Positions 1-64,000 of a DNA stretch of 64,000 bases are shown here, one piece after another. The stretch covers positions 1 through 64,000 of the IMG/VR virus record IMGVR_UViG_3300017963_000231. The stretch is one strand, 5' to 3'. The notes beneath the pieces were generated by a model. That model did not search any database. It had not been told where the DNA came from and saw nothing but the letters and a program-made list of their open reading frames with translations. Positions within the stretch are counted from its first letter, which is position 1. Each line of letters begins with the position of its first letter. The stretch comes from a virus. The translations under genes and the position numbers were made by a program.

Positions 1-147
1 CGAGAAGTCTGGAGAAAGCCCTGGAAGTGTTCAAAAAGGATCAACAAGGGAGAAGTCTCTACAAGGTTGAGGTCAGTCAAGTGGAGCCTCTGAATGTGTG
101 TCCAGTCTGTGGCAACATGGTAGCAGATTACAATAAGGTAGAGTAGG

Positions 148-2862
148 ATGAGCGAAAATTTAAGTGCTATGCTGGAAGTAGCGGTCCCATTATGGGCCGT
201 GGAATTGAAAAACCAACCTTGGGATTATATCTTATCCCGAGCGCGTGAATGTTCTCAGGTAATTGCGGAAAAAGGGGATATCATCCTTTTCAAGTCAAAG
301 AAAAAAGGTGAATCGGCTGATGCTTTCAATCGATTGGCGGAAGGAGTAGCATGTTTATCTTTTATTCCTGGCGGTGTAACTGTTTTTGGCACGCACTATG
401 AAAATGAATATGGAGGGAAACCATGAGCGGAAAACGGGCAAAGGAAAATCGGAAACAAGGACTTGATCGGAGATCCCAAGTAAAACAACGGTTGATCGAG
501 AAGTTTAACAGGCAACAACTCCGGGCTATCAAAGAGGCTGAAAAGTGGGAAAAAGGGGAGGAGTTCGATCCCAATATTGTGATTCGAGGACTCTCAGAGG
601 CAGAGCAACTTACCATGAAAGGTCACGCAACTCCTTCAGAGATGATATTCAAGAGGCTCATTGCCAAGAGATGCGTGAGGATCGTTCAAGATGAGGAGGA
701 AGGTAAGATTCGATTGGTCCCCACCGTTTTGGGGTTGATCGTAGCTGACATCCTCCACAAGCGGTTGACAGTTATCCCCCGAAAGAAGATCAAAGTTACT
801 ACTCGGGATGATGGCGGGGCGGTTGTTTCAGGTCTCAAGAGAGGAAAGCTCTACCTTCCTGATGGAGTTGAGGCGGGGAGAGTTGATTGCTCGAAAGAAA
901 ATCAAGGCAATAAACCAAAGGAAAACCGGGATGAATAAAGATCGAATGGATGAAATCGAGAAGGAAGCTCTAAAGATGGTGAGAGATCCTGATTCGGAAT
1001 GGGCCGGATGGGATAAAGTTACTCCCCAAGATGCCCTGGATCTAATCTCGACGATCCGAAAGTTGAAAGGGGACGTGTCTTACTTCAAGAGGTGCTATGC
1101 CCATTCAGTAGAGGTCCGAAGGGAATTACGATGAAAGAGCCAACCTATAATGAAAAAGAACGGTATCTCAATATCCGAAAAGGGAGCAAAACCGGGGTAC
1201 GGGAGCCTTCTCGGGATGACCTGAAATTTTGTGAGTATATCTATGCCAATTTTAAGGAGTGGGTAGATTCTAAAGAGGTCAGATATGAGATATATCGTGA
1301 TACCGTACCTTTTGGCGGGTTCATCATGTCTGAAGAGAAGTTTACATGAACTGCTCATATTCCCGTGTAGTGGTTGTGGGGAAACCATTTGCCAGGAGTG
1401 TTTCAACCCCATCGACTATGATGCTATGGATATTTGCGATGACTGCTATGCGATTTATACGGAGTAACCCATTATAAAATATAGTAAATAAAAAATTCAT
1501 TTTCCCTTCACTTTTTTCTTGACAAACGATTTTATAGGTGCTATACTAGTTTTCAAGATGGGAAAACAAAGCAAGGCAAACGTTAAGAAAAGTGAGGAGG
1601 GAAAACCAATGACGAGCATAGAAAGAGCGGAAAACTGGAGGGATCAGGTGGAAATGGAACTCATAGAAACCGAAAGCCTTTTGAACATGATGCTCCATTC
1701 CAGTGAATCAACCCAAGCGGATGTGGAAAAGATGCAGGATCAGGTGGAGCGGCTTAAGCATGAGCATACTCTGGCGGACGGGGAAGTCAAGATATCCCGT
1801 CTCGAAGAGGGATTCAGGAACCTGAGCCGCAAGGAACTGACCATGCTGGCGAATCGGGAGTGGACTGACTGGAAGGTCAAGGAAGCCGCCTTACGGGTCA
1901 AGGATTGGAAGGATGAGCGCCGGTGTGAAAGGAAGGTATCGTGATGAAAACCATAAAATGCCGGAATCCGGAGTGTACTTTTAACCTGATTATCGATGAC
2001 CGTCAAGGCGTGATCCGGTGCCCCAAGTGCAAAACCCAACATGACCTTTCCACCGTGAACGTTGGAAGTCAAAAAACAAAAGTGAGGTAAGATACCATGA
2101 TGGAATGGCATATCCCCTCAATAGAGGAACTGAGAGACGTTTACGGAGTGGAAGTGGATTTTATCCCGGAGAGTAATGTTGCTATCGTGGTGGCGAACAA
2201 GGAAACAAAGAAAGTAGAGTTCTTGGAAATCGATTACTCGAAGATCGGCCTATCGAGCATTCAGCCTCAAGGATTCCATTTCCAGGATGATCTAAGTAAA
2301 ATGGAATCCTTTTTCGGGCCGTCAGGATGCCCCACAAGTGATGATATTGCGTGGGTCAGAGGTTTCAAGTTCAAGCACGATTCTTACCCCGATGAAATCA
2401 AAGTAAAAGTTGCCGGTATTCTGGCCGTGTTGGTCAAGGATTCCGCTGATGCTTTCAGGATTGCCGAGGCTTTTGCAAGGTATGCACGAATTAAGGGAAA
2501 CTCGGCGGATACTTACGCGGCAATGGCCTTTTATTTCCAGGCTCGGAATTTGATTGCGAAGGGGGATTAAATTGAGTGAGAATGCAAAAGAAAACCTTGA
2601 GTTATCTCTGAAAGTTAACTTTCTGGAAGAGCTATTCGGGGACAAAGCCAAGACTACTGAGCATGATATGATGAGGGCTCGCAAGTTGCTCCAAAAGCAT
2701 CCCGTTCATTCAACCCGAGTTAAGAAAGTTGCTTTGATGGCTTCCCGGATAACACATCCAGATAAAGCCTTCCGCCGGGCAAAAGCCTTTGAATTCATGG
2801 GATTACCGGAAGGGAAGAAAATCATGGTTGAAAAATGCTGGGAGCTATTGGGGAATTTATGA
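148..2862 (+). other. Run of small hypothetical early genes (148-426, 423-938, 931-1134, 1131-1349, 1609-1944, 2097-2570, ~2572-2862)
   Basis: Tandem or overlapping ORFs, several with ATGA coupling and SD motifs; no recognisable domains. Confidence 0.7.
1519..1547 (+). promoter_or_regulatory. Strong sigma70-type early promoter, copy 1
   Basis: TTGACA-17bp-TATACT with extended -10 TG; sequence nearly identical to copies at 4196, 6127, 34035 and 35630. Confidence 0.9.
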
Positions 2863-3653
2863 TGAGAAAGGGACAGAGGAATTTTTTTGTATTTTTAGTC
2901 ATGTGTTTGGGCCTTCTCCTTACGGGGGATAGCCCTTCTCATGCGGAGCGCCAGTGTGAGCCGCTGATTGTGGAGAAGAAGGTGGTGGAGGAAGTGCTAG
3001 TATGCCCGGTGTGCTCCCTTCCAAAACCCTGCTTTTGGGCCAACGTAGCTCCTTCTGAGGCCGTGAAACTAGTAGAGGGGGCCATTACCTATCTTGATAC
3101 CGAGAAGAGGTATTTCAGGGGGAGGAAGCAAGCTCCAATCCTGAGTAAAAAAACCCGGAGGTACTATGCTTCTCGGATTGTGATGGAGTGCTACCGTCGG
3201 CAGATTGATCCTATTCGATTCACGGCTTTGATCTGGATCGAATCAGGGTTTAACCATAAGGCTCGATCTCATGCCGGGGCTAGAGGATTATGTCAAATCA
3301 TGCCTTTTTGGGTAGGGTATGGCGGTGAGCATCTTGATTTGGCTCGAATAGAGCATCCAGATTCCTGGCAAGTGGAGGATCTTTACGATCCGGATACCAA
3401 CATTTACCTTGGGGTTGAGATACTCCATTATTATCTGAAACAACGGAAAGGGAATTTCCGGAGGGCTATGGCTTCTTATAACGGGAGTTTGGGTTGGTCT
3501 TGGTATCCGAATATGGTTGATCGGGTGTATCGTGATCTCCTGAAGCAAGGATTCATCCCCGGTGATTACGATGAATTTACCCTGGAATTGGGGTACGATA
3601 CTGATTATTCAATATGGAGTAGGTTTAGCCCTTACGCTATTCCCGGCCCATAA
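2859..3653 (+). CDS. Lytic transglycosylase (SLT domain) with N-terminal signal/anchor
   Basis: IESGFNHKARSHAGARGLCQIMP, NIYLG, ASYNG motifs; hydrophobic N-terminus. Confidence 0.9.
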   Translation: MMRKGQRNFFVFLVMCLGLLLTGDSPSHAERQCEPLIVEKKVVEEVLVCPVCSLPKPCFWANVAPSEAVKLVEGAITYLDTEKRYFRGRKQAPILSKKTRRYYASRIVMECYRRQIDPIRFTALIWIESGFNHKARSHAGARGLCQIMPFWVGYGGEHLDLARIEHPDSWQVEDLYDPDTNIYLGVEILHYYLKQRKGNFRRAMASYNGSLGWSWYPNMVDRVYRDLLKQGFIPGDYDEFTLELGYDTDYSIWSRFSPYAIPGP

Positions 3654-3663
3654 GGAGGAGAAA

Positions 3664-4113
3664 ATGAAGGATTTTGCGATTAGGGTTTTAGTAGGGACGG
3701 TGCTTTTCATTGTGGTAGGGGGGATATTTACATTTTTACTCATCCCTCTCTTTATTCACATTCCTAATGCTGAGGCTTCAAGCCGAAATCGGGATTACCC
3801 CGACCGGGAGTATGATGCCACCATTACCCGGTGGATCGATGGGGATTCAGCTATTGTAGATATCAAAGTGGGGCTTGGGATATGGCTTCACGATCAACAT
3901 TTAAGGCTGAATCGAGTTGATACGCCGGAACGGGGGGAAGAGGACTATCAGGAGGCCACTAAGGTATCCATGAGGGTTTGCAGTCCCGGAAGAGCGTACC
4001 CAATCCAGGTGCTCGGGAAAGACAAGTACGGAAGGTGGGTTGTGGAAATGACCTGTGTAGGGGTAAACCTGAATGATTCTCTCATTCAACGGGGATGGGA
4101 GTATGAGAAGTAG
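3664..4113 (+). CDS. Thermonuclease (SNase-like), membrane anchored
   Basis: IDGDS, RLNRVDTPE, KDKYGRW motifs; N-terminal TM helix; AGGAGG SD. Confidence 0.9.
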   Translation: MKDFAIRVLVGTVLFIVVGGIFTFLLIPLFIHIPNAEASSRNRDYPDREYDATITRWIDGDSAIVDIKVGLGIWLHDQHLRLNRVDTPERGEEDYQEATKVSMRVCSPGRAYPIQVLGKDKYGRWVVEMTCVGVNLNDSLIQRGWEYEK

Positions 4114-4152
4114 TAAACCCTGCATTCTTCGATGCCTATTAGTGTAGGGTTG

Positions 4153-4183
4153 ATTTAGGGAGCATCGGGCTCCCTAAATTTTT
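4153..4183 (+). terminator. Rho-independent terminator
   Basis: ATTTAGGGAGC-atcgg-GCTCCCTAAAT followed by a T-run. Confidence 0.8.
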
Positions 4184-4195
4184 CTCATTTTTTTC

Positions 4196-4224
4196 TTGAC
4201 AAACGATTTTATAGGTGCTATACT
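4196..4224 (+). promoter_or_regulatory. Early promoter, copy 2
   Basis: TTGACAAACGATTTTATAGGTGCTATACT, identical to copy 1. Confidence 0.9.
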
Positions 4225-4285
4225 AGTTTTCAAGATGGGAAATGGAAACAAGGCAAGCGTTAAGAAAGACAAGGAGGGAAACAAA

Positions 4286-5434
4286 ATGGAATTCATGATC
4301 ACCGCCAAGATAGTTCACGAAACCCCGAAAGCGGTCCTCGCGGTAACCAACGTGGAAGCCAAGAACGACGGGACTTTTGAGTGTCTGGAAAACAAGGTTT
4401 GGCTCCCGAAAAGCCAGATCAAGTTGGAGCCCGGCTGGGAGAAAGGCAAGAAAACCATAATTGAACTTCCTGAGTGGCTGATAAACGCCAAGGGGCTCTA
4501 AGGAGGGATGACCATGGAATTCAACGAAATCATGTTTAAGCTCCAAACTCTGGATGAATCTATCGATGAACTGGATGGGGACATTCAGCATGCCATCGAT
4601 TTTGAGGATGGATCACATCTCCCTATGATCGAGATGATGAACGCCATGCTCAAGCAGAAAGCGGAACTTGTGGAGGCTCTGAAGGGCATGGATGAGAAGC
4701 CTTCTCAGGCCGTTCAGGAGTGGACTGAGGCGAAGATAGTGAAACTCTTGGATACCATGCCCAAGAATCAGCTTCACCGGCCCTTAAAACGCCTTTGGGA
4801 TCGTCAGACGGCGGATGAGCAAGATTGCTGGGGAGCCCATCATCAAAACGGTATCGGTTTCAACAAGCATGATGCAAAATTCGCCGGGGCCATGGTTACG
4901 TGGTGGGGGCATAAGGGCTTTTTCTCCCCGAAACAAGAGAAGGCCATTCGGACCATGCTCAAGAAGTACCGTCGCCAGTTAACGGAAATCGCGAATGAGG
5001 GGGTGTGATGAGTAAACTCCTCAAAGCCGCGAAGAGTGACCCTAAGATGATTGTGTTCATAGTAAATAAGGGGGGAAAGTTTACTTACATGATCAAGGTG
5101 GGGAATGCGATTACTCTTTGCAAAGGATCCTCCGGGTATGCTCGAAGGACGGATGCGGTAAAGGAAGCCAAAAGAATAATCAACAAATTCCGGAATATGC
5201 AAGATGATGATATTGCGATTCTGGAGATGGAGGAGTGAGATGCCGAAATATTTAGTGATGGATGGTGTAACGGGAAAGACTGCCCTTCGCGTAAGTGGTA
5301 TCGATAAGATAGCAATCGTGGAATCTGAAACGCCGACTAAGGCTTTGGAGATTCTGGAAAAGGGGCCAGAAGCCCTAACCAAAGTCCTGATGGATGAGGA
5401 TTCAATGCTGATCAGGGTCGATACCCCGGAGTGA
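4286..5434 (+). other. Early hypothetical genes (4286-4501, 4508-5008, 5005-5238, 5240-5434)
   Basis: Strong GGAGG SD sites; 4508-5008 has a QTADEQ...NGIGF motif that I recall from conserved phage proteins. Confidence 0.7.
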
Positions 5435-5470
5435 AAAAATGAAATCTGATGATAATAATGAGGAGGTAAC

Positions 5471-5965
5471 ATGAATTTTGTGTTAAAAGCGGTTGAAATA
5501 GCTCATGAGGTTTACGATGAATCGACCTTGATTCATGCTCATCGAGTAGCCCTCCCGTTTTGGCAGTGGGGACAGGTCAGGAATCTTCAGAGCGGGTCCG
5601 TTCCAGGAAAGATTTTGCAGATTATACCGTCATTGGTTTACACTACGGTAGCAATCCTGCATGACGTGATCGAGGATGATCCTGACTGGACTCCCTCTCG
5701 TTTGGAGAAGGTGGGATTCGATGATACCGTGATCGATGCGGTAGTTCTCCTGACTCGGGCTAAGGGAGAGGAGTATGAATCTTACATCGGAGGGGTATTG
5801 ACAAATGATATCGCTCGAACGGTTAAGCTGGCGGATATCAATGACAATCTTTGGGGTAGATTAGAAGCCCCGAAACCCTCCCTTAAAAAACGCTATCTGA
5901 AAGCGGAGAAGGTACTGATCTATGGGAAAACCATTTCACGGAACTCGGAAAGTAAAGAAAACTAA
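5471..5965 (+). CDS. HD-domain hydrolase (Mesh1/SpoT-hydrolase-like)
   Basis: AHE...HAHRVA...AILHDVIED...LLTR...VKLADINDN. Confidence 0.8.
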   Translation: MNFVLKAVEIAHEVYDESTLIHAHRVALPFWQWGQVRNLQSGSVPGKILQIIPSLVYTTVAILHDVIEDDPDWTPSRLEKVGFDDTVIDAVVLLTRAKGEEYESYIGGVLTNDIARTVKLADINDNLWGRLEAPKPSLKKRYLKAEKVLIYGKTISRNSESKEN

Positions 5966-6095
5966 GAGGATATGCCTCTCTTGTGAGCGTTCTTTCATGT
6001 CTACTGGAATAGGTAACCGGGTATGTCGCAAGTGCAAGGAGCGGAGTGAGTACAACACGGGCTATGAAGATGTTAGTTATCATCGAACCCGTTGA
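5922..6095 (+). CDS. Small Zn-finger protein (57 aa, absent from the ORF track)
   Basis: Translates as ...RICLSCERSFMSTGIGNRVCRKCK... Confidence 0.6.
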   Translation: MGKPFHGTRKVKKTKRICLSCERSFMSTGIGNRVCRKCKERSEYNTGYEDVSYHRTR

Positions 6096-6126
6096 TAAAT
6101 AAAAGGAAAGATTTTTCATTTTTTTC

Positions 6127-6155
6127 TTGACAAACGTTTTTATAGGTGTTATACT
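6127..6155 (+). promoter_or_regulatory. Early promoter, copy 3
   Basis: TTGACA-17-TATACT with the same spacer family. Confidence 0.9.
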
Positions 6156-7481
6156 AGTTTTTAAGATGGAGCAAGGCAAAAACAAAATGGAGGGAAACAA
6201 AATGAAAAACGCATTTACCAAATGGTTCGAGACTTTCTTAGAGGAAAAGAATCTCCCCCTCGCGTCCTGGGAGATTGAGGATGAATCGGGGATGGTTCAC
6301 TTCATCGACTCGGAAGTGGTGATCGAGGCCATCAAGGCGGCTCCGGCTTCCGAGCAAGCTCAGATCAAAGACGTGATCGTGAAAATCGATTTCGCCAATG
6401 GTGACGTAAACCACTTTTTCGGCCACCTTGCCAAAGGACTCGTGGCCAACTTCGGAGGGTAAGGCAATGCAGGATGTGAAAATCAGCGGGTGTGTAGGGG
6501 ACTTTGTGGCTAGTAATGATCCGGGTACGGTCGGAAAGACCGATGAACACATACTGGCCGAGTTCCTGGAGACTGCGGATATCCCGACCATGAGGAAGGA
6601 TATTTCCAAGGTAGAGAATCTTCTCTGGCTTTCGCGAAACATCAAGATCAGAAACAAAGTCCCGTCCCATGTGATGGTGGCCTTGGTTCATTGCCTTCGG
6701 GCTTCCAGGGGGGAGTAATATATTGACGGAAACAATGGATGGCGTGGTAGCTCAGGCTCGGGCGGAAATCGAATCTTACATGAGTAAAATTTCTTTCTCG
6801 GGATCTACGGAAATTCCGGTATTACCTGGAGGAGACGAATGATTATGACCAAACCAAAATCCGAAATAAGCATCCCCAAAATCTTAGAGGAAGTTGGGGT
6901 CAAAATTAGGAGAGAGAAGAACGCTCGGCAGGGTGAGAGGTTTTGTATGCTCGGGTTGAATTTCATGAAATATGCCGAATCACATACCTTTCCTCATGCT
7001 CCGGTAGAAGTACATAGAATGGTCGTGTTTTCTATGTTGGCAAGTACCGTTACGCAAAAAGGCAATGTTCTCTATGCCAATATTCCAAAGGAGGTTCTTG
7101 ATGCGATTGACGCGGAAATTGAGGCTGAAGGTGTGGATGAGAAACCAAAAGGATCGTCTGATTGTAAGTATTGTGACTCCCCAACTTGCGGCCTTGCGGG
7201 TTCCTGCGGGGGAGATAAACCGACTGATGAGGAGGAGTAAGTAAAATGTGGGAAAAGGGCGATGTGGCGGCGCACAAGGGATTCCAGGGTACAATTCTCA
7301 AGCTACTCGATAGGAAGGCCGGAAAAGGGGTAAAGGGCAATCCTGAGTTCTTTGTGTGGGATTGCGTGGTGATCGAACGGGGAGAGATAGGAGACTTTGA
7401 AGGACTGGCTACCGTCTCGGAAAAGCTCCTCAAACCCGTTCCGGCATGGCTGAAAAGCTAAGAAAAAAGGGAGGAAAGAAA

Positions 7482-7901
7482 ATGCCTAAGATGGACGTAG
7501 TTTGCGAGTTTGCCCTTGGCCAAAGGGTATGGGTGATGAGCCCGCAAAGTGTCAAAAAAACCGAGACTAAGAAGTGCGGATTTTGCGGAGGATCAGGCAA
7601 GATCCAAGGGAAAGACAAGCGGAAAATGCTCTGCCCGGAATGCCGTGGATCAGGTAAAATATCCAATCATTCCTACCATCACAAGCCCGTCAGTGGAACC
7701 ATAGAAGTTATCCAGGTAACCAAGACGTGTTCCATGGATGGGGATGAAGTAATGAAAGCGGAAATCAGCTACCGGATAAGCAATCCCAAAGTGTTTGGGT
7801 GTACTGGGTATCGGAGAAGCGGCCCTCCCTTTTTCAGCGAATCCCGAGTGTTCGCAACCAAGAAGGAATGCCAGGAGCAAATCGATCACGGGTTGGCATG
7901 A
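7482..7901 (+). CDS. Protein with DnaJ-type Zn finger
   Basis: CGFCGGSG...CPECRGSG. Confidence 0.65.
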   Translation: MPKMDVVCEFALGQRVWVMSPQSVKKTETKKCGFCGGSGKIQGKDKRKMLCPECRGSGKISNHSYHHKPVSGTIEVIQVTKTCSMDGDEVMKAEISYRISNPKVFGCTGYRRSGPPFFSESRVFATKKECQEQIDHGLA

Positions 7902-8107
7902 GAATGAAATGGTCAGTGGATAAAAACGGCTATGCCGTCCTGGGTTTTGGAAAGCATGCAGGAAAGCCCCTTTGGGATGTTCCGACAAGTTACCTGACCT
8001 GGATGTGTAATCAGCATGCGGATGAGGGCGACTTTGATGAGAATCTCATCCTCGAAGTAGAAGAGGAATTAAAAGACCGGGGTGAGGATATACCTTGCGG
8101 GGGGTAG
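7898..8107 (+). CDS. DUF3820/ExoX C-terminal-like small protein
   Basis: FGKHAGKPLWDVPTSYLTW motif. Confidence 0.7.
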   Translation: MRMKWSVDKNGYAVLGFGKHAGKPLWDVPTSYLTWMCNQHADEGDFDENLILEVEEELKDRGEDIPCGG

Positions 8108-9316
8108 AATGGAAATCTTGGATAAAGTAGGCCGTCCCATCAGGCCCGGTGATATCATCACCTTCGCCAGTCCCATCGGAAAGACATCTCATCTCCGAAT
8201 CGGAAAAGTTCGGAGGATCGAAAGGAGAGAGAGGCGGGGGTATCCTAATAGGGTTACTACTATCATAATCCGGTCAATTACGGATTGGTATCCTTACTCC
8301 CTGGAGTTAATGAGCAAGGATGCCCAACTTATCGATCCGAAGCGAATCATCGTTCTGGAGCCGTCTCAGGTCCGGCCAGAGTGGAAAAATCTCCTGGATA
8401 CCGTGGAGGTGTTACCATGACACTCAAGGTTTTTCGGTATAAGGTAAAACGGTCTTCCATCTATGGAACATGGGAATACACGGTTACTGATATCAATCAG
8501 GATGAGCATTTCCTTGAAGAGTGGGGAGAGTATCTTGATGATCGATATGGATGGTCCGAATACTACCGTGGTTACATCATCGAAAGGGTATTTGACCCTA
8601 CGATTATTTTGAAAGTTCTTACCAAAGAGTGGGATAGAAAGACTTGTCAAATGAATAGGCTTTTTAGGGAGCGGGCAGATCTACACCGCGACATTAGGGA
8701 TATTAAAATCCCCTTGAATGAAGATGAAATCGAGTATCAGGAAGCAATGCTGGAGGGGTAAATATGAGCGTCAAATGCTTTGAACCTTGCTACTATATGC
8801 GACCGGGAAGGCGGTGCCCTGCGATGTGTGATCAAAGCTCACATTTTAAGCCTATGGATTCGGAGCCTGATCCTGGATATTGTTGGAAACCTAGAATCCC
8901 AGTCAAGCGCGATGGGAATGATCCGTGGTGTGAGCAAGTTGCTACTCCCGTTGATCGATGTTCGGAATGTAAATGGTGGTATCAAAGTGATTAATCCAAC
9001 CGATAACGATGAGGGAAGGCTAGTCAAATATACTACCGGCGGGGACGGTAGACTGGAATTGTCTTCTGAGTACGGCAGGATCTATTCCTTCTCTGATAAG
9101 TACGTTTTTGTCCAGTTTGAGGATGGCCGTGGCGGGTATCAGATGACTCCACAAGCGTGTAGTAAGGAAAATCTGGAATGGTGCGACAATTATTTCCAGC
9201 TTTCCCCGGCCCGATTGGCCGAAATAGCAAAACGAGACTTGGCAAGTTCCGCACACCGTGCGGTGACTAACGCTCAGTGTTCCGTAAGTATCAAAAACAG
9301 GTGAGAAAAATGTTAT

Positions 9317-9368
9317 CGGGGACTGGCGTATCTTAGGATGGGGAGTTCGATTCTCCCCGCCCCGACCA
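9317..9368 (+). pseudogene. Truncated tRNA (tRNA-Pro-like acceptor and T arm only)
   Basis: CGGGG...GGGAG-TTCGATT-CTCCC-CGCCCCG-A-CCA; no D or anticodon arm. Confidence 0.6.
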
Positions 9369-9371
9369 TGT

Positions 9372-9445
9372 GGGCTGGTAGTGTAGCGGGAACACAGATG
9401 ACTTTGACTCATCAGTTGGAGGTTCAACTCCTTCCCGGTCCACCA
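9372..9445 (+). tRNA. tRNA-Gln(UUG)
   Basis: GGGCTGG/CCGGTCC acceptor, GTGT/ACAC D stem, GATGA-CTTTGAC-TCATC anticodon arm, GGAGG-TTCAACT-CCTTC T arm, encoded CCA. Confidence 0.9.
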
Positions 9446-9701
9446 TTTTAAGGGGGAACGATGAAGATTAAAAATGTCGAACTATGGGCTCGAATAGAGG
9501 CAAATCGGAAAGGGGTATGGGAAATTCGAGATATTGCATCTTCTCGTAAAGAACTAGAAGAACGCCTCAATTTTGTTGGAGAATTTTTTGATGTAAGAGC
9601 AAAAATTATTAAAGTAGTAGTTTCTCCGAAAATCGGCAAGAGTGGAAGGCCCGTGGTGGTAGTTTCGAGGGAACTGAAAGATTAAAAGCGGAGATAATAA
9701 G

Positions 9702-11897
9702 ATGACTTGGATGCTTAAACAAGGAGATGCCTTGAATGTTTTAAGGGAAATGGGTGATAACTTTACTCATTCTATCGTATGTGATCCACCTTACGGATTG
9801 AAATTCATGGGGAAAAAGTGGGATGCCGGACTACCGGACCCGGAGATATGGAAAGAGTGTCTTCGGGTACTCAAGCCCGGTGGATTCATGTTCGCTTTCT
9901 CCGGAACCCGGACCTATCACCGATTAGCGGTGGCCGTAGAGGATGCAGGATTCATCATCCATCCCATGTTCGGATGGATCTATGGGTGCCTTAGTGAGGA
10001 TACTGAAATACTTACGAAAAATGGGTGGAAACACTACCATAAATCCATTGAAGATGAGGATGTATTATGTTATACTCCAGGTAAGCAAAGTTTTCACTTT
10101 GAAAAACCTACTAGGAGTTTTTGCTATGAGAACGAACATCCCGCTTATCGAATTGAATCAGATTTTACAAGTCAACTCGTGTCCCGAAACCACCGTTGTC
10201 TTGTTGAACGAGATGGAAGAGAGGTATTCATCCGAGCCGAAGCATTGGAATCAGAAGAGACTGTACCCTTTTTGGAAAGTTTGTCCGATTTGCCAGAATC
10301 CCTTTTCAGTGAAGAATGTGAAGGAGTTTCACGGAAAAAAGACGTGTTCTCGAAAATGTGGAAACAAAATGATAGGGATAAAAAAGAAGGGGAAAACCAT
10401 AAATCCGGAACAATGTCCCGGAAAGATTCAAATAACATGTCCGGTTTGCGGGAAAAAAGTATGGAAAAACCGAGCGTGGATCAAACGAGTAAAAATCCCG
10501 ACATGCTCCAAAAAATGCAATGGCCAACTTCGATCCAAAGAATTAGTGAAGCATTCACACAAGGGAAGGAAAAACTGGCCAGAATCCGCCAAAAAATCCT
10601 TTTCCAAGAAAATGTCAGGCCCGAACAACCCAGCATGGAAAGGAGGGGTTACCAGAAGACGATCAAGGGGAAATTATGGTTCCGTTATTTATGTGAGATG
10701 CCCTGCCGAATTTTTAACTATGGCGAGGAAAGACGGTTATGTTATGCAACACCGATTAGTGATGGCGCAATATTTGAAACGCCCCCTGAAAAAAACGGAA
10801 GTAGTGCATCACAAAGATCACAATCCTCGCAACAATTCTTTGGAAAATCTGATGCTTTTTCCAAACAACCAAGAACACAAGTTGTACGAAGCACGAGAGC
10901 AAAAGTAACTAAAGTTGAATACAAAGGGAAAGTATGGTGTGTGCAAGTTTCGTCAGGGGCTTTTGTTGCCCGGCGTAAGGGTAAAATATTCATCACTGGA
11001 AATTCCGGGTTCCCAAAAGGGGCTGATCTAAGCAAGGCGATTGATAAAAAGCTCGGGGTAACTCGCAAGATAGTTGGAGTAGGGAAAGGGAGGACAGGCG
11101 ATGCCGCCCAACCCCACGGTGGCAGTCTCCATAGTGATGATAACTATCAGTGGCCCGGTGAGTTTAACGTCACTATGTCCGGCTCGGAAGAGGGGCAGAA
11201 ATGGGAAGGATGGAAGTATGGACTGCAAGCCCTCAAACCCGCCCTGGAGCCCATCCTACTCGCTCAGAAACCTTTTGAGGGGAAACCCGTTGATTCGATC
11301 CGTAAGCATGAGGTGGGAGCATTCAATATTGATGCTTGCCGTATCGCCCATAATGAAGAGTGTCGGGAAATGAAAGATCAACCTAATTACGGAAAGTTTT
11401 ACGGTCAAGGTGGAAGGCATGGGGCTACTCTTGAATTGAAACCTGAAGGACGCTACCCGGCTAACCTACTCTTGGATGGAGAACATCTAGGAGATGAATC
11501 GAGGTTCTTTCCAGTGATCGAGGTATGTCCTTTCATGTATCAAGCGAAAGCCTCCAAGCGGGAGCGGAATGAGGGATTGGATCACTTGGAGTCAAAATTC
11601 TCAGCTACGATGGGGGATGGGATAGGACAACGGGAACACAATCCGGAGGAAAAAAGTGCTTACGTCAAGAACATTCATCCCACCGTCAAGCCCGTTGAAC
11701 TGATGAGATGGTTGATCAAGCTCGTAACACGAGATGGACAACTCGTGCTTGACCCGTTCGCCGGATCAGGGACTACCGGCATAGCTTGTATCCAAGAAGG
11801 CAGGGACTTCATAGGTATCGAACTGGACCTGGAATACTGGAAAATTGCGACTGAGCGTTTGGATTATTGGGAGAAGAAACATGGTACAACAAAGTAA
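9702..11897 (+). CDS. DNA N6A/N4C methyltransferase (beta class) interrupted by an intein
   Basis: DPPY near the N-terminus; HPTVKP and DPFAGSGTTG near the C-terminus; the WIYG|SGFPK extein junction is restored on removing the insert. Confidence 0.9.
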   Translation: MTWMLKQGDALNVLREMGDNFTHSIVCDPPYGLKFMGKKWDAGLPDPEIWKECLRVLKPGGFMFAFSGTRTYHRLAVAVEDAGFIIHPMFGWIYGCLSEDTEILTKNGWKHYHKSIEDEDVLCYTPGKQSFHFEKPTRSFCYENEHPAYRIESDFTSQLVSRNHRCLVERDGREVFIRAEALESEETVPFLESLSDLPESLFSEECEGVSRKKDVFSKMWKQNDRDKKEGENHKSGTMSRKDSNNMSGLREKSMEKPSVDQTSKNPDMLQKMQWPTSIQRISEAFTQGKEKLARIRQKILFQENVRPEQPSMERRGYQKTIKGKLWFRYLCEMPCRIFNYGEERRLCYATPISDGAIFETPPEKNGSSASQRSQSSQQFFGKSDAFSKQPRTQVVRSTRAKVTKVEYKGKVWCVQVSSGAFVARRKGKIFITGNSGFPKGADLSKAIDKKLGVTRKIVGVGKGRTGDAAQPHGGSLHSDDNYQWPGEFNVTMSGSEEGQKWEGWKYGLQALKPALEPILLAQKPFEGKPVDSIRKHEVGAFNIDACRIAHNEECREMKDQPNYGKFYGQGGRHGATLELKPEGRYPANLLLDGEHLGDESRFFPVIEVCPFMYQAKASKRERNEGLDHLESKFSATMGDGIGQREHNPEEKSAYVKNIHPTVKPVELMRWLIKLVTRDGQLVLDPFAGSGTTGIACIQEGRDFIGIELDLEYWKIATERLDYWEKKHGTTK
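9987..11003 (+). mobile_element. Intein (339 aa)
   Basis: N-terminal CLSEDTEILTKNGW, block B VSRNHR, C-terminal YKGKVWCVQV...FITGN followed by Ser. Confidence 0.9.
10213..10908 (+). CDS. HNH homing endonuclease in the +1 frame nested within the intein (start uncertain; ORF track start 9943)
   Basis: Two CxxC...CSxxC Zn modules, GPNNPAWKGG, HRLVMAQYL, VVHHKDHNPRNNSLENL. Confidence 0.85.
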   Translation: MEERYSSEPKHWNQKRLYPFWKVCPICQNPFSVKNVKEFHGKKTCSRKCGNKMIGIKKKGKTINPEQCPGKIQITCPVCGKKVWKNRAWIKRVKIPTCSKKCNGQLRSKELVKHSHKGRKNWPESAKKSFSKKMSGPNNPAWKGGVTRRRSRGNYGSVIYVRCPAEFLTMARKDGYVMQHRLVMAQYLKRPLKKTEVVHHKDHNPRNNSLENLMLFPNNQEHKLYEAREQK

Positions 11898-12051
11898 TGT
11901 GGTAAAAGAAAAGTTTCGGGAACATCGATGGGCAAGATATGAGCATAGATTTCAAGCTCTTGCGGAATCAGCTTTGGATTTAATCAAGAAGAAAGCCCGG
12001 AGAGAATCAGAAATAAATGATCTTATTCAGGCTCTTCAAAACTTCAAAGAT

Positions 12052-12086
12052 GGGAAAAAAGCCGCATATTATGCGGAAGATTTCCC
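12052..12086. repeat. 35-bp dyad element, copy 1
   Basis: GGGAAA-N5-CGCA-N5-TGCG-N5-TTTCCC. Confidence 0.8.
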
Positions 12087-12100
12087 GAAAGGGGATGAAA

Positions 12101-12550
12101 ATGACTGAGCGTAAATTTGAAATGACGGATGAAAAAAGAATGGAGATCATCAAGACGTTCCTGGAAAACCGGTGTTTCCCGATCATGTACCAGAAAGGTA
12201 AATCTAGCGGAGGATCGTCCAATGACCCCAATCAAGGTTTTGACGCGGCGGCTATGCCGGAAGTGTGGATCGACCGATACCATGTATGGTGGATATATGC
12301 CGTCAAGCAAATCTGGCGGATCAAAGGATGGATTGTAAAGCGTACCATGGCCGAATCCCTTGCGGAGATGTGCGCGGATGTGGTCAATTATACCCTGATC
12401 CTCGTTTCTATGCTGGTACAAGATGGGTTGATCGATCTGGATGAGAAACCATTCTTGGAAAAGGAGATGTTGACCTGCACCGACTGTAACTCCCGGCTTG
12501 TGATGAATGAGGGAAGTTTGATTTGCGAAGAGTGCAAGAAGGAGCACTAA
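12101..12550 (+). CDS. DUF1599/Nmad1-like nucleotide-modification-associated protein
   Basis: K..RI...ESLAEMCADVVNY motif; C-terminal Zn ribbon. Confidence 0.5.
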   Translation: MTERKFEMTDEKRMEIIKTFLENRCFPIMYQKGKSSGGSSNDPNQGFDAAAMPEVWIDRYHVWWIYAVKQIWRIKGWIVKRTMAESLAEMCADVVNYTLILVSMLVQDGLIDLDEKPFLEKEMLTCTDCNSRLVMNEGSLICEECKKEH

Positions 12551-12551
12551 G

Positions 12552-13900
12552 ATGCAAAGGAGTACGGCTCAAAAAAGAGTTAAGGAATGGGATCTGAAAA
12601 TTAACGATCAACAATATCGGCTCGATCAACTTCAACGTCAAGTGTGGGATCTCAAGAAGAGCTTGGCGGTGAGTAAGGCTAAACGGGATGAGGTTCTCCT
12701 CGATTACTTGATGGAGGCAGAGACAACGAGTGAATTTGCGATAGGCAAGTGGCATAAATCGTCTGAAATACCGCCCCCTAAAGACGGAAGGCATATACTC
12801 GGATGTTTTACGGGAGATATCTATCAAGTCAGATGGGTTGAAGCAATAGGCTACGGTCAGGATGGGTATTGGGAACAAGCATGGATAGATAACTCCGGCG
12901 GAACTTACCTTGATCCGGAGTATTGGGTAGAAATTTTCCCTCCTGAAGGAGAAAAAAATGAGTGAGCACGATAAAGAACGTATAACTCGGGAAGAGGCTG
13001 AAAAACTTTTGAATGATGTGCTGAAAGCCCTATCAGGGGAGCGGGATTTTGATTCCATAGATATGGCCAGCGTCAAACTTCAAAAGTTCAAGGATAAATG
13101 GTTTAGTGGCTTTACCTATTCTCCTCGAAGTTGGGTACTCTGCCGATTTGTTCCGCCGAAAGATGAGCCTATTTTCCTCGTTTATAGAGGTTATAAATCG
13201 GCTGGAAATCATGAGTTTCATGTCAATGAAAGCACTTGTCCGGTGAATATTTGCCGTGGGGCAGAGACTCTCATAGTTGGGGATGATAAAGATCCTCATG
13301 GTGTGATGGAATATATTTGCGAGATGGATGCCCCTGATATTCAGGGGAAAACCGGATTTGAGATAAATGAAATCGAGGAGAAAGCCATGAAGGAACTATT
13401 CAAAATGGCTATCCCTGAGGATGCCAAGGAAACGGAATTTCTACGGATATTAGCAGGAGAAAACAATGAGTGACCTGAAAATAGTAGAATGGTTGGAAGA
13501 TTCTGATGAAATTGATGAGTTCCCTATTTCCGTCGGATGGATGGGGGGATGGGTCGGGACCAGACCTGATCCGGAGGATGAATCGGAGTTTCCTAGATCG
13601 TTATTTGATGGATCTCATCGCTGGAAGGATTATCTCGAATACCTGGAGACGATAAATCCTAAAGATGATCTTTATATAGAACCTAAATATCCTTTGGTCG
13701 ATTACATTGAGGTCATTCGGAAGGAAGTTCTCAAGCATAAGCTGAGATGGACTGGCGCTGAGCATCAAGCAATCGGAATTCCCAAGTTCTCTGATGGGAC
13801 GGTAGGGGTATTCTCCTACCGTGCTTGGGGGGATTTGATGGCCGCGATTTGGTCTGAGGAAGAGGATAAAGACTACTCGTACATGGATTTCTATTGTTGA
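12552..13900 (+). other. Hypothetical genes (12552-12965, 12958-13473, 13466-13900)
   Basis: Overlapping ORFs with SD motifs. Confidence 0.7.
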
Positions 13901-14069
13901 GCGGGAAATTAATTAAAGTACAGTTACTTGTAATTGCTTGGCTTTCAATATTTTAGTACGGTATAGCTTGACACACTACGATTATTAAGGTAGAGTAAAA
14001 ATATGGGGTTTAGGAAAAAATCTTCAAAATGCTATTGCCAACACCTGAAAAGTGTGTTACCTTTAAGAT

Positions 14070-14170
14070 CAAATATGTCCACGGATCCAATTTACTCCGT
14101 TATGGAGTTCCCTGGACCCCATACCCGTGGACAATACCAATTAGGCCCTCATTCCGGTGAGGGTCTTTTT
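14070..14170 (+). ncRNA. Candidate small RNA or attenuator leader ending in a terminator
   Basis: Promoter-like TTGCCA-17-TACCTT (14035-14063); GTCCACGG/CCGTGGAC stem; AGGCCCTCA/TGAGGGTCT hairpin plus T-run. Confidence 0.45.
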
Positions 14171-14571
14171 GCGTTTTCCTTCCTGAAGGGGAGGCCCCTT
14201 TTAACTTGGCGGTGGGGAGGGGCCTCCCCGATGATTATGGTCTAACCATGGGAAAAGTAATTCCTTTTCAGAATACCGTTTGTGTGGAGTTATTCCGCAC
14301 GTATGTTGCTTGCCCTCAATGTAAATCACGAGCTAGGCTTACCATAACATTTAATCATCAATGTTATGACTATGATATCGAGTGCTTGCATGAACCCCGT
14401 TTACATGCTGATGGGGACATGGGTAGGGATTGGGTTGACCCGGAAGGTCTTTTTCATAATCAACTCGGATGGTTTATCGAGAAATGTAGAGAGAAAAACG
14501 TGGTTTTTGAGAGTAGCGGATACAAAAAATTTCCCTTAAAAGTAATGTAAACCCTAGATTGGAGGTCGAAA

Positions 14572-15510
14572 ATGCCTGAATACGTACCATTTTATACTGA
14601 TTTACCCGATGAGCTATCCGTTTTGGATGGAATTGTATTCGGGTTTTTCGTGAATGCTTCTCGGCAAACGGGGTATGCGTTTATGTCAGTCGAATCCCTA
14701 GCCAAGAAGTTGAAAAAATCAACAAGGACTATCGAGAACTCTATCCGGAATCTGAAGAAAGCCGGATTGATTTTTCGTCAGCGGAGATCGAAAGGGAAAG
14801 TTGCTCATACTTACGTCAATGCCGAACGGTATAAAGTGTCCTCAACCCACCATAAACCCCCTCCTCAAGACCCGCAATATATTGCGGATCAAGAATCCCT
14901 AGACCTGCAAAAAACTGCGGGTCAAAAGGCTTTAGATCCGCAAAAAACTTCAGGTCATTTAAAAGAAAAGAAAGAAGTTAAAAGAGAAGAAGAAATAATA
15001 ATAGATATCCCAACCGGTATAGAAAGCCAGGAGGATCAAGAAATGGGATGGAAAGAGGATGTAGCAAAGGCTGAGGCAATTGCCAAGGAGAAAAACAAAA
15101 CGGCCAGAGAACGGAAGATGGCCAAACAACCATTCCAAGGTTCCATCGGAAAAGACTTCGATGAGCCTACCTATCCGGAGATAAGGGAGCACTACCGCTC
15201 GGAGTATCAGCGATTGCTTGGAATGCCAGTAGGGATTTCGGCCAGTGAGGCCAGTAGATTGAAAATGGCCGTAAACGAGTACGGAGGAACAATTACAAAG
15301 AACATAATTACATATTTTTTTGCTAATGTGGATAAACTCGTGGAAGATTTAGGGATAAACAATATTCATGCTGGGATATTTTACGGTATGTATGCTCGGA
15401 TGTTGAAGTGGAAAATGGATAGGGATAATTGGGATGAGAAAGCTGATAGGGAGTGGGAAGAAGCTAAGAAAAACAAGAAACCTGGACTTACTTGGGAGGG
15501 ATTGTTATGA
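14572..15510 (+). CDS. Replication initiator (N-terminal winged HTH)
   Basis: SVESLAKKLKKSTRTIENSIRNLKKAGLI HTH; internal iterons; lies upstream of loader and helicase. Confidence 0.75.
   Translation: MPEYVPFYTDLPDELSVLDGIVFGFFVNASRQTGYAFMSVESLAKKLKKSTRTIENSIRNLKKAGLIFRQRRSKGKVAHTYVNAERYKVSSTHHKPPPQDPQYIADQESLDLQKTAGQKALDPQKTSGHLKEKKEVKREEEIIIDIPTGIESQEDQEMGWKEDVAKAEAIAKEKNKTARERKMAKQPFQGSIGKDFDEPTYPEIREHYRSEYQRLLGMPVGISASEASRLKMAVNEYGGTITKNIITYFFANVDKLVEDLGINNIHAGIFYGMYARMLKWKMDRDNWDEKADREWEEAKKNKKPGLTWEGLL
14868..14957. repeat. Iterons (putative origin), three copies with 33-bp period
   Basis: AGACCCGCAATATATTGCGGATCA / AGACCTGCAAAAAACTGCGGGTCA / AGATCCGCAAAAAACTTCAGGTCA, followed by an A-rich tract. 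Confidence 0.75.
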
Positions 15511-15842
15511 CTCAGGAATTGTTGATCGGGGGAATCACTGCTTACGCTTGGATTGGGGGGGTGCTATTCGGATTTGTAGCACGAGAGATAATGGGGGATC
15601 CTAGTAAACCTGAGATACCGATTTTAGCGTGGATTGTTTTGGCGATGTCTACGGTAATCTGGCCTTTGGAAGTGCTGATTGTAGCGATTGTCACGTATCT
15701 CGGGGAGCGAAAGATGGTGAGTGCATCCAGGGATGCGGCGAAGGAAGCCGTAAAGGATTCGGGTTTGACTGAGGAGCAAGCTGAGGCCCTACTCAGGGGA
15801 ATGGAAAAGGGCTTTCACGAGGGGAGCCGGGGGTTGCATTGA
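15507..15842 (+). CDS. Hypothetical membrane protein
   Basis: Two hydrophobic segments. Confidence 0.6.
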   Translation: MTQELLIGGITAYAWIGGVLFGFVAREIMGDPSKPEIPILAWIVLAMSTVIWPLEVLIVAIVTYLGERKMVSASRDAAKEAVKDSGLTEEQAEALLRGMEKGFHEGSRGLH

Positions 15843-16426
15843 TGGATCCGTCTGAGGCGAAGCTGATGGACTCAGGGGCTCCCAAATGGGTGTTCCGCAT
15901 ATTCCGGTCAAAGACGTTTTTGAGTTCCCATTCCGAGGAAGTCAAGCACAACCTTAAGACTTACCTTGATAACCTTGATACGATGCGACGTGATGGAATT
16001 GGGTTGGCCTTCATGGGGAAACCCGGAACCGGCAAGACGGGGTTGATGGGATGGGTGTTTTCTCGGGTGATCGATCAGTGCGGGGCTGGAGAGTGGATGT
16101 CACAGGTCAGGCTTTTGGATCTTGTGAAATGGCGGGAAAATTACGATGAGGATACCACTTGGCGCGAACGGTTGATTGAGGTTCCAGTGCTGGCGTTGGA
16201 TCGGATTACTCCTCCGACGGATAAGACTCAGGTGCTTTGGGAGTTATTGGATGACCGGGCGGCAGAGAAGAACATCACATTTTTGACCTTCCAGGATAGT
16301 GTGAATTTGAAGAAGATAGAGGAATCATACCTGGAGTTGGTCAAGAGTTTGGCGTATCCCATTATGTTAAATGGAAAAAGTTTGCGTGTAGCTCGGGCGG
16401 ATAAGATAGCGGAGATGTTTGAGTAG
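15839..16426 (+). CDS. DnaC/IstB-like helicase loader ATPase
   Basis: GKPGTGKT Walker A, VLALD Walker B; position between initiator and helicase. Confidence 0.75.
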   Translation: MMDPSEAKLMDSGAPKWVFRIFRSKTFLSSHSEEVKHNLKTYLDNLDTMRRDGIGLAFMGKPGTGKTGLMGWVFSRVIDQCGAGEWMSQVRLLDLVKWRENYDEDTTWRERLIEVPVLALDRITPPTDKTQVLWELLDDRAAEKNITFLTFQDSVNLKKIEESYLELVKSLAYPIMLNGKSLRVARADKIAEMFE

Positions 16427-16435
16427 GGGGATTGA

Positions 16436-17749
16436 ATGGGGATTGAAAATTCATTGATTCAGGCGATAGCTAAGGAAGGGACTCTCGGGACGGCTGAGGA
16501 GAAAATCTCAACGGATATGTTCCATTCGGAGAGGGAGAAAGAGGTTTACGAGCAAGTATTGATTCATCATCGGGATTTTGGAAAGGTTCCTGATTTGGAG
16601 ACCTTAAAGCTCAAGTGGGGATTTGAGCCGGATCCGGCAACTCCCTTAGAGCCGGTGGAATTTTGGATCAAAGAACTCTATAACCGGGAACGGTATAACA
16701 AGATTGCGAGTGCTCAGGTTGATATTGTGGAAGCGTTGAGAAAGCGGAATCCAGCTAAAGCGGCTGAGTTGATGCAGGAGACGGTGGATATTGTCTCGAA
16801 GATAGGTCCGGAAATAGGGTCTGTCACCTGGAGAGAGGCGTACAATGCCGATGCGGTGAAGGAGAGGGTTGAGCAGTACGATAGGGTGAAGTCCGTTGTT
16901 GGGATCGATGGGATTCCTTCCCCATGGCCGACGTTGGACGGGGCTACGTTCGGATGGCATGAGAAGGATTTCGTGCTTGTGGTGGCGAGATCCGGTGTTG
17001 GAAAGACATGGGCGATTTTACACATGGCCAAGGCGGCTTGGGAAGCCAAGAAAAAGGTGTTATTTGTGACGTTCGAGATGGCAGAGAACACGATTGGCCG
17101 GAGGCTTGATTCTCTTGTGGCGAAGGTTCCATATCATCAGTTGAGGGCGGGTGAGCTTGGGGTATTCGTAGAGGCCATGTATAAGAAAAAGTTGGAGGAG
17201 GCCCCAAAGGAAGGATTTACGATTCTCTCAGGTGGCTGGGCGGCTACTCCGGCCCAATTGGAGATCGTGATAAAGAAGTTGAATCCTGATATTGTATTCA
17301 TTGACGGGCTTTATTTGATGCAGGACGGGCTTAAAACTCGGGAGCCGTGGCAGAGGGTTCAAAATGTGGCTGATCAGATAAAGCAAATGGCGATGAGAGT
17401 TGATATTCCGGTGGTGGGGACAGTCCAGTTTAACCGTAATGTGAATATCAAGAAGTTGAAAGCCGGTCTGGAGAGTGTAGGAGGGGCTGATAGGTTGGTC
17501 CAGAATGCTGATATAGTGGTAGGACTTTTCCGGAATGATAAATTAGTAGCGGAAAAAGAACTGGTATTGAGACTCCTAAAAGTTCGAGAGGATGAGATGG
17601 TGTCGGTTCTTTTGAATTGGGATTTCGATAAGTGCGATTTCTCGGAGAAGGGTCGATATGAGGATCCAACTAAGTCTACAAAGGCGAAGCACGATCCAAC
17701 TAAGGCTAAGAAAGCAGGAATCGTAGATGAACCTGAGCCGGATTATTAA
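16436..17749 (+). CDS. dnaB: Replicative DnaB-like helicase
   Basis: ARSGVGKT, FEM, VFIDGLYLM, QFNR, QNAD, KVR motifs. Confidence 0.9.
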   Translation: MGIENSLIQAIAKEGTLGTAEEKISTDMFHSEREKEVYEQVLIHHRDFGKVPDLETLKLKWGFEPDPATPLEPVEFWIKELYNRERYNKIASAQVDIVEALRKRNPAKAAELMQETVDIVSKIGPEIGSVTWREAYNADAVKERVEQYDRVKSVVGIDGIPSPWPTLDGATFGWHEKDFVLVVARSGVGKTWAILHMAKAAWEAKKKVLFVTFEMAENTIGRRLDSLVAKVPYHQLRAGELGVFVEAMYKKKLEEAPKEGFTILSGGWAATPAQLEIVIKKLNPDIVFIDGLYLMQDGLKTREPWQRVQNVADQIKQMAMRVDIPVVGTVQFNRNVNIKKLKAGLESVGGADRLVQNADIVVGLFRNDKLVAEKELVLRLLKVREDEMVSVLLNWDFDKCDFSEKGRYEDPTKSTKAKHDPTKAKKAGIVDEPEPDY

Positions 17750-17764
17750 TTTTTGCTTAAAAAC

Positions 17765-17793
17765 TTGACAAAACGTTTTATAAAGGGCATAAT
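17765..17793 (+). promoter_or_regulatory. Sigma70 promoter with likely leaderless transcript
   Basis: TTGACA-17-CATAAT; ATG lies 6 nt after the -10 box with no SD. Confidence 0.75.
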
Positions 17794-17799
17794 AACATT

Positions 17800-18516
17800 A
17801 TGCGATATGAAACCGAGTTCATAAAAAAGATGGATCGAGTAGCTTCCGGTTACGGGAGGCATGAGGTATTTTCTGATTGGCTCGTGTTGGCCGGGAGTTC
17901 GCTTTATAACTCGATTCACAAGGATTCTGAGGTTGAGAAGTCATACCTTGATATTTTCAAACGGTATGATAAACCGAGTATGGGTCGAATGGTTGAGCTT
18001 TTAAGCCTTACCGTTGAGGCCCTGGAGCATGAGCCTACGGATTTTCTCGGGAGTGTCTTTCAAGAATCAGAGGTAAGCAGTAAATGGGGAGGGCAGTTTT
18101 TTACTCCATCGTCATTAAGTCAGATAATATCTGCTTTGACTCTTTTGGATGTGGATCGTAAGCCTGGAAGGGTGCTGAGGATCAGTGAACCGGCTTGCGG
18201 GTCCGGGGGGATGGTTATCGCGGCATTCAATCAACTTGAGGATGAAGATAAAGAGTGGGTTCATTTTGTCCTTCAGGATGTCGATGTCAGATGTTTTTAC
18301 ATGGCTTATATTCAGCTTTTCCTTTTGGGGATCAGTGCGGAAGTAGTTTTAGGGAATACTTTGACCATGGAGTGCCGCAGGAATTGGAAAACTTTTGGTT
18401 ACTATGCTTTGGGTATGGAGATGAAACTCAGGATGGATGAGTTAATAGAGGCTCTTTCCAAAAGTGGATCCGGGAGTAAAGAGGATGCAAGCGGAGAAAA
18501 TCGAGAAGATTCTTGA
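17800..18516 (+). CDS. HsdM-like N6-adenine methylase-family protein (SAM-binding part)
   Basis: GQFFTP and EPACGSGGM motifs; no NPP(F/Y) seen. Confidence 0.8.
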   Translation: MRYETEFIKKMDRVASGYGRHEVFSDWLVLAGSSLYNSIHKDSEVEKSYLDIFKRYDKPSMGRMVELLSLTVEALEHEPTDFLGSVFQESEVSSKWGGQFFTPSSLSQIISALTLLDVDRKPGRVLRISEPACGSGGMVIAAFNQLEDEDKEWVHFVLQDVDVRCFYMAYIQLFLLGISAEVVLGNTLTMECRRNWKTFGYYALGMEMKLRMDELIEALSKSGSGSKEDASGENREDS

Positions 18517-19534
18517 GTTCATTGGGTGTGATAAGATTCGATCCGATGAGAATAATGTGCATGCTTCTTGTCCAATGAGGCATTGGCGGCATGATGGGGG
18601 AACTGACCGGAGCCCTTCATTCGGAGTGAAGATCAATCCTTCTGGACCTTCGAGCTATAACTGCTATTCATGCAAAACTAAGGGGACGGATCTGAAGATT
18701 TTGGTTTGGGAGTGGATGGAAATGACAGGTAAATCCCTTCCGGCTGAGATGCAGGAGTGGTTGCATGAGGATTATTTAGACGTAATAGCTAAGGTGAATA
18801 ATATTTATGATTATGAGCCTGACCGGAGACGGGAGGATGTTTTGCCGGAGGAGTGGTGGTCTCCCTATGCTGGAAGTGTTCCGCGTTACTTGTTGGATCG
18901 AGGGATCACTTTGGATACGGCTCGGGCTTGGGGTCTTGGGCATGACAAACGTAATAGGCGACTCATGTTTTCAATAAGGACGGCTCAAGGGGAGTTGGCC
19001 GGTTTTATTGGACGCAAGATTCGGGAGCGTGATCCAGGCCCTAAATATTGGACGGTAAGTGGAATTAAGAAGGGGAGGTACTTGTACGGGGAGAATATGC
19101 ATGTTTCGGGTAAAGTGGTTGTGGCGGTAGAAGGGACGATGGATGCGTTGCATGTTTGGCAATCAGGTATTCGGGATGTAGTGGCCATTCTTGGGAGTGC
19201 ATTGACTAAAGATCAGGCTCGAACGTTGGTCCAGTGGGATTTGCCGGTGTATTGGTTCTTGGATAACGATAATGCCGGAAAGCGGGGTATGATCGAAGCC
19301 TATCTCAAACTCAAGGATAGAGTTCCTATGTACGCCGTTAAATATTTTGAGGGTTATAAAGAGCCTACTGATTTTACGGGTGTCGATTTAGAGGAGGCTT
19401 TATCAACGGCTGAAATTATGGATGTGTGGGTTGCTCGTACCAAGCGGGAGATGGATCAGGCTCGGAAAGAGCGTAAAGCGAAAGCTAAAGAATCTTCCGA
19501 TCATTTTATGGCTGATAAGATGGTTGACAAATAG
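18485..19534 (+). CDS. DNA primase (DnaG-like)
   Basis: CP..H...C..C Zn finger, PKY, VEGTMDA and DNDNAG TOPRIM motifs. Confidence 0.9.
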   Translation: MQAEKIEKILEFIGCDKIRSDENNVHASCPMRHWRHDGGTDRSPSFGVKINPSGPSSYNCYSCKTKGTDLKILVWEWMEMTGKSLPAEMQEWLHEDYLDVIAKVNNIYDYEPDRRREDVLPEEWWSPYAGSVPRYLLDRGITLDTARAWGLGHDKRNRRLMFSIRTAQGELAGFIGRKIRERDPGPKYWTVSGIKKGRYLYGENMHVSGKVVVAVEGTMDALHVWQSGIRDVVAILGSALTKDQARTLVQWDLPVYWFLDNDNAGKRGMIEAYLKLKDRVPMYAVKYFEGYKEPTDFTGVDLEEALSTAEIMDVWVARTKREMDQARKERKAKAKESSDHFMADKMVDK

Positions 19535-19552
19535 GTTTATATGCTCTATAAT
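19524..19552 (+). promoter_or_regulatory. Sigma70 promoter
   Basis: TTGACA-17-TATAAT. Confidence 0.85.
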
Positions 19553-19628
19553 AGAGCACTACATAAAGGGACTCAGTGCCCTAAATTAACGGGCTAAATA
19601 GCCTAGAAAAACCGAGGAGGTATGTATC

Positions 19629-20267
19629 ATGAGTGATGGAAGTTGGGCTGATGACGGATTTGAGGGTCTGCCGGAGGCCGAAAAAGAGTACGAAAAGCGG
19701 ATGTCGAATGATATCCAAAGATTCTGGCTTAAGCCGGGAACAACCAAGGAGATTGTTTTCGAGACGGATCAGCCAATTTGCTTTTGGGAGCATCAACTGA
19801 ATCTCAATGGAAGTTGGTTGAATTGGTTCACATGCCGATCCAAGCTGGAAGGTGGATGCCCGATCTGCGAGAGTGGGGATAATGCTTCTTATGTGGGGAT
19901 TTTCCTTGCTCGGGACATGACCGGGTACACAAGCAAGAAATCCGGAAAGCAAGTAGGGATTGGCCGTCGGATTTTTTTCGTGGCAAAGAAGAAAACTCTG
20001 ACTCAGATCAAGACTCTGAAGGAGCGTCGGGAAGGTGGCCTTGTCGGGCTTCGCTTTGCGGTAACTCGTTCGGATGAGAATTCGGCCAGTTGCGGGGATC
20101 TTTTCGATTCCGTTGGCAAGGAAGATTTGGCCGGTTTGCCCGATGTTGGGGAGAAGCCCGATTTGATGGAAGTGTTCAAGCCTCTTTCCAGGGAAGAGAT
20201 CATCAAGAGGATTGGCGGTGGGCCGATGGCTTTTGCTCCCCCGGAGGAAGATGACGTGCCGTTTTAA
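19629..20267 (+). CDS. Phage ssDNA-binding protein (Zn-binding OB fold)
   Basis: EH...FTC...CPIC motif and acidic EEDDVPF tail. Confidence 0.7.
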   Translation: MSDGSWADDGFEGLPEAEKEYEKRMSNDIQRFWLKPGTTKEIVFETDQPICFWEHQLNLNGSWLNWFTCRSKLEGGCPICESGDNASYVGIFLARDMTGYTSKKSGKQVGIGRRIFFVAKKKTLTQIKTLKERREGGLVGLRFAVTRSDENSASCGDLFDSVGKEDLAGLPDVGEKPDLMEVFKPLSREEIIKRIGGGPMAFAPPEEDDVPF

Positions 20268-20294
20268 GTATAATTAATTTTATACTTTCTATCA

Positions 20295-20310
20295 TGTGTC
20301 ACGTGGAACA
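20295..20310. promoter_or_regulatory. parS-like palindrome
   Basis: TGTGTCACGTGGAACA, one mismatch to TGTTTCACGTGGAACA. Confidence 0.5.
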
Positions 20311-20311
20311 T

Positions 20312-20346
20312 GGGAAAGATACCGCATTATGTGCGGATATTTTCCC
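20312..20346. repeat. 35-bp dyad element, copy 2
   Basis: GGGAAAGATACCGCATTATGTGCGGATATTTTCCC. Confidence 0.8.
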
Positions 20347-20368
20347 GCAAAAATAAAGGAGAGAGAAA

Positions 20369-20668
20369 ATGGGCGTGAAGGATACAAGGGAAGTGAGGGA
20401 AACCAAGATGCCTTTGGTCGTGGTTCCGGTAAGGCGGGGAAAGGGAAATCTTTCGGTACGCTATCCGGACCTGGAGAAGGCCGTGAAGCTGGCTCGGGAT
20501 GGTGGGGGAAAGATCGTTTTTGATTTCCCTGATAATGATCCTCCGGTGGATATCGGCTTGATGGTTCGGGCTGATTCCGTGGAAGTGGGGTCGGAGCCAG
20601 AGATACGGAAAGTTCCGGCAGGTAATTTCGGGATGGAGGCGGTCGGTAGTGGCGGGGCTACTAAATAA
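20369..20668 (+). CDS. Hypothetical protein
   Basis: ORF with AAGGAG SD. Confidence 0.6.
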   Translation: MGVKDTREVRETKMPLVVVPVRRGKGNLSVRYPDLEKAVKLARDGGGKIVFDFPDNDPPVDIGLMVRADSVEVGSEPEIRKVPAGNFGMEAVGSGGATK

Positions 20669-22517
20669 GGAGGATATAACCATTGTCCTCACGAATGAGG
20701 ACTTGGATTCAATGATCAAAGAGCTTCTTGAAAGCCCGGTCATTGCTTTTGATTTGGAGAATAAAGTTCCTCCGGGGAAAAAATCCAAGGCGGCAAAGCG
20801 TATTGCGCTTGATCCTTTTCGAGCTACCCTGGAGAGTTTCCAGTTCAAGACGGAAAATCACGTCTACTATGTTCCATTCGTTTATAAGGGAGATGGGGGG
20901 TCTACCTTGGGATGGGATCTAGAGTATGTGTGTCGAAGATTGTTTTTCGTGTGGAATAATCCGAAGAAAATCATTTTAGGCCACAATATCAAATTCGATC
21001 TCAAACATCTGCTAGTTAACTTGGGAAAAGCCGGGTATAAAGATTCAGTGTTCAAGTGTCAGTTGATTGATACCATGGTGGCTGATTGGATTCTTGATGA
21101 GAATGATCGTCGCCATGGACTGGAGCATGTAGTGCAAAAGCATCTTGGGATCGAGATGCTCAAATTTGATGATGCTGTAAACGATGAGCATTTAGGTGAT
21201 ATCAAGGTTCGATATGCTTGCGATGATGTGGAGGCCCCTTGGCGATTGTGGTTTGGAAAGTTCGATTCTCAGATTAAAGAAGAGGGGTTGAATAAGGTTT
21301 TCCATGAGCTTGAAATGCCGTTTTTGAAGGTGCTTGTGGAAATGGAATTGCAGGGGATGACGATTGATACGGATATCCTGCAAACAATGGAGGCGGCTCT
21401 TGAGGCCGATCTTGAGGGGCTTGTCAGTCAGATACACCATGAGGCCGGTCAGAAGTTTTTGATATCCTCTCCGGCGCAATTAAGCCGGATTCTTTTTGAG
21501 GTTATGGGATTTAAGCCTAAGCCGGAGATGGAGCGGAATAAGACGGGGAATTGGCCTACTGGCGCGGAAGTTCTTAAATCCTATAAAGGTGAGCATCCTA
21601 TTTTTGATGCAATTGCTGATTGGCGAGAGAGGAGTAAGGTAAAAACGGGATTCACGACTCCCCTTCAAGAATGGGCAAAAGAAGTTGATGGTAGAGTGCG
21701 GTCTACGTTTAATGGGGTTGGAACGGTGACGGGTAGGTTATCCTCAAAGGAGCCAAATCTGCAAAATATCCCTAGAAACTACGGGGTTGCGAAGGGAATT
21801 CGAGATGCTTTTATTGCGGCGGAAGGTAATGTAATTATTTGTGTTGACTACTCTCAACTTGAGCTTCGATTGATGGCCCATTTCTCAAAAGATCCAACCT
21901 TGTTGGAAGCCTACAATACCAAGGGGGCTGATGTTCATCAGATTACCGCCGATGAATGTGGTTGTACTCGCCAACACGCAAAAATTATCAACTTTGGTTT
22001 AATTTACGGGATGTCCCCTTGGCTCCTGGCCCGGACTCTGGATATCAGTGTAGAGGAGGCAGAAGAGTATTCGGAACGGTACTTTGGTAAGTATGTTGGG
22101 GTTAAAAAGTTCCATTCTCAGATATGGAATACTCTTGATTACCAAGGCTATGTTCAAACTCTTACCAAACGCCGGAGGCGGTTCCCTGAGTGGTCAAGTC
22201 TTTCCATGTCCAATTGGGATGAGAAAAAGAAAAAGATGGCCTTTCATCGTCAAGCAGTGAATGTGGTTATTCAGGGGTCTGGAGCGGATTTGGTTAAGAT
22301 ATCTGCTCGTAATATTCAGCGTAAGGTTATGGATCACGGGTATTCTTTCCGTCAGTGTTCTCAGGTGCATGATGAAATTATTGGAGAGTGCCCTGAGGAT
22401 TGGGCGGAAGAGGGATTGGCGCTCGTGATTGAGGAGATGGAAAAGGCAGTCAAGTTATGTGTTCCTTTGATTGCTGAGGGTTCGTATTCTCATTGTTGGG
22501 GCCAAGCAAAGGTGTAA
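20649..22517 (+). CDS. polA: Family A DNA polymerase with 3'-5' exonuclease
   Basis: FDLE, HNIKFD, YACDD, TGRLSS, DYSQLELR, KIINFGLIYG, QVHDE. Confidence 0.95.
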   Translation: MAGLLNKEDITIVLTNEDLDSMIKELLESPVIAFDLENKVPPGKKSKAAKRIALDPFRATLESFQFKTENHVYYVPFVYKGDGGSTLGWDLEYVCRRLFFVWNNPKKIILGHNIKFDLKHLLVNLGKAGYKDSVFKCQLIDTMVADWILDENDRRHGLEHVVQKHLGIEMLKFDDAVNDEHLGDIKVRYACDDVEAPWRLWFGKFDSQIKEEGLNKVFHELEMPFLKVLVEMELQGMTIDTDILQTMEAALEADLEGLVSQIHHEAGQKFLISSPAQLSRILFEVMGFKPKPEMERNKTGNWPTGAEVLKSYKGEHPIFDAIADWRERSKVKTGFTTPLQEWAKEVDGRVRSTFNGVGTVTGRLSSKEPNLQNIPRNYGVAKGIRDAFIAAEGNVIICVDYSQLELRLMAHFSKDPTLLEAYNTKGADVHQITADECGCTRQHAKIINFGLIYGMSPWLLARTLDISVEEAEEYSERYFGKYVGVKKFHSQIWNTLDYQGYVQTLTKRRRRFPEWSSLSMSNWDEKKKKMAFHRQAVNVVIQGSGADLVKISARNIQRKVMDHGYSFRQCSQVHDEIIGECPEDWAEEGLALVIEEMEKAVKLCVPLIAEGSYSHCWGQAKV

Positions 22518-22519
22518 AA

Positions 22520-23293
22520 ATGCTTGAATTACATTGCGGAGATTGTGTGAAGGTAGTATCACAGTTGAGGGAAAATGTGGATTTGGTTATTGCGGATCCT
22601 CCTTTCAATCTTGGCAAGGTGTATGAGGAGAAGATGGATCGGGGGGAGTATTTAGAGTGGTGTAAAATGTGGATATCTGCTTGTGCAAATGCCCTATCTG
22701 ATAGTGGATCGATATTTTTAATGACGTACCAAGCGATGGTAGGGGAGATGATGCATCTTTTGGAGATGGAGGGACTACATTTCAAGAATATGATTGTGTG
22801 GTTCAATTCCTCTATGCCGGTAAAGAATCGGTTTTGCATTGGATATCAACCCATTCTTTGGTATGTAAAGAATACTCGGGAGTACACATTTAATTATGGT
22901 GCTCAGCAACGGGTATCTACGGCGGCGCTACCATGGGGCCGTCAAAATAACTCTCATTCTATAAAGGACATTTGGGATGATATTCCATTTATATCAGGAG
23001 GGTGCATGGCTTCAAAAGAGGCTATCCTAGAGCCTGGAACGAAGAGAAAAGCCCATCCTGCTCAAATGCCGCTGGCGTTGGCAGAGCGGATGCTTCTTTA
23101 TGCATCGAATGAAGGGGATGTGATACTGGACCCGTTCATGGGGAGTGGGACGGTTCCTTTTGCTTGTAAGGTTTTAAGGAGAAGGTGTATTGGGGTTGAG
23201 AAATATCGTTCTTATTATGATTTGATTCTAAGCCGTCTTGATGCCCTGGAGAATGAGATTAAGCGGTCTCCTGAAGAAGAGGTAGGGGAATGA
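22520..23293 (+). CDS. DNA methyltransferase (N6A/N4C)
   Basis: DPPF, HPAQMP, DPFMGSGT. Confidence 0.9.
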   Translation: MLELHCGDCVKVVSQLRENVDLVIADPPFNLGKVYEEKMDRGEYLEWCKMWISACANALSDSGSIFLMTYQAMVGEMMHLLEMEGLHFKNMIVWFNSSMPVKNRFCIGYQPILWYVKNTREYTFNYGAQQRVSTAALPWGRQNNSHSIKDIWDDIPFISGGCMASKEAILEPGTKRKAHPAQMPLALAERMLLYASNEGDVILDPFMGSGTVPFACKVLRRRCIGVEKYRSYYDLILSRLDALENEIKRSPEEEVGE

Positions 23294-24735
23294 AGCTAGG
23301 GTCATGGCTTGGGTTGAAGGTGGGGACGGAGATTTCGGAAGATCAGGCCCGAGAAATCCGAGATAGCTTGACGTTCAAAATCTTTCAGTACATGGCTAAG
23401 GATGGTGATGATCCGGAAATTGTAGTGGGGTTCAAGGAAGATGAGGATATGCTTTGGATTCCACGGATGGCGATGTGGGATAAGAAGTTGAGGGGTATTC
23501 TTAAGGATCTTCCTATGGCGATGCCTGATTCATCCACGGTGTTCACCTATCCCAAAATCCCGCCAGAACGGCTCCAGATTAATTCTGAGGCCCTGGAAGG
23601 CTTTCGGACAAGGGGTGAGCAAGTCAGGCTCATAGAGGGGTTTCTGAAAAGCCCGTGTATCACGCAAAGCATGGGAGGGATACTGCAATCGCCGCCGGGA
23701 TCGGGTAAGACGGTTATGGGTTCGGAGATCATAGCAAGACTCGGGATGCGGACGGTTATTCTTGTTCACAAGGAGTTCCTTTTTAGGCAGTGGATTCAGG
23801 CTCTTGCGTTGGTATGCCCGGACGTGACTGTATCAGTAGTGCGGGGGGTGAAAAAGGTAAAAAAAGCCGATATCACAATTGCCATGATTCAGACGCTCAT
23901 TTCCGAGAAGTTCCAACAACGGGCTCCGGATTGGTTTTGGAGGCATTATGGCGTGGTTGCTTGCGATGAAATCCATCGATACGGTGCGAGACGTTGGAGT
24001 GAGTGCCTTACCATGTTCGATGCTCCTCTGCGGATAGGGTTTACGGCTACTCCAAGGAGGAAGGACGGGACTACGAGAATTTTCAAGTGTCATATCGGCC
24101 CGGTGGTGGTTGAGGGTAAGAATTTGCTCTTGACTCCAAAGATCAAGAGGGTGCTTTATAACGGCTCATATCAGGTGCAACCTTGGATGAGAGAGAAAGG
24201 CCGGGATGGGAAATTGGGGAGGATCAAGAGGCCGTTTTTGGAGAAGCTGATTGTGGCTAAGAAAGATCGAGATGCCTTAATTGCTCGTCAGGTGGTATCG
24301 GCTTGGAAGGCTGGGCGTAAAGTGATGGTGATGACATCGAGGCGGGAGCATGCTGAAACGCTTAAGAAGATTACGGAGACGCTGGCCAAGGCTGAGGGGT
24401 GCGGGTCTCCCAAGGCGTATTTATATTATGGGCAGATGAAGAAAAAGGAGTATGAGGAAGCCGAGGATCACGCGGATATTATTTTCGGGACGTACCAGAT
24501 GGCACAGGAGGGGCTCGATGTTCCGAGAATGGATGTTATGGTCTTGGCGATGCCGAGGTCTGATGTGGAACAAACGATTGGCAGAGTATTACGGGACCAT
24601 CCGCATAAGCCAACTCCGGTGGTAGTGGATGTGATCGATAGGAATATCTCTGATTGCATAGAGTTATTTAATGGTCCCCGGCGAGGAACGTACATTAAGT
24701 ATAAAGCCAGTGTGGAGAGAGTAGAGAAAACTTGA
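23290..24735 (+). CDS. SF2 helicase (UvsW/ResIII-like)
   Basis: PPGSGKT, DEIH, TATP, EGLDVP, QTIGRVLR. Confidence 0.9.
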   Translation: MKLGSWLGLKVGTEISEDQAREIRDSLTFKIFQYMAKDGDDPEIVVGFKEDEDMLWIPRMAMWDKKLRGILKDLPMAMPDSSTVFTYPKIPPERLQINSEALEGFRTRGEQVRLIEGFLKSPCITQSMGGILQSPPGSGKTVMGSEIIARLGMRTVILVHKEFLFRQWIQALALVCPDVTVSVVRGVKKVKKADITIAMIQTLISEKFQQRAPDWFWRHYGVVACDEIHRYGARRWSECLTMFDAPLRIGFTATPRRKDGTTRIFKCHIGPVVVEGKNLLLTPKIKRVLYNGSYQVQPWMREKGRDGKLGRIKRPFLEKLIVAKKDRDALIARQVVSAWKAGRKVMVMTSRREHAETLKKITETLAKAEGCGSPKAYLYYGQMKKKEYEEAEDHADIIFGTYQMAQEGLDVPRMDVMVLAMPRSDVEQTIGRVLRDHPHKPTPVVVDVIDRNISDCIELFNGPRRGTYIKYKASVERVEKT

Positions 24736-24760
24736 CAAAGTTTTTTATATGTGTTATCTT
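24732..24760 (+). promoter_or_regulatory. Sigma70 promoter flanked by an inverted repeat
   Basis: TTGACA-17-TATCTT; CTTGACAA...TTGTCAAG dyad. Confidence 0.6.
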
Positions 24761-24774
24761 TAATTGTCAAGGGG

Positions 24775-25254
24775 GTGATTGATTTGAATAGTGAACGGAA
24801 GTATCAAAGAGACTATTACGAGAAAAACAAAGAGGAAATTCTGCGGAAGCGGAGGGAAAAGTACCAAGGTGATGCGGAATATCGAGCGAAAGTAATGGAG
24901 CGGGCTAGGAAATATCGAAAAAAGCAATGTCCTTTGACTGAGATTCGAGGTAGAAAAAAGGGTCCGCTTCCTCCGGTTCGAGTTAATGCTAAGTCGGGAA
25001 AGCTGGTACAAGCCTACTCTACTGGCTATGTGGCCGATAAGTTGGGAATTACTATGCAGACTCTCCGGAAGTGGGTTCGGAAAGGGAAGATACCTGAAAC
25101 TCCTTATTGGATTTCTACTGGACGGGTCTGGACTCAGCGAATGGTTAATGCAATGATAAAGGCTAAGGGTGCTTGCCGGAGTACGGGAGGCACGAGATCC
25201 AAGAACTACTTTTCTCAGGTAAGAGAATCGTGGCCTTGGGATGAAATGAAATAA
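24775..25254 (+). CDS. MerR/excisionase-type HTH protein
   Basis: YSTGYVADKLGITMQTLRKWVRKGKIP. Confidence 0.7.
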   Translation: MIDLNSERKYQRDYYEKNKEEILRKRREKYQGDAEYRAKVMERARKYRKKQCPLTEIRGRKKGPLPPVRVNAKSGKLVQAYSTGYVADKLGITMQTLRKWVRKGKIPETPYWISTGRVWTQRMVNAMIKAKGACRSTGGTRSKNYFSQVRESWPWDEMK

Positions 25255-25265
25255 GGAGGTCTAAG

Positions 25266-25595
25266 ATGGCTGAAACAAAGAAAAAGATCAAGGAGATGGG
25301 GAAAGTAACCGTTACTCGAACCATGCTTAAGGCGGGAGTAGAAGAGAAAACGCATGATAAGGAAGAGGAGATCGAAATCACGCCTTTTGTGACTGAGCCC
25401 GCGAAAATTGCCGTATCCAAGGGGTTGACCTTGAATCTCGGGAATTACCGTTCGGCTCGTATCGATGTATCAGTGGCTATCCCTTGCTATGTGGAAGAGG
25501 TAGGGGAAGTTATTGAGCAAGTCAATAACCTAGTTGAGGCTCGGGTGATCATGGAAAGGGATTCGGTTCTGAAGGCTGGAAAGAAAGATGCCTGA
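25266..25595 (+). CDS. Conserved phage hypothetical protein
   Basis: TLNLGNYRSARIDV motif; AGGAGG SD. Confidence 0.65.
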   Translation: MAETKKKIKEMGKVTVTRTMLKAGVEEKTHDKEEEIEITPFVTEPAKIAVSKGLTLNLGNYRSARIDVSVAIPCYVEEVGEVIEQVNNLVEARVIMERDSVLKAGKKDA

Positions 25596-26745
25596 TGATC
25601 CCAAGCCAAAGACACTTTCGGAGGTTCTGACGGGTCTTAAGAAGCGGCATGGCGACGGGATTGTTTGTACTCCTTCAGAATCGAGAATATCTTCGCTCGT
25701 TCCCCGGTTGTCTACTGGCGTTTTCATGCTGGATTGGGCTACCGGGGGCGGGTTCCCTATTGGCCGGTTTGTTATGATCAAAGGCGATGAGGGGGCGGGG
25801 AAATCGACTATCGCCCTTCGGGTCATAACGGCGGCTCAACAAACTTGCCGGTATTGTTACGCCACTTTTGATCCGGAAGCAAAAAGTTTTCCTCATGCAT
25901 CAGATTGTGAGTGGGAGAAGCATGATGATGAGAGTACCACTATGCGAGTGGTCTATGTGGATATTGAGGGGACATTTCTGAATTCTTGGGCTCAAACGGT
26001 GGGGGTCGATCTTGGAGACATGCATTTGAGCCAGCCTGAGATGGCAGAGCAAGCGATTGACATCATTCAGGAGCTTTTGGTTGAGGGTGTTGTTGATCTT
26101 GTGGTGCTGGATTCAGTGGCCAGTATGAGCAATCAAGCGGAACTTTCCAAGTCAGTTGAGGATACCATTGTCGGGAAGGGCGCGATGTTGATGAATCGAG
26201 CTTTCCGGGAGTGGGGAGCGGCAATGAATCGTTCGGCGCTCGTTACCGGTCGAAAGCCCATGTTCATTTTCATTAATCAGGTTCGAGAGAAGCCGGGAGT
26301 TCTTTGGGGGTCTCCTGAAACAGTGCCCGGTGGGAAGCATCAACTTTTTGCGCCTTCTTTGATTGTCAGGATTCGCTCGAAAACGCCGGACATGAGTAAA
26401 GGGACTATACCAAGGCCCTTGCGGTGGAATAATGCTTTTACGGTCGAGAAGAGTAAGGTGGGTCCGCCTAAATTGAAGGGAGAATATCAGACTGCGGCAG
26501 TGAGTTTTGATGGATTTATTCAGGGCGATGTTCTGGATTTTGATACCGTTTTGAAATTTGCTAAGGAAACGGAAGTTTTGGTCCAGGATAAGAAAAAGTG
26601 GGTCTATACTCCATCAGGTCTTGTTGGCCTTAAAAAGGAGTATAGGGTTCAAGGTGATGCCGTAGAAGATTGGATTAAAGATAAAGCTCTTTATGACAAG
26701 GTGAAGCGGATTGTATTGAGGAGGGCATTGCTTGCCTTATCGTGA
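25588..26745 (+). CDS. recA: RecA/UvsX recombinase
   Basis: STGVFMLD..GGGFP.GR, GDEGAGKST, VVLDSV, FINQVREK, PGG. Confidence 0.92.
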   Translation: MPDDPKPKTLSEVLTGLKKRHGDGIVCTPSESRISSLVPRLSTGVFMLDWATGGGFPIGRFVMIKGDEGAGKSTIALRVITAAQQTCRYCYATFDPEAKSFPHASDCEWEKHDDESTTMRVVYVDIEGTFLNSWAQTVGVDLGDMHLSQPEMAEQAIDIIQELLVEGVVDLVVLDSVASMSNQAELSKSVEDTIVGKGAMLMNRAFREWGAAMNRSALVTGRKPMFIFINQVREKPGVLWGSPETVPGGKHQLFAPSLIVRIRSKTPDMSKGTIPRPLRWNNAFTVEKSKVGPPKLKGEYQTAAVSFDGFIQGDVLDFDTVLKFAKETEVLVQDKKKWVYTPSGLVGLKKEYRVQGDAVEDWIKDKALYDKVKRIVLRRALLALS

Positions 26746-27211
26746 CACATGGGGTCGTTCGAGACGGGCTTATGATCATCTCGGGATCGTGGTTGAATCC
26801 GAAGCTGAGTTGATAAAATTGCTTCTCACGTATGAGGGCGAGGTTAATAGACGGTTCTCCGGCATTTATTCATCGGTTTTGAGTGAGTGCCCAAATGATG
26901 GGGAGTTTAAGTCTGATCTTTCTCATCGAGTAAGAAGCATGTGGGAGGCTAATTTTGCCCGTTGGATGCGGTTTCATCAGATACCTTATGACTATGAGTG
27001 TTTTCGATTCCGGCTCAATAATGGGATGAATTATGTTCCAGATTTTCGGGCATGTCCGTCTGGAATATGGATTGAGGTTAAGGGTATTTGGATGCAGGGG
27101 GCCAAAGAGAAGGTGCATCAGTTCATGGATGAGTATCCTAATCATCGGATCATCGTATTGGATGAGGAGTATTACCGGATGCTGACTCCGGTTCCAGGAT
27201 GGGGAAAATGA
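26732..27211 (+). CDS. PD-(D/E)XK endonuclease
   Basis: RSMWE...YE...YVPDF...IEVKG. Confidence 0.8.
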   Translation: MPYRDTWGRSRRAYDHLGIVVESEAELIKLLLTYEGEVNRRFSGIYSSVLSECPNDGEFKSDLSHRVRSMWEANFARWMRFHQIPYDYECFRFRLNNGMNYVPDFRACPSGIWIEVKGIWMQGAKEKVHQFMDEYPNHRIIVLDEEYYRMLTPVPGWGK

Positions 27212-27430
27212 AAAAAGAGTTGATTCAGGAGTTCATAGGTGGTAATATAGGCATGTGCAAATATTTGCGGCCTAGTTTTGAATGTGCTAATGATTGCGAT
27301 GATGATTGTGATAGTTTGGGTATTTGCAGGGGGTTTGATGGGGTAGTGGTGTACCGTTGCGAGTATTACGGTTATACCATGATGTGTAGGTTTAATAGTT
27401 GTCCGTGTTTGAAGTGAGGAGGGCTGAGTA

Positions 27431-28342
27431 ATGGCATTAGGCGATTTGGTAGCAGGGATGGATGTTGAGGAGGAAGAGGCTCCTCGTGATGTTGGTTCAA
27501 TTTTTCTTTCCGATCTCACTAATTCAATTCAAGTAGCTCAACCGTTGGGTCGGTTGGTCAATTACCATGTAACTGAGATTCGTGATATGTGCCCACGCCG
27601 GGCGGCTTGGGTCCGTTGGTTTTCGTCTCAAGGGGCGGCATGGAAGCGGCAGACTCCGGCGGCTTTGCGGGTGACTTTTGATATTGGTCATTTTGCCCAT
27701 GATTGGGTGACAAGTAAGTATCTTCGGAATATGAATTCTGAGCGGTTTTATTTTGATATTGATAATACGGAGGTTCCCGTTACGCTTGACGTGGAAGGGG
27801 TCACTTTGGCCGGAAGCATGGATGCGTTGATCCGAGATGTGAGAGAGGAAGAGACGATTGGGTTAGAATTGAAAACAATCAGTGTAGATCAATTTAATAA
27901 AATGAGGGTTGCCAAAATCGATCACCGGTTTCAGGTTTATCTTTACATGCTCATGACTGGCATTAGGAAGTTCTTAATACTTTATATCGCGAAGCAATAT
28001 CCCAAGGAATCATCTCCATTTAAGGTGTTTACAATTGATTTGGAGGATCCAAAAATTCTGAAAGAGTACGAGCAAGCTAAAAGGGAGATGGAAACCAAGT
28101 TGTTTTCTATTGGCGAGTGGCTTTTGAGTTCGGTTACATTTCCTGATAAGAAGAAGCAATGCAAGGATGAGTTTTGCCATGAGGCCATAAATTGTTTTTT
28201 TCAGGACGTGTGTTACCGAAAGAAAAATTTGGTTGGTTTGTGTGTGGAATCTAAGGCGGCTACTATGGAACTTAAGGCGAAAGATATTGATCTTAGCCAA
28301 TATGTGGAGGGGGGAGGATGGCCTTTCTTGGATTGGATTTAA
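27431..28342 (+). CDS. Cas4-like/PD-(D/E)XK exonuclease
   Basis: CPR, G...H, GSMD, ELKT, QVYLY and C-terminal cysteines. Confidence 0.75.
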   Translation: MALGDLVAGMDVEEEEAPRDVGSIFLSDLTNSIQVAQPLGRLVNYHVTEIRDMCPRRAAWVRWFSSQGAAWKRQTPAALRVTFDIGHFAHDWVTSKYLRNMNSERFYFDIDNTEVPVTLDVEGVTLAGSMDALIRDVREEETIGLELKTISVDQFNKMRVAKIDHRFQVYLYMLMTGIRKFLILYIAKQYPKESSPFKVFTIDLEDPKILKEYEQAKREMETKLFSIGEWLLSSVTFPDKKKQCKDEFCHEAINCFFQDVCYRKKNLVGLCVESKAATMELKAKDIDLSQYVEGGGWPFLDWI

Positions 28343-28923
28343 GTCTCACGAGCACGGGAATTGTGATTCTCTCGAAGTCAGGGGCTCTTTTGCATAGTAG
28401 TGCTTATGGGTACGGGCTTAAGAAGGCCGGGACTGACGATGAGATTAAGCGACTCTTGGATATAACTAATCGAATTGAATCCGTTGTTTCTGAGTTTCCC
28501 ATTGAGTGTGTAGGGATCGAGGATTATGCGTACCGGAGGGCGGGCAGTGGTTCTCAGATTACCCGTCAGGCTGAATTGACAGGCGTTGTCAAGACTACTC
28601 TTTATCAATACCGGCTCAAGATTTTCGTGGTCGGTATATCGCAAGGGAGGAAGATTACGTTTGAGTGCCCGGTTGGCGTGTCTAATGCCGAACGTAAAGA
28701 GGGCATGGACATAAAGACAAAAGTGATGGAGTTGGTTAAAACTAAATATGGGTTGGATTTTGAGACTACTGATGAAGCTGATGCTTTTGTTCTTGCGGAG
28801 GCAGTACGGAAGCTGATTGTTCCTGGAAACCCGTCTCCAGAGGCATTGAAAGAGCTTCAGAAACTAGAGAGGCGGCAGAAGGGGGCTCCCATTATCAAGA
28901 AAGGAGGTAAGCGTGGCAAATAG
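28318..28923 (+). CDS. RuvC-like Holliday junction resolvase
   Basis: LGLDLSLTSTG, IEDY, DEADA. Confidence 0.85.
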   Translation: MAFLGLDLSLTSTGIVILSKSGALLHSSAYGYGLKKAGTDDEIKRLLDITNRIESVVSEFPIECVGIEDYAYRRAGSGSQITRQAELTGVVKTTLYQYRLKIFVVGISQGRKITFECPVGVSNAERKEGMDIKTKVMELVKTKYGLDFETTDEADAFVLAEAVRKLIVPGNPSPEALKELQKLERRQKGAPIIKKGGKRGK

Positions 28924-29212
28924 CGTTACGGTATCGGGGATGGTAGTAACTCCCGTTCATGAATTGAAAACTCTTTTTGATCATGACTATTTGAATTTCC
29001 GTGTAAAAGCGGATGCGGGAAAGGGGTCGGATATTTTTGTGACGGTCAATGTTTATAGTTATACGCAAATTAAGCTGGCTAAGGATCGAGGACTTAAAAA
29101 AGGAGATAGGGTGTGGGTTCAAGGTGAACTCATGGCACGCATGACAAATGATTCCGGGCATGACGTAATTGAGGTCCGGGCATTGCAGTTGGATCCAGTT
29201 AAGGAGGTTTGA
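28913..29212 (+). CDS. Small OB-fold SSB-like protein
   Basis: NSVTVSG...LKKGDRVWVQGEL. Confidence 0.7.
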   Translation: MANSVTVSGMVVTPVHELKTLFDHDYLNFRVKADAGKGSDIFVTVNVYSYTQIKLAKDRGLKKGDRVWVQGELMARMTNDSGHDVIEVRALQLDPVKEV

Positions 29213-29213
29213 G

Positions 29214-30290
29214 ATGGTTGAAGGTCTTGAAGATTTTGAGGTAATGGAAAGCGATATTGATGATGCAATTATTGCTGAGGGGGCTGATGCTCTTGATTTT
29301 AAGACGGCAGTGATGGAGCTTACGGCTGAGGAAAAGGACGCTCTTCGGCAGGAAATCAAGGATATTGTGGAGGGAATTGATACCAATATCCTGAAGCTGG
29401 GGGGATGTCTCTATAAGGTTCTTGGGTCCAAATCTTTCCTGGATTGGGGGTTCGAGACTTTTGATGAGTACGCGGAATATGAGGTAAAGCGTAAACGGCG
29501 GTGGTGTGAATATATCATGGGGGTCTGGTATGCCATCACATTTAAGATTCAGAGCGATGAAATCAGGGATCGACTGATAGCGATGGGGACTTCCAAGGCT
29601 GGGAGACTCGCGCCTCATATTACCGAGGAGAATGCTCAAGAGCTTTTGGATGAGGTTGAGACTCTAACCGTGGCCGAAACGGAAGGCCATCTCAGGAAAC
29701 GCCGCCGGAAAGAAAAGGGGCTACCGGAGGAGAAAGAAGAGCTTCGGAAGGTGCAACTAGAGTTAACTGTATCACAACGGGACGTGATGAAGTCCGCGTT
29801 GGAGGTGGCTCGGGCCGTGGCGGGGGTCAATGGGACCGGGGAGCAACTTTCGCTGATTTGTACTGAGTTCCTTTCTTCGCATTCGGCTCCTGGGTTGGCT
29901 AAAGAGGAGTTGATTGCGGCTCATGTAGACGGACTCAAGACGCTTACGGGGTGTAATTACGAGCCTTCAGTTGGCGGGGATATCCTGGCGGTTCTCATGC
30001 AAGAGGGGATGAGTAATCCTGAAGGTATTAGGTCGAAGATTAAATCGACCGTGAAAGGTCCGCTTACATTGAAAGAGTTTGTGATATTCATGGAAAGTGG
30101 AGAGTTTCCGTCCACCGTGGCGACAATGACTCCACCGATACCGGCTCCGGATCCGGAGGCATGGGGCGATGAAGAAAGTGATTCGGCAAGTGAGGAGAGC
30201 CCGAACGAGGAGATTTCGGGCGATGGTGGTGAGGTCCAGGATGAGGAGATGGATGAAGAGGGAACTGATGGAGAACTAGAAGATGAGTAG
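29214..30290 (+). CDS. Hypothetical protein with acidic tail
   Basis: GFETFDEY motif; AGGAGG SD. Confidence 0.65.
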   Translation: MVEGLEDFEVMESDIDDAIIAEGADALDFKTAVMELTAEEKDALRQEIKDIVEGIDTNILKLGGCLYKVLGSKSFLDWGFETFDEYAEYEVKRKRRWCEYIMGVWYAITFKIQSDEIRDRLIAMGTSKAGRLAPHITEENAQELLDEVETLTVAETEGHLRKRRRKEKGLPEEKEELRKVQLELTVSQRDVMKSALEVARAVAGVNGTGEQLSLICTEFLSSHSAPGLAKEELIAAHVDGLKTLTGCNYEPSVGGDILAVLMQEGMSNPEGIRSKIKSTVKGPLTLKEFVIFMESGEFPSTVATMTPPIPAPDPEAWGDEESDSASEESPNEEISGDGGEVQDEEMDEEGTDGELEDE

Positions 30291-30483
30291 ATGGAAAGCC
30301 GGGTTTTACCAGTGGCTATCTTTTAGGTTGCCTCCTACTCTCGTGTATTTTACTGCGATTAGGCTAATGGCTCACGTAACTACGCATTAATACTCAACAT
30401 ATAATGTGAGTGATGCGCGTGCTTTGGATGTTATACAATCTTGGGAGGATTTTTTTCAGATTTATGGTGAAAAAAGTTCTTGA
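30283..30483 (+). pseudogene. Small phage gene with in-frame TAA
   Basis: MSRWK...LPPTLVYFTAIRLMAHVTTH*YSTYNVSDARALDVIQSW; stop at 30388-30390. Confidence 0.5.
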
Positions 30484-30508
30484 CAAACGGGAATAGACCG
30501 GTTATAAT
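30480..30508 (+). promoter_or_regulatory. Consensus sigma70 promoter
   Basis: TTGACA-17-TATAAT. Confidence 0.9.
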
Positions 30509-30514
30509 GCGTTT

Positions 30515-31000
30515 AGTTCATTGAGGACAAGGTTCATTGATAATTAGGTAGGCTTTCAATCGAGGGCGGTCATAAAAATGACCCGTGATGGAAACACAAG
30601 GCTAAGGCAGGTCCGACAAACCTTTGATCCATCGAGATGAGAGACGGCCATCTCTCGTAGGGACCGTTGGAGAGGGATACTCCAAGGCCGCTTTCGATTG
30701 AAGGTCTACCTATAAGGTATTCAGATAGATGGTCTAAGAAGGCCCTTATCCGGTTTCCCGATAACAAGGGTAGAAATTTATTCCGGATTTGTAGGAGGAT
30801 TCAAGTTCCTTCAGTCTATTTGAATTAACCATGATGACTTGGCTTTCCTGGCTCGGGAAAGTGGTAAGGGCCATTCGATCAGACCTTAAATTTCACGGAG
30901 CACTAAGTCATTCGCATGGACGGGTGATTTAGGTGGATAACTAGGTTTGTGGTTGATAGTGAGGACCGGGAGTGGGAATCCCCGGCAAGTCAAGTGGTGA
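30515..31000 (+). ncRNA. Large multi-domain structured RNA of unknown family
   Basis: No credible ORF; 27-bp stem 30545-71/30686-712 whose five non-Watson-Crick pairs are all G-U; further closing stems 30720-30/30814-24 and 30829-42/30903-19. Confidence 0.7.
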
Positions 31001-31016
31001 ATGGAGGGAATTTTTT

Positions 31017-31910
31017 ATGGAATTCAATAAGCACAACAATGACTTAGTACGTAGGTTAAAGGTTCGCAAGGAGGAGTTCGAGGAGGAGAAGGAGATGCTC
31101 CTGAATCATCCTGGCGTTACTGAGGAAGGGCTAAAAATCACTTTGGCTTGGTTGGATCCTATGCTTGAGGATCTGGAGAATAAAATCAGGGGGTTAGAGG
31201 GATGACGGGTGGCGGTGTAGTCAAGGAAAAGGTTTTCATTGAAAAGGTTTTCATTGTTCACATGATTGGAAATCCTACTGATTTTCATGGGAATAAGACT
31301 AATTTTCTCAATCTTGTGGAACGGGTTAAGAAGATTGATGAGGTTAGAGGGTCTAGTTTTGCAGATATCGTGGAGCATTGCATCAAAGTGAAGCAAAGTC
31401 TTATCGAATCACGGCATGGAGTGCCCATTAATGGAGTTACGGTGGTAATGGCTCCAGGAATGGAGCATTTTGCCATTTCGATTTGTAGTGGGATGGATCA
31501 GTTTAGCAGGAAAGTAGGCCGTCTCTTGGCTTTGAATCGGTTGGCGAATAAATTTGGAGTTCTGACCATGCGACCTAAGAAACGGGTGTATTATGAAGGA
31601 TATCTGATCCTGATGCCTCCGAATAACTTCTTGGCCGATGAGGCTACCAAAAGAATCAAAATTCCCGATATTCGGGAGGAGTTGGCGTGGCTGGGGGTGT
31701 GGGATGGAGAAGAATCAGGCCGTTGAGAAGCAGTGTTGTTTTATTTGTGAGAAACCGTCGAATTGTCATTGGAAATGCGATTGGTTTGACGGTTATTTTG
31801 ATTGCAGTGGTAAGGTTCCTTGTGGGTCGTGTCGAAAGTTTAAGCGGTGTGAACCTTTAATTAAGGTTTGTGTTGTAAGTGACGATAATAAGTCAGTTTT
31901 ACCAATTTGA
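31017..31910 (+). other. Three hypothetical genes (31017-31205, 31202-31726, 31704-31910)
   Basis: Overlapping ORFs; the middle one has a C..DQFSRKVGR..A..R phage motif and the last is Cys-rich. Confidence 0.65.
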
Positions 31911-31927
31911 AAAAGGAGGTCTAAGGA

Positions 31928-32704
31928 ATGAAAGAGGCTAAGGTAGGAATGATCGATCTCGGAAATACCGGGATGGATGTAGGGTCTGAGCTTTATGATA
32001 TTTGGCGGGTGAAGATCAAACTTCGGAATGTGGTTTACGGCGGGGTGCCCAAGGATCCGAAAATAATTCAGAAGTGGATTGATGAGAAGATCAAGAAGGC
32101 CATTAAGGCCGGGCATGACATCACGCCGGAAATCGCGGAGGAAGAGCGGAAAAGGATCATGGAGACTCTGAATCTGGATGAGGACTCTAAGTGGTGCGGG
32201 TTCAAGGATATCTATCAGGGCGAAGAGGTTGGGCCGTATCTGGACGGCTACAATTTCAAGGCGATGATCCGAGAAGGGGCTACTCAAACCGGAGCCATGC
32301 TCCTTCGGTTCTCAAATAACCGGGGACTTCGCCAGCATTATCAGCATGGGATGCATGTCAAGGCAGGGGACGGCAAAAGCGATATTATCAGGTTGGGTAA
32401 GGTGGATGGTCAAGAAGAGTTTGTGGGCCATGTCAAGACTCCTCAAGGCGAAAAATCCATCCTTTCTCGGCATGATTATGTGGGATCGAGGGAACTTGAA
32501 TTCCAGGTTTGGAGCCTCGCGGTAGGTATCCTGGATGATGAATTGTTGGCCACCATCTTGAAGGCTACTCAGGAGATTGGACTTGGGGCTTGCCGGTCCA
32601 GGGAGTTGAGCAAGTTCGATCTTGTGGAGATGGAGCGGATTCAGGTAGGGAAGATCGACCATTTTCTCAAGATGAAGGCCAAGAAAGGGAAAAAAGACGC
32701 ATAA
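31928..32704 (+). CDS. Stand-alone Cas7/RAMP-like RNA-binding protein
   Basis: N-terminal strand RVKIKL..VYGGVP, PYLDGYNFKAMIREG (compare Csm3 P.IPGSSLKG.LR), C-terminal Gly loop IGLGACRSRELSKF. Confidence 0.7.
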   Translation: MKEAKVGMIDLGNTGMDVGSELYDIWRVKIKLRNVVYGGVPKDPKIIQKWIDEKIKKAIKAGHDITPEIAEEERKRIMETLNLDEDSKWCGFKDIYQGEEVGPYLDGYNFKAMIREGATQTGAMLLRFSNNRGLRQHYQHGMHVKAGDGKSDIIRLGKVDGQEEFVGHVKTPQGEKSILSRHDYVGSRELEFQVWSLAVGILDDELLATILKATQEIGLGACRSRELSKFDLVEMERIQVGKIDHFLKMKAKKGKKDA

Positions 32705-32721
32705 TGTGCGGAGATTTTCCC
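32687..32721. repeat. 35-bp dyad element, copy 3
   Basis: GGGAAAAAAGACGCATAATGTGCGGAGATTTTCCC. Confidence 0.8.
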
Positions 32722-32933
32722 ACAAGGAGTATGGTTTTTTCAGGCGGATGATTTTAACGCTTTCGGGATCATTTTAGCGTGAGGGGATTCATTTCCGATT
32801 TTTGTGGATGATTGGGCTTCTTGTGGGAAGTGGAGGGTCAACTTAGAGTTGACGGGAGTTATCGGCCCCTCCCGGCTGAGAATGACTTTGAAACGGCGGG
32901 GTTTCAGGGTAATTTGATCTTTGACAATTCAGT

Positions 32934-33400
32934 GGGACAAGTCAGGCTAGATCAGTACAAATCATGGGGACTTATCTACTCTGTGCAATACTACTCAGTT
33001 CAAATCGAGAGGACTTTTCCTTGCGCTACCTATCGGAACGGCAAGACTGATCCAGTCATCTCAACTTATATCAAATCGGAGCGACTTTGCGTTACCAGTC
33101 CACTCAGGTCGTTATGACTCATCGGATCATCTCAACTCGTGTCTAGAGGACCAATCAGCTAGAGGCAAATCGGAACGTATCCATGGGACTAATCTAATCA
33201 AATCTGTTCTGAGAGACTACACTATACAACGCACTACGAAACGGTATGACCACTCATGACGGAGCAAGGCGAAGCTATGCCCAGGGACTTATCTAATCAA
33301 ATCTGTTCTGAGAGACTAGGCACTTCATTACCTATCATTGTGACATATCAATTCGATTCCAGGGGACATATCAAACCGCTACTGATCGATACGGAGGGAC
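32934..33400 (+). repeat. Pentamer-periodic array: 14 units of NNGAC-(NNNNC)x3-7-NNN, putative guide RNA array
   Basis: NNGAC at 32934, 32967, 33010, 33043, 33081, 33114, 33147, 33185, 33213, 33246, 33284, 33312, 33340, 33363, 33396; 67 of 70 internal pentamers end in C. Confidence 0.9.
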
Positions 33401-33405
33401 AAAAT

Positions 33406-33993
33406 ATGAAATTAATGGTTTGCAATAAATGCGGAGATGTGATTTTTCCTCGCGGGGAAGCGGGGATATGGAAGTGGTGTATTTGCGGAAACATTGGAGG
33501 CATGTACGAGGACGGGTTGAAGTTTCTTGTGGCGATTGACGATCCGGATTATGCTCGGGTTGTGGGGATCGATAACAATGTTCTCGTAGGGAACTGTGAC
33601 TTAGGGGAGATATGGAAGCAAAAGCCGGGTGATCCAGCTTCCGGACGTAACCTGAAGGAGATATCCATTACCGAGGCCAGACGGGTTTACGGGTACTCTG
33701 GAGAGGCTTCGGATACTCTTGTGATCGACTTGGCTAAGGTGGTAGGGGTAGTTCCATCTGATTCGAGCCCGTGCTTTTCGGAAATGGTGTTCCATCTTGT
33801 CATGAAGGCTGATCGTATTAATAGGGAGAGGCTCAGAGCTATCTTCCCTATTTATGTTCAAATGGTGGATAGATTCCAGCTTAAAGACGGGGTTATCGCT
33901 CATCCTCAGCATCCGGAGATGGGGTTTTATGAGCCTTGCGGGGATAAGGGCTATCAGTGGCGATATCCTTTAGATACGGAGATAAGCAAGTAA
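33406..33993 (+). CDS. Hypothetical protein with N-terminal Zn finger
   Basis: CNKCGD...WCICG; SD GGAGGG overlaps the last array boundary. Confidence 0.7.
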   Translation: MKLMVCNKCGDVIFPRGEAGIWKWCICGNIGGMYEDGLKFLVAIDDPDYARVVGIDNNVLVGNCDLGEIWKQKPGDPASGRNLKEISITEARRVYGYSGEASDTLVIDLAKVVGVVPSDSSPCFSEMVFHLVMKADRINRERLRAIFPIYVQMVDRFQLKDGVIAHPQHPEMGFYEPCGDKGYQWRYPLDTEISK

Positions 33994-33997
33994 AAAC

Positions 33998-34025
33998 GGG
34001 GGCTTCGGCCCCCTAAATTTTTTTC
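33998..34025 (+). terminator. Rho-independent terminator
   Basis: GGGGGC-TTCG-GCCCCC followed by TAAATTTTTTT. Confidence 0.8.
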
Positions 34026-34034
34026 ATTTTTTTC

Positions 34035-34063
34035 TTGACAAACGGTTTTATAGGTGTTATACT
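34035..34063 (+). promoter_or_regulatory. Early promoter, copy 4
   Basis: TTGACAAACGGTTTTATAGGTGTTATACT. Confidence 0.9.
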
Positions 34064-34130
34064 AGATTTTACAATCGAATAACGGGAAACAAGCAAGGCA
34101 AGACGTTAAGGAAATAAGGAGGGGAGCAAA

Positions 34131-34301
34131 ATGAAAAGCATCAAGGAATTAGAGATAGACATCATCGAGGCGGAAGAGGCCATCGAGATGGAAAATAACC
34201 CTGAAATGATCCAGTTTTGGGAAGAGGAAATCAAAGACACAAAGGCGTTGATCGATGAGATCCAGTGGGCTCTTCACATGGTTCCGGCGGTCACAAAGTA
34301 A
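34131..34301 (+). CDS. Small early protein (56 aa, absent from the ORF track)
   Basis: AGGAGG SD directly after the promoter leader; MKSIKELEIDII... Confidence 0.65.
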   Translation: MKSIKELEIDIIEAEEAIEMENNPEMIQFWEEEIKDTKALIDEIQWALHMVPAVTK

Positions 34302-34315
34302 GGAGGGAAAGTAGG

Positions 34316-35158
34316 ATGGCTGAAGCTAAGGCAAGTGAGAAAAGGTTGGTTCCGGCCCTAATCGATGGGTATGTGGACTTTCCTTGGATGAAAATCCTGG
34401 ATGATGGTATCGAGCATAATGATCGAGTTTTGCTCGTTGGCCATTGCGGGGTTGGAAAGACCAGTTCCGTTGAGCAATTGGCGGCTCGCGGGAATTATGA
34501 GTGCCGTCGGGTCAATCTGAATGGGCAAACTACCATTTCTGATATGGTGGGCCAGTGGATTGCCAAGGACGGTGAGACGGTGTGGGTTGATGGGATCGTT
34601 CCTCAAGCGATGAAGAACGGCCAGTGGCTCATTCTGGATGAGATCGATTTCGCGATGCCGGAGATTCTGGCAGTGCTCCATTCCGTGCTGGAAGATGATG
34701 GATTCCTTGTTCTGGCGGAAAAAGATGCTGAGGTTGTACGGGCTCATAAGGATTTCAGGGTAATTGCTACTGCCAATAGCATTGGGGCCGATGCCGTGGA
34801 TCGGGGCCTTTATCAGGGAACTCAGGTGATGAATGAGGCGTTTCTTGATCGATGGTCTTGTGTACTCAAGATTGGATGGCCCCCGCAAGAGATTGAGGCT
34901 TCCATCCTGGAAAAGCGGGTCAAGGGGCTCCCTACTTCCGTGGCGGTCCTGATTGTCCGGATTGCTACGGACCTTCGAGGGGCTTTGGAGAAAAATGAGA
35001 TCATGACCACGTTTTCTCCTCGAAAGTGCCTCCAGTTGGCGGAAAAGGCCGTGAGGTATGGGGAGGTCATGCGGGCGGCTCAGGTAACAATTTTCAATAA
35101 GCAACCCGATGAGGAACGCAAGGTTTTTGAGGCAGTGTTTCAGCGGTGGTTGGGATAA
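34316..35158 (+). CDS. CobS/MoxR-like AAA+ ATPase
   Basis: GHCGVGKT, LILDEID, FRVIATAN, NEAFLDR, SPR. Confidence 0.9.
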   Translation: MAEAKASEKRLVPALIDGYVDFPWMKILDDGIEHNDRVLLVGHCGVGKTSSVEQLAARGNYECRRVNLNGQTTISDMVGQWIAKDGETVWVDGIVPQAMKNGQWLILDEIDFAMPEILAVLHSVLEDDGFLVLAEKDAEVVRAHKDFRVIATANSIGADAVDRGLYQGTQVMNEAFLDRWSCVLKIGWPPQEIEASILEKRVKGLPTSVAVLIVRIATDLRGALEKNEIMTTFSPRKCLQLAEKAVRYGEVMRAAQVTIFNKQPDEERKVFEAVFQRWLG

Positions 35159-35164
35159 GGAGGG

Positions 35165-35620
35165 GTGATCATGACTACCAAGGTAATAGAGGATAAAGGT
35201 GTGGCCGTTTTGAGGCAAGGTAAAGAGACTTACAAGGTTCTGATCGATCCAAATAACAATGAGGTCAAAGCGGTCCACATTTCCGGTCCCGGCATGGAAA
35301 AGACCTTCAGTAAAGGTACTCGGAGTGATCTTTATTCGGCTATCAAACTGGCGAAAGACGTGGTGGCTGAGAAGGTTAAGGACGGATGGGTAAGTAAGGA
35401 AACCAATTTTGGTTCCCTTGTGGAAGATGTCTACAATATGGGCCTTGATAACGTATCAAAAGCCTCTAAAAAGAAAGGTAAAAAAGGGAAATACGTTATC
35501 GAGGAAGTGAAAGACAATGTTCCTCCTCCCCCTCCCTCGATCAAGGATCTTTTCAAGATGACTCCAGTGGATATCAGTAAGCTGGCGAAAAGTGAGCTTG
35601 AAAAAGTGGCTCGGAAGTAA
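35165..35620 (+). CDS. Hypothetical protein
   Basis: ORF with SD between the AAA+ and vWA genes. Confidence 0.6.
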   Translation: MIMTTKVIEDKGVAVLRQGKETYKVLIDPNNNEVKAVHISGPGMEKTFSKGTRSDLYSAIKLAKDVVAEKVKDGWVSKETNFGSLVEDVYNMGLDNVSKASKKKGKKGKYVIEEVKDNVPPPPPSIKDLFKMTPVDISKLAKSELEKVARK

Positions 35621-35629
35621 GAAAAATTC

Positions 35630-35658
35630 TTGACAAACTATTTTATAGGTGCTATACT
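35630..35658 (+). promoter_or_regulatory. Early promoter, copy 5
   Basis: TTGACAAACTATTTTATAGGTGCTATACT. Confidence 0.9.
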
Positions 35659-35691
35659 AGGTTTTATCGTTAAGTCAAGGAGGGAAACAAA

Positions 35692-37614
35692 ATGGAATCG
35701 GCCTTAGCAAAAGTAGCGAAAATCATGGCAAGGGAATACGGGTTGAATGTCCGGTTCACCGGGTCCGGGGCTTGCGTTAACCTTAAAACCAAGGAGATGC
35801 AACTTCCGGCCCTGGATGATCCGGTCATTTTTGAGACCATTTCCGGGTATTTGGACCATGAGGTTGCTCATGTAAGGTTTACGGATATCGTTCCGTCAAT
35901 TAAGGATTCTCTGACCATGGATCTTTTCCGGGTGTTGGAGGATGTGAGGGTTGATCGGGATATGGGCAATCTTTACACCGGCTCCCATAAGAATATCGGG
36001 CGGACTCGGAAGGCCGTGTATGAGGCTCTTTTCACGGAAGCCAATGACCTAAATGAGATGTTCTGGATGGATATTCTGGAAATGACTTCGGGCCGGATGG
36101 AGTTCGATGAAATGGGTCCGATGGCTCAGGAAGCCGTTCTCAAAGCCCTTGATCTTTTCATGGGTCTGGATGAGATAAAGACCACGGCTGATTGTGTAAG
36201 CCTTTGCGAGAAGATTGCCAAGCGGTGGAGGGATACCGATGCCAATCCTACTCCTCAGCCGTCTCCTGGAGGCTCTGAGGAGGAGCAAGAGGGGGATAGT
36301 GATGGTTCCTCTGATTCTGGCGGTCAGGGGGATTCTGAGGGCGACTCAAAGGAAGGATCTAAGGGGGGATCAAAGAAAAAAGGCAAGAAGGGCTCGAAAA
36401 AAGAGGGAGAGGAAGATAAGGACGGTGAGGGCAAGAAAAAAGGCAAGGGAAAAAAGAAGGGCGAGGGCAAGAAAAAAGATAAGAAGGGCGATAAAACGGG
36501 AGATGTAGACTCTCCTGATGCGAATAGCAACAAGCATGCTCCGAAGGATGGAGGAACGGAAGCGGCGGGTATCCGGCGGGAGGATGTGGATATCGCCATT
36601 ATTCGGGATTACGATAAACTGGATTTGATCGATCCTGAAAAAGCGTTGGATCACGGGATCAATAAGATCATAAACGCTCAGGTCAAGAAGTGTGCGAATG
36701 ATGTTCATATCCCTTTTACCACGGAATATGATGTGGTTAAAGACGATTCAAAATCCCGGAACACGATAAAAGAGAAAGCCATAAGGGAGGAAGTTAAAAG
36801 TACCGTTGGAGTGTTGATCAGGCGGCTTCAGATGGTTCTTTTGGCTCGGGATCGGGCAAGGGATCGGTTTGAGCTTGATCGGGGTAGGATCGATTCGAGG
36901 AGGCTTCATCAGCTTATCCATAAAACGTCTAATCGAGTGTTTAAGACTCGGGTAGAGGCCGAAACCGAGAGTACCGCCGTTTATCTCTTAGTTGATTGCT
37001 CGGGTTCGATGGGAGGAAAGAAAATTATAGCGGCTCAGAAGGCGGCTTGCGCGTTTTCAGCTTGTCTCGATCAGCTTGGGATTGTGCATGAAGTAGGTAG
37101 TTTTCAGTGTGTCAAGTCTGAGGAGATAAGAAATGCGTTCGAACAATACATTGAGGCTAACGGCATGGATTGTTATGATTCTCCGTTTAATAGGTATTAT
37201 GAAATCCTTTCTCATAGCATTGTAAAGCGATTTGATCAGCCTTTTGCGCAAGGGGCTTTCGCGAATTTAATGGCGGGGTGTAACAATTGTGACGGTGAAT
37301 CCGTGAGGGTAGCGGCTCGTCTTTTGGCTCAGAGGCCGGAAAAACGTAAGATTCTTATGGTGTTTTCGGACGGGATGCCTAGTTGTTATTCGGACCATGA
37401 TTTGCTCCATAAGGATCTTAAAAAGGCCGTGAAGGAAATCATGGATGCCGGGATTGAGACTATTGGGGTCGGGATCAGGACCAGTGCTCCAAAGATGTTT
37501 TATCCTGATTGGATTCTGATCGATGATATAACGACTCTTCCTACGGAAGTGATCAGTCAGCTTGAGAAGTTACTCTTTAATGGGATGATCGGGAAAAAGC
37601 GGAGGGTAGCGTGA
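35692..37614 (+). CDS. CobT-like protein (HExxH domain, charged linker, vWA)
   Basis: DHEVAH...LEDVR; MIDAS DCSGSM; SDGMP. Confidence 0.88.
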   Translation: MESALAKVAKIMAREYGLNVRFTGSGACVNLKTKEMQLPALDDPVIFETISGYLDHEVAHVRFTDIVPSIKDSLTMDLFRVLEDVRVDRDMGNLYTGSHKNIGRTRKAVYEALFTEANDLNEMFWMDILEMTSGRMEFDEMGPMAQEAVLKALDLFMGLDEIKTTADCVSLCEKIAKRWRDTDANPTPQPSPGGSEEEQEGDSDGSSDSGGQGDSEGDSKEGSKGGSKKKGKKGSKKEGEEDKDGEGKKKGKGKKKGEGKKKDKKGDKTGDVDSPDANSNKHAPKDGGTEAAGIRREDVDIAIIRDYDKLDLIDPEKALDHGINKIINAQVKKCANDVHIPFTTEYDVVKDDSKSRNTIKEKAIREEVKSTVGVLIRRLQMVLLARDRARDRFELDRGRIDSRRLHQLIHKTSNRVFKTRVEAETESTAVYLLVDCSGSMGGKKIIAAQKAACAFSACLDQLGIVHEVGSFQCVKSEEIRNAFEQYIEANGMDCYDSPFNRYYEILSHSIVKRFDQPFAQGAFANLMAGCNNCDGESVRVAARLLAQRPEKRKILMVFSDGMPSCYSDHDLLHKDLKKAVKEIMDAGIETIGVGIRTSAPKMFYPDWILIDDITTLPTEVISQLEKLLFNGMIGKKRRVA

Positions 37615-38408
37615 AAGGAATTGAAGGACATCCTTGGAAGAGGTCTGCTCCTTCAAAGCCTAAAGATGTTGATGACAAAATTGATTTCGGGGCGATGAAG
37701 GGGCGAAGGGTGAGTGATCTTACGGGTAGGGAAGCATGGTATGCTCGGAATGTGATCCTATCTAATCCGGAGCTTGAGCCTGAATGGGGAGATGCCGTCC
37801 GTAGCCACATGGAAGTTATCGGGGTAGATCTTAGATGGCGTGAGGATACTCCCGTTGATGTACCGTTTGAGATTATTGATAAGTATTCTCTTAATTTTCT
37901 CGGGAGGTTCATCCAATATTATCGAAAGACGATTGATAATGGGGATCCTCAAGGATTTGTAACTTTTATTGGGCTGGAGATTTGGCGGGCTTTTGAAAAT
38001 TATCAGTCTTTAAAAAATCCGTTATTTAGTACGTTTAGGGCTAGATGTGAAGGGTTGATTTGGACTCTTCGATATACCGGGGCTATCATTGTACCTTATG
38101 ATGTGGAGGATGGGTTTGCGTTGGGTCCGAATATTGAGGATGAAGAAGCAATTCTATTTTAGATGAAAGGGAAAAAATATAAGGGTTTAACTGAGAAGCA
38201 ATGGCGGACTCTTTTGCATCCAGGGATGCGAACGGGTAAGTTCCATCCTCAAGATTATAAGGAGAAAGCGACGTGCGGGCAATTGACCAAAAAGGGGTTG
38301 ATTGAGTTTCGGGAGTGGAGGGATGGAAATAATTACAAGAGGGATGGATATGCTTTGACGGTGGCCGGGTTAAATATGGTACTGGCTGAACTTATCCCAG
38401 GAAAGTAG
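37611..38408 (+). other. Two hypothetical genes (37611-38162, 38163-38408)
   Basis: Tandem ORFs. Confidence 0.6.
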
Positions 38409-38411
38409 AGG

Positions 38412-38441
38412 TTGACAAGCGGTATAAAGGTGTGTCATAAT
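38412..38441 (+). promoter_or_regulatory. Sigma70 promoter
   Basis: TTGACA-18-CATAAT. Confidence 0.65.
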
Positions 38442-38460
38442 CTTACTGTGAGGATACGCC

Positions 38461-39525
38461 ATGGCGTTTGAGGTCGCGAGGATCAAAGAGAAGGAACGCT
38501 TGAGAATGACCGTCAAGGATCTTGAAGATTCGGTACGGTGTCAGGGGTGCAAGATTTATCCAATTTGCGGGGGTTGGGGAGAGTTCGATGATTCGCGGTG
38601 GTGTACTCAAGAATGTGAGTGGTGCCGGGCTATATGTTGTCGATCTCCCAAGGCAAAAGAATCTATAAAGCAATTAAATGGACTCGGGATTCAAAATGTG
38701 AAGTGGGTTCCATTTGAGGTTGATCTTCCTCCTATTATTCCGCAACTTAATGCCCATTCTTTCGGGGTTTACCATCCAGCTTATGGGATATCAGCTAAAA
38801 AATTGTTCTATCCAACGACCGGGGGTTGGTCTAAGGAGAAGAATCTAAGGAAGCGATTTGGTATTCCTTCAGAGAGTAAGATTGTACTCTCGTTTTCCGT
38901 TAAAGATGTGATTTTAGATACTTGGGCTCATTTTCTTGATGAAGCGTGTGAACGTTTAGCTGAGTATGACATTGATTATGTAACGGCAATGAATTTTTCG
39001 ATATATCGTAATTATCCTCCTCTTGATCGGCTTGTGAGTTTGAGAAGGAGGTTTTATACGATGGAACGTTTGCAGAATCATGGGATTAAGGTGATTCCAA
39101 GTATTGGTTGGGTTAGGGAAATTGATCTGAAGCGACAGGCTAGGTGGTGCCGTGAGAATAAGCCTTCGATGGTTTCTTATAACATGACCATGATTCGAGC
39201 CAGACCGGGAAATTCTGATTGGGAACCGGAGATGGATCAACTTCGCAAATTTCGCGAGTGGTGTGGGTATCCCGTCAAGTTTTTAATGACCGGAGCAAGC
39301 GGACCATCCAGAATTAAGGGACTTGTGACTGATTTGGATGGAGTTATATTTTATGATACCAAGACATATCGATTTGCGGAGTTCCATCGTAAGGTATGGG
39401 ACCTGGATTGGGATAAATCAGTCTCGGTAAAAGATATGTTTTCTCAGAACTTAGAGTATTCTAGTTGGGTTTATGATTTGACTTTGGAGGATAAAGAAGA
39501 TCAACGGAGGGAAGCAAATGGGTGA
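38461..39525 (+). CDS. DUF4417-like protein with Cys-rich N-terminus
   Basis: NFSIY..YP...LQNHGIKVIPSIGW motif; CxxCxxxxxCGG...CxxxCxxCxxxCC. Confidence 0.7.
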   Translation: MAFEVARIKEKERLRMTVKDLEDSVRCQGCKIYPICGGWGEFDDSRWCTQECEWCRAICCRSPKAKESIKQLNGLGIQNVKWVPFEVDLPPIIPQLNAHSFGVYHPAYGISAKKLFYPTTGGWSKEKNLRKRFGIPSESKIVLSFSVKDVILDTWAHFLDEACERLAEYDIDYVTAMNFSIYRNYPPLDRLVSLRRRFYTMERLQNHGIKVIPSIGWVREIDLKRQARWCRENKPSMVSYNMTMIRARPGNSDWEPEMDQLRKFREWCGYPVKFLMTGASGPSRIKGLVTDLDGVIFYDTKTYRFAEFHRKVWDLDWDKSVSVKDMFSQNLEYSSWVYDLTLEDKEDQRREANG

Positions 39526-40051
39526 TGCAAGGGCCGGTGGGGGAGGTGGCGGGGCCGGAGTGACTTCCGGACTCGTTATCACAAGTGGGGTTGTGGATGC
39601 CAGCATTCGAGACGTGAACAATCGATTTGGGTTCGAGCAACCGCGAGGAACGCGAGAATCAGATGAAGGTGTTTTAAGTCATGTTGGAGCGACTCAAGGA
39701 GCCTCTACTCAGTTCCAGAGGGTAAATCAGCCTAATGCTAGGGTAACAACTCGTTCGGAGCGAATAACGGCGGCTCAGGCCGAATCCGGGCAATCTTCAA
39801 CTCGATTGACAACTAGGATCACGGGAACACGGGGGGATTCGGAAGTCACTATCAGGTCAGAGGGTCCACGGGCAGGGCAAGCGAACGGGCCTCGGGTTGA
39901 TAGCGTGCGTGTTACAGCTCGGGCTCGTGGCCGAAACATGGATCCAATTACTCGAAGGCCCAATGAATCAGCCAATTCTTTTCGGGGGCGGGTGCGGAAT
40001 GGCGTGAGCACTTTCTTTGATCGAACGGCGCTCAAAACCGTGGAGGATTAA
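39518..40051 (+). CDS. MGD-polyGly leader protein 1 (Arg-rich)
   Basis: MGDARAGGGGGGAG; coupled to the DUF4417 stop. Confidence 0.75.
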   Translation: MGDARAGGGGGGAGVTSGLVITSGVVDASIRDVNNRFGFEQPRGTRESDEGVLSHVGATQGASTQFQRVNQPNARVTTRSERITAAQAESGQSSTRLTTRITGTRGDSEVTIRSEGPRAGQANGPRVDSVRVTARARGRNMDPITRRPNESANSFRGRVRNGVSTFFDRTALKTVED

Positions 40052-40054
40052 ATA

Positions 40055-40567
40055 ATGGGTATGGTCAGGGATAGTTTCAATAATTGGCTCCGGAAAACGA
40101 AAGTGATGACTAAAAACCTTTCTAGAGGAATGGGTTTGGCTTGGCCTTACTATGATCCGGGTGAGATAAAATTTATGCGGGGGATCAGAAAGGTGGAAGA
40201 GGAAAAACGAGATGGTCTCTACGGGAGTTCGGTTCTCAGGTCCAAGGTTATAGCCTTAAATCCCAAGGTTCTCAGGAGAGATGGGCTTATGTGGGCAACG
40301 TCGGCTCTGCATGAGGCGGAACACGGGATCAATGGGACTGATGAAGGCCCGGCTACTACCAGAGAGTTCAACTTTCTTGGAAAGGTCTATAAGGATTGTA
40401 TGCGAAGGCGTGATAGGTCAGGGGCAACCAAGGCGATGAAGGCCGCGATAATTGCCATGCGGCAACGGAAACGTATGTGCGAGCCTAAAGTGAAGAAGGA
40501 TGACCACAATCTTTTGACGCGGTATGGGTTCTCGGATAAGGCCGCTTCGACCATAATGGAGGCGTAA
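40055..40567 (+). CDS. HExxH metallopeptidase-like protein
   Basis: ALHEAEHG...E. Confidence 0.55.
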   Translation: MGMVRDSFNNWLRKTKVMTKNLSRGMGLAWPYYDPGEIKFMRGIRKVEEEKRDGLYGSSVLRSKVIALNPKVLRRDGLMWATSALHEAEHGINGTDEGPATTREFNFLGKVYKDCMRRRDRSGATKAMKAAIIAMRQRKRMCEPKVKKDDHNLLTRYGFSDKAASTIMEA

Positions 40568-40841
40568 AATGAAAGAGCACACTAAAATTTCACCGGAATT
40601 GGAGAAGGAAATTGGGGATATTGTGGATGAGGACATCCAGAAGGTGATTGAGGAAGAGGGAACTATCGAAAAGGATGTATCTCTTTTTGGGCTCAAGATG
40701 AATAATATCTTGGGTCTTAAGTCGCGGAAAAGGAAACGGTTATGATCTTGAAACACTGTACCCGTTGCGGGTACGATACTTGGCATTCATTGGAAGGTGA
40801 ATGTCAGATGTGCGAAAAACGGAAAAAAAGGAGGAAATAAA

Positions 40842-41195
40842 ATGGGTGATGCAAGAGGAGGAGGCGGTGGAGGAGGCGGCGGTGCCGCTCGTGGCGCTAC
40901 TTTTGGGGGTTCCGCGCAACTTGGAGCCGTGGCGGCAGGGCTTAATAGTGAAGTTCGACCGATGACCACTGCGCGAGTAACGAGGGATAATAATGTTCGG
41001 GTTGGTAACGGGGAACGGAGTATTCAGCTTTCCAGGGCCAATGAGGATGAGATGATTCGACGGGTTGGGGGGATGGGTCCGGGTGATACTCTTACCATTG
41101 CTAATCCTCAATCTCGGGTCTTTACGAGCATGAATGTTGGACAAGCTCAACGGGTACGCCGTTCAATTCTTGAGGCTCGGAGACGGCGAGGCTAA
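40842..41195 (+). CDS. MGD-polyGly leader protein 2
   Basis: MGDARGGGGGGGGG; AGGAGG SD. Confidence 0.75.
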   Translation: MGDARGGGGGGGGGAARGATFGGSAQLGAVAAGLNSEVRPMTTARVTRDNNVRVGNGERSIQLSRANEDEMIRRVGGMGPGDTLTIANPQSRVFTSMNVGQAQRVRRSILEARRRRG

Positions 41196-41197
41196 TA

Positions 41198-41326
41198 ATG
41201 GGCGACGGTATTGGTGGTGGGGCCGGAGGAGGGGGTGCTCTTGTTGATCAAGGTACTCAAACCATTCCGATCTCGGAACTTTACGATGTGACTGAGAAGA
41301 TTACGCCGAAAGCTCGCAACTGGTAA
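41198..41326 (+). CDS. MGD-polyGly leader protein 3 (42 aa, possibly frameshifted)
   Basis: MGDGIGGGAGGGGALVDQ...; absent from the ORF track. Confidence 0.6.
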   Translation: MGDGIGGGAGGGGALVDQGTQTIPISELYDVTEKITPKARNW

Positions 41327-41384
41327 ATGAACTCTTGGGTCGTCCTTCTCGCAAGGAATCAAGGGAAAAGAAAAGGAAAAAGTA

Positions 41385-41654
41385 ATGTTTGTCAATGATT
41401 TTGAATGCTCCAAGTGCGGGGTGATCTCCGAGATTATGACTAATTCTCGGGTAGATCAAGCGGAGTGTCCAGAGTGTGGCGGTGTAGCCTCTAAGATTTT
41501 TACCAAGGCCCCTGATTATCACATGAGTATCGATACATTCATGGAGCATCAGAGGGGGCATCTCGGGCCAAAGATTAAGAAGTCGATGGAAAAGGAAGCC
41601 AGACTCAAGCAGGAGGTAGAGAGGGCAAGAAGGACTGTAAGAGGAGGGCAATGA
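41385..41654 (+). CDS. FmdB-like Zn-ribbon protein
   Basis: FECSKCG...CPECGG. Confidence 0.7.
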   Translation: MFVNDFECSKCGVISEIMTNSRVDQAECPECGGVASKIFTKAPDYHMSIDTFMEHQRGHLGPKIKKSMEKEARLKQEVERARRTVRGGQ

Positions 41655-41655
41655 C

Positions 41656-42270
41656 ATGAGTGCATTGGTCGATAGTGTTTTGAGTTTTATCGATAGTGTG
41701 GCATTGCCAAATGAGGATTGGCGTATCGATGTTGAGCATGACAAGGCGGAAGGTTTCGTTGTACTCATGGCGGTAAGTGAGTTCGGGAAGGGGCAGTGCC
41801 TAACGTTTGCTTGCATGGAAGAGATAGTATATTCGTACCCCGGTAAGGAAGCGGATTTCTGGAGTTATGCTTTAGAGAAGCTATACGATAACATCAGGGA
41901 TGATAATTTGAATAGATTGCGGGAAAAGTACGATATTTTTATTGGACCGGAGATTGCTCGGGAGCTTCATGCTATGAGGAGTACGGCTCGGTATCAGGAA
42001 TTGTTAACTCCTCTTGATGGGGTTGAACCCATTTTGGCATTCGGGGATGGTGTTGGGGATCAGGAAATGATGGAGGCTTACAATTTTAATCTTGCTAATG
42101 GCGGTAGCCTTGCTGATTTTATTTGGATTGTAGATAAAGGTAAGCAATTGACAATTTCTTTGGTTTATAAGCCATTTGAGTTGATTGTTCTTCATCTGGA
42201 TGATGTGGTTGATAAGAGATCATGGGAGGTGCTTGAGCCTGAGTACACTTCCCTGAAAGTACACTATTAG
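41656..42270 (+). CDS. Hypothetical protein
   Basis: ORF with GGAGG SD. Confidence 0.65.
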   Translation: MSALVDSVLSFIDSVALPNEDWRIDVEHDKAEGFVVLMAVSEFGKGQCLTFACMEEIVYSYPGKEADFWSYALEKLYDNIRDDNLNRLREKYDIFIGPEIARELHAMRSTARYQELLTPLDGVEPILAFGDGVGDQEMMEAYNFNLANGGSLADFIWIVDKGKQLTISLVYKPFELIVLHLDDVVDKRSWEVLEPEYTSLKVHY

Positions 42271-42436
42271 CAAGAGGAAGTGGATGAAATTAGATAAATC
42301 AGAGGCCAAGGTTGTAGCGGAACTTCTTGACGCATGCCGAGCCTCAGGGGCCTGTAACTCTTGCGTTAATCGCAAGGAATGCAACTCGATCAAAAAGAAG
42401 TTGATCGAGGGTGAGACTCAAACGGGGGAATGAGTT

Positions 42437-43153
42437 ATGGAGTATAAGAAATTTTTAATTCCGGTGAGCATAGAGGCCGATTTTTTGGATGAGGCGTGGT
42501 TTTTGGCTCTTCAATCCATGTTTATAGATGGTCGGGTGTATCAGATAGATCAAGGGTCATTTGAGGGCCATCGGCGGTTGGAACTTGATTTTGTGACGAT
42601 CAATATCAAGCATCCTGGGGAAGGCAATCTTATTCCGGTGATTCCGGAGGGCATGGCTAGGGTGACGGCTCCCGCTTCTCCGGAGCATGTCAATTCTTAC
42701 TATTCTTACCTAATGTCAGCCGATAAAGCTGAGTATGAGCAATATACTTACGGTGAGCGGATTGTAGGCGGGGTGAATCAGGTAGAAAAGATAATTGAGC
42801 GGTTCCGTAAGTACGGAGAGGGGACCAATCAGTGTTGCATGGCAGTAGCGAGGCCGGAAGATATTGAATTGACAGACCCGCCTTGCCTTCGGATGATCGA
42901 TTGCCGAATGATGTATGGCCAACTCCATTTCATCGTTTATTTCCGCTCTTGGGATTTATGGGGAGGTCTCCCGTCGAATTTGGCGGGTATCCAGACCCTC
43001 AAGGCCATTATGGCAGACTCAATTGGATGTGGGGACGGGGAGATCATCGCTTGCTCGAAAGGGCTCCATCTCTATGACATGGCTTGGGAGCAAGCCGCGA
43101 TTCGGACCTATAAGATCGAGCAATACAACCATTTGATGAAGTTTTTGGGGTAA
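42437..43153 (+). CDS. Thymidylate synthase family protein
   Basis: YTYGER, PPCL, FRSWD...N, LHLY. Confidence 0.88.
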   Translation: MEYKKFLIPVSIEADFLDEAWFLALQSMFIDGRVYQIDQGSFEGHRRLELDFVTINIKHPGEGNLIPVIPEGMARVTAPASPEHVNSYYSYLMSADKAEYEQYTYGERIVGGVNQVEKIIERFRKYGEGTNQCCMAVARPEDIELTDPPCLRMIDCRMMYGQLHFIVYFRSWDLWGGLPSNLAGIQTLKAIMADSIGCGDGEIIACSKGLHLYDMAWEQAAIRTYKIEQYNHLMKFLG

Positions 43154-43155
43154 TC

Positions 43156-43950
43156 ATGATTCATTTTGGTAGTTATAAGGACGTGATTTCGGAGTTAGAT
43201 GACTCCAGCGTGGATTTGATTCTTACTGATCCACCTTATGGGACTACTGATTTAAGTTTTGATGACGGGACAACGGAGGGATGGTTCCTTGATTGTGAAC
43301 GGGTGCTCAAAGATACTGGGTATCTAATCAGTTTCGGGCCGGAAGATCTTTTAATGGAGATCGGAATTCATTTTCAGAGCCGGTTCCGCGTATCTTGGGT
43401 GAAAAGCCTTCCTTTTATGCAACTGAAGGGGGCGAAAAAACCTAGTTCTCATCACGAATTGATAGGTGTTTTTTGTAAAAAAGAGGCAAAAGTAAAGGAT
43501 TTGCCGTGGAATGTAGTGAAACGTAAAGGTGATCCTTACCTAAAGAAGCAGAATAGCCGTAAGTCCAAAAGGGAGGGAAAGGATCAAATTGATCGGAGAG
43601 GGTTTAACACTGCTAATTTTATATCTGAAAACGCCGGGTATCGCCTTCAGACGGATGTAATTAAGGCTCCGAATAAGCCAACCATGAAGCATGTTGAGCG
43701 AACTCCCCATCCGACTCAGAAGCCCTTGACGCTACTGATACCATTGATTGCTTGGGTGACCAATCCGGGTGACGTGGTACTCGATCCATTTTGCGGATCG
43801 GGTGGAACGGGAATAGCATCGAAACTGTTATCTAGGGAGTTCATTGGAATTGAACTCGATCCATTTTATGTCGGGCTGGCCGAAGCTAGAATAAAAGACT
43901 ATGAAAGATTCAGTTACGCACTGGAGGATTACATATTAGATGAAAGCTAA
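43156..43950 (+). CDS. DNA methyltransferase (N6A/N4C)
   Basis: DPPY, HPTQKP, DPFCGSG. Confidence 0.9.
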   Translation: MIHFGSYKDVISELDDSSVDLILTDPPYGTTDLSFDDGTTEGWFLDCERVLKDTGYLISFGPEDLLMEIGIHFQSRFRVSWVKSLPFMQLKGAKKPSSHHELIGVFCKKEAKVKDLPWNVVKRKGDPYLKKQNSRKSKREGKDQIDRRGFNTANFISENAGYRLQTDVIKAPNKPTMKHVERTPHPTQKPLTLLIPLIAWVTNPGDVVLDPFCGSGGTGIASKLLSREFIGIELDPFYVGLAEARIKDYERFSYALEDYILDES

Positions 43951-44235
43951 GAGAGTTACGCTGGATATTTGGATACCATTCATCCCAATTCCGGGGAGAT
44001 GGGATGATCGAATGGTGAACTATGTTTGTTACGGGTCGTTTGATGGGTTCCGACGGTGGTTTCCTACGGTGTTCCAGTATCTTTACATCAGGTCTAAGTG
44101 GTTTCGTGATCAGATAGCCAGGGGGATGGATACTCGGGCTTCTATCGCGGAAATCAGGGGGAATGAGAATAAGGCCATTCCGGCGTTGGATGAATTTTGG
44201 GGGAAGTCATGCGAAGAGGACTCAGATTTAAATTA

Positions 44236-44817
44236 ATGAGGGTAGCAGTTTTGGGGTATGCAGTATTGCAGGGGGCGTGTGCTCCATCGGAAAGTGCGAA
44301 TGATGAGTATATTCCCGGTATCTATCAAGTGTCTGTTCCTGGGGATGAGCCTGGAGTTCTTCTCATAGGGCAGTCCAATTGTGTTGGGTTTGATTTGGCA
44401 TGGGATGGGCCAGAGCGGTTTGATATTTTTGCATTGCCGGGGTCTAAGATCGAGAAATGGGATCCGCCGGATACGGCTTTGTTTCGGGAAGTCGATCATC
44501 TTCTTGCGGAGAGGCCCTACAAGGCCGTGATTTGGTTCCAGGGCGAGAGTGATGGGGTAGATATCCAATCGGCTCGGCTTTACCATGATCGGCTTGAGGA
44601 GCTACTCTCGCATATCTTGATCCATAGTCCGGTGATCCTCGTGACAACTCACGGGACACCATATTCGGATATGGTTAACGGGGCGAAGGGTGAACTTAGT
44701 AAGGAGTATGAAGGGGTTTACATGGTGGATTCATCGGATTTGCCTCGAAGGGATAGTATGCATCTGACGATTGATGGAAAACTTGAACTGGTAGATAGGT
44801 TTAGGTTATACTATTAA
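44236..44817 (+). CDS. SGNH/sialate O-acetylesterase-like protein, possibly a lipoprotein
   Basis: IGQSN, WFQGESD, DSMH; hydrophobic N-terminus followed by Cys. Confidence 0.75.
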   Translation: MRVAVLGYAVLQGACAPSESANDEYIPGIYQVSVPGDEPGVLLIGQSNCVGFDLAWDGPERFDIFALPGSKIEKWDPPDTALFREVDHLLAERPYKAVIWFQGESDGVDIQSARLYHDRLEELLSHILIHSPVILVTTHGTPYSDMVNGAKGELSKEYEGVYMVDSSDLPRRDSMHLTIDGKLELVDRFRLYY

Positions 44818-44913
44818 AGTAGGTCGTGAGGTTTAAGATGCATAATTATGCGTGTAGTTGTCGGATAATAGAATATTAGGGGGCGAATTTGTCTTACCTA
44901 GAGGGGGTAGGTT

Positions 44914-45777
44914 GTGAGTGGTCGGATACGATTAACGGAAGGTTTTCGGAGGTTGCGGCGGTCAAGGAGATTCCATGATATCCATGCTCTTATAGTGGCC
45001 GGGGTAGCATGTAATGAAATCGCGAGGAAGATTCAGATGGAGTGGCGGGAGATGAACACGGTATCCCAAGCAACGTTGGCAAAGCAACTGGAGAGGTATC
45101 GTAAGTCCCTGGAGGTAGGGGGGTTGGCTCCCCATGAGATTCCGGAAGAGGCCCGAAAGGCCAGGGGGGGTATCCTGGGTTCGGCGCTGGAAAAAGGGGG
45201 GTGGGCAGTATATGATGCGGAAACGTCCTCATCTAAGGTGGATGAAGATCCGTACAAAGGTCGGACTAAGGCAGAGATCGAGCAAGCATCTTCAGGTGAT
45301 TTGGCGAGGATGGTTGAAAAAGAGAAGGCAATCCCTACTGACGGGGCGGTAGATGTAAAGGAGGGGCTATCCAAGCTACTCGATATTCAGATGGCTCGAA
45401 TCGCGATGGAGGTAAAGAATGAAGAGAGTATAGGGAAGCTCATGCCGGGGACGGGGTTAGAAATCAACGTAGCCAAGGATATACTCAAGTCTCTCCATGT
45501 GGTGCAGGGGGATCTAGGGTTGACTCACAAGGAACCTGATCAGCTATCAGTAGGTATAGGGATCGGTCCTTCCAAGGATTTGACGGAAGCATTGTCTAAG
45601 TCTGGATTATTAAAGACTATTTCTGACAAAAACTCCCGAAAACGTATTTTAAAAGCGCTTCAGGGGGAGACCCCTCTAGGGGGGCAGACATTTTTGCCTG
45701 AAATGTCGGAAAATGCGGAAAATGAGGATGATGTGGTCCAAGTAGTTGAAAATAAAGGAGGAAATGGGGATGGATAA
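44914..45777 (+). CDS. Hypothetical helical protein, possible small terminase
   Basis: N-terminal HTH-like region; lies upstream of TerL; weak evidence. Confidence 0.35.
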   Translation: MSGRIRLTEGFRRLRRSRRFHDIHALIVAGVACNEIARKIQMEWREMNTVSQATLAKQLERYRKSLEVGGLAPHEIPEEARKARGGILGSALEKGGWAVYDAETSSSKVDEDPYKGRTKAEIEQASSGDLARMVEKEKAIPTDGAVDVKEGLSKLLDIQMARIAMEVKNEESIGKLMPGTGLEINVAKDILKSLHVVQGDLGLTHKEPDQLSVGIGIGPSKDLTEALSKSGLLKTISDKNSRKRILKALQGETPLGGQTFLPEMSENAENEDDVVQVVENKGGNGDG

Positions 45778-46077
45778 GAGTTGCATAAACTGCGATTTTA
45801 ATTATAGTTGTGATGCTAGGTTAAAAGGGAAGTTTGAGCCTTCCTTTTGCCAGGAGTTCTCTATCAATATCGATCAGGATGATGAAAAAGGGAATCGGGA
45901 GCGGGCAGAGCAATGCAAGTTCTTTGTCCCAAGGGGAGGGGACCGGAGTAAGGTGCCGGATCGGGAGCGGTGGTATGAGAAAGATAGTATCGCATAAATG
46001 TGCGAAGCTCTTGAGTAAGGATATGGAGCGGTGCATTGCTGAAAAGGTCGGGGATGAGAGTAAGGGAGAAAAGTAAA

Positions 46078-46557
46078 ATGGGAGATGGGAAAGGCGCAGG
46101 TGGTGGTGGAGGTCAAATAATGAATGTTACCGGTAAATCCGGGGATGTTGTTAGAGAGGAGGTATCACAATTTATACGTCGCAATACCGAAATAGATAAT
46201 CCATACATGACAACGCAAGGACTTGGGACTGGCGTTAATTCTGGGTTGACGGCGGATTTTTTGCAAAGTCAACTTGATCCTGGGGCTAAGGTGACAGTCA
46301 CTACTCGCAGTGTGGATTCGGCTATCGGTAAGAATGGAAAGTTATCTGGTCCTGGAAAGTCTTTTGTGACTACTATCAGTGGGGGCGGGGTAGATGTCAG
46401 TGTGATAACATCTCAAGCCGGGCAAATTCGATCTAGTCGGATTAAACGAGTTCCTCGTTTGTATACAAGAGTCGAAGGAGGGGAGGGCGGAGGAAAATCT
46501 TTTCTCGGGTTCCCTGCCACGAGTATTTTTCAGACGGTTACTGGTAAACTCAACTAG
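46078..46557 (+). CDS. MGD-polyGly leader protein 4
   Basis: MGDGKGAGGGGG. Confidence 0.7.
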   Translation: MGDGKGAGGGGGQIMNVTGKSGDVVREEVSQFIRRNTEIDNPYMTTQGLGTGVNSGLTADFLQSQLDPGAKVTVTTRSVDSAIGKNGKLSGPGKSFVTTISGGGVDVSVITSQAGQIRSSRIKRVPRLYTRVEGGEGGGKSFLGFPATSIFQTVTGKLN

Positions 46558-47187
46558 AGGGAATAATGAACACCAAAAATAAAAAGGGGAATGATGGTGA
46601 AACTTCAGAGTAAGGACAGGGAACGCCATGCCGAAACAATCATGACGGTAGAGAAAAGGGCGGTTGCTTGCTATGATTGTGTGAAACTCACTTTGCTGAA
46701 AGACCTATGCTCACCGGCGGGTAGTCTGGATTTGACCTGCCCGGATTGCACGAAAAAGCGAGAGGCCGGGAAGATTGTCCTTTTTCTTATTTCGATGCTT
46801 GGGATCATGAGAATTGTACGCAAGGATGGGCGGTGCAAGATGATATGATGTGGTGTTATCCGGGTAGTTCGGCATGTCCACGGTTCGATGAGGGGGCTTT
46901 ATCTGGCGGGATTCGTGATCTTCTAGGTAGGGAGTAGGGCGATGATAGCTGATGTGATATGCGAGAATGATCTTTGTTTACATAACAATGGTCATGGTGG
47001 ATGCCGGGCATTGGGGATCAAGTTGGAAGTGAAAATGGTGGGGAAAAATAATTGTGTTTTGGCGTGTTCTAAGTACAAACTTGACCCACGGGATGAAGGT
47101 AAATTGAGTGATGGGAAAGATGATGAAAAACAATAAGTTATATACCGCATATATAGTGAAAATTAATGTGTAATGCATATCTATGCA

Positions 47188-47222
47188 GGGAAAATTACCG
47201 CATTGTGTGCGTAATTTTTCCC
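47188..47222. repeat. 35-bp dyad element, copy 4
   Basis: GGGAAAATTACCGCATTGTGTGCGTAATTTTTCCC. Confidence 0.8.
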
Positions 47223-47236
47223 GAGGAGGGTTGAAA

Positions 47237-47785
47237 ATGGGTGACGGGAAGGGAGGCGGCGCTGGCGGTGGAGGTACTGCGGCGGCAGTTGGCGGGAAAG
47301 AGGGACTCCGGGAACTGGATCAGGTTCTTCGAGGGGCGGAATCTTATTCAGGGACGATCTTGGCCGAGCAGGAAAGTCAGTATTTAGGTGGTTTCGGTCC
47401 GGTCCGGCGGTCAGGTCCGGCTCCTTGGGATCGGTTTAATTTCAGGTCTCAACCGAACGGCAATTTGGGCGGGATCCGGAGAAATGACCGGATTGTGATC
47501 ACGGGCCAGGGTTTCGGCAGTAGGAGGGATCCGCCAAGTCGATGGGTAACCGGTCCGGCTCGTGTCACTTCGGTTCGAGGGCGTGGGGATGGTCGAACGG
47601 TGACGGTTTCACCTATCGGGAATTGGTCTCGCCATCGGTCGATTACCCTGAATACGGCTCCTGCCAGGGCTCCGGGGCAGAGATTTACCACTTCTCCCCA
47701 ATCGAGTGAGGTCAGGACTAGTCCAAATACTCCGGCTCGAAGGAGAGGGGTGACGGTGATGACGGTAACGGGGAGGGCTGAGTGA
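47237..47785 (+). CDS. MGD-polyGly leader protein 5 (Arg-rich)
   Basis: MGDGKGGGAGGGG; GAGGAGG SD; coupled to TerL. Confidence 0.75.
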   Translation: MGDGKGGGAGGGGTAAAVGGKEGLRELDQVLRGAESYSGTILAEQESQYLGGFGPVRRSGPAPWDRFNFRSQPNGNLGGIRRNDRIVITGQGFGSRRDPPSRWVTGPARVTSVRGRGDGRTVTVSPIGNWSRHRSITLNTAPARAPGQRFTTSPQSSEVRTSPNTPARRRGVTVMTVTGRAE

Positions 47786-49572
47786 GTTTATCCAGTGAGG
47801 AGCAAGAACTTTTACGCCAGATTGTGGAGGAGTTCGACGATCACGGTGAGAGTTCTACGCTCGAACTCCTGCTTGGGATGGATTTTGATTACATCCTTCC
47901 CGATATGGAGACGTTCCTTCTTGACCCTTATTACATGGGACAGACCGGAAAATCCATATACCCAAAGCTCCTGGATGATTTAATTGAAATCTTTGAGGAC
48001 GGCCCATTCATTGAGATCCATCTGACTGGAGGCATTGGATGGGGAAAGAGCACGATTGCTGAATTTATCATGGCTCGGATGATTGCGGAGTGCTGGGTTT
48101 ATAAAGATCCGGCTACTGCATTCGGGCTCATGCCAGGGTCTACGATCTCATTTATGAATATTTCCGTGAGTGAGGGCCAAGCCCGGAGGGTCATTTTCAA
48201 GGGGTTATACCAAAAACTTACCAGATCTCCCTTTTTTCAGGAGTGTTGTCGTCCGGATCCGAAAGTTGTGACGGAACTTCGGTTCCCCAAGAATCTTTGG
48301 ATGGCTCCTTTGGCTTCGACGGATAATTCTGCTTTAGGACTCGATATTTGGGGCGGGATCATGGATGAGGCCAATTTTATGGCCGTGGTGGAGAAATCCA
48401 AAGCCGCCGGACGGGGGAATAAGCGGTTTGATCTTGCGGAGAACATCTATTATACCATCCAGCGACGGATGAAGTCTCGATTTATGGAGGCTGGCACTAT
48501 TCCAGGGAAGCTCGTGATTGTTTCATCCAAGAATTATCCCAATACTTTCATGGAAAGGCGGATGAAGGAGGTAAGGGATATGGAGGAACAGGGGGTTTTT
48601 ATACGTGATTATGCCACTTGGGAGCCCAAACCTTCGAGAATTTATTGTGGGGATACTTTCCCAGTGGAAGTTGGAGATGTGGCCAATGTTTCTCGTATTT
48701 TGACCCTGGAGCAAGCGGAAAAGGCCCATGGAAAGGTTATTGATGTACCAGTGGAGTTCCGGAAAGACTTCGAGAAGGATATCGATCAGGCTATTCGGGA
48801 TTTGGCTGGGGTTGCGACGGCTACAATTAACCCATATTTCAAGGATTTTCGGAAGATTACTACTGCGATTGACTCTCGGAGACATCCATTTACGGCTGAA
48901 AGCACTAATTTGCAGGATGGGGCGGGGTTTATTCAAGATTCGCTTGTGGAAATGGACCCAAGAACCAAGAAAACTATCCCTCGAATATCCCCGACTGAGC
49001 CCCGATGGGTGCATGTGGACCCGTCTTTGTCAGGGGATGCTACGGGAATTGCGATGGGGCATGTGGCCGGTCTTGTGGAGATCGAGAGGAAAGATGACGA
49101 TACGGAGCGGTGGACTATTGAAGAGGCTCCGTTGATTTGCATTGATTTTATGCTCCGGGTTGTCCCACCGGTTGGCGGTGAGATTCAGTTTCGGAATGTG
49201 AGGCAGTTGGTTTATTCTCTTACTGAGATGGGTTTTTTGATCAAGGGGGTATCGGCTGATAGTTATCAATCAGCGGAATCAATGCAACATTACCAGTATC
49301 GAGGATATCAGACGGCTCGATTTAGCGTAGAGCGTGAGGATGCCTATAAATTGCTCAAGGATGCGTTTTACGAAGGTCGGGTGAAGATGTATGAATATCC
49401 ACCGGTGATCGGTGAATTAAGGCAGTTGGAGTTTGATAAATCTTCGGGTAAAATTGATCACCCGGCTGGCGGGACAAAGGATGTTTCTGATGCCGTTTGC
49501 GGTGTGGTGGTGGGATTGATGAGGTATATGGTCGTGAAAAGTAAAACTAACTTTGGGGTACAGGTGTTTTGA
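47782..49572 (+). CDS. terL: Terminase large subunit
   Basis: GGIGWGKS Walker A, IMDEANF Walker B, HVDPS, KIDHP..GTKDVSDA nuclease motifs. Confidence 0.92.
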   Translation: MSLSSEEQELLRQIVEEFDDHGESSTLELLLGMDFDYILPDMETFLLDPYYMGQTGKSIYPKLLDDLIEIFEDGPFIEIHLTGGIGWGKSTIAEFIMARMIAECWVYKDPATAFGLMPGSTISFMNISVSEGQARRVIFKGLYQKLTRSPFFQECCRPDPKVVTELRFPKNLWMAPLASTDNSALGLDIWGGIMDEANFMAVVEKSKAAGRGNKRFDLAENIYYTIQRRMKSRFMEAGTIPGKLVIVSSKNYPNTFMERRMKEVRDMEEQGVFIRDYATWEPKPSRIYCGDTFPVEVGDVANVSRILTLEQAEKAHGKVIDVPVEFRKDFEKDIDQAIRDLAGVATATINPYFKDFRKITTAIDSRRHPFTAESTNLQDGAGFIQDSLVEMDPRTKKTIPRISPTEPRWVHVDPSLSGDATGIAMGHVAGLVEIERKDDDTERWTIEEAPLICIDFMLRVVPPVGGEIQFRNVRQLVYSLTEMGFLIKGVSADSYQSAESMQHYQYRGYQTARFSVEREDAYKLLKDAFYEGRVKMYEYPPVIGELRQLEFDKSSGKIDHPAGGTKDVSDAVCGVVVGLMRYMVVKSKTNFGVQVF

Positions 49573-49874
49573 TGCCTACTTGGGAAGATGAAATAAAGTC
49601 TAGAAATCTGGCCCGGAAACTTCGGGAGCAAGAGGAGGCTCGAAAAGAGGCTCTTGAGGAGACCCGGAAATGCGGCAATTGTGGGGCAGACGTTAAAATG
49701 GGGGATAATTTTTGCTGGAAATGTGGCAATTCCCTTGAAGGATCCTGGATTAAGGAATGTAAGGGTTGCCATCGGCTTTTCAAAACTATCCGGCCCAAGG
49801 ATCGGGAGTATTGTAATCGATGTGAAGGGGAAGCTCGGAAGAAGGCTAATTCAGGTGGGCTTATTCGGTATTAG
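49569..49874 (+). CDS. Zn-ribbon protein
   Basis: Four CxxC pairs. Confidence 0.6.
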   Translation: MMPTWEDEIKSRNLARKLREQEEARKEALEETRKCGNCGADVKMGDNFCWKCGNSLEGSWIKECKGCHRLFKTIRPKDREYCNRCEGEARKKANSGGLIRY

Positions 49875-49883
49875 GAGGCAATT

Positions 49884-51554
49884 ATGGCTGATAAAAAAAC
49901 AAGACGTGGTTCGAGGGGCGGAAAAAAGATCAAAGAGCAGCGGGTTGTGAATCAAGAAGAGGGCGTGGTGGTAAAAGTCCTTGAGTTCGGGGGTGATGAC
50001 GCTTTGCCGGATCGTGGGGAATCAAAGCAGTTAACTCCTGATGTGTTCGAGGTAGTCATAAAAGATGGTCAGGCTATTCGACCACTTTATGATCCCCTTC
50101 TTTGGGCGACGCTTCTGGAGCAGGATGTTCGCCTTTTCCGGTGCGTGACGGCCATGGCATTGAATACTGTGGGGTCCGGATGGGAGCTTTCGGCTCGATA
50201 TGATTCAAAGGAATTTGTGGAGGAGAACAAGGAAAACATCAAAAAAGAGCGGGCGGAAATCATGCCTTTGTTCAAGTATCCGAATTCAGAGTATTCCTTT
50301 GAGGAAATGATGCAGATGATCAAGACTGATGAGGAGGCCGAAGGTCAAGGTTACATGGAGGTGTCTCGGGACAATAAAGGTCAGATCGATGGTCTTTATC
50401 ATGCTCCCGGTCACACAATCAGGGTTTTGGCCGAGAAAAAGGGATTTTTGCAGATGAGGACCAATCTCGGGTCGGATTCCTATGTTTTTTCTCCGGGGAA
50501 AACGGCTGAGGATAGTATTCAAAAGGTGTATTTTAAGAATTTCGGGGATAAACGAGCGATTGATAATCGCACGGGGGGTGAAGCTAAGGGCGCTCTTGCT
50601 CCGGAATTTCGGGCAAATGAACTCATTCAGTTCAAAATTTATACTCCTCGGAGCTCATTTTATGGGATTCCGAGAGTAGTAGCGGCGGCTCCTGCCATAT
50701 CCGGTAATCGACTGGCTCAGTTGCGGAATGTTTCGTTCTTTGAGAATGATGCTACTCCCCGGTTGGCAGTTATTGTAGAAGGTGGAAATTTGGATACATC
50801 TTCCGTCAAGATGATAGAGAACTTTATTGAAGCTCGTGGGAAAGGCCCAATGAATTTTGGCAGAGTAATGGTCCTTCAACCGCAATCACAAGAGGCCGTT
50901 CCTGGGGCTGAGAGTAAGGCTAAAATCACACTGATGCCGCTAACTGTGGGTGTAACGGAGGATGCGAGTTTTACCCGATATCTAGTTTTGAATTCGGAGA
51001 TGGTTCGTGAGGCATTTGGGATTGGCAAGATTTTCTTGGGGACGGCTGATGATGTGAATCGAGCTACTGCTTTGACGATGAAGCAAGTGACCATGGAGCA
51101 AGTATTTGAGCCTGAAATCAAGAGGTACGAGCATAGATTGGATATTACCGTTATGCGTGATCTTGGAGCGAAGTACACGCAACTCAGATTTACCCGGCCC
51201 AAGATGACGGACCTTTCTTCGGATGCTCAGGCTTACGGGGTTCTTGCGGCGGCTGGGGGAATTACGCCTAATGACATCAAGGAACTTCTTGGCCAGGATC
51301 CATTTGCGGCAGAGTGGGGTAATACTCCAATTCCTCTTATTAAGATGGGTCTTTTGGAAGGCCGCGAAGTTCCGGCTGATTTCGCGGATGGTCCTGATAG
51401 TGGTGGGGAGGGTAATGCCTCAATCGAGCAAGAAATTGCACGAGCTACCAAGTTGTTTGGGGAAGCTACGGGGTTTTCCGGAACTTTGGATCTAATAGCT
51501 AATGGTGATCCTCAAGAAGTGGTGCATAAGTTACGGGCATTAGTGGAAAAGTAG
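49884..51554 (+). CDS. Portal protein
   Basis: Follows TerL; FYGIP, FFENDATP, ITPND motifs typical of PBSX-type portals. Confidence 0.9.
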   Translation: MADKKTRRGSRGGKKIKEQRVVNQEEGVVVKVLEFGGDDALPDRGESKQLTPDVFEVVIKDGQAIRPLYDPLLWATLLEQDVRLFRCVTAMALNTVGSGWELSARYDSKEFVEENKENIKKERAEIMPLFKYPNSEYSFEEMMQMIKTDEEAEGQGYMEVSRDNKGQIDGLYHAPGHTIRVLAEKKGFLQMRTNLGSDSYVFSPGKTAEDSIQKVYFKNFGDKRAIDNRTGGEAKGALAPEFRANELIQFKIYTPRSSFYGIPRVVAAAPAISGNRLAQLRNVSFFENDATPRLAVIVEGGNLDTSSVKMIENFIEARGKGPMNFGRVMVLQPQSQEAVPGAESKAKITLMPLTVGVTEDASFTRYLVLNSEMVREAFGIGKIFLGTADDVNRATALTMKQVTMEQVFEPEIKRYEHRLDITVMRDLGAKYTQLRFTRPKMTDLSSDAQAYGVLAAAGGITPNDIKELLGQDPFAAEWGNTPIPLIKMGLLEGREVPADFADGPDSGGEGNASIEQEIARATKLFGEATGFSGTLDLIANGDPQEVVHKLRALVEK

Positions 51555-51634
51555 CACTTGACAAGTCGGTATATTTATGTTTTACTCAATAATGAAAGGT
51601 TGAAGGGCCTTTCCAACCAAAGGAGGATAAAGAC

Positions 51635-52019
51635 ATGGCAAAGAATCAAGCGGGATTGACTGGACCAATCGGTGGGACTGCCAAGCGGACTTCTGCGGTG
51701 ATCGACACTGGAAAGCAGAATAACGATCCGATGGCTTCTCCGGATTCCAAATCCAGCATGAAAACTCCCAATCTGACTGCTCGCAAGCAACGCCGGATGG
51801 CAGAGTAAGGGGGGCGGGGCCATGGCCCGTAGGAATGATAAGTTCCTGCGTCAAGCAACGGAAGCTATTGCTTCTAATGCCAAACCGGGTTTCCATGGCG
51901 AAGTCACCGTCCAGGTGAAAATTCAGAATGGGGTTATCCAGAGTGGTCATGTAGAGAAGTCTACTCGGGTGTCCCGGCAAGGGAACACTACGTTAGTAGA
52001 AAAGATCAAACTGGATTGA
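51635..52019 (+). other. Two small ORFs (51635-51808, 57 aa; 51822-52019, DUF2292-like) behind a promoter at 51558-51586
   Basis: TTGACA-17-TTTACT; AGGAGG SD; FHGEVTVQVKIQNGVI. Confidence 0.55.
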
Positions 52020-52055
52020 GCTAGTCGGTATTAGCCGGGCCTCATGGTATCAGGC

Positions 52056-52095
52056 AAGCCGCTAAGGGGTTATTATGCCCTTTAGCGGCTTTTTT
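52056..52095 (+). terminator. Rho-independent terminator
   Basis: AAGCCGCTAAGGGG...CCCTTTAGCGGCTT followed by a T-run. Confidence 0.8.
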
Positions 52096-52109
52096 ATTTG
52101 GGGGTCAAT

Positions 52110-55100
52110 ATGGAGCTTGATAAATCCTTTGAATTCGGGTTAACGGTTTGTAAGGCCCGGAGGGATGAAGAGGGCCGGATGATTGTTACGGGTTATGGTT
52201 CTGATACCATGACTGATGGGCATAAAGAGAAGTTTGATACTCACGCCATTAAGGGAATGCTGGATGCAGTTCGGAACGGCGTTCCTCTCATGACTTCACA
52301 CAAGGATTCGTTTGGGTTTGGAGAATCGTTCGATGGTCGGATTGTTCCCCTGGATAGCGGGGAGGTCGGGCTTGAGGTTGATTTTCTTTTGAAAGAGAAG
52401 TACCCGCAAGCGACGGATCTTTTTGAGGCTATTCAAAGCGGAAAGTGTGATCAGCAACTTTCCGTTGGCGGGAAATTGAATATGTCCAATCCTCGGGCCG
52501 CTTACCTTCTTAGGGACGGTACTAAGGTACTTCATGATTTTGATTTGGATCATTTTTGCACGACTCGGCCTAAAAAGGCGGCGAATCCTCGAACTCATTT
52601 TAAGGCCGCAATGTTTGAATCCCTGGAAAAGGATGGGATGACCGATGAGGTCTGGAAAACATTGGAGGTAGATGATTCTGAGGCTGAAAGGCTGGCTCAG
52701 GTGGGGGGAAGCATCGAGAAATTTCTGATGCTCAGTCCTTCCATGGATTCGCCTATGACGGGGAGTGTTAATCGGGAAGATGATCCGCTTGGCGGTAATG
52801 ACAGGTCTTTTGAGGATTTGCCGTCGTTTAAGCAAATGCGTGATGCTGGGTACAATGCTTACCACGTTCCGCTTTATTGGGAGGGTCATCCCGTTCAACT
52901 GGCGATGCGTGATGTTCGGATGGATCGGAAAAAGTGCTTGGAGAATGTCGGGCGGTATAAATTCGATGAGATTGAACCGATGGTACGAGCCAGTGGGGTA
53001 AAAAACCCGGTGGTAGATAGTAAAGGGATGATTTCTCTTTACGGCGATTATAGTAATGTCGGGAATATGGATGATCGACCGGTCGGTAAAGATCCTACGG
53101 GAAAACGGGCCGTTCGGTATTATCGAATGTTCCCGTCGGCAATAAACAATGACGGTGAACTGGAATATGATGATCTTGGGCGACTGAAAGGTGGCGGATT
53201 CTTGTTCATGAAGGATGGGCGAAAAGTCCCCGGTGAGGATGATTACTCCCCCTTCTGGAGAGTTCCTTCCATGACGGAAGCACAAGTCTTGATCCCGGAT
53301 GCCGTGGCCAAATTGGCGGAAACCACTGAAAAGTCTGATCTTGAGGATACGGTGGAGAAGAGCATTAATCTTACCCGAACTTTGCTTATGCCCTTGTCCC
53401 TGCGGAAAATCAAGCTCAGGACTAAACCCACGGATGACCATTCTCATGAGTTGAGGCTTTTCCTTGATTCCTCTGGCAAGGTAGTTGACGGATATACCTT
53501 TGACGGCGGATCATCCTTTGCTCATGGCCGGAGGGCTCAGGCTACTCAGGATATGAATGACCGTGAATCGTTCCGGCTTCGCCATGACCACGTTCATATC
53601 GTAGTGTTTACGGGAGGCAAGGCCGTTCTTGCCGAAGCCTTGGGGCATACTCATGAGTACGAGTTGCCTGAAATGGAAAAGGAGACAAGCGAAATGGAGT
53701 TTCACAAAGAGAAGGTACGGCATAGGACCGTGAATAGCGGCGGCTACTTTGCCGTGGGCGAGAAGGGCATTGGAGCGGAGGTCTATGAGGAAGCTCCTAA
53801 ATCCGCTGATCTTACTCAGACGGGTCAAAGTTCCTATGCACTTCTCTTGGAGAGTGAACACGGACAGCACATTCGCCAGCTTGGGAAGATTTCCAGGGCA
53901 GAGGCTCAGAAGATGGCTCTTGGGGCCGTCAAGCCTGAAGGTGGGAAAGTGGTAGTTGGTCGGTCGATTGGCCGTCTCAATAATCGCAATCTCTACCGGA
54001 TGCTTTCAGAGTTCTCTCCGGCGGACGGGAAAGAGGAGGCTGAAAAGGCGGTGCCTTTCCGGTCTTACCCACTTTCGGGTAACCGGCGGTGGTCTTTTAC
54101 GGCGAATGAAGGGAATGCGATTCTCAATCAGTTCGGCGGTGAGGATTCAGAAAGAGCGTGGAAGGCTTACGAGAATGCTCATGCGTGGTACAACTCGGAT
54201 GCTGGTAATGGTACTCCTCGAACTAAGGGAGCCTATGCTTTGCCTCATCACAAGCTGGAAGATGGTTCTATGCGAACCTTCCCCGGCGGTGTGATTGCGG
54301 CTATGGCGGCTTTGAATGGTGCGAGAGGCGGTGTTACTCGCATTCCGGCGAATGAGAGGCAAGGGGTTTATAACCATCTTTCTCAGCACTATCGTCAAAT
54401 GGATATGACTCCCCCGGATTTGCGGGGAGCCAAGGAAGGTTATAAGGAAGATATCGGGGTTGGCGAGACTGACTCTGAGTATCTGGATCAATTCATCAAT
54501 TTCCATAAGGAGCAAGGAGTAGATCTTGATTGGCTTCCTGCTTTTATGGATGAGTTTTCAAAAAGTGAAGAGGAGGTAGACAAGATGGGCGGTGAGGAAA
54601 AGAAAAAGGATGAGACCACTGCTCCTCCCGTAGAGGAGACTGCGGTGGACGAAACTACGGATGATAAGGAAACTGAGGCTCCGAAAGAGGAAGCCAAGCA
54701 AGAGGAAACCGTGGAAACCAAGACTGATACCGGACTTCTGGAGAAGTTTATGGTGGGTCTTGGGCTGAAAAAGGCTCCCAATCCGAAGGTTGAGCGCACA
54801 CTGACTCTGATGGAATCGGCTCAAGATGCTCTTGAGGGCGTGGAAATCGGGGAAGATGATGCCGCTCCCTTGATCGGACAAATGGCCAAGCTCGTTTCCA
54901 TGGTCAAGGCCGGGGTAGAGGCGGGAAAGATCGACCTGGATGATCTTCCTGCTCGCGATGCTCGGTTGCTCAAGGCGTTCCTGGATGGGAATCCGGTGGA
55001 GGCTCCGAAAGAGGCTCCGAAACCTACTCCCAAAGAAGAGGAGCCCGAAGAAACCGATGAGAAAGCGGAATCTGCGGAGATCGATTACGATAAATTGGCC

Positions 55101-55481
55101 GATAAATTGGCTGAGAAGTTCGATCTCAAGCCGAAAGAAGCGGGTGAGGATGCCGGTGATGCTCCCAAGGAAGAGGAAGCTCCCGAGGATTCTCAAGATG
55201 AGGATAAAGAGGAGGAGACGGATACCAAAGAGAAGTCCGCTCCGGAAGATACTGGAACAGTTGAGAAATCTGAGCAGGACGATGCTCTTGCCCAAATACT
55301 CAACGGTCTCAATGATCTTTCGAGCCGGATTGAGAAGGTTGAGAATGTCTCCGGTGTGAGCAAGTCTTTGGACGGCCAGGAAGGTGGCAAAAAGAAACCC
55401 GGTAAGGGTATCTTCTCAGGAGCCATCCCCCACGTTCACAAGGCTCGCCAGATTCAGGAAGCCAAAAAGCAGGGCAAGTAA
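52110..55481 (+). CDS. Prohead protease fused to accessory domains and an acidic scaffold
   Basis: N-terminal HK97-type protease (SH, LSVGG, AANP); acidic C-terminus; lies between portal and capsid. Confidence 0.85.
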   Translation: MELDKSFEFGLTVCKARRDEEGRMIVTGYGSDTMTDGHKEKFDTHAIKGMLDAVRNGVPLMTSHKDSFGFGESFDGRIVPLDSGEVGLEVDFLLKEKYPQATDLFEAIQSGKCDQQLSVGGKLNMSNPRAAYLLRDGTKVLHDFDLDHFCTTRPKKAANPRTHFKAAMFESLEKDGMTDEVWKTLEVDDSEAERLAQVGGSIEKFLMLSPSMDSPMTGSVNREDDPLGGNDRSFEDLPSFKQMRDAGYNAYHVPLYWEGHPVQLAMRDVRMDRKKCLENVGRYKFDEIEPMVRASGVKNPVVDSKGMISLYGDYSNVGNMDDRPVGKDPTGKRAVRYYRMFPSAINNDGELEYDDLGRLKGGGFLFMKDGRKVPGEDDYSPFWRVPSMTEAQVLIPDAVAKLAETTEKSDLEDTVEKSINLTRTLLMPLSLRKIKLRTKPTDDHSHELRLFLDSSGKVVDGYTFDGGSSFAHGRRAQATQDMNDRESFRLRHDHVHIVVFTGGKAVLAEALGHTHEYELPEMEKETSEMEFHKEKVRHRTVNSGGYFAVGEKGIGAEVYEEAPKSADLTQTGQSSYALLLESEHGQHIRQLGKISRAEAQKMALGAVKPEGGKVVVGRSIGRLNNRNLYRMLSEFSPADGKEEAEKAVPFRSYPLSGNRRWSFTANEGNAILNQFGGEDSERAWKAYENAHAWYNSDAGNGTPRTKGAYALPHHKLEDGSMRTFPGGVIAAMAALNGARGGVTRIPANERQGVYNHLSQHYRQMDMTPPDLRGAKEGYKEDIGVGETDSEYLDQFINFHKEQGVDLDWLPAFMDEFSKSEEEVDKMGGEEKKKDETTAPPVEETAVDETTDDKETEAPKEEAKQEETVETKTDTGLLEKFMVGLGLKKAPNPKVERTLTLMESAQDALEGVEIGEDDAAPLIGQMAKLVSMVKAGVEAGKIDLDDLPARDARLLKAFLDGNPVEAPKEAPKPTPKEEEPEETDEKAESAEIDYDKLADKLAEKFDLKPKEAGEDAGDAPKEEEAPEDSQDEDKEEETDTKEKSAPEDTGTVEKSEQDDALAQILNGLNDLSSRIEKVENVSGVSKSLDGQEGGKKKPGKGIFSGAIPHVHKARQIQEAKKQGK

Positions 55482-55512
55482 CCCTGGACAAATAAAGTAG
55501 GAGGAAAAAATC

Positions 55513-56814
55513 ATGTCGATTAACGAAGAACTCATTGAAAAAACTCTTGAAAGCGGCGATTTTTTTGCCGGTGGGGAGATTAACCCTACTCAGCAAGCGG
55601 AATTCGTTCGGCTGGTCAAGGATTTTTCGGTAATGTTGAGCATGGTCCGTTTTGTGGATATGCCGACTAAACGTTATCTCATTGACAAGATCCATCTTGG
55701 GGAGCCCATCACGCGGGGTATTGCGGAGAATACCAATGCGATGACCAACCTGATTTCCCCGAAGATGAATCAGATCGAGCTTACCACGAGCAAGATCAAG
55801 ACTGCTTATGCCATCACCACTGAGGCCCTTCAGGTTGCCCTTAATCAGGAGGATCTTGAGGATACTGTGCTGGAAATGGTGACTAAGCGGTATTCAACTG
55901 ACGTGGAGATTCTCGCCATTTCGGGCGATGACACCGTGACCGGTACTACTCCTTACGATGAACTGATCAAGGTTCTCGATGGATGGGACAAGATCACTGA
56001 TGACGCTCAGGTGGTGGATGCCGCTGGCGCAACCATTTCCAAGGCGGTGTTCACTGAGGCTCTGCGGACCATGCCTCAGCAATATCTCCAGGATCCTGAT
56101 CTTCGGTTCCTGATGTCCAGGATGACCAATATCGATTGGATGGATGAGATTGCGGATCGGGAAACGTCCTTGGGTGATGCGGCTTACCGGGGTGACGCGG
56201 CTGGTATGATGGGTGTTCCGGCTTCCATCGTTCCTCTGATCCCCTCGAACAAGCCCGTTGCCGTGGCGGCGGCTACTCCAGCTATCGTGGTCGGCGCTCA
56301 GTATGGTCCTTTTGAGATTGTCACTGGATCGAATGATCTGATCAACCTGGATATCGACAATGCCGGTGCCCACGAAGTTACCCTGACTCAAGGGGTGTGG
56401 GAGGCTATCCGGATTGCGGCCCAACTCAACGCGGATGCTACTTTTGCGGCTAATGGCCTTGTGGCTTCTGACAATGATGGGCGGCTTCAACTGGCCTCTT
56501 CGACTACGGGTGCGACTTCGGAGATTGATATCCAGGCGACTTCAACTCCGGGACAGTCGGCTTATGCCGCGCTCGGTTTGACCATTGCCGCTACTACGGG
56601 TGCCGCCGCTGGTTCGGGTTCTCTTAATGAGGGAACTCTCATTTGGCTGGCCAACCCGATGAACTTCATCTTCGGGATGCTGGATTCGACTCGCGTATTC
56701 TCCGAGTTCAACAAGGATTATGATCGTGTTGAGGTCGTGATGTATAACGAGGTTGCGGTACAAGTGGAAAATCTGGAATCCATCGTGAAGGTCACGAATA
56801 TCGCCCGCAAGTAA
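55513..56814 (+). CDS. Major capsid protein (HK97 fold) with inserted domain
   Basis: GEINPTQQAEF, AISGD, MPQQY, ANPMNFIFG; position. Confidence 0.9.
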   Translation: MSINEELIEKTLESGDFFAGGEINPTQQAEFVRLVKDFSVMLSMVRFVDMPTKRYLIDKIHLGEPITRGIAENTNAMTNLISPKMNQIELTTSKIKTAYAITTEALQVALNQEDLEDTVLEMVTKRYSTDVEILAISGDDTVTGTTPYDELIKVLDGWDKITDDAQVVDAAGATISKAVFTEALRTMPQQYLQDPDLRFLMSRMTNIDWMDEIADRETSLGDAAYRGDAAGMMGVPASIVPLIPSNKPVAVAAATPAIVVGAQYGPFEIVTGSNDLINLDIDNAGAHEVTLTQGVWEAIRIAAQLNADATFAANGLVASDNDGRLQLASSTTGATSEIDIQATSTPGQSAYAALGLTIAATTGAAAGSGSLNEGTLIWLANPMNFIFGMLDSTRVFSEFNKDYDRVEVVMYNEVAVQVENLESIVKVTNIARK

Positions 56815-56838
56815 GCGGACGATGATTAGGGGGTAGTC

Positions 56839-57294
56839 ATGGCGAAATTTGATCTAGTGATGGATCAGAGCAAACGAGTGGCTTGCCCGTCCGGTCGAAA
56901 GTATTACTTTGTCGCCGGGTATCCGCTGGATATTCTGGACGATGGGGATAAGGAATTTTTGAGAGGCCAACCGGATTTTTTTCTGGAAGTGGCTGATCAA
57001 GGTAAAGTTCCGGCTACACCGGATAAGGAGGAGGGGTCTCCCCCGCAATCGGCCCCTCCTCCTGCCCCTAAAAAGGGGAAGGCGGCTAAACCCAAAAAGA
57101 AAAAGAGGACTTATGACCTGGATAAGCTGGATGCTGATCGGGTTATCGAAGATGAACTTCTAGCGAAGAATTCTGATGGTCCTTGGAATTGCCCGATCTG
57201 CGGACGCAAGAATATCAAGACTAAAAGTGGGTTGCGGGCTCATGTAGGGTCTACTAAATGTGTGGAAGCGGCGAGGGAAAAGCTAAGTGAGTAA
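56839..57294 (+). CDS. Hypothetical protein with C2H-type Zn finger
   Basis: CPICG...GLRAH. Confidence 0.6.
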   Translation: MAKFDLVMDQSKRVACPSGRKYYFVAGYPLDILDDGDKEFLRGQPDFFLEVADQGKVPATPDKEEGSPPQSAPPPAPKKGKAAKPKKKKRTYDLDKLDADRVIEDELLAKNSDGPWNCPICGRKNIKTKSGLRAHVGSTKCVEAAREKLSE

Positions 57295-58243
57295 GTACAT
57301 GACATTGGCGAGACTCCGGGGGTTGGGTATTACGGTTGCCCAACTCTCGGATGCTCTTGCTTTAGAGCTTATCAAGAATGTGTCGGATTCTCTTGATGCG
57401 CTTACTCAGCAAGTTTTCTCTCCTCAGCTTGAGATTCATCGGACAGATGGGAATAAAAGCCGGTTGACCCATCATCGTAGCTTGCTTCCGATATTGAAGG
57501 TGTTTTCGCTCAATGTGGATGTGGATAAGAATCGATCTAACTATTGGGATGAACATAGGTACATTTTCGGAAGGAATCTGCAAAACGGTAGTTATGACTT
57601 GACGCGGTATGAAATATCTTCGGATACCAAGTATCGGCTTCTTTCACTTTTGGCGGGAGAGTTTCCGCTTGGGGTTGAGAATGTTCTTATTAATGGGGTA
57701 TTCGGGTTTCTCGAAAATCGGAAGGCATTTCAGACCGAATTAAGTGCGGAATTGGCGATGGGGGATACGGTAGTGTCAGTGGCGGAAACGTCTAATAGCA
57801 CTGGACGTATCGAGGTTGGCGATTTTGTATTGGTTGAGATTGAGGCGGCTACGGGTGAGGCTCCGGCTCTTACCTATGTCGATATTGTTCAATCTATATC
57901 TGCAACTAACCTGACCGTTGATGCCGTGCAAGATCAGGCCGGTCTCCCCGTAGCCGTGGGAGTAAAAGTCTACTCATTCGGGGCTTTTCCAGGTCCGTTG
58001 GTAGAGGTAATGGATGCTTTACTACTTCGGGCTTGGGATGATTCACCTTGGAATCCAAATGGTTCGGGAAGTACAGATAAACGATTGCTGAGTGAAAAAG
58101 TCGATAATTATAGCTATCAACTGGAATCGGAATCAGTAGCGGCAAGTCGGGCCGGGGGTTACGGTCTAATAACTGGTAGTGTGAGGTTGGATAAAGTGCT
58201 CCAACAATATTGCCGTCCTGGGGGGTTTGTGGGGTATGTCTAG
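57287..58243 (+). CDS. Head-tail adaptor-like protein
   Basis: Position; SEKVDNYSY and L..Y C-terminal motifs. Confidence 0.65.
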   Translation: MSKYMTLARLRGLGITVAQLSDALALELIKNVSDSLDALTQQVFSPQLEIHRTDGNKSRLTHHRSLLPILKVFSLNVDVDKNRSNYWDEHRYIFGRNLQNGSYDLTRYEISSDTKYRLLSLLAGEFPLGVENVLINGVFGFLENRKAFQTELSAELAMGDTVVSVAETSNSTGRIEVGDFVLVEIEAATGEAPALTYVDIVQSISATNLTVDAVQDQAGLPVAVGVKVYSFGAFPGPLVEVMDALLLRAWDDSPWNPNGSGSTDKRLLSEKVDNYSYQLESESVAASRAGGYGLITGSVRLDKVLQQYCRPGGFVGYV

Positions 58244-58697
58244 ACGGCCTCTTAGATGGAACCCAATGCCCGTTCGGATCAAGGTACTTTCGGACGGATC
58301 TGCCGGGGGTGCCGCCGGAGATAAGATTATCGATGAGGTATTTGGAGAGGTTTTAGGAGGGGCCAGAACACCATTCGATTCAACTTTGGATCTTCAGGCT
58401 CAAGTGGTTTACAAGGCTCATGATAAGCGTGATCCAGTTATTGCCGGGGATCAGGATGTTGGAGACGGTCATCTTTGCTTTATTTTGGAGTACCTGGAAA
58501 GTGTAGGTCTTGATCCGCTTGGGAGTGGAGACAAGATTAAAAAAGGGGATCGAATCATTGAAATCGCTGGGGAAACGACGGATTACCGTATTATTGAGAT
58601 GCGACCGGCTGGGCATATAAAAACGGCTGATATCAAGCCGATGCTTTGGCTGGCGTATTTTGAGTTTCCAGCGGATGTTCATTCAAGGGTGGTTTAA
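58236..58697 (+). CDS. Head closure-like protein
   Basis: Position; IKKGDRI...YRIIEMRP. Confidence 0.55.
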   Translation: MSRRPLRWNPMPVRIKVLSDGSAGGAAGDKIIDEVFGEVLGGARTPFDSTLDLQAQVVYKAHDKRDPVIAGDQDVGDGHLCFILEYLESVGLDPLGSGDKIKKGDRIIEIAGETTDYRIIEMRPAGHIKTADIKPMLWLAYFEFPADVHSRVV

Positions 58698-58698
58698 G

Positions 58699-61600
58699 AT
58701 GGCGATACAAAGAAAGCATGTGGCGGCTGGAAGCCAATTTAACGATGTGTTTGATTTTCAGTCCGGGTCTGATGTGGAGGTCAAGAGGGTATCTCTTCAA
58801 ATGGGGAGTGAATCCAAGAATGTGACCGTGACTATCGTGGATAAGTACGGAGCACAATTCGCGAAACTCTACGAGAAGTTGGCCATGACGAATTTAACTG
58901 TGGATCTGATAGGGAGCATTCCTTTGGGTCCGGATGAGAAGATAAAGGTGGTGACAACTGGAGCCACGTCGGAAATGTTCGCTACCGTGATTTTTTAAGG
59001 TGACGCTATGGAAGGCTTTTTCAATTACATAGTGATCGAGGACGGGGTTCCAGTAGCCATTGGTTCCGGTGGTGGGTCTGGCGGAATTGAGTTCCGCGAT
59101 GAAGGTATCAGCCAAGGCTCGGCGGCGATTATGAATGTTGTGGGTGCCGGAGCCGGGGTTAGTATTTCAGGTGGTGTTGCTACTCTTAATGTGGGTGGTG
59201 CCTCTGGAACTATTGAAGTGCAGAATGATGGGGTTAAAGACGGCGATGCCTCCATTCTTGACTTTATTGGAAATGGTGTCAAAACGGCGTTTGCCGCTGG
59301 GAAATCTTCATTGGAGTTTCCGGAAATCCCGTTGGATGTTTTGATGGTTCATCCTAGTTTTACGGATGATAATGATTTGCAACAATATTCGACCGTGGAG
59401 GCGGCGATAACCCGAGCTAAGGCTATTAGGAATCCAGGATCGAGAGAGGTTTTGATTTGGGTTCGAACGGCTATTTATCAGCCTACTGCAAGATGGGATT
59501 TACATGATGGCTATGGGATGGTGTTCGATCCTATGGTGTCTTTTGATTTTTCGTCCTGGGCCGGGGGCACTACTTTTATCCAGTTTGCGGGGAACACGAC
59601 TCTTAAGGGAGTGGATTTAACTTACGGAGCGATTGGTTCTCATCCATTTACTGGAGGAAATCATGTTGAGTGCCTAAGGGCTGATCCCGTAACGGGAAGC
59701 CCTACAATTGGATGGCTGGAAAATACTTGGATATGGGATACTCAGGGAGGAGCTACTTATGGAATTCGGCTTACTTCCGGGGGCGGTTCATTGCCCTTTA
59801 CTCCCGTATTAGTGGCGCGGAATAACTTAGTAAGCGTGATTACTTCGGTTGGCGGATTAGTTCAAGAAGGTGATTGGGAGGTGAGGGTTGAAGGAGGAGC
59901 CTCAATATTCACTACGGTAGGGGCTTCTGCCATCAAGCAAGTTGATGTGGGTTCTGATTATCCTGATACTTCCATTAGTATTATGCGGATTCAGGCTTTA
60001 GGTGGTGCGGGTGTTTATGATTTTGAGAAAAGTACCAATGGAACTATCGAGATGAATGGTTCCATTTTAAGGCTTGCGAATACAAATATAAATTGGTTGA
60101 CTGATATCGCCGGTACTGCTGATGGACCAATCAACTCAGAGCAAATTCTTCAGTTCGAGTATCCGGATCCTTCTCTTTCCGTTTCTGAGAGGTATTCTCT
60201 TAAGTCGGCATTGAATCTGATCGATCAGGATATTCATGATACTACTCAGGGCCATGATCATGATGGAGTGGGGAGCAAGAGAGTTGATTATGACGATCTA
60301 GTAAATCAACCTGAATTCGGAACGGAGTATGATAGTGCTGAGGATGATACCGAATCCAATACAACTTCAACTACATTCCAGCAAAAGCTCATTTTGACTA
60401 CGGGTTCATTGCCCGTAGGAACGTATAGGATTGGCTATTATTGTGAATTTAAGTCTGACGATGGGGATAATGATGGTGCTGAGGCTCAAGTTGATTTGGA
60501 TGCAGGGACAATTATAGCGCAAGCGGATGTTCAAAATGCACGTCCTTCTTTTTTGGGTACTGCTCAAGGTATGTGGACCGTTTTAGGGGGTGTAAAGGAA
60601 GTGACCTTCGGGTCTGCAACTACGCATACTATTGAAATAGATTATCGTCAGACGAATTCTAACACTGCAAGGATAAGGCGCGCAAGGATAGAGATCTGGA
60701 GGATCAGCTAATGGCTCAGTATGATTACTCTAAAGCGACTGTGAATGTAACTGCTCTGGAGTGGGAAATTCAGAATGATGAGGCTATTTCTAAGGCTCTG
60801 GAGAAAGTAAATTGGACGGCTCCTGATTCTTTGAGCGTGTTTTTTGAAGAAGCCCTTTCCGGTGGAGAAGAAACTGCTCTTGATGCTTTAGTGGCGGCTC
60901 ATACTGGCGAAGCCCTGAATGTCTACGATTGTTGGGATGTAGATAATCAGCGATTCATTGTTGTTAAGGCTAAAACAAAGCCTACTGAATCTCCTGAAGG
61001 AGGACCTATTCTGGTAAAGCAGGTGATTCCTACTATCGATAGAATATCGGTATTGACCATGCCGGCTAATACTGATGAATCCTCTCCCGTTGTTAAATCA
61101 AGGGTTGTCATGGATTCAGGGAATTTTAGGGATGATTCTTGGCTGAAAGTTCTGATGGTAGGCCGTAAGGCCGGTGGGGGATCAGGATATATCAGATTCT
61201 ATAACTACTCGAAAGCGGTAGAGTTGGCCGTTGTTGAATTTGATTCGGGCAGTCCAGAAATCAAGGAAGTTATTTTGACCGGATGCCCTGGAACTGATAA
61301 ATGCATCCTTGAATGTCAGATTTATACCGATGGAACGGGGACAATGCATGCGTACTCTCTTAGTTTGGAGGCGTTCTAATGGCGAAAAATTATAGGGTCA
61401 GGGTTTATTGTGAGACGGAAGAGGAATGGAAGTTTGATGATCAGACTGATTTGACACTTGATCCTGATTTTGTTCCGTCTGGATGCGAAGGCCATACGTT
61501 GAGAGACTTCACAATTGATGATGAGGAGGAAGTTTAATGGCCGTTGAGCAAATAGTAAAAGAGCGGGAATTGATCGATAATAAATGGGTCGTTTCAGAGC

Positions 61601-62173
61601 GTAAGCTAAATGAGGAATCTGATGCTCCATTGGTTTTTAAGACCATTGTATTGGAATCAGGTGGTGGAGAGTTGCAAGCAGTTTTGAAACTGGATGATGA
61701 CGGGGTTCTCAAACTGGAGCAAGGTGCTAACACTTATAGGATTTTGGTAACTGGAATTAATTCTCAAAGCGGAGAAGTGGTGTTTGATAATTCGCGGTCG
61801 GTTAGGGTCGATTTTCCAAGGAGGTTTAAGCATTGGCCCGCGATTACATTGACTTTAGCAGATGTGAATAACGCTCCTCCTTATAGGCTTTGGCCAGGGA
61901 AAACCGGGTTTACGGTCAGGTTTAAGCAGAGGTTCACTGGAGTTGTGTGCTGGGTTGCTACGGAGGCATAAGATGTCTTTAGAAATAGTTATAGAAGTCT
62001 TGGATGATGAGGATTATGACGGCAATAGCATTCAGATTAAGAGGGTGATAGTTAATTTGGATGGTGTAAGGGTTCCCATATATTATTCTTTTGAGGTGGA
62101 TAAATCCGATGCGGAGATAGAAGCGGAGGTCGAATCAGACCTGAGTGCAAGAGGTTACTCTTGGGGAGAGTAA
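58699..62173 (+). other. Putative virion decoration/fibre genes (58699-58998, 59008-60711, 60711-61379, 61379-61537, 61537-61971, 61973-62173)
   Basis: Coupled ORFs, Gly/Thr-rich beta-type sequence, located in the structural operon. Confidence 0.6.
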
Positions 62174-62562
62174 AAGTGGAACGACGTATTTTTATTGTTG
62201 TTGGGGCCGTTTGTACCACTACGTTGATGTTAACTTGTTCGGGCGGTGGGGGTGTTCCGACTCCGGATAGTATTATTTCAGAGAATCTTGAGATAATCCT
62301 TAATTACGGCGGTATCCCGGCAGTAATTCTTCTTTTTGGCTATCTTTATCTTAGGAGCCTCATGAAAGAGTACGGGAGGCAACTCCGGCAAATGCAGGAG
62401 CAATTGAATAATCAACAGGTGGCAATGAATGTCTTGATTCAAAACAACACGAAAGCACTGACAAGGTTGGGAACGGCTATGATGATGGGTTGCCCTTTCA
62501 TTAAAAGCCAGATTGATCCCAATGCTATCGATTGTGGGGATGGTGATGGGGGAGAAGGGTAA
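62161..62562 (+). CDS. Membrane protein, possible holin
   Basis: TM segment YGGIPAVILLFGYLYL followed by a coiled coil. Confidence 0.45.
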   Translation: MGRVKVERRIFIVVGAVCTTTLMLTCSGGGGVPTPDSIISENLEIILNYGGIPAVILLFGYLYLRSLMKEYGRQLRQMQEQLNNQQVAMNVLIQNNTKALTRLGTAMMMGCPFIKSQIDPNAIDCGDGDGGEG

Positions 62563-62792
62563 AAAGAGTGGTATCCATCAGGAGACACATGAATTAGTGA
62601 CGCAAAATTGTGATGCGATGGATATTTTTGATAGTTTACCGATGGCGAAAGATGCTCCTGATTTAGAGGAGATGATTTGTGGAGAAGAGGCCCCGTTTCC
62701 GTCATCAATCACGGAAATTGACGATACTGATGAGGTCATGCGTTCTGAAAACGGGAGCCGATTTATAAAGGCGCTTAAATGGTGGAGAAGGG

Positions 62793-63263
62793 ATGGGAGT
62801 AACGATTAAAAAGTTCGGGCCGTGGGCTCGATTCACTAATTTCCCTTTGAGGTTGGCGAGGGAGCTTCCGAAGATTGCCGAAATCGGTATTAATCGGGAG
62901 GCTCAAGGATTGGCTGATGCCCTTAAAGCTACCGTTGAAGGGGGTAAGGCCGGTGGTCCTCGTTTGAGTGCCGAGACGGTGGCTCGTAAAGGATCATCCG
63001 TCAAACTCGTAGATTCGCATGCTCTGGCTAATTCATTTACGGTGGAGGGAGTGAAGGCCGGGGGAACGGGTTTTGTGGGGATTAAGGAGGGTACAGGCCA
63101 TCCGTCGGGGATATCGATGACTGCTTTGGCGATGATTCATGAATTCGGAACTGCCACAATTCCAGCCAGACCATTTTTGGAGCCCACTTTGAGGAGTGCT
63201 GGGCCGAAAATGCTTAACGGCGTAGTGAAATATTGGCAGAAAGAAGCAAAGAGGGTGTGGTAA
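62793..63263 (+). CDS. Tail completion/HK97 gp10-like protein
   Basis: HEFGT..IPARPFL motif. Confidence 0.8.
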   Translation: MGVTIKKFGPWARFTNFPLRLARELPKIAEIGINREAQGLADALKATVEGGKAGGPRLSAETVARKGSSVKLVDSHALANSFTVEGVKAGGTGFVGIKEGTGHPSGISMTALAMIHEFGTATIPARPFLEPTLRSAGPKMLNGVVKYWQKEAKRVW

Positions 63264-64000
63264 TGCCTACTTTCACTTGGAGCCCTGATGATCCTGGCGT
63301 GGTCCTGGAAAATATGGCCGTGGTGAATGGGAAGGCTCGCCTTCTGGCTCAAACGCCGGATGGAGAATATGATTTTCCTGAGCTTAATCCAGACGCTAGT
63401 TATCTTCCGATTGGGACCATTGAAATGCGGAATTTAACTTGGGGTAATATCCAAGATTTCCCTTGGGGCTCGGAGATGGAGTATTCTCAGCCTAATGGAT
63501 CGACCATTAGGGTGTATTTCTCGATTGATGGAGGAGCCACTTATCCTGGGTCTACCACAAGTATCGATACTCTTTATCAATTTTTCTTGGGGTCATTCGA
63601 GATGTCGAATCAGTTGAGGTTGAAAGTAGAGATTACGCCTTCGACTGATGGGAAGGAGACTCCGGAAATCGGACGTATTTTTATGTACGGGGATGCGGAG
63701 TACGATGTAGTAGAGGATGCGGTACGGACGTTGAGTAAAGTTATCAAAGAAAACGCCAATCCTTATATTCAGTGGTATTTTGCACATACTGGAGGAAGTT
63801 CGTTTACGCTTTTGTCTCGATTTGATCCGACGAATTTGGGCGTTTTTGATGCGAATCGAATGGGAGCGACTCAGAATCTAGTTTCGAGTTATGATCCGGG
63901 GACGGGTCTTGTTACGCTTACAACTTCGGTCCCGGCTGGAACGGAGCTTTTGGTAAGAGGAAGGTTGGCATGGGCCTCAGATATCCAAGAAGAGGGGAAA
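63263..64000 (+). CDS. Structural protein, runs off the window
   Basis: ATG coupled to the previous stop; MPTFTWSPDDPG... Confidence 0.6.
   Translation, partial: MPTFTWSPDDPGVVLENMAVVNGKARLLAQTPDGEYDFPELNPDASYLPIGTIEMRNLTWGNIQDFPWGSEMEYSQPNGSTIRVYFSIDGGATYPGSTTSIDTLYQFFLGSFEMSNQLRLKVEITPSTDGKETPEIGRIFMYGDAEYDVVEDAVRTLSKVIKENANPYIQWYFAHTGGSSFTLLSRFDPTNLGVFDANRMGATQNLVSSYDPGTGLVTLTTSVPAGTELLVRGRLAWASDIQEEGK

Follow-up and report, generated by a model that had tools for sequence, protein, structure and literature searches.

Directly behind a consensus promoter in the virus record IMGVR_UViG_3300017963_000231 lie about 500 nt free of genes, and the question they raise is whether this stretch is an RNA gene in its own right, the leader of the operon that follows, or something else. 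The window analysed here is the 64,000-nt stretch formed by positions 1 to 64,000 of that 86.8-kb record, and all coordinates refer to it. The promoter, the absence of coding capacity, the strand-specific structure and the continuity with the operon are established. The reading preferred here, with a confidence just short of even, is a lineage-specific, co-transcribed structured 5′ leader of an operon of ~3.5 kb, probably processed at its long helices.

Structured non-coding sequence behind a consensus promoter

The sigma-70-type promoter on the + strand at 30480..30508 (TTGACA, a 17-nt spacer and TATAAT) matches the consensus at 12 of 12 positions, and the initial annotation was right to call it perfect. 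Across the 86.8-kb record, the + strand holds two perfect and eight 11/12 promoter matches and the - strand a single 11/12 match. Most near-consensus promoters of the phage have an extended consensus in common, (A/T)-tract-C-TTGACAAACG...TATAmT, and the promoter at 30480 belongs to this phage-wide family of near-consensus + strand promoters. Its upstream neighbours are recombination/replication genes (Cas4-like exonuclease and RuvC). The predicted transcript start falls within 30515..30541 (+), where two direct copies of GTTCATTGA are found (at 30516 and 30532). An 11-nt box, AGTTCATTGAG, stands at +1; together with the surrounding region it may be an operator or a 5′-terminal RNA element.

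No protein-coding capacity, standard or recoded, was found in the leader. Stops break all six frames of 30515-31016, in keeping with the earlier description of the stretch as ORF-free; TAA, TAG and TGA are present in every frame, and 3-nt periodicity is absent, the period-3 power being at background against 7.06 for G in the neighbouring gene. The interval 30291-30971 (681 nt) is the largest + strand gap without ORFs of at least 60 aa in the record; the next measures 271 nt.

Minimum free energy (MFE) predictions by RNAfold, compared with shuffles, give the + strand of the leader (~500 nt) a fold of -183 kcal/mol (z -5.6) with three stem-closed domains, and the - strand fold (z -4.4) is 41 kcal/mol weaker. 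Pairing on the + strand includes 27 G-U pairs and one A-C 1x1 mismatch, as against 10 G-U pairs and three A-C mismatches on the - strand; the + strand is G-rich in this region (GC skew ~+0.3), which by itself favours G-U pairing there and weighs against the argument from strand asymmetry. The 189 nt of spacer that precede the promoter show no structure beyond chance (z -1.0). When the genome is ranked by a composition-regressed MFE scan, leader windows come 5th and 6th among 866 windows of 300 nt; by this model the leader appears strongly folded without being the single most extreme place in the genome, four other 300-nt windows folding at least as well. The observation that had singled out the locus, a non-coding stretch with strong, + strand-specific structure behind a real-looking promoter, is confirmed.

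Domain 1 (D1; 30545..30712, +) reaches an MFE of -77.3 kcal/mol (z -8.1) and has a closing helix of 23-27 bp, with 4-5 G-U pairs, and a four-hairpin junction. Read by hand, 30545-30571 pairs with 30686-30712 over 27 contiguous positions whose five non-Watson-Crick pairs are all G-U, exactly as first described. RNAfold keeps 23 of the 27 pairs (30545-67 with 30690-712, 4 G-U) and gives the last four to a hairpin, GGUCAU/AUGACC. If transitions were random on either arm, the chance of all five imperfections being G-U on the + strand would be ~0.03. The hairpins GAGAGA/UCUCUC and UUGGAG/CUCCAA, proposed along with this helix, are present in both the MFE and the centroid structure. Domain 2 (D2; 30719..30825, +; z -3.7), with a 12-bp closing helix and three hairpins, had been placed at 30720-30824, which the fold bears out. 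Domain 3 (D3; 30829..31000, +; z -3.15) is branched, with hairpins of 9 and 12 bp and a GGGA (GNRA-type) tetraloop hairpin at 30965-30984. It is larger than first proposed (MFE closure at ~30829-30997); of the two helices assigned to it, CUUUCC/GGAAAG is in the MFE and TAAGG/CCTTA is not. A hammerhead-like UGAUGA...GAAA noticed in D3 by eye receives no support from Rfam.

The stretch had also been judged not to be a tmRNA, RNase P RNA, 6S RNA or intron, and that judgement holds: no model of these classes matched, and none of GOLLD, ROOL or Y RNA. At gathering thresholds over the 64-kb window, the sole match to Rfam 15 (which we take to hold tmRNA, RNase P, 6S, group I/II introns, GOLLD, ROOL, OLE, Y RNA, riboswitches, T-box and self-cleaving ribozymes) is a tRNA at 9372. 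When 30250-31100 was searched by E-value with a limit of 10, three chance-level matches came up (14-18 bits against thresholds of 48-80). ARAGORN found 0 tmRNA or tRNA genes at this locus (L001, 28940-32520 of the window) and 0 at three syntenic relatives (L003, L004 and L005).

The operon and its relatives

Judged from its sequence context, the stretch appears to be the 5′ leader of an operon and not a free-standing RNA gene. The initial interpretation is thus supported in part: the RNA is non-coding and structured, but as a separate gene it fails, having no terminator of its own and running into a Shine-Dalgarno sequence and an ATG at 31017. The first cistron is a 62-aa ORF, orf62, which with its Shine-Dalgarno sequence GGAGGGA (31003-31009) occupies 31003..31205 (+). 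It is followed by orf174 (174 aa; 31202..31726, +), which has 37-39% identity in L003, L004 and L005 and matches no Pfam or PHROG family, and by a RAMP/Vipr-like gene (258 aa; 31928..32704, +) with 62-70% identity in the three relatives; the Vipr assignment is putative, family profiles of the protein giving no match by sequence to solved Vipr chains. Next come an array with C fixed every 5 nt (32923..33400, +), of a kind that also follows the RAMP-like gene in L004 and L005, a ~196-aa ORF, and a strong intrinsic terminator (GGGGGCTTCGGCCCCC then a T run; 33998..34013, +) that ends the unit of ~3.5 kb begun by the promoter at 30480; another promoter follows at 34035. Between the leader and the genes, the only terminator-like site is a weak one inside D2. 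With the first strong terminator at 33998, the RAMP-like gene and the array belong to the transcription unit that the leader opens, as had been proposed. A 5-nt-phased non-coding array beside the RAMP-like gene, one mark of a VIPR system besides a Vipr protein with a RAMP fold, is present here.

Under the preferred explanation, host RNA polymerase would transcribe the operon from the consensus promoter at 30480, and the leader would fold co-transcriptionally into three independently closed domains and act in cis. Its long near-perfect helices (23-27 bp in D1; 12 bp in D2 and D3) would be candidate substrates of an RNase III-type enzyme, and cutting them would free at least one compact structured RNA and determine where the downstream message begins, how stable it is and how it is translated. 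D1, with 27 contiguous pairs (23 in the MFE), has the helix of ~20 bp or more, on a predicted early-promoter transcript, that characterizes RNase III-type leaders, and the good Shine-Dalgarno sequence and ATG directly after D3 favour a leader as well. Precedents for such processing are structured leaders and intercistronic sites that RNase III cuts in phage early mRNAs, known from the T7 early region, Bacillus phage SP82 and the N leader of lambda. They resemble the present case in lying behind a strong host-type early promoter, in being co-transcribed with the genes and in having helices of at least 20 bp; those sites are single hairpins of 50-100 nt, whereas this leader, whose cleavage is a prediction, has 500 nt in three multibranch domains.

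The three syntenic relatives, all metagenomic, each have a leader in the same position as this phage, between the 373-aa gene and the operon. These leaders measure 438 nt (L003), ~140 nt (L005) and ~120 nt (L004) and are unrelated in sequence to the ~500-nt leader of the phage; comparison by nhmmer and blastn recovered only the promoter and the 11-nt box. The promoter is kept in the same place with 17-nt spacing in all three (TATAAT in L003, TATAGT in L004 and L005), and the box is identical in the long L003 leader and missing from the short L004 and L005 leaders. A structured element stands straight behind the promoter at all four loci; the position of a structured leader is conserved among the relatives. 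The L003 leader (z -6.3) is likewise built of three stem-closed domains, and two 11-bp helices stack in the first; the L005 leader has z -4.8, and the L004 leader is weakly structured (z -2.0). Domain 2 of L003 and the L005 hairpin are homologs whose 11-bp closing helix differs by one compensatory change and two wobble changes; no homologous part was found in the phage's own leader. At the end of the L003 leader, one anti-Shine-Dalgarno strand can either sequester the Shine-Dalgarno sequence or form a T-arm-like hairpin, the two hairpins being mutually exclusive; as modelled, this end appears to have the layout of a translational switch. The T-arm-like hairpin is isolated and scores 11.6 bits against a threshold of 47.

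By its RAMP-like protein, L004 is the closest relative (69.8% identity), yet it has only the short, weak leader, which implies that the operon can do without the large RNA, whose presence could be neutral. The leader is a fast-turning-over module and not an obligatory partner of the VIPR-like system. The relatives also carry a coiled-coil gene of 173-207 aa where the phage has orf62, with no demonstrable relation between the two (hhalign probability 0.8%). Two further candidate links were rejected: TTCCGG, common to all four leaders, is not significant (some 6-mer was shared in 190 of 2000 shuffles), and a single-sequence covariance model of D1 retrieved generic long hairpins only (best E 0.15; L003 and L005 leaders 0.23-0.24).

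Wider searches with the leader, including blastn at a distant setting against 50,697 phage records, found no sequence homolog in any collection searched, hence no covariation for its RNA, which the initial annotation had named as a test. Within IMG/VR, the DNA pattern of promoter plus +1 box had 0 matches; the L003/L005 hairpin-arm pattern had 36, none encoding relatives of the window's proteins, and these are attributed to chance. Related loci sought there by single flanking proteins included none that was syntenic (one distant CobS-like locus, L002, was found), and protein alignments against IMG/VR and genome contigs yielded none. By tblastn against the phage records, the RAMP-like protein had one match (28%, Microcystis phage Mae-JY09) and the 373-aa protein none. 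Other relatives of the RAMP-like protein (P0006, P0008, P0009, P0010 and P0011) are encoded on further contigs, of up to 40 kb for P0006 and 25.7 kb for P0010. Seven DNA runs from five studies (sediment and seawater metagenomes) carry the phage sequence; the strain comparison covers four of them (X3-X6 of X1-X7), as short contigs of near-identical strains. No leader differences occur in the covered parts, 30508-30680 (X3, X4) and 30583-30767 (X5), 30768-31051 being without coverage. Three SNPs fall in the upstream spacer (30414, 30415 and 30465), and orf174 has two SNPs and two indels, too few for statistics.

Competing explanations

Phages seldom carry large, highly structured RNAs, and no function has yet been assigned to the few known examples, ROOL and GOLLD. 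The foremost alternative, rather unlikely, is that the stretch is an RNA of this type: a trans-acting large non-coding RNA made at the start of the operon transcript and set free by processing, to serve a separate function (e.g. host takeover, anti-defence or help to the VIPR-like system). It has ~500 nt in three stem-closed domains, with D1 at z -8.1; another long version, alike in gross plan and in its 5′-terminal 11-mer, occurs in L003; the gap is the sole one of its kind in the genome; and the long terminal stems look like those at which stable RNAs are processed out of precursors, as with rRNA. Against this, there is no terminator or recognisable 3′ end and no Rfam match, the two long versions conserve nothing detectable beyond 11 nt, and L004 and L005 do without a large RNA despite having the same operon. 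ROOL and GOLLD neighbour tRNA genes, a neighbourhood missing here, where the only tRNA in the window is at 9372. These ornate RNAs are often carried by phages and prophages and, like this leader, are several hundred nt long, multi-domain and unexplained in function (bioRxiv 10.1101/2024.12.08.627333). The leader differs from them in matching no Rfam model and in lacking both conserved homologs and a terminator of its own.

Less probable again is a functionless or selfish sequence, in which case a variable cassette between promoter and orf174 would hold what is left of a decayed gene or of a mobile element with inverted repeats. The segment from the promoter to the 174-aa gene is non-homologous among the relatives, and a 27-bp inverted repeat bounds D1; the five imperfections of that repeat, all G-U on the + strand, and a structure that spans three domains, beyond the repeat alone, speak against decay. 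As a pseudogene of the relatives' coiled-coil gene the leader was rejected, tblastn into it being empty (best E 0.89). Repeats or complementarity between leader and genome are at chance level: parts of the leader recur in the 86.8-kb record only as 11-mers (19 direct and 9 complementary, against ~21 expected). A miniature inverted-repeat or repeated mobile element was discarded likewise, with neither multiple genome copies nor a match in the 50,697 phage records.

Improbable, though its location between promoter and first ribosome-binding site would suit it, is a sensing riboregulator, either a riboswitch or a leader that binds protein or tRNA, as a gate on the operon's translation or elongation. 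The mutually exclusive end hairpins of L003, one hiding the Shine-Dalgarno sequence, point the same way, as does an 11-nt complement between D3 (30902-30912) and orf62 codons 8-11 (31038-31048); the latter, however, is one of 9 genome-wide where ~10 are expected by chance. No riboswitch, T-box or leader family matched even up to E 10, 500 nt is much larger than known sensors, the predicted fold of the phage's own leader does not clearly sequester its Shine-Dalgarno sequence, and the four leaders share no conserved core. Just as doubtful is the proposal that the RNA, excised as a stem-closed, three-domain molecule and trans-acting, founds a new class of large phage RNAs that travels with VIPR-like operons, the 438-nt RNA of L003, which has the 5′-terminal 11-mer and the gross plan in common with it, being a highly diverged second member; such an RNA might, for example, govern how the phased guide array is loaded or processed, or serve as a decoy where rival phages use RNA guides to silence the locus.

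It is very improbable that the stretch works as DNA, whether as a transcription-primed replication origin or as an operator region with incidental hairpins. The strong promoter does lie just downstream of the Cas4-like exonuclease and RuvC genes, and the two GTTCATTGA direct repeats overlap +1, a typical operator position; but the imperfections are G-U and not A-C, the - strand folds 41 kcal/mol more weakly, GC skew does not change at the leader, and an operator would account for only 27 of 500 nt.

In VIPR systems a vrRNA has a structured tail behind 9-16 tandem 5-nt repeats, whose consensus is YNNGG or a related one, according to section 6 of bioRxiv 10.64898/2026.04.26.720920. That the leader hides such a guide RNA, or a guide array, upstream of the protein genes is scarcely credible: sections 5 and 6 of the same source do describe vipr genes flanked by long intergenic regions, with one vrRNA upstream in Escherichia phage SUSP1, but Fourier analysis gives no 5-nt periodicity here, windows with six of six phased bases number 0 in the leader (for any base) and 0 in a control gene against 10, 28 and 31 in the C-phased arrays of this phage, L004 and L005, and the sole 5-nt run (G at 30959-31004, 9 of 10) is within chance by estimate.

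Place among phage RNAs and significance

As described in bioRxiv 10.64898/2026.04.26.720920, vrRNA genes share with the leader their non-coding nature, their intergenic place beside a small phage RAMP-like gene and their position in the same transcription unit. The leader differs from them in having no tandem 5-nt repeats and a length far above ~100 nt, and in this phage it is on the downstream side of the gene that the phased array is found. Neither sections 5, 6 and 9 and the matched passages of that preprint nor the term-matched text of bioRxiv 10.64898/2026.10.15.759431 mention a leader like it.

Its probable co-transcription would link the leader to RNA-guided phage systems of a class described only recently. 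If processed and stable, the RNA would represent a family not described before and might add a further level of control to VIPR-type systems. If it is merely a variable leader, the promoter-proximal part of the operon would turn over much faster than the operon's genes.

A structured, non-coding leader

The stretch downstream of the promoter at 30480-30508 (+) is a real, non-coding and strand-specifically structured feature. Folded as RNA, 30515-31010 reaches -183.4 kcal/mol (z -5.6; 0 of 100 dinucleotide shuffles equally stable), and the opposite strand -142.1 kcal/mol (z -4.4). The initial annotation had described consecutive multibranch domains D1-D3, and these stand, D3 being larger than first given: the centroid retains the domains of the minimum-energy fold (MFE), and folded alone they score z -8.1 for D1 (30545-30712, +), -3.7 for D2 (30719-30825, +) and -3.15 for D3 (30829-31000, +); the spacer upstream of the promoter (30291-30479) has z -1.0. 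The 27-bp helix claimed for D1 (30545-71 with 30686-712) is exact, and its five non-canonical pairs, read from the sequence, are all G-U; the MFE takes 23 of its 27 pairs and uses the remaining four in a local hairpin. G-U pairs number 27 in the whole + strand fold and 10 in the - strand fold, and A-C single mismatches one and 3. This asymmetry speaks for RNA-level selection on the + strand, as first proposed, although G-U pairs form more easily in any G-rich strand.

The leader structure is exceptional, not unique in strength: the leader's two windows come 5th and 6th of 866 in a composition-corrected MFE scan (300-nt windows). The three strongest lie at 51550-52100 and 56801-57100 of the window and 84501-84800 of the genome. 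Strong-folding places inspected outside the leader hold small ORFs and terminators; the one at 51550-52100 (z -4.6) has a strong terminator closing a small ORF whose ribosome-binding site is good. The region 13895-14400, in which a 300-nt window reaches z -5.6 with mononucleotide shuffles and 13895-14210 only -1.8 with dinucleotide shuffles, is probably not a structured RNA. A perfect 11-nt complement links D3 (30902-30912) to codons 8-11 of orf62, the first downstream gene (31038-31048); nine such 11-mers exist across the genome (chance level), of which no other is local.

The leader has TAA, TAG and TGA stops in all six frames and no 3-nt periodicity, and 30291-30971 is the record's largest + strand gap without ORFs of at least 60 aa (681 nt; the next is 271 nt), in keeping with its description as ORF-free. 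In the covariance-model check proposed for it, the only Rfam family to reach threshold in the window is a tRNA at 9372; a permissive search of 30250-31100 gives three chance-level matches only. ARAGORN reports no tRNA or tmRNA in 28940-32520. That the RNA was not recognised earlier as tmRNA, RNase P, 6S or an intron agrees with these searches. The genome holds no second leader copy, and the leader's complementarity to the remaining genome is at chance level.

Promoter and predicted transcription unit

The window is the first part of an 86.8-kb IMG/VR virus record (64 kb; completeness ~67%, CheckV), and near-identical DNA is present in sediment and seawater metagenomes. Nearly all genes are encoded on the G-rich + strand (GC skew about +0.2 to +0.3). 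The promoter TTGACA-17-TATAAT, called perfect in the initial annotation, matches the consensus at 12/12 positions, where our own calculation expects ~0.02 perfect sites by chance per 87 kb with three spacer lengths allowed. The whole record carries 2 perfect sites and 8 at 11/12 on the + strand, and one 11/12 site on the - strand. Near-consensus + strand promoters lie at window positions 1519, 4196, 6127, 17765, 19524, 30480, 34035, 35630 and 38412 and genome position 86342. Most of the + strand sites share an extended consensus with an upstream A/T tract and TTGACAAACG; 30480-30508 is therefore an ordinary strong promoter of this phage. Most of the family carry a T/A tract, CTTGACAAACG, TATACT or TATAAT, then AGTTTT; in the metagenome runs, a promoter-like match to 30470-30520 sits in a contig with unrelated sequence on either side and is probably a further copy from this family. 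The phage's other promoters are followed almost immediately by a start codon, whereas the one at 30480 has 500 gene-free nucleotides behind it.

The genes upstream of the leader encode a Cas4-like exonuclease, a RuvC-like resolvase and a 373-aa protein without assigned function. Downstream follow, in order, orf62 (62 aa; Shine-Dalgarno GGAGGGA at 31003, ATG at 31017, +), orf174 (174 aa; overlapping orf62 by ATGA), a 258-aa RAMP-like protein (putatively of the Vipr type), an array with C fixed at every fifth base, and CobS- and CobT-like genes. Between the leader structure and the orf62 Shine-Dalgarno and ATG, no intrinsic terminator is found; the sole terminator-like + strand site is a weak one within D2. 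After orf62/orf174, no strong promoter or terminator occurs before 33998-34013 (+), a GC-rich hairpin with a T run, directly followed by the family's next promoter at 34035. Because nothing strong intervenes, the stretch reads as the leader of a single predicted transcription unit (leader, orf62, orf174, RAMP-like gene, phased array and a ~196-aa ORF), which bears out the claim that the RNA heads the gene run to the RAMP gene and array. The leader is probably transcribed, as the first part of a VIPR-like operon, VIPR being the RNA-guided phage systems with a RAMP-like Vipr protein. A 245-aa ORF called at 33256-33993 overlaps the array; because its relatives align only from residue 48 onwards, its true start is probably the ATG at ~33406, behind GGAGGGA. 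Family profiles of the 258-aa protein, compared with solved protein chains, reached no chain by sequence.

The leader region in syntenic relatives

The proteins flanking the leader are almost orphans: among 5.8 billion proteins searched, the 174-aa protein has three matches and the 373-aa protein one. Aligning the 174-aa protein with its two distant matches led to three JGI metagenome contigs (L003, L004 and L005), syntenic with the window from the exonuclease through the CobS-like gene (identity 43-53% for the 373-aa protein, 37-39% for the 174-aa protein and 62-70% for the RAMP-like protein). The promoter keeps its position in all three, again with TTGACAAACG and 17-nt spacing. L003 continues with a 438-nt ORF-free leader (z -6.3; three stem-closed domains, with two stacked 11-bp helices closing the first) and a 178-aa coiled-coil protein; L005 with ~140 nt (z -4.8 on both strands; a single long hairpin) and a 207-aa protein; L004 with ~120 nt (a small three-way junction, z -2.0) and a 173-aa protein. 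A relationship of orf62 to the relatives' coiled-coil protein is not demonstrable. Since leaders and genes differ between the conserved promoter and the conserved 174-aa gene, this segment is a variable cassette, in which a structured leader is constant and its sequence and size are not conserved.

A homolog search, which the initial annotation had suggested as a check, came out negative: 50,697 phage records contain nothing that matches the leader, and nhmmer and blastn find no similarity to the relatives except the promoter and an 11-nt box. This box, AGTTCATTGAG, begins at the predicted +1 in both the window and L003, and a second GTTCATTGA copy lies in the window 16 nt downstream of the first; the conserved +1 box could be an operator or the RNA 5' end. 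L003 domain 2 (L003 1238-1365) is clearly homologous to the L005 hairpin (L005 539-640), with a nearly identical 5' arm GTTCCGGnTCATACCG (20/21 aligned positions) and, in the 11-bp closing helix, one compensatory and two wobble changes. The window has nothing alignable to this element, and a D1 covariance model picks up the L003 and L005 elements only as generic long hairpins (E ~0.2). Occurrences of the arm motif in 36 IMG/VR contigs are due to chance. By RAMP-like protein, L004 is closest to the window (69.8%) and L003 furthest (63.9%), thus the two long leaders are not in sister phages.

L004 (5803-6890, ~1.1 kb) and L005 (2671-4300, ~1.6 kb) have, downstream of the RAMP-like gene, non-coding arrays that exceed the window's in size and are phased in the same way with one C in five bases; the 5-nt-phased array beside the RAMP-like gene is conserved. 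Strain variants in metagenome runs comprise, in the 174-aa ORF (31226 and 31576-31581), a 15-nt deletion and a 6-nt insertion, both in frame, and two SNPs, and three SNPs in the spacer (30414-30465); covered parts of the leader show no differences.

Possible roles of the leader

A cis-acting, co-transcribed leader is the preferred reading, held tentatively at a little under an even chance. Host polymerase would initiate at ~30515, the three domains would fold in order of synthesis, and the long near-perfect helices, being of RNase III-cleavable length, are predicted to be cut. RNase III cuts helices of such length in phage early mRNAs. Cleavage here would set compact RNAs free, and the remaining mRNA would have a 5' end, stability and translation altered relative to those of the primary transcript. 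At its end the L003 leader carries a T-arm-like hairpin (L003 1454-1491; GGGGG-UUCGAUU-CCUCC), its only piece matching the tmRNA model (11.6 bits). Two mutually exclusive hairpins are predicted there, and because the next gene's Shine-Dalgarno can pair with an anti-SD strand that can alternatively close the T-arm-like hairpin, this layout supports a regulatory role.

A released RNA acting in trans is a less probable account. Functionless or selfish sequence is unlikely; the strongest argument against any essential function is that L004 and L005 keep the same operon and larger phased arrays with leaders of only 120-140 nt. Somewhat less likely again is a sensing riboregulator, and an element acting as DNA, such as the possible operator at +1, is improbable beside the + strand G-U excess.

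A hidden vrRNA, the guide RNA of VIPR systems, has the slightest chance of all, and a guide-array reading fails, as the leader has no period-5 signal and zero windows with 6/6 phased bases (C-phased windows in the arrays: 10 in this phage, 28 in L004, 31 in L005). Work on VIPR describes vrRNAs of ~100 nt built of 5-nt repeats, one lying upstream of genes in phage SUSP1, and arrays with interspersed hammerheads (bioRxiv 10.64898/2026.04.26.720920); the window leader differs in its ~500 nt and lack of such periodicity. Searches by term in that paper and in bioRxiv 10.64898/2026.10.15.759431 turn up no large structured leader. That the leader is a new VIPR-associated large RNA is unlikely. Its sequence is new and its size unusual, but it is missing from close relatives.

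Follow-up and report, generated by a model that had tools for sequence, protein, structure and literature searches.

What does a lone RAMP-like gene followed by a tract of five-nucleotide periodicity do in a viral genome? We addressed this question in a 64,000-nt window, by which we mean the whole stretch of DNA analysed, taken from an IMG/VR virus record and carrying DNA polymerase, DnaB-like helicase, portal and terminase genes. An earlier note on this DNA had pointed to reports of phage loci that combine a RAMP gene with pentamer repeats, and this link proved real. VIPR (Viral Interference Programmable Repeat) systems are described in recent preprints, with type II in Escherichia phage SUSP1 consisting of Vipr, vap1 and four vrRNAs (bioRxiv 10.64898/2026.04.26.720920,.720927; PDB 36pp). 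We consider it probable that a tailed phage here carries a VIPR system and that this system belongs to a divergent branch, in which the guide repeats are anchored by C and not by GGY.

The pentamer array is real and occupies the following interval.

32926 to 33400, plus strand: predicted guide array, a 13-nt stub followed by 14 units of the form (NNNxC)n + NNN + RRGAC with n = 3-7, delimited by parsing, composition and periodicity.

Our parser read this interval without gaps as 15 consecutive GAC-to-GAC units, the first of which is the 13-nt stub. The other 14 units measured 33, 43, 33, 38, 33, 33, 38, 28, 33, 38, 28, 28, 23 and 33 nt, all equal to 3 mod 5, and held 70 internal pentamers. C closed 67 of the 70, and no GG occurred. 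Position 4 was dominated by T (T 44, A 14, G 10, C 2), and positions 1-3 were mixed, with no base preference at N3. The parse thus reproduced the unit count, unit lengths, base counts and variable positions 1-3 given in the earlier note, and agreed with it that a grammar of NNNxC pentamers is unlike GGY/NN. The separators were 8 nt each (NNN-RRGAC), with G-A-C invariant and a purine at position 4 in 15/15. Units abutted through these separators, and we found no hairpin per unit and no conserved 3' tail per guide within the array.

The periodicity was strong and confined to this tract. Self-identity reached 0.39 at lag 5 and 0.38 at lag 10, compared with ~0.19-0.23 at neighbouring lags, and the periodicity statistic of 0.177 was reached by none of 1000 dinucleotide shuffles (0.004 +/- 0.016; z = 10.7). 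Across the 86,828-bp record, array windows scored 0.16-0.20 and the other windows scored at most 0.068 (3466 scanned). A 71-nt internal duplication was convincing for one pair of 28-nt units only. Contigs from four DNA runs covered the locus as low-depth fragments, with near-identical flanks and the array partly uncovered. One variant contig from these runs carried five substitutions and a 6-nt insertion. The absence of CRISPR repeats and cas genes claimed earlier also held: the only direct repeats of 22 nt or longer in the 64-kb window were three families with two copies each, and seven neighbouring proteins gave no cas or defence match (PADLOC, NCBIfam; seven in Pfam and PHROGs).

The gene upstream of the array links the locus to VIPR at the level of family profiles.

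31928 to 32704, plus strand: vipr homologue, encoding a 258-aa lone RAMP-type protein that would belong to a divergent Vipr branch, from hhalign and HMM rank.

A 68-sequence family profile of this gene aligned to a 38-sequence profile of the SUSP1 Vipr family with 95.5% probability (hhalign, E 1.6e-8, 137 columns), the reference protein being PDB chain 36pp, "SUSP1 Vipr protein". When the SUSP1-family HMM was run on six-frame ORFs of the phage, the gene ranked 1st of 1006 (E 0.0025), and the reciprocal genome-wide search ranked the expected ORF 1st of 832 (E 0.15). With single sequences, hhalign of the gene product against SUSP1 Vipr gave only 7% probability, and a PDB search returned irrelevant matches only. 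All seven PDB profile matches at E <10 fell on the glycine-rich loops of Csm4/Cas7, weakly (E 0.15-1.1), and a G-loop-like motif, GLGAxRS..KF, was conserved in the family. The gene had no match in Pfam, PHROG, PADLOC or NCBIfam, and none of 10 family members received a name when looked up by cluster. An existing Atlas structure model (pTM 0.71) had only viral clusters without names as neighbours. Judged by its family profile, the protein is a Vipr homologue, which supports the lone RAMP-type gene of the earlier note. Because the profile aligns to the SUSP1 Vipr family, we read the locus as a VIPR system and not as the distinct class that the note had suggested; the preprints already name non-GGY consensus motifs and staggered arrays.

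Gene and array recur together. A periodic array followed the gene in all three related metagenome loci with enough flank (L001, L003 and L004; 66-70% identical). These three loci share the window's gene order. Microcystis phage Mae-JY09 encodes a homologue 28% identical, with an array directly after it that consists of NNNCC pentamers and GAC marks on the gene strand. It was the only relative found when two family members were compared by tblastn with 50,697 phage records. Searches of viral contigs and genome contigs with family alignment A1, and a viral-contig search with protein P0008, found no relatives. The check for five-nucleotide autocorrelation beside homologues that the earlier note had proposed therefore returned periodic arrays at all four loci, and the array is conserved beside homologues down to 28% identity.

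These comparisons also bear on whether the tract is a guide array at all. It could instead serve another role in the DNA or in a leader, for instance as a replication element, as a repeat bound by a protein or as the structured 5' leader of the downstream gene, and lie by the RAMP-like gene through the shared ancestry of related phages. Three of the four supporting loci share the window's gene order, so adjacency there could be inherited. However, in the unrelated Mae-JY09 a homologue of only 28% identity is immediately followed by an array of this kind, and the grammar is retained from locus to locus even though the units themselves are replaced. A five-nucleotide period with one fixed letter also fits the solved Vipr filaments, in which each protomer binds one pentamer. 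In addition, the tract had no fold signal and no Rfam family match, as a search at E up to 1 returned nothing relevant in the window region, L001, L003, L004 or L007. We therefore regard a non-guide element as very improbable, and continue with the guide-array reading.

Which strand would be transcribed depends on the surrounding elements, which span 3.5 kb in all from promoter through gene, 475-nt array and small gene to terminator.

30480 to 30508, plus strand: predicted sigma-70-type promoter of consensus sequence (TTGACA, 17 nt, TATAAT; 12/12 consensus matches), heading a unit of vipr, array and downstream gene.
32705 to 32925, plus strand: spacer between vipr and array, ending in the TCTTTGACA box at 32918-32926.
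33406 to 33993, plus strand: candidate accessory (vap-like) gene of 195 aa with an N-terminal CxxC...CxC, starting 6 nt past the last GAC.
33998 to 34013, plus strand, readable on both strands: predicted strong intrinsic terminator (6 G-C pairs and a T run), closing the unit.

The promoter at 30480 belongs to a family of near-identical plus-strand promoters in this phage, and the next promoter past the terminator lies at 34035. The window shares the TCTTTGACA box with L001, L003 and L004, in each case where the array begins. We rejected TTGACA at 32921 as a promoter on account of an absent -10 partner. The hairpin at 32885-32910 looked terminator-like but folded no better than shuffles, as did flanking and leader hairpins, and we accordingly rejected a hairpin acting as terminator or leader ahead of the array. 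The leader insert of L001 and L003 folded more stably in the sense orientation (-40.3 vs. -23.7 kcal/mol antisense), which favours a sense transcript. A product with an N-terminus homologous to that of the 33406-33993 gene followed the array in L001, L003 and L004, and this adjacency may reflect only the shared gene order of related phages. The gene product itself had no family match in Pfam, PHROG, PADLOC or NCBIfam.

Since the array sits between a consensus promoter and a terminator in one operon, the sense strand is predicted to be transcribed. It is possible to argue for the same VIPR system with guide RNA from the minus strand, in which case the repeats would be NNNNG and the plus-strand C pattern merely their complement. 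The Methods of 10.64898/2026.04.26.720920 name NNNGG, YNNNG and NNNNG as alternative repeats, and the minus strand reads GNNNN here and GGNNN in Mae-JY09. Moreover, published Vipr reads guanines: in SUSP1, D177 reads G1 and W178 reads G2 (10.64898/2026.04.26.720920 /.720927). By contrast, the array lies inside a plus-strand operon running from a 12/12 promoter to a strong terminator, and its end adjoins the ribosome-binding site of the gene that follows, which means that plus-strand RNA must run through it. There was no minus-strand promoter-like site between 33400 and 34400, downstream of the array, and because 33998-34013 terminates on the minus strand as well, antisense transcription from further downstream would be blocked. 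The SUSP1 vrRNAs lie on the vipr strand. The SUSP1 G1/G2 reader residues were also not retained: in the hhalign comparison D177 and W178 aligned to A221 and C222, so that the GG readers are apparently lost, and R179 aligned to the nearly invariant R223, although residue-level mapping is unsafe because the alignment is so remote. On balance, guide RNA from the minus strand appears unlikely, and we proceed with a sense transcript.

How would such a transcript be read? From L001, L003 and L004 we compared 19 pairs of homologous pentamers, in which the differences at positions 1-5 numbered 1, 0, 3, 11 and 1, respectively. Position 4 thus held 11 of the 16 differences (binomial p 3e-5). That homologous guides differ mainly at position 4 suggests that N1-N3 carry specificity. 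Further evidence came from one guide in particular.

32972 to 33014, plus strand: guide 2, seven pentamers whose N1-N3 bases, read contiguously, give a 21-mer with TATACT and a perfect 16-nt palindrome.

This palindrome, with 8-bp arms, emerged from the N1-N3 decoding only, and arms of at least 7 had a probability of 0.027 across 3000 permutations. The 21-mer, read with no skipped base, matched exactly in four IMG/VR contigs of one unrelated phage, where it falls on the -10 box of a promoter with the layout TTGACT-17-TATACT. A pattern with three read bases and one skip found no matches in the same search for guide 2. Because the target search demanded a match at N3, however, it cannot alone show that N3 is read.

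Alternatively, the locus could use the published code. Under that code, an N1N2 pair is read, one DNA base is skipped and N3 is carried but unread, and the one-nucleotide skip is the only rule with experimental proof. Any match without a skip, including that of guide 2, also satisfies NN plus one skipped base. N3 differed in three homologous pairs compared with one for N1 and none for N2, and, were the triplets codons, none of the three changes at N3 would alter the amino acid. Yet N3 was far more conserved than position 4 (3 vs. 11 differences) and showed no base preference. Five N3 letters, together with N2 letters, complete the 16-nt palindrome of guide 2, for which there would be no reason if N3 were unread. 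We consider the published code possible but doubtful for this locus, and contiguous reading of N1-N3 is the rule that we carry forward.

Support for particular targets came from guide 2. Its 21-mer also turned up three times, each in an unrelated context, among 596 Gb of bacterial genomes, against ~0.3 expected at uniform composition and more if AT-rich, and its viral match may therefore be due to chance. Four other decoded guides had no matches in IMG/VR, and the other 13 guides of the window gave nothing above shuffled controls against 73 kb of the target phage. Likewise, decoded guides compared with their own genome and with L001-L005 under 16 read/skip rules produced no self-targeting above shuffled controls, and one 14/15 self-match was at chance level. 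Shine-Dalgarno-like words were marginally enriched in decoded guides (p 0.04-0.18 per array). Reading the guides as peptides found nothing in local data.

Taken together, we tentatively favour, at less than even confidence, a model in which short guides derive from a polycistronic sense array with RRGAC as its punctuation. These guides would display N1-N3, bury xC, read three contiguous base pairs with no skip and target promoter or operator DNA of rival phages, not coding sequence. RNA running from the 30480 promoter to the 33998 terminator would carry (NNNxC)n runs split by NNN-RRGAC, with each RRGAC serving as the end of one guide and the start of the next, so as to give 14 guides of 3-7 pentamers. 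One Vipr protomer would bind each pentamer, holding x4 and C5 buried, and each protomer's displayed triplet would form 3 bp with the DNA. The 5-RNA-to-3-DNA geometry would be that of the solved SUSP1 filament, except that the third base would be read and not skipped. Bound DNA would be silenced, and at least one guide may be aimed at the -10/start region of a competing phage's promoter.

This matters because the first descriptions of VIPR date from 2026, and a code of two read bases and one skipped DNA base has been demonstrated for a single type. The locus would represent a branch whose repeats keep a single C as their fixed part and in which specificity appears to lie in three bases per protomer. 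If this is true, it would show that a RAMP filament can be re-tuned to contiguous DNA reading. Programmable DNA binding would then have a second code, denser than the first, and the relation between the 5-nt step of VIPR and the 6-nt step of the CRISPR backbone would be easier to explain. As the locus is a compact 3.5 kb, these predictions are directly testable in a laboratory host.

Among known systems, the closest comparison is type II VIPR of SUSP1. Both have a lone small RAMP protein, homologous at the profile level, with pentanucleotide tandem repeats by the gene and a second small gene in the locus, and both are phage-borne without cas genes or a CRISPR array. However, SUSP1 has YNNGG repeats, whereas here the pentamers are NNNxC with C alone fixed. 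Its vrRNAs are ~100 nt long with 9-16 repeats, in contrast to the 14 short guides here, which abut through 8-nt separators and lack the conserved 3' tail/pseudoknot of each SUSP1 guide. Its protein has 195 aa compared with 258 aa, its G1/G2 readers appear not to be retained in our alignment, and the code here may use three bases of each pentamer and skip no DNA base.

Non-canonical VIPR arrays offer a second comparison. The same Methods and the Fig. S18 legend of 10.64898/2026.04.26.720920 name "staggered" arrays alongside the alternative repeats, and available passages of 10.64898/2026.10.21.760802 describe GAC/NN, CAC/NN, WGT/NN and TGH/NN clusters. As far as these passages go, such arrays share with ours a 5-nt period, a Vipr-like neighbour and a reduced or altered fixed motif, and directly abutting guides are mentioned. 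The plus strand does not fit the GGY/NN consensus, and the minus strand (GNNNN) would fit only the preprint's "related consensus" NNNNG; if the RNA were antisense, the locus would simply be of the NNNNG kind described there. The available text passages of the VIPR preprints mention no C-anchored repeat on the vipr strand, no RRGAC punctuation with a +3 phase shift and no zero-skip code.

The backbone of class 1 CRISPR systems (Cas7/Csm3/Cmr4 on crRNA) is more distant. The step is 5 nt here vs. 6 nt there, and our locus has no repeat-spacer array, Cas5, Cas6, large subunit or adaptation genes. Still, RAMP protomers polymerise on a guide with a fixed step there and would do so here, and the G-loop motif of our family weakly matches the Csm4/Cas7 G-loops. 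The crRNA 5' handle is a repeat-derived stretch of 8 nt, and the 8-nt separator ending in GAC resembles such a handle.

On the + strand, positions 32926-33400 parse without gaps into 15 consecutive GAC-to-GAC units, the first a 13-nt stub and the remaining 14 measuring 33, 43, 33, 38, 33, 33, 38, 28, 33, 38, 28, 28, 23, and 33 nt. These 14 units hold 70 pentamers, 67 of them ending in C; position 4 is mostly T (T 44, A 14, G 10, C 2), and positions 1-3 show no strong base preference. The parse into NNGAC-(NNNNC)n, the unit lengths, and the pentamer counts claimed in an earlier note on this DNA were thus exactly reproduced. Runs of pentamers are parted by an 8-nt separator in which GAC is invariant (15/15) and preceded by purines, and which moves the phase of the C by +3. 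Self-identity was 0.39 at lag 5 and 0.38 at lag 10 vs. ~0.2 at other lags. The periodicity statistic stood 10.7 SD over 1000 dinucleotide shuffles, and no other among 3466 windows of the 86.8-kb record came close to comparable 5-nt periodicity. Two 28-nt units (33190-33217 and 33289-33316) are the same apart from a single mismatch, in the second base of their first pentamer, a sign that a guide was recently duplicated inside the array.

The 258-aa product of the gene at 31928-32704 has no match in Pfam, PHROGs, PADLOC, or NCBIfam. Six close relatives share 66-70% identity with it, and an exhaustive homologue search returned 444 cluster representatives at E ≤ 0.001. We located the VIPR (Viral Interference Programmable Repeat) locus of Escherichia phage SUSP1 through its YNNGG runs; the adjoining 195-aa ORF is the PDB chain titled "SUSP1 Vipr protein." Single-sequence comparison to this protein was weak (7%). 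Profile-profile alignment of the window family (68 sequences) with the SUSP1 family (38 sequences) gave 95.5% probability and an E-value of 1.6e-8 over 137 columns, spanning helix 1 through the glycine-rich loop. As an unbiased check on the family link, reciprocal HMM ranking over all six-frame ORFs placed the other phage's gene first in both directions (1/1006 at E 0.0025; 1/832 at E 0.15). All seven PDB matches of the family profile at E < 10 were Csm4 or Cas7 G-loops, with marginal E-values. We conclude that the gene encodes a Vipr homologue of a divergent branch. The Cas7/RAMP-like assignment in the earlier note holds as Vipr-family homology by profile, direct matches to Csm4 and Cas7 being marginal only.

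Five metagenome loci carry a gene of 62-70% identity. Downstream DNA suffices in three of them (L001, L003, and L004), and the other two end too early to show an array. As the earlier note had anticipated for homologues, a 5-nt periodic array follows the gene in all three, with the same grammar as in the window: a C every five bases, punctuated by GAGAC or GGGAC. The same periodicity is present in the Microcystis phage Mae-JY09, the sole cultured phage with a detectable homologue (28% identity), whose gene strand has NNNCC pentamers marked by GAC immediately 3′ of the gene. Guide content differs almost wholly from locus to locus. Judged from sequence, gene and array are conserved as a pair.

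The IMG/VR virus record is 86,828 bp long, with an estimated completeness of 67%, and genes in the window include a DnaB-like helicase, a DNA polymerase, a helicase, a UvsX-like recombinase, a large terminase, a portal, and a virion protein. Features around the locus are as follows:

30480, +: consensus promoter (12/12 consensus positions), heading the gene block that holds the locus
31638-31910, +: 90-aa cysteine-rich ORF, its stop 18 nt ahead of the vipr start codon
31928-32704, +: vipr homologue
32926-33400, +: array
33998-34013: strong terminator, after the gene that trails the array
34035, +: next promoter past the terminator
34265-35158: CobS-like (AAA_5) gene, just 3′ of the locus
35692-37614: CobT-like (VWA) gene, just 3′ of the locus

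The 90-aa ORF has no match in Pfam, PHROGs, PADLOC, or NCBIfam, and the CobS-like/CobT-like order recurs in L001. Strong, near-identical sigma-70-type promoters, in which 17 conserved nt part TTGACA from TATACT, recur along the phage, all on the + strand, at 1519, 4196, 6127, 34035, and 35630 in the window and at G000 85739 and 86342. No CRISPR-like repeat family occurs in the window, and the neighbor proteins tested against Pfam, PHROGs, PADLOC, and NCBIfam matched no cas or defense family, upholding the absence of CRISPR repeats and of nearby cas genes described previously.

The guide RNA is probably the sense (+) strand. The array is bracketed on that strand by the consensus promoter and the strong terminator. 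The next gene starts 6 nt past the last GAC, and the final separator contains its ribosome-binding site; RNA from the + strand therefore has to run across the array. SUSP1 guide RNAs (vrRNAs) likewise share the strand of vipr. Were the RNA instead read from the minus strand, the repeats would be NNNNG in the window and NNNGG in Mae-JY09, both given as repeats in the Methods of 10.64898/2026.04.26.720920; strand choice therefore bears on novelty, as minus-strand repeats would be of types already in that Methods text. No minus-strand promoter-like site was found downstream of the array, and the terminator at 33998-34013 would also halt antisense transcription from further downstream. In two relatives, a conserved leader insert of ~200 nt (L001:5930-6145, L003:1666-1885) lies past the stop codon of vipr and ahead of the array; two TCTTTGA boxes flank it, and neither the window nor L004 has it. 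Its consensus fold, from two sequences only, has 40 pairs, 5 compensatory, at −40.3 kcal/mol in sense and 27 pairs, 2 compensatory, at −23.7 kcal/mol in antisense. The insert has no Rfam match; it could be mobile and small, or else a structured RNA.

Four homologous guide pairs are common to L001, L003, and L004, and across 19 homologous pentamer pairs the differences at positions 1-5 number 1, 0, 3, 11, and 1. Because of these counts, we take position 4 to be free, C5 fixed, and N1-N3 constrained. The base at position 4 tracks genome composition: the window favors T, L001 and L004 favor A or C. In guide 2 (32972-33014, seven pentamers), N1-N3 read contiguously form a 21-mer with TATACT, the −10 hexamer of the phage's own promoters, and a perfect 16-nt palindrome overlapping it. 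Other choices of three positions gave palindrome arms of ≤6 bp in every array, and arms of ≥7 arose in 2.7% of 3000 triplet-order permutations (40 guides). A contiguous triplet code is a lead from these patterns.

The contiguous guide-2 21-mer matched exactly in four IMG/VR contigs, which represent one phage (two share 99.99% identity across 50.9 kb, and flanks are identical in all four) unrelated to that of the window. With one base skipped per triplet, guide 2 had no match in IMG/VR. The match falls on a TTGACT-17-TATACT promoter, covering its −10 box and start region. This promoter, one of ten such in the 73 kb available of that phage, sits between divergent genes, upstream of an operon of small genes. 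Such a match is the one to be expected of a transcription-silencing guide, and a promoter target for guide 2 is a lead, though the case is thin. Four other decoded guides found no match in IMG/VR, and no window guide besides guide 2 gave anything above controls against the available 73 kb. In 596 Gb of bacterial genomes, the 21-mer occurs three times in unrelated contexts, each 14-60 nt before a start codon, vs. ~0.3 expected by our arithmetic at uniform composition and more in AT-rich DNA. Chance could therefore account for the viral match; alternatively, the 21-mer may be a promoter-operator word of wide, recurrent occurrence. The three bacterial copies are exact and lie in Clostridia-type MAG contigs (L028:657-677, L029:4407-4427, and L030:2167-2187), in L028 ahead of an AbrB-like antitoxin and RelE-like toxin pair beside an XRE-type gene (named by eye). 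Decoded guides show mild enrichment for Shine-Dalgarno-like words.

In the solved SUSP1 filament, as described in the text of 10.64898/2026.04.26.720927, there is one protomer per pentamer, G1, G2, and Y3 are flipped out, and N4 and N5 pair with DNA while one DNA base is skipped, so that five RNA bases cover three DNA bases. D177 and W178 read G1 and G2, and R179 contacts Y3 (10.64898/2026.04.26.720927). Profile alignment sets D177 and W178 opposite A221 and C222 of the window protein, and R179 opposite the nearly invariant R223. With C5 set in the Y3 pocket, position 4 would fall at the G2 site and N3 at the G1 site. Such a filament would dispense with both guanines and keep the pyrimidine anchor, and N3 may base-pair at the DNA position left unread in type II. 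We infer that this combination would fit the residue mapping from a remote alignment.

Homology of the protein, repeats of pentamers, a minimal locus, and a viral setting align this system with VIPR, in keeping with the VIPR-type likeness drawn in the earlier note. It has neither the GGY/NN consensus nor a per-guide tail. GAC/NN, CAC/NN, WGT/NN, and TGH/NN variants are reported in the text of 10.64898/2026.10.21.760802. A C-anchored sense-strand repeat, RRGAC punctuation, and a contiguous (0-skip) code are absent from the text passages compared of that paper, 10.64898/2026.04.26.720920, and 10.64898/2026.04.26.720927; a term search of 10.64898/2026.10.15.759431 gave no match. Of the distinct class with its own grammar proposed earlier, the departure from GGY/NN stands and the separate class does not, since homology and shared features place the locus within VIPR. 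Most probably, it represents a divergent, C-anchored branch of VIPR.

What the first reader, a model, noticed from the sequence alone, without database searches (positions are those of the whole stretch)
32939..33395. Hidden code in the array: the first three bases of each pentamer spell promoter/RBS-like sequences
Seen in sequence: dropping positions 4-5 of each pentamer and appending the 3-nt tail gives U1 AAGAGGAGAAGTAAAATG (SD plus ATG); U2 TTATACTGTAATTACAGTAAAGAG (-10 TATACT and a perfect 16-bp palindrome TACTGTAATTACAGTA); U3 TTTCTTGCTCTAGGAGGC; U4 TGACAGATCAACATAAAAGGA (starts like a -35 box); U7 CAAAGCGAGAAAGGAGTACAT(G) (SD plus ATG); U8/U11 TWATAAAAATGTTGA (UP element into -35); U9 TACTATAACACTGAAGGT; U10 CACATGGGAAAGGAATATCCA; U12 TAGACTATTCTAATT; U14 ATAAAAGCTTGAGATGGA. 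Inference: the guides are target sequences interleaved with a 2-nt scaffold, aimed at promoters and translation starts of competing phages or the host, giving silencing without a nuclease. Caveats: the decoding is post hoc and the strings are short. I noticed no exact match in this window by eye.
Basis: partly seen in the sequence, partly recalled or inferred. Interest (0 to 1): 0.9.

Follow-up and report, generated by a model that had tools for sequence, protein, structure and literature searches.

The report
Divergent VIPR guide array in phage
This is a phage copy of the VIPR system described in 2026, a small Cas7-like protein beside an array of five-letter-phased guide units, so the "hidden code" is real in outline but already known, and its claimed promoter and ribosome-site targets are not shown.

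Summary
The array at 32936-33400 is real: 14 abutting units, each (NNNNC)x3-7 + NNN + NNGAC, with C at pentamer position 5 in 67 of 70. It is the only such array in the 86.8-kb phage record. The upstream 258-aa gene folds as a Cas7-type RAMP (pLDDT 93; 66 PDB hits at E<=1e-3). Relatives of that gene carry the same kind of array in 3 metagenome loci and 18 of 21 viral loci. This matches VIPR (Vipr RAMP plus pentamer-repeat vrRNAs), published as 2026 preprints. This scan has noted VIPR-like loci often on other DNA.

Its 3+2 split is only partly right. Across orthologous units, positions 1-2 are most conserved, 3 intermediate, 4 free and only 5 fixed. The RBS-like enrichment is weak and is not repeated in sister arrays, and -10-like motifs are at chance. 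Perfect palindromes in the 3-of-5 decoding are enriched, and a second 16-bp one occurs in a sister phage. No target was found. The transcribed strand is unresolved.

Verdict: a new member of a known kind, with a modest lead towards a three-base reading.

The parts
31928..32704 (+). vipr-like gene: 258-aa minimal Cas7-type RAMP (protein A)
   Evidence: No Pfam or PHROG hit for the protein itself. A family profile finds 537 clusters at E<=1e-3. Family members give weak Cas6_C hits (20/132) and RAMPs hits (9/132). The G-rich loop matches Csm4 chains at E 0.018. The AF2 model has pLDDT 93.2. Foldseek gives 66 PDB hits at E<=1e-3; every row shown is a CRISPR effector complex (Csm, Cmr, type VII, type IV, Cascade, gRAMP). 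BFVD top hits are viral RAMP-like proteins.
32705..32935 (+). leader between the RAMP gene and the array: hairpins, a terminator-like stem (32885-32910) and a conserved box (32916-32927) that contains a TTGACA hexamer
   Evidence: One terminator-like site on the + strand and no full sigma-70-type promoter. The box is the best conserved stretch of the leader in W, L005, L007 and L008. The + strand folds well below shuffles (z -3.4) and the - strand less so (z -1.7).
32936..33400 (.). VIPR-type array of 14 abutting units, each (NNNNC)x3-7 + NNN + NNGAC as read on the + strand; the transcribed strand is unresolved
   Evidence: Parse and base counts. Unique in the record. The same grammar lies next to homologous genes in L005, L007, L008 and in distant viral loci.
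32972..33014 (.). unit U2, the longest (7 pentamers); its 3-of-5 decoding holds a perfect 16-bp palindrome
   Evidence: There was no exact match of its decoded 24-mer in viral contigs or genome contigs.
33190..33217 (.). unit U8, a near-duplicate of U11 (33289-33316); they differ at one pentamer position
   Evidence: A 71-nt direct repeat covers U7-U8 and U10-U11; units as parsed.
33289..33316 (.). unit U11, the duplicate of U8
33406..33993 (+). 195-aa gene B directly after the array (its SD lies in the last linker); N-terminal Cys pairs; candidate accessory (vap-like) gene
   Evidence: No Pfam or PHROG family. The Atlas gives only a weak lead, DUF7695 at 0.82. Homologues (50-53% identity) lie directly after the array in L005, L007 and L008 (cut by the contig end there), and in none of the other loci searched, L006 and L009-L030.

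Best explanation
The region 31928-33993 is a VIPR-type locus (Viral Interference Programmable Repeat) of an uncultured phage. It holds a minimal Cas7-like RAMP gene (vipr-like), an array of 14 short guide units phased in pentamers, and a clade-specific small gene B that may be the accessory (vap) gene.

Inferred mechanism, by analogy with the characterised type II system of phage SUSP1:
- The array is transcribed and cut or punctuated at the NNGAC linkers.
- One RAMP protomer binds each pentamer and holds the fixed base (C on the + strand, G on the other).
- The protomer presents the variable bases, which read double-stranded DNA of a rival mobile element or the host at three target bases per pentamer.
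- This blocks transcription without cutting.

In this clade the constrained positions are pentamer positions 1-2 and, less so, 3. Position 4 is free.

Shown here: the array grammar, the RAMP fold, the conserved gene-array linkage across about 20 loci, and the position-wise constraint. Inferred only: transcription strand, processing, binding, silencing and targets.
For: Array grammar and uniqueness:
- 14/14 unit lengths are 3 mod 5 and C is at position 5 in 67/70 pentamers. The array is the only such block in the record.

The protein:
- The AF2 model has pLDDT 93.2 and pTM 0.86.
- Foldseek gives 66 PDB hits at E<=1e-3, best a Cmr chain (6s6b_I, 1.8e-6), then Csm, type VII, type IV and gRAMP complex chains.
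- The G-rich loop matches Csm4 chains at E 0.018. Family members give weak Cas6_C and RAMPs hits.

Linkage of gene and array:
- Three sister loci at 66-70% protein identity carry the same grammar directly after the gene. The other two of the five sister loci end before an array could be seen.
- 18 of 21 viral loci with 25-36% identical homologues have dense C-phased arrays next to the gene. In two of the three without, the density was low although flank was held (L020, L029); the third (L022) ends 63 nt after the gene.

Literature:
- The VIPR preprint describes phage-borne minimal RAMPs flanked by pentamer-repeat RNAs, and names variant repeats NNNGG, YNNNG and NNNNG as well as 'staggered' arrays of abutting vrRNAs.
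- A second preprint reports 21 clusters with non-canonical fixed triplets, including GAC/NN.
- A six-unit, 18-bp footprint is reported as functional, so units of 3-7 pentamers are not too short.

Constraint and relatives:
- Divergence between 11 orthologous unit pairs is p1 7/45, p2 10/45, p3 16/45, p4 24/45, p5 3/45, and in the tail 1/8, 0/8, 4/8.
- In GC-rich relatives positions 4-5 are CC and position 3 is purine-rich. The opposite strand therefore reads like the canonical GG-Y-NN.
- Locus L017 carries a SUSP1-like second vipr gene with canonical YNNGG arrays next to the gene and array of this family.
Against: - The family profile does not hit the SUSP1 genome. The profile comparison with SUSP1 Vipr aligns only the G-loop (35 columns, probability 31%). 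Homology to a characterised Vipr therefore rests on fold and context, not on sequence.
- The residues that read G1 and G2 in SUSP1 (D177, W178) align to Ala and Cys in this protein.
- The canonical features are absent: there is no GGY triplet, 3-7 repeats instead of 9-16, and no structured 3' tail.
- The fixed base is C on the strand of the gene, whereas in SUSP1 the G-phased RNA is co-directional with vipr.
- No target was found in the phage's own record by contiguous, five-spaced or one-skip rules, nor in the collections for the units tried.
- I could not see the preprints' figures or supplements. I cannot say whether this clade is among their seven types.
Confidence: 0.8

Rival explanations
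1. Each pentamer is 3 target bases plus a 2-base scaffold. The decoded strings are copies of promoters, -10/-35 boxes and ribosome-binding sites of rival phages or the host, which the ribonucleoprotein silences.
For: The decoded strings are correct. SD-like 5-mers occur in 5/14 against 1.3 expected in letter shuffles. Palindromes, which would fit operator-like sites, are enriched only in this 3-of-5 decoding and depend on position 3. Published VIPR silences transcription without a nuclease.
Against: Position 4 is not a scaffold. It is the freest position (24/45 changed) and is A/C-rich in the sister arrays. The SD-like excess drops against triplet-order shuffles (P 0.02) and is absent in L005 and L008. 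-10-like motifs are at chance (4 against 4.1). U1, the best 'RBS', overlaps a conserved leader element. No promoter or RBS target was found. Published natural targets lie mostly in coding sequence.
Confidence: 0.12
2. The functional RNA is the C-phased sense strand, co-transcribed with the RAMP gene and gene B. The protein of this family grips C (or R-C-C in relatives) instead of G-G-Y. The 8-nt linkers then act like the short 5' tags of CRISPR RNAs.
For: In every locus where the grammar could be parsed, it was found on the gene's strand and never on the other (31 chains on 18 loci, plus the window, whose + strand alone was parsed). This holds whether the array is upstream or downstream of the gene. 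The array abuts the start codon of gene B (W, L007) or of the RAMP gene (L018), leaving no room for a promoter, so the + strand must be transcribed. A conserved TTGACA-containing box and a terminator-like hairpin precede the array on the + strand. The + strand of the array folds less than shuffles (z +2.3). The G-reading residues of SUSP1 Vipr are not conserved here. A preprint lists C-containing fixed triplets such as GAC/NN.
Against: In GC-rich relatives the opposite strand reads GG-Y-NN, the canonical motif, which would be a coincidence under this model. The VIPR preprint writes all variant repeats with G. The folding signal is not seen in L005 (z -1.0). No RNA data were available.
Confidence: 0.4
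3. The array is not this phage's weapon but a decoy or regulator. Its units would redirect or soak up VIPR proteins, as satellite-encoded orphan vrRNAs do by pointing at repetitive palindromic host DNA. Alternatively it is only an unstructured C-rich leader that controls expression of gene B.
For: Orphan vrRNAs that target palindromic REP elements and antagonise VIPR are reported, and decoded palindromes are enriched here. The array is the 5' leader of gene B.
Against: The array is linked to its own RAMP gene in about 20 loci, which is the arrangement of a complete system. Orthologous units keep positions 1-2 while position 4 drifts, which points to sequence-specific reading rather than bulk composition. 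Exact five-base phasing and 14/14 unit lengths of 3 mod 5 are not needed for a leader.
Confidence: 0.08

Closest known systems
Type II VIPR of Escherichia phage SUSP1 (Vipr ALH47069.1, vap1, four vrRNAs), bioRxiv 10.64898/2026.04.26.720920 and .720927
   Same: Phage-borne. A small single-domain RAMP with a G-loop and a thumb-like hairpin. Five-base-phased repeat RNA genes flank the gene. A small second gene is present. There are no cas genes and no CRISPR array. The register is five guide bases to three target bases.
   Different: SUSP1 has 9-16 YNNGG repeats per vrRNA, a 5' leader and a pseudoknotted 3' tail, and its G-phased RNA lies on the gene's strand. Here there are 3-7 pentamers per unit, one fixed base, 8-nt linkers ending in GAC, and no tails. 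The fixed base is C on the gene's strand. There is no sequence-level match between the proteins beyond the G-loop.
Non-canonical VIPR types: NNNGG, YNNNG and NNNNG repeats and 'staggered' arrays (same preprint, Methods and the legend of fig. S18); GAC/NN, CAC/NN and similar clusters in bioRxiv 10.64898/2026.10.21.760802
   Same: Only one or two fixed bases per pentamer. Abutting units where the end of one marks the start of the next. A Vipr-like fold next to the array. Sister arrays L007 and L008 have pentamers close to NN-R-A-C.
   Different: I saw only text and legends, not the logos, loci or tables. I cannot say that this clade is one of those types. The preprint says the staggered arrays were not among those confirmed by small-RNA sequencing. 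[quoted passage not shown]
Cas7 backbones of class 1 CRISPR effectors (Csm3, Cmr4, type VII Cas7, Csf2), including type IV-B complexes built on non-CRISPR RNA (PMC7937560; search listing and start of abstract only)
   Same: The fold of the protein. The idea of one protomer per fixed step of guide RNA, with unit lengths that differ by whole steps.
   Different: CRISPR steps are 6 nt and place no sequence demand on the flipped base. CRISPR repeats are tens of bases long. Adaptation, processing and large subunits are present there and absent here.

Membership tests
VIPR | A minimal stand-alone RAMP (single RRM core, G-rich loop, thumb) outside any CRISPR-cas locus | tested here: met
   AF2 pLDDT 93.2. 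66 PDB hits at E<=1e-3, all rows shown being CRISPR effector complexes. The G-loop matches Csm4. Neighbouring genes are phage genes, with no cas genes.
VIPR | Detectable homology to a characterised Vipr (SUSP1 ALH47069.1 or X1U2U4) | tested here: inconclusive
   The profile of 132 family members finds nothing in the SUSP1 record. hhalign aligns only 35 columns around the G-loop (probability 31%, E 5e-4). X1U2U4 was not available to me.
VIPR | Tandem pentanucleotide repeats with fixed and variable positions in the intergenic DNA flanking the gene | tested here: met
   67/70 C at position 5. The same holds in L005 (78/81) and L008 (57/61), and dense arrays occur in 18 of 21 distant loci.
VIPR | Canonical GGY/NN motif | tested here: not met
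   Only one base is fixed in the window. Position 4 is T in 63% here and A or C in the sister arrays. The preprint allows 'a related consensus', including NNNNG. In relatives the complement reads GG-Y-NN.
VIPR | vrRNA of 9-16 repeats followed by a conserved structured 3' tail (type II architecture) | tested here: not met
   There are 3-7 pentamers per unit and 8-nt linkers with no tail. This is compatible with the 'staggered array' legend, whose figure I could not see.
VIPR | An accessory vap gene beside vipr | tested here: inconclusive
   Gene B follows the array in W, L005, L007 and L008. It has no family assignment and no shown DNA-binding domain.
VIPR | vrRNAs are expressed and co-purify with the protein | not testable with these tools
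   No RNA run was listed for the region. This is no evidence either way.
VIPR | Variable bases match natural targets under the 1-nt skip rule, with no self-targets | tested here: inconclusive
   No self-match beyond shuffles, as the preprint also reports for its systems. Other units have too few specified bases for exact-match scans.
CRISPR-Cas | Direct repeats of about 20 nt or more alternating with spacers, plus cas1/cas2 or effector gene sets | tested here: not met
   No such repeats were found. No cas families appear among the neighbours. Rfam finds only a tRNA in the window.

The most novel reading that the evidence does not exclude
In this single-fixed-base clade each protomer presents three bases, not two. 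The guide then reads a contiguous target with no skipped base, and some guides are aimed at palindromic sites such as operators or repeat elements. The functional RNA may be the C-phased sense strand with short tag-like linkers, which would be a mirror-image grip compared with the published G-G-Y.

The evidence that leaves this open:
- Perfect palindromes appear only in the contiguous 3-of-5 decoding, in two different phages, and vanish when only position 3 is shuffled.
- Position 3 is more conserved than position 4.
- The array keeps a fixed sense orientation.
Probability: 0.25. Interest if true: 0.7.

Novelty: new member of a known kind. Interest (0 to 1): 0.4.

Why it matters
VIPR was described only in 2026. 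Its rules (two read bases, one skipped, GGY grip) rest on two closely related type II systems. This locus and its roughly 20 relatives form a well-defined clade with a very different array design: one fixed base, short abutting units and no tails. The clade gives a statistical hint that the third base is read.

If that hint holds, the target code of VIPR is not universal, and guide design for such variants would differ. It would also help to settle which strand and which bases a divergent Vipr grips.

For the scan itself, the finding shows that the 'hidden code' is a rediscovery of a published system and not a new class.

Tried and rejected
Searches of the array and its record:
- Tandem-repeat and plain repeat finders do not see the array as such.
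- Rfam gives nothing in the window except a tRNA, and nothing credible in L005, L007 or L008.
- Self-targets are absent under three rules: contiguous 3-of-5 strings, five-spaced matching at 4 or 3 of 5 positions (mean z 0.17) and the one-skip rule. All are at shuffle level.

Collection scans:
The third-letter matches of the 80 fetched hits were spread 0-6 of 8, with a best of 22/24 overall, which is about what chance gives.
- The decoded U2 24-mer gave 0 hits in viral contigs and 0 in genome contigs.
- The decoded 21-mer of L007 gave 0 viral hits. It gave 1 exact hit in a Desulfobacula MAG, inside a glycosyltransferase-like ORF and in codon frame. About 0.3 chance hits are expected for 21 bases in 596 billion bases on both strands. 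None of the other 51 decoded units matches that 8-kb locus beyond shuffles. I do not count it as a target.

RNA and structure:
- RNA evidence: no RNA holder was listed.
- The first AF2 model, built on 7 sequences, was poor (pLDDT 52). It was replaced by the model built on 132 sequences.
- I asked whether the roughly 220-nt inserts of L005 and L007 between the conserved box and the array are structured RNAs that would give the strand. They show no significant folding on either strand (z -0.9 and -1.2; -0.2 and +1.4).

Ideas considered and dropped without a test of their own: a type III toxin-antitoxin RNA array (the units are not identical repeats), TRAP-like or Rho-binding tracts (the phasing and unit lengths are too exact, and the array is linked to a RAMP gene), iterons or partition sites, and programmed frameshifting.

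Literature searches:
- Phrases for five-base periodicity found nothing relevant.
- 'Cas7-like / phage / non-CRISPR / array' found nothing direct.
- 'Cas7 / every fifth / flipped' found 0 papers.
- The search found the VIPR preprints.
- Cluster look-up of ten family members gave no accessions or names, so I could not check them against the preprint's seed proteins.
Full report
WHAT IS THERE. The window is the first 64 kb of an 86,828-base IMG/VR phage record with an estimated completeness of 67%. Its credible genes lie on the + strand, which has a strong G-over-C skew. Between a 258-aa gene (31928-32704) and a 195-aa gene (33406-33993) lies a 700-nt non-coding stretch.

From 32936 to 33400 that stretch parses without remainder into 14 abutting units of the form (NNNNC)x3-7 + NNN + NNGAC. 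Unit lengths are 23-43 nt and all 14 are 3 mod 5. Pentamer position 5 is C in 67/70 and position 4 is T in 44/70. Positions 1-3 are A-rich and variable. Nothing comparable occurs elsewhere in the window or the record.

THE NEIGHBOUR GENE. Protein A has no Pfam or PHROG hit. It has six relatives at 66-70% identity, and a profile of these finds 537 clusters at E<=1e-3 among 1.84 billion representatives.
- Among 132 aligned members, 20 give weak Cas6_C hits, 9 give RAMPs hits and 3 give CRISPR_Cas6 hits.
- The family profile hits only Csm4 chains in the PDB, through the G-rich loop (E 0.018).
- With the deep alignment AlphaFold2 gives pLDDT 93.2, against 52 with seven sequences.
- Foldseek finds 66 PDB chains at E<=1e-3, and all rows shown are CRISPR effector complexes. 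They include a Cmr chain (6s6b_I, 1.8e-6) and chains of Csm, type VII, type IV and gRAMP complexes, with TM 0.37-0.52.
- The best viral matches are RAMP-like phage proteins.

THE LINKAGE IS CONSERVED. Five metagenome loci encode close relatives. The three that extend past the gene (L005, L007, L008) carry arrays of the same grammar: position 5 is C in 78/81 and 57/61 pentamers, with GAGAC or GGGAC linkers. In those arrays position 4 is A- or C-rich, not T-rich. A homologue of gene B follows the array in all three.

A profile of 12 more distant members fetched 21 viral loci. Eighteen of them have dense C-at-every-fifth tracts beside the gene. One of the three without ends 63 nt after the gene. 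In these GC-rich phages positions 4-5 are CC, position 3 is purine-rich, and the linkers are conserved 8-mers ending in CGAC.

IT IS A KNOWN KIND. After three fruitless literature searches, a fourth found the VIPR preprints. What I read of each paper:
- Discovery preprint 10.64898/2026.04.26.720920: abstract, the whole Results, part 1 of 4 of the Methods, and passages that include supplementary figure legends.
- Structure preprint .720927: abstract and part 1 of 2 of the Results.
- Preprints 10.64898/2026.10.15.759431 and 10.64898/2026.10.21.760802: passages only.

They describe phage-borne minimal RAMPs (Vipr) flanked by vrRNAs made of YNNGG pentamers. One protomer binds per repeat. The GGY bases are flipped into the protein. 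The NN bases pair with double-stranded DNA while every third target base is skipped. The outcome is nuclease-free transcriptional silencing of satellites and prophages.

They also describe seven types and variant repeats (NNNGG, YNNNG, NNNNG). [quoted passage not shown] They report 21 clusters with other fixed triplets such as GAC/NN. A six-unit, 18-bp footprint is reported as functional.

The present locus fits this family in protein fold, phage context and five-base phasing. It lacks the canonical GGY, the 9-16 repeats and the 3' tail. I found the SUSP1 locus itself, with GGYNN tracts on the same strand as its vipr and vap1 genes. My family profile does not hit it, and hhalign aligns only the G-loop. 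Membership therefore rests on fold plus array, not on sequence. This scan has noted VIPR-like loci many times on other DNA: 606 notes in at least 405 genomes.

WHICH POSITIONS CARRY INFORMATION. Several units are orthologous between W, L005, L007 and L008. In 11 such pairs the fractions changed are p1 7/45, p2 10/45, p3 16/45, p4 24/45 and p5 3/45. For the 3-nt tail they are 1/8, 0/8 and 4/8. The pairs are few and not all independent.

Positions 1-2 behave like the published NN. Position 5 is the grip. Position 4 is free, so it is not a scaffold. Position 3 lies in between.

With the published geometry of five RNA bases to three DNA bases, the predicted target of a unit reads p1 p2 x, p1 p2 x and so on along the + strand.

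THE PROMOTER/RBS CLAIM. SD-like 5-mers occur in 5/14 decoded strings, against 1.3 in letter shuffles (P about 0.003). Against triplet-order shuffles the expectation is 2.25 (P 0.02). The excess is not seen in L005 (2 against 1.0) or L008 (3 against 2.6). -10-like motifs are at chance. The -35-like count leans on the duplicated units U8 and U11. U1, the 'best RBS', aligns with a leader element conserved in L005 and L007. I regard this part of the observation as unsupported.

THE PALINDROME IS THE INTERESTING RESIDUE. Decoded U2 holds a perfect 16-bp palindrome (P 0.0005). A decoded unit of L007 holds another, unrelated, perfect 16-bp palindrome. L005 has palindromes of 12 and 11 bp.

Over the 52 parsed units of the four sister arrays, 4 have 11 bp or more (null 0.6-0.8, P 0.003-0.005). 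Two have 16 bp (null 0.005-0.06, 0 of 3000 shuffles). This holds when only position 3 is shuffled. The other decodings give at most 2 and none of 16 bp. The 112 units of the GC-rich relatives show no excess.

In the raw pentamer sequence these palindromes are out of phase and cannot form hairpins, as the layout of U2 shows. They make sense only if the three letters are contiguous in whatever they mirror. This suggests, but does not show, that in this clade the third base is read and that some targets are palindromic sites. Orphan vrRNAs aimed at palindromic REP elements are on record.

TARGETS. None was found. Self-matches are at shuffle level under every rule, which agrees with the preprint's report of no self-targeting. 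The collection scans were exact-match and capped:
- The decoded U2 24-mer had no match in either collection.
- The L007 21-mer had one exact match, inside a glycosyltransferase-like gene of a Desulfobacula MAG and in codon frame.
- About 0.3 chance hits are expected for that 21-mer, and no other unit matches there.

STRAND. This is unresolved.

For the C-phased sense strand:
- The GAC grammar was parsed only on the gene's strand in all loci, whether upstream or downstream of the gene.
- The array abuts the next start codon with no room for a promoter.
- A conserved box containing TTGACA and a terminator-like hairpin lie just upstream on the + strand.
- The + strand of the array folds less than shuffles (z +2.3).

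For the G-phased antisense strand:
- In the relatives it reads GG-Y-NN.
- The preprint writes all variants with G.

L017 shows that the two designs belong to two different proteins. There a SUSP1-like vipr gene sits with canonical arrays, next to this family's gene with its GAC-delimited array. No RNA run was listed.

VERDICT. The array is real and is a guide-array component of a VIPR-type system, at confidence 0.8. Its 3+2 scaffold and its promoter/RBS targets are not supported. The locus is a new member of a known kind. The decoded palindromes and the fixed sense orientation are the leads worth an experiment.

Noticed in passing
L017:2164-3900: Two VIPR systems lie in tandem. A 191-aa ORF (2164-2739) has a G-loop like that of SUSP1 Vipr and is followed by canonical YNNGG arrays (about 2755-2940). 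Then comes this family's gene (2977-3639) with a GAC-delimited C-phased array (about 3640-3790) and another G-phased tract (about 3810-3880).
   Followed up: partly
L005:5921-6142 and L007:1686-1888: An extra insert of about 200-220 nt, homologous between the two loci, lies between the conserved leader box and the array. It is absent from the window and from L008. It has no Rfam match and no significant folding on either strand.
   Followed up: partly
L158:2113-2133: The decoded 21-mer of one L007 unit has one exact match in a Desulfobacula MAG. The match is inside a glycosyltransferase-like ORF of a polysaccharide gene cluster and is in codon frame. About 0.3 chance hits are expected, so it is unexplained rather than a target.
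   Followed up: partly
L016 and L018, arrays at about 2350-2990: In GC-rich relatives the linkers are conserved 8-mers ending in GCGAC. From memory they resemble the 8-nt 5' tags of some type I/III CRISPR RNAs. This was not tested.
   Followed up: no
window:32705-32935: The leader after the RAMP gene is much more stable as + strand RNA than shuffles (MFE -79 against -65.5, z -3.4). The - strand is less so (z -1.7).
   Followed up: partly
window:34316-35158 and 35692-37614: A MoxR/CbbQ-like AAA ATPase and a CobT-like VWA protein lie just downstream. This gene pair is common in phages.
   Followed up: no
window:9372-9442: A tRNA gene is the only Rfam match in the window (62 bits).
   Followed up: no
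PP395641.1:37746-38456 (Microcystis phage Mae-JY09): This is the only record in the annotated phage collection with a tblastn match to protein A (28% identity, E 3e-14). It is annotated as a hypothetical protein, and its flanks were not inspected for an array.
   Followed up: no
L026:4130-4208: The contig ends in a long, nearly pure C run right after a few array units. This is probably an assembly artefact, and it inflates the C-phasing count for that locus.
   Followed up: no
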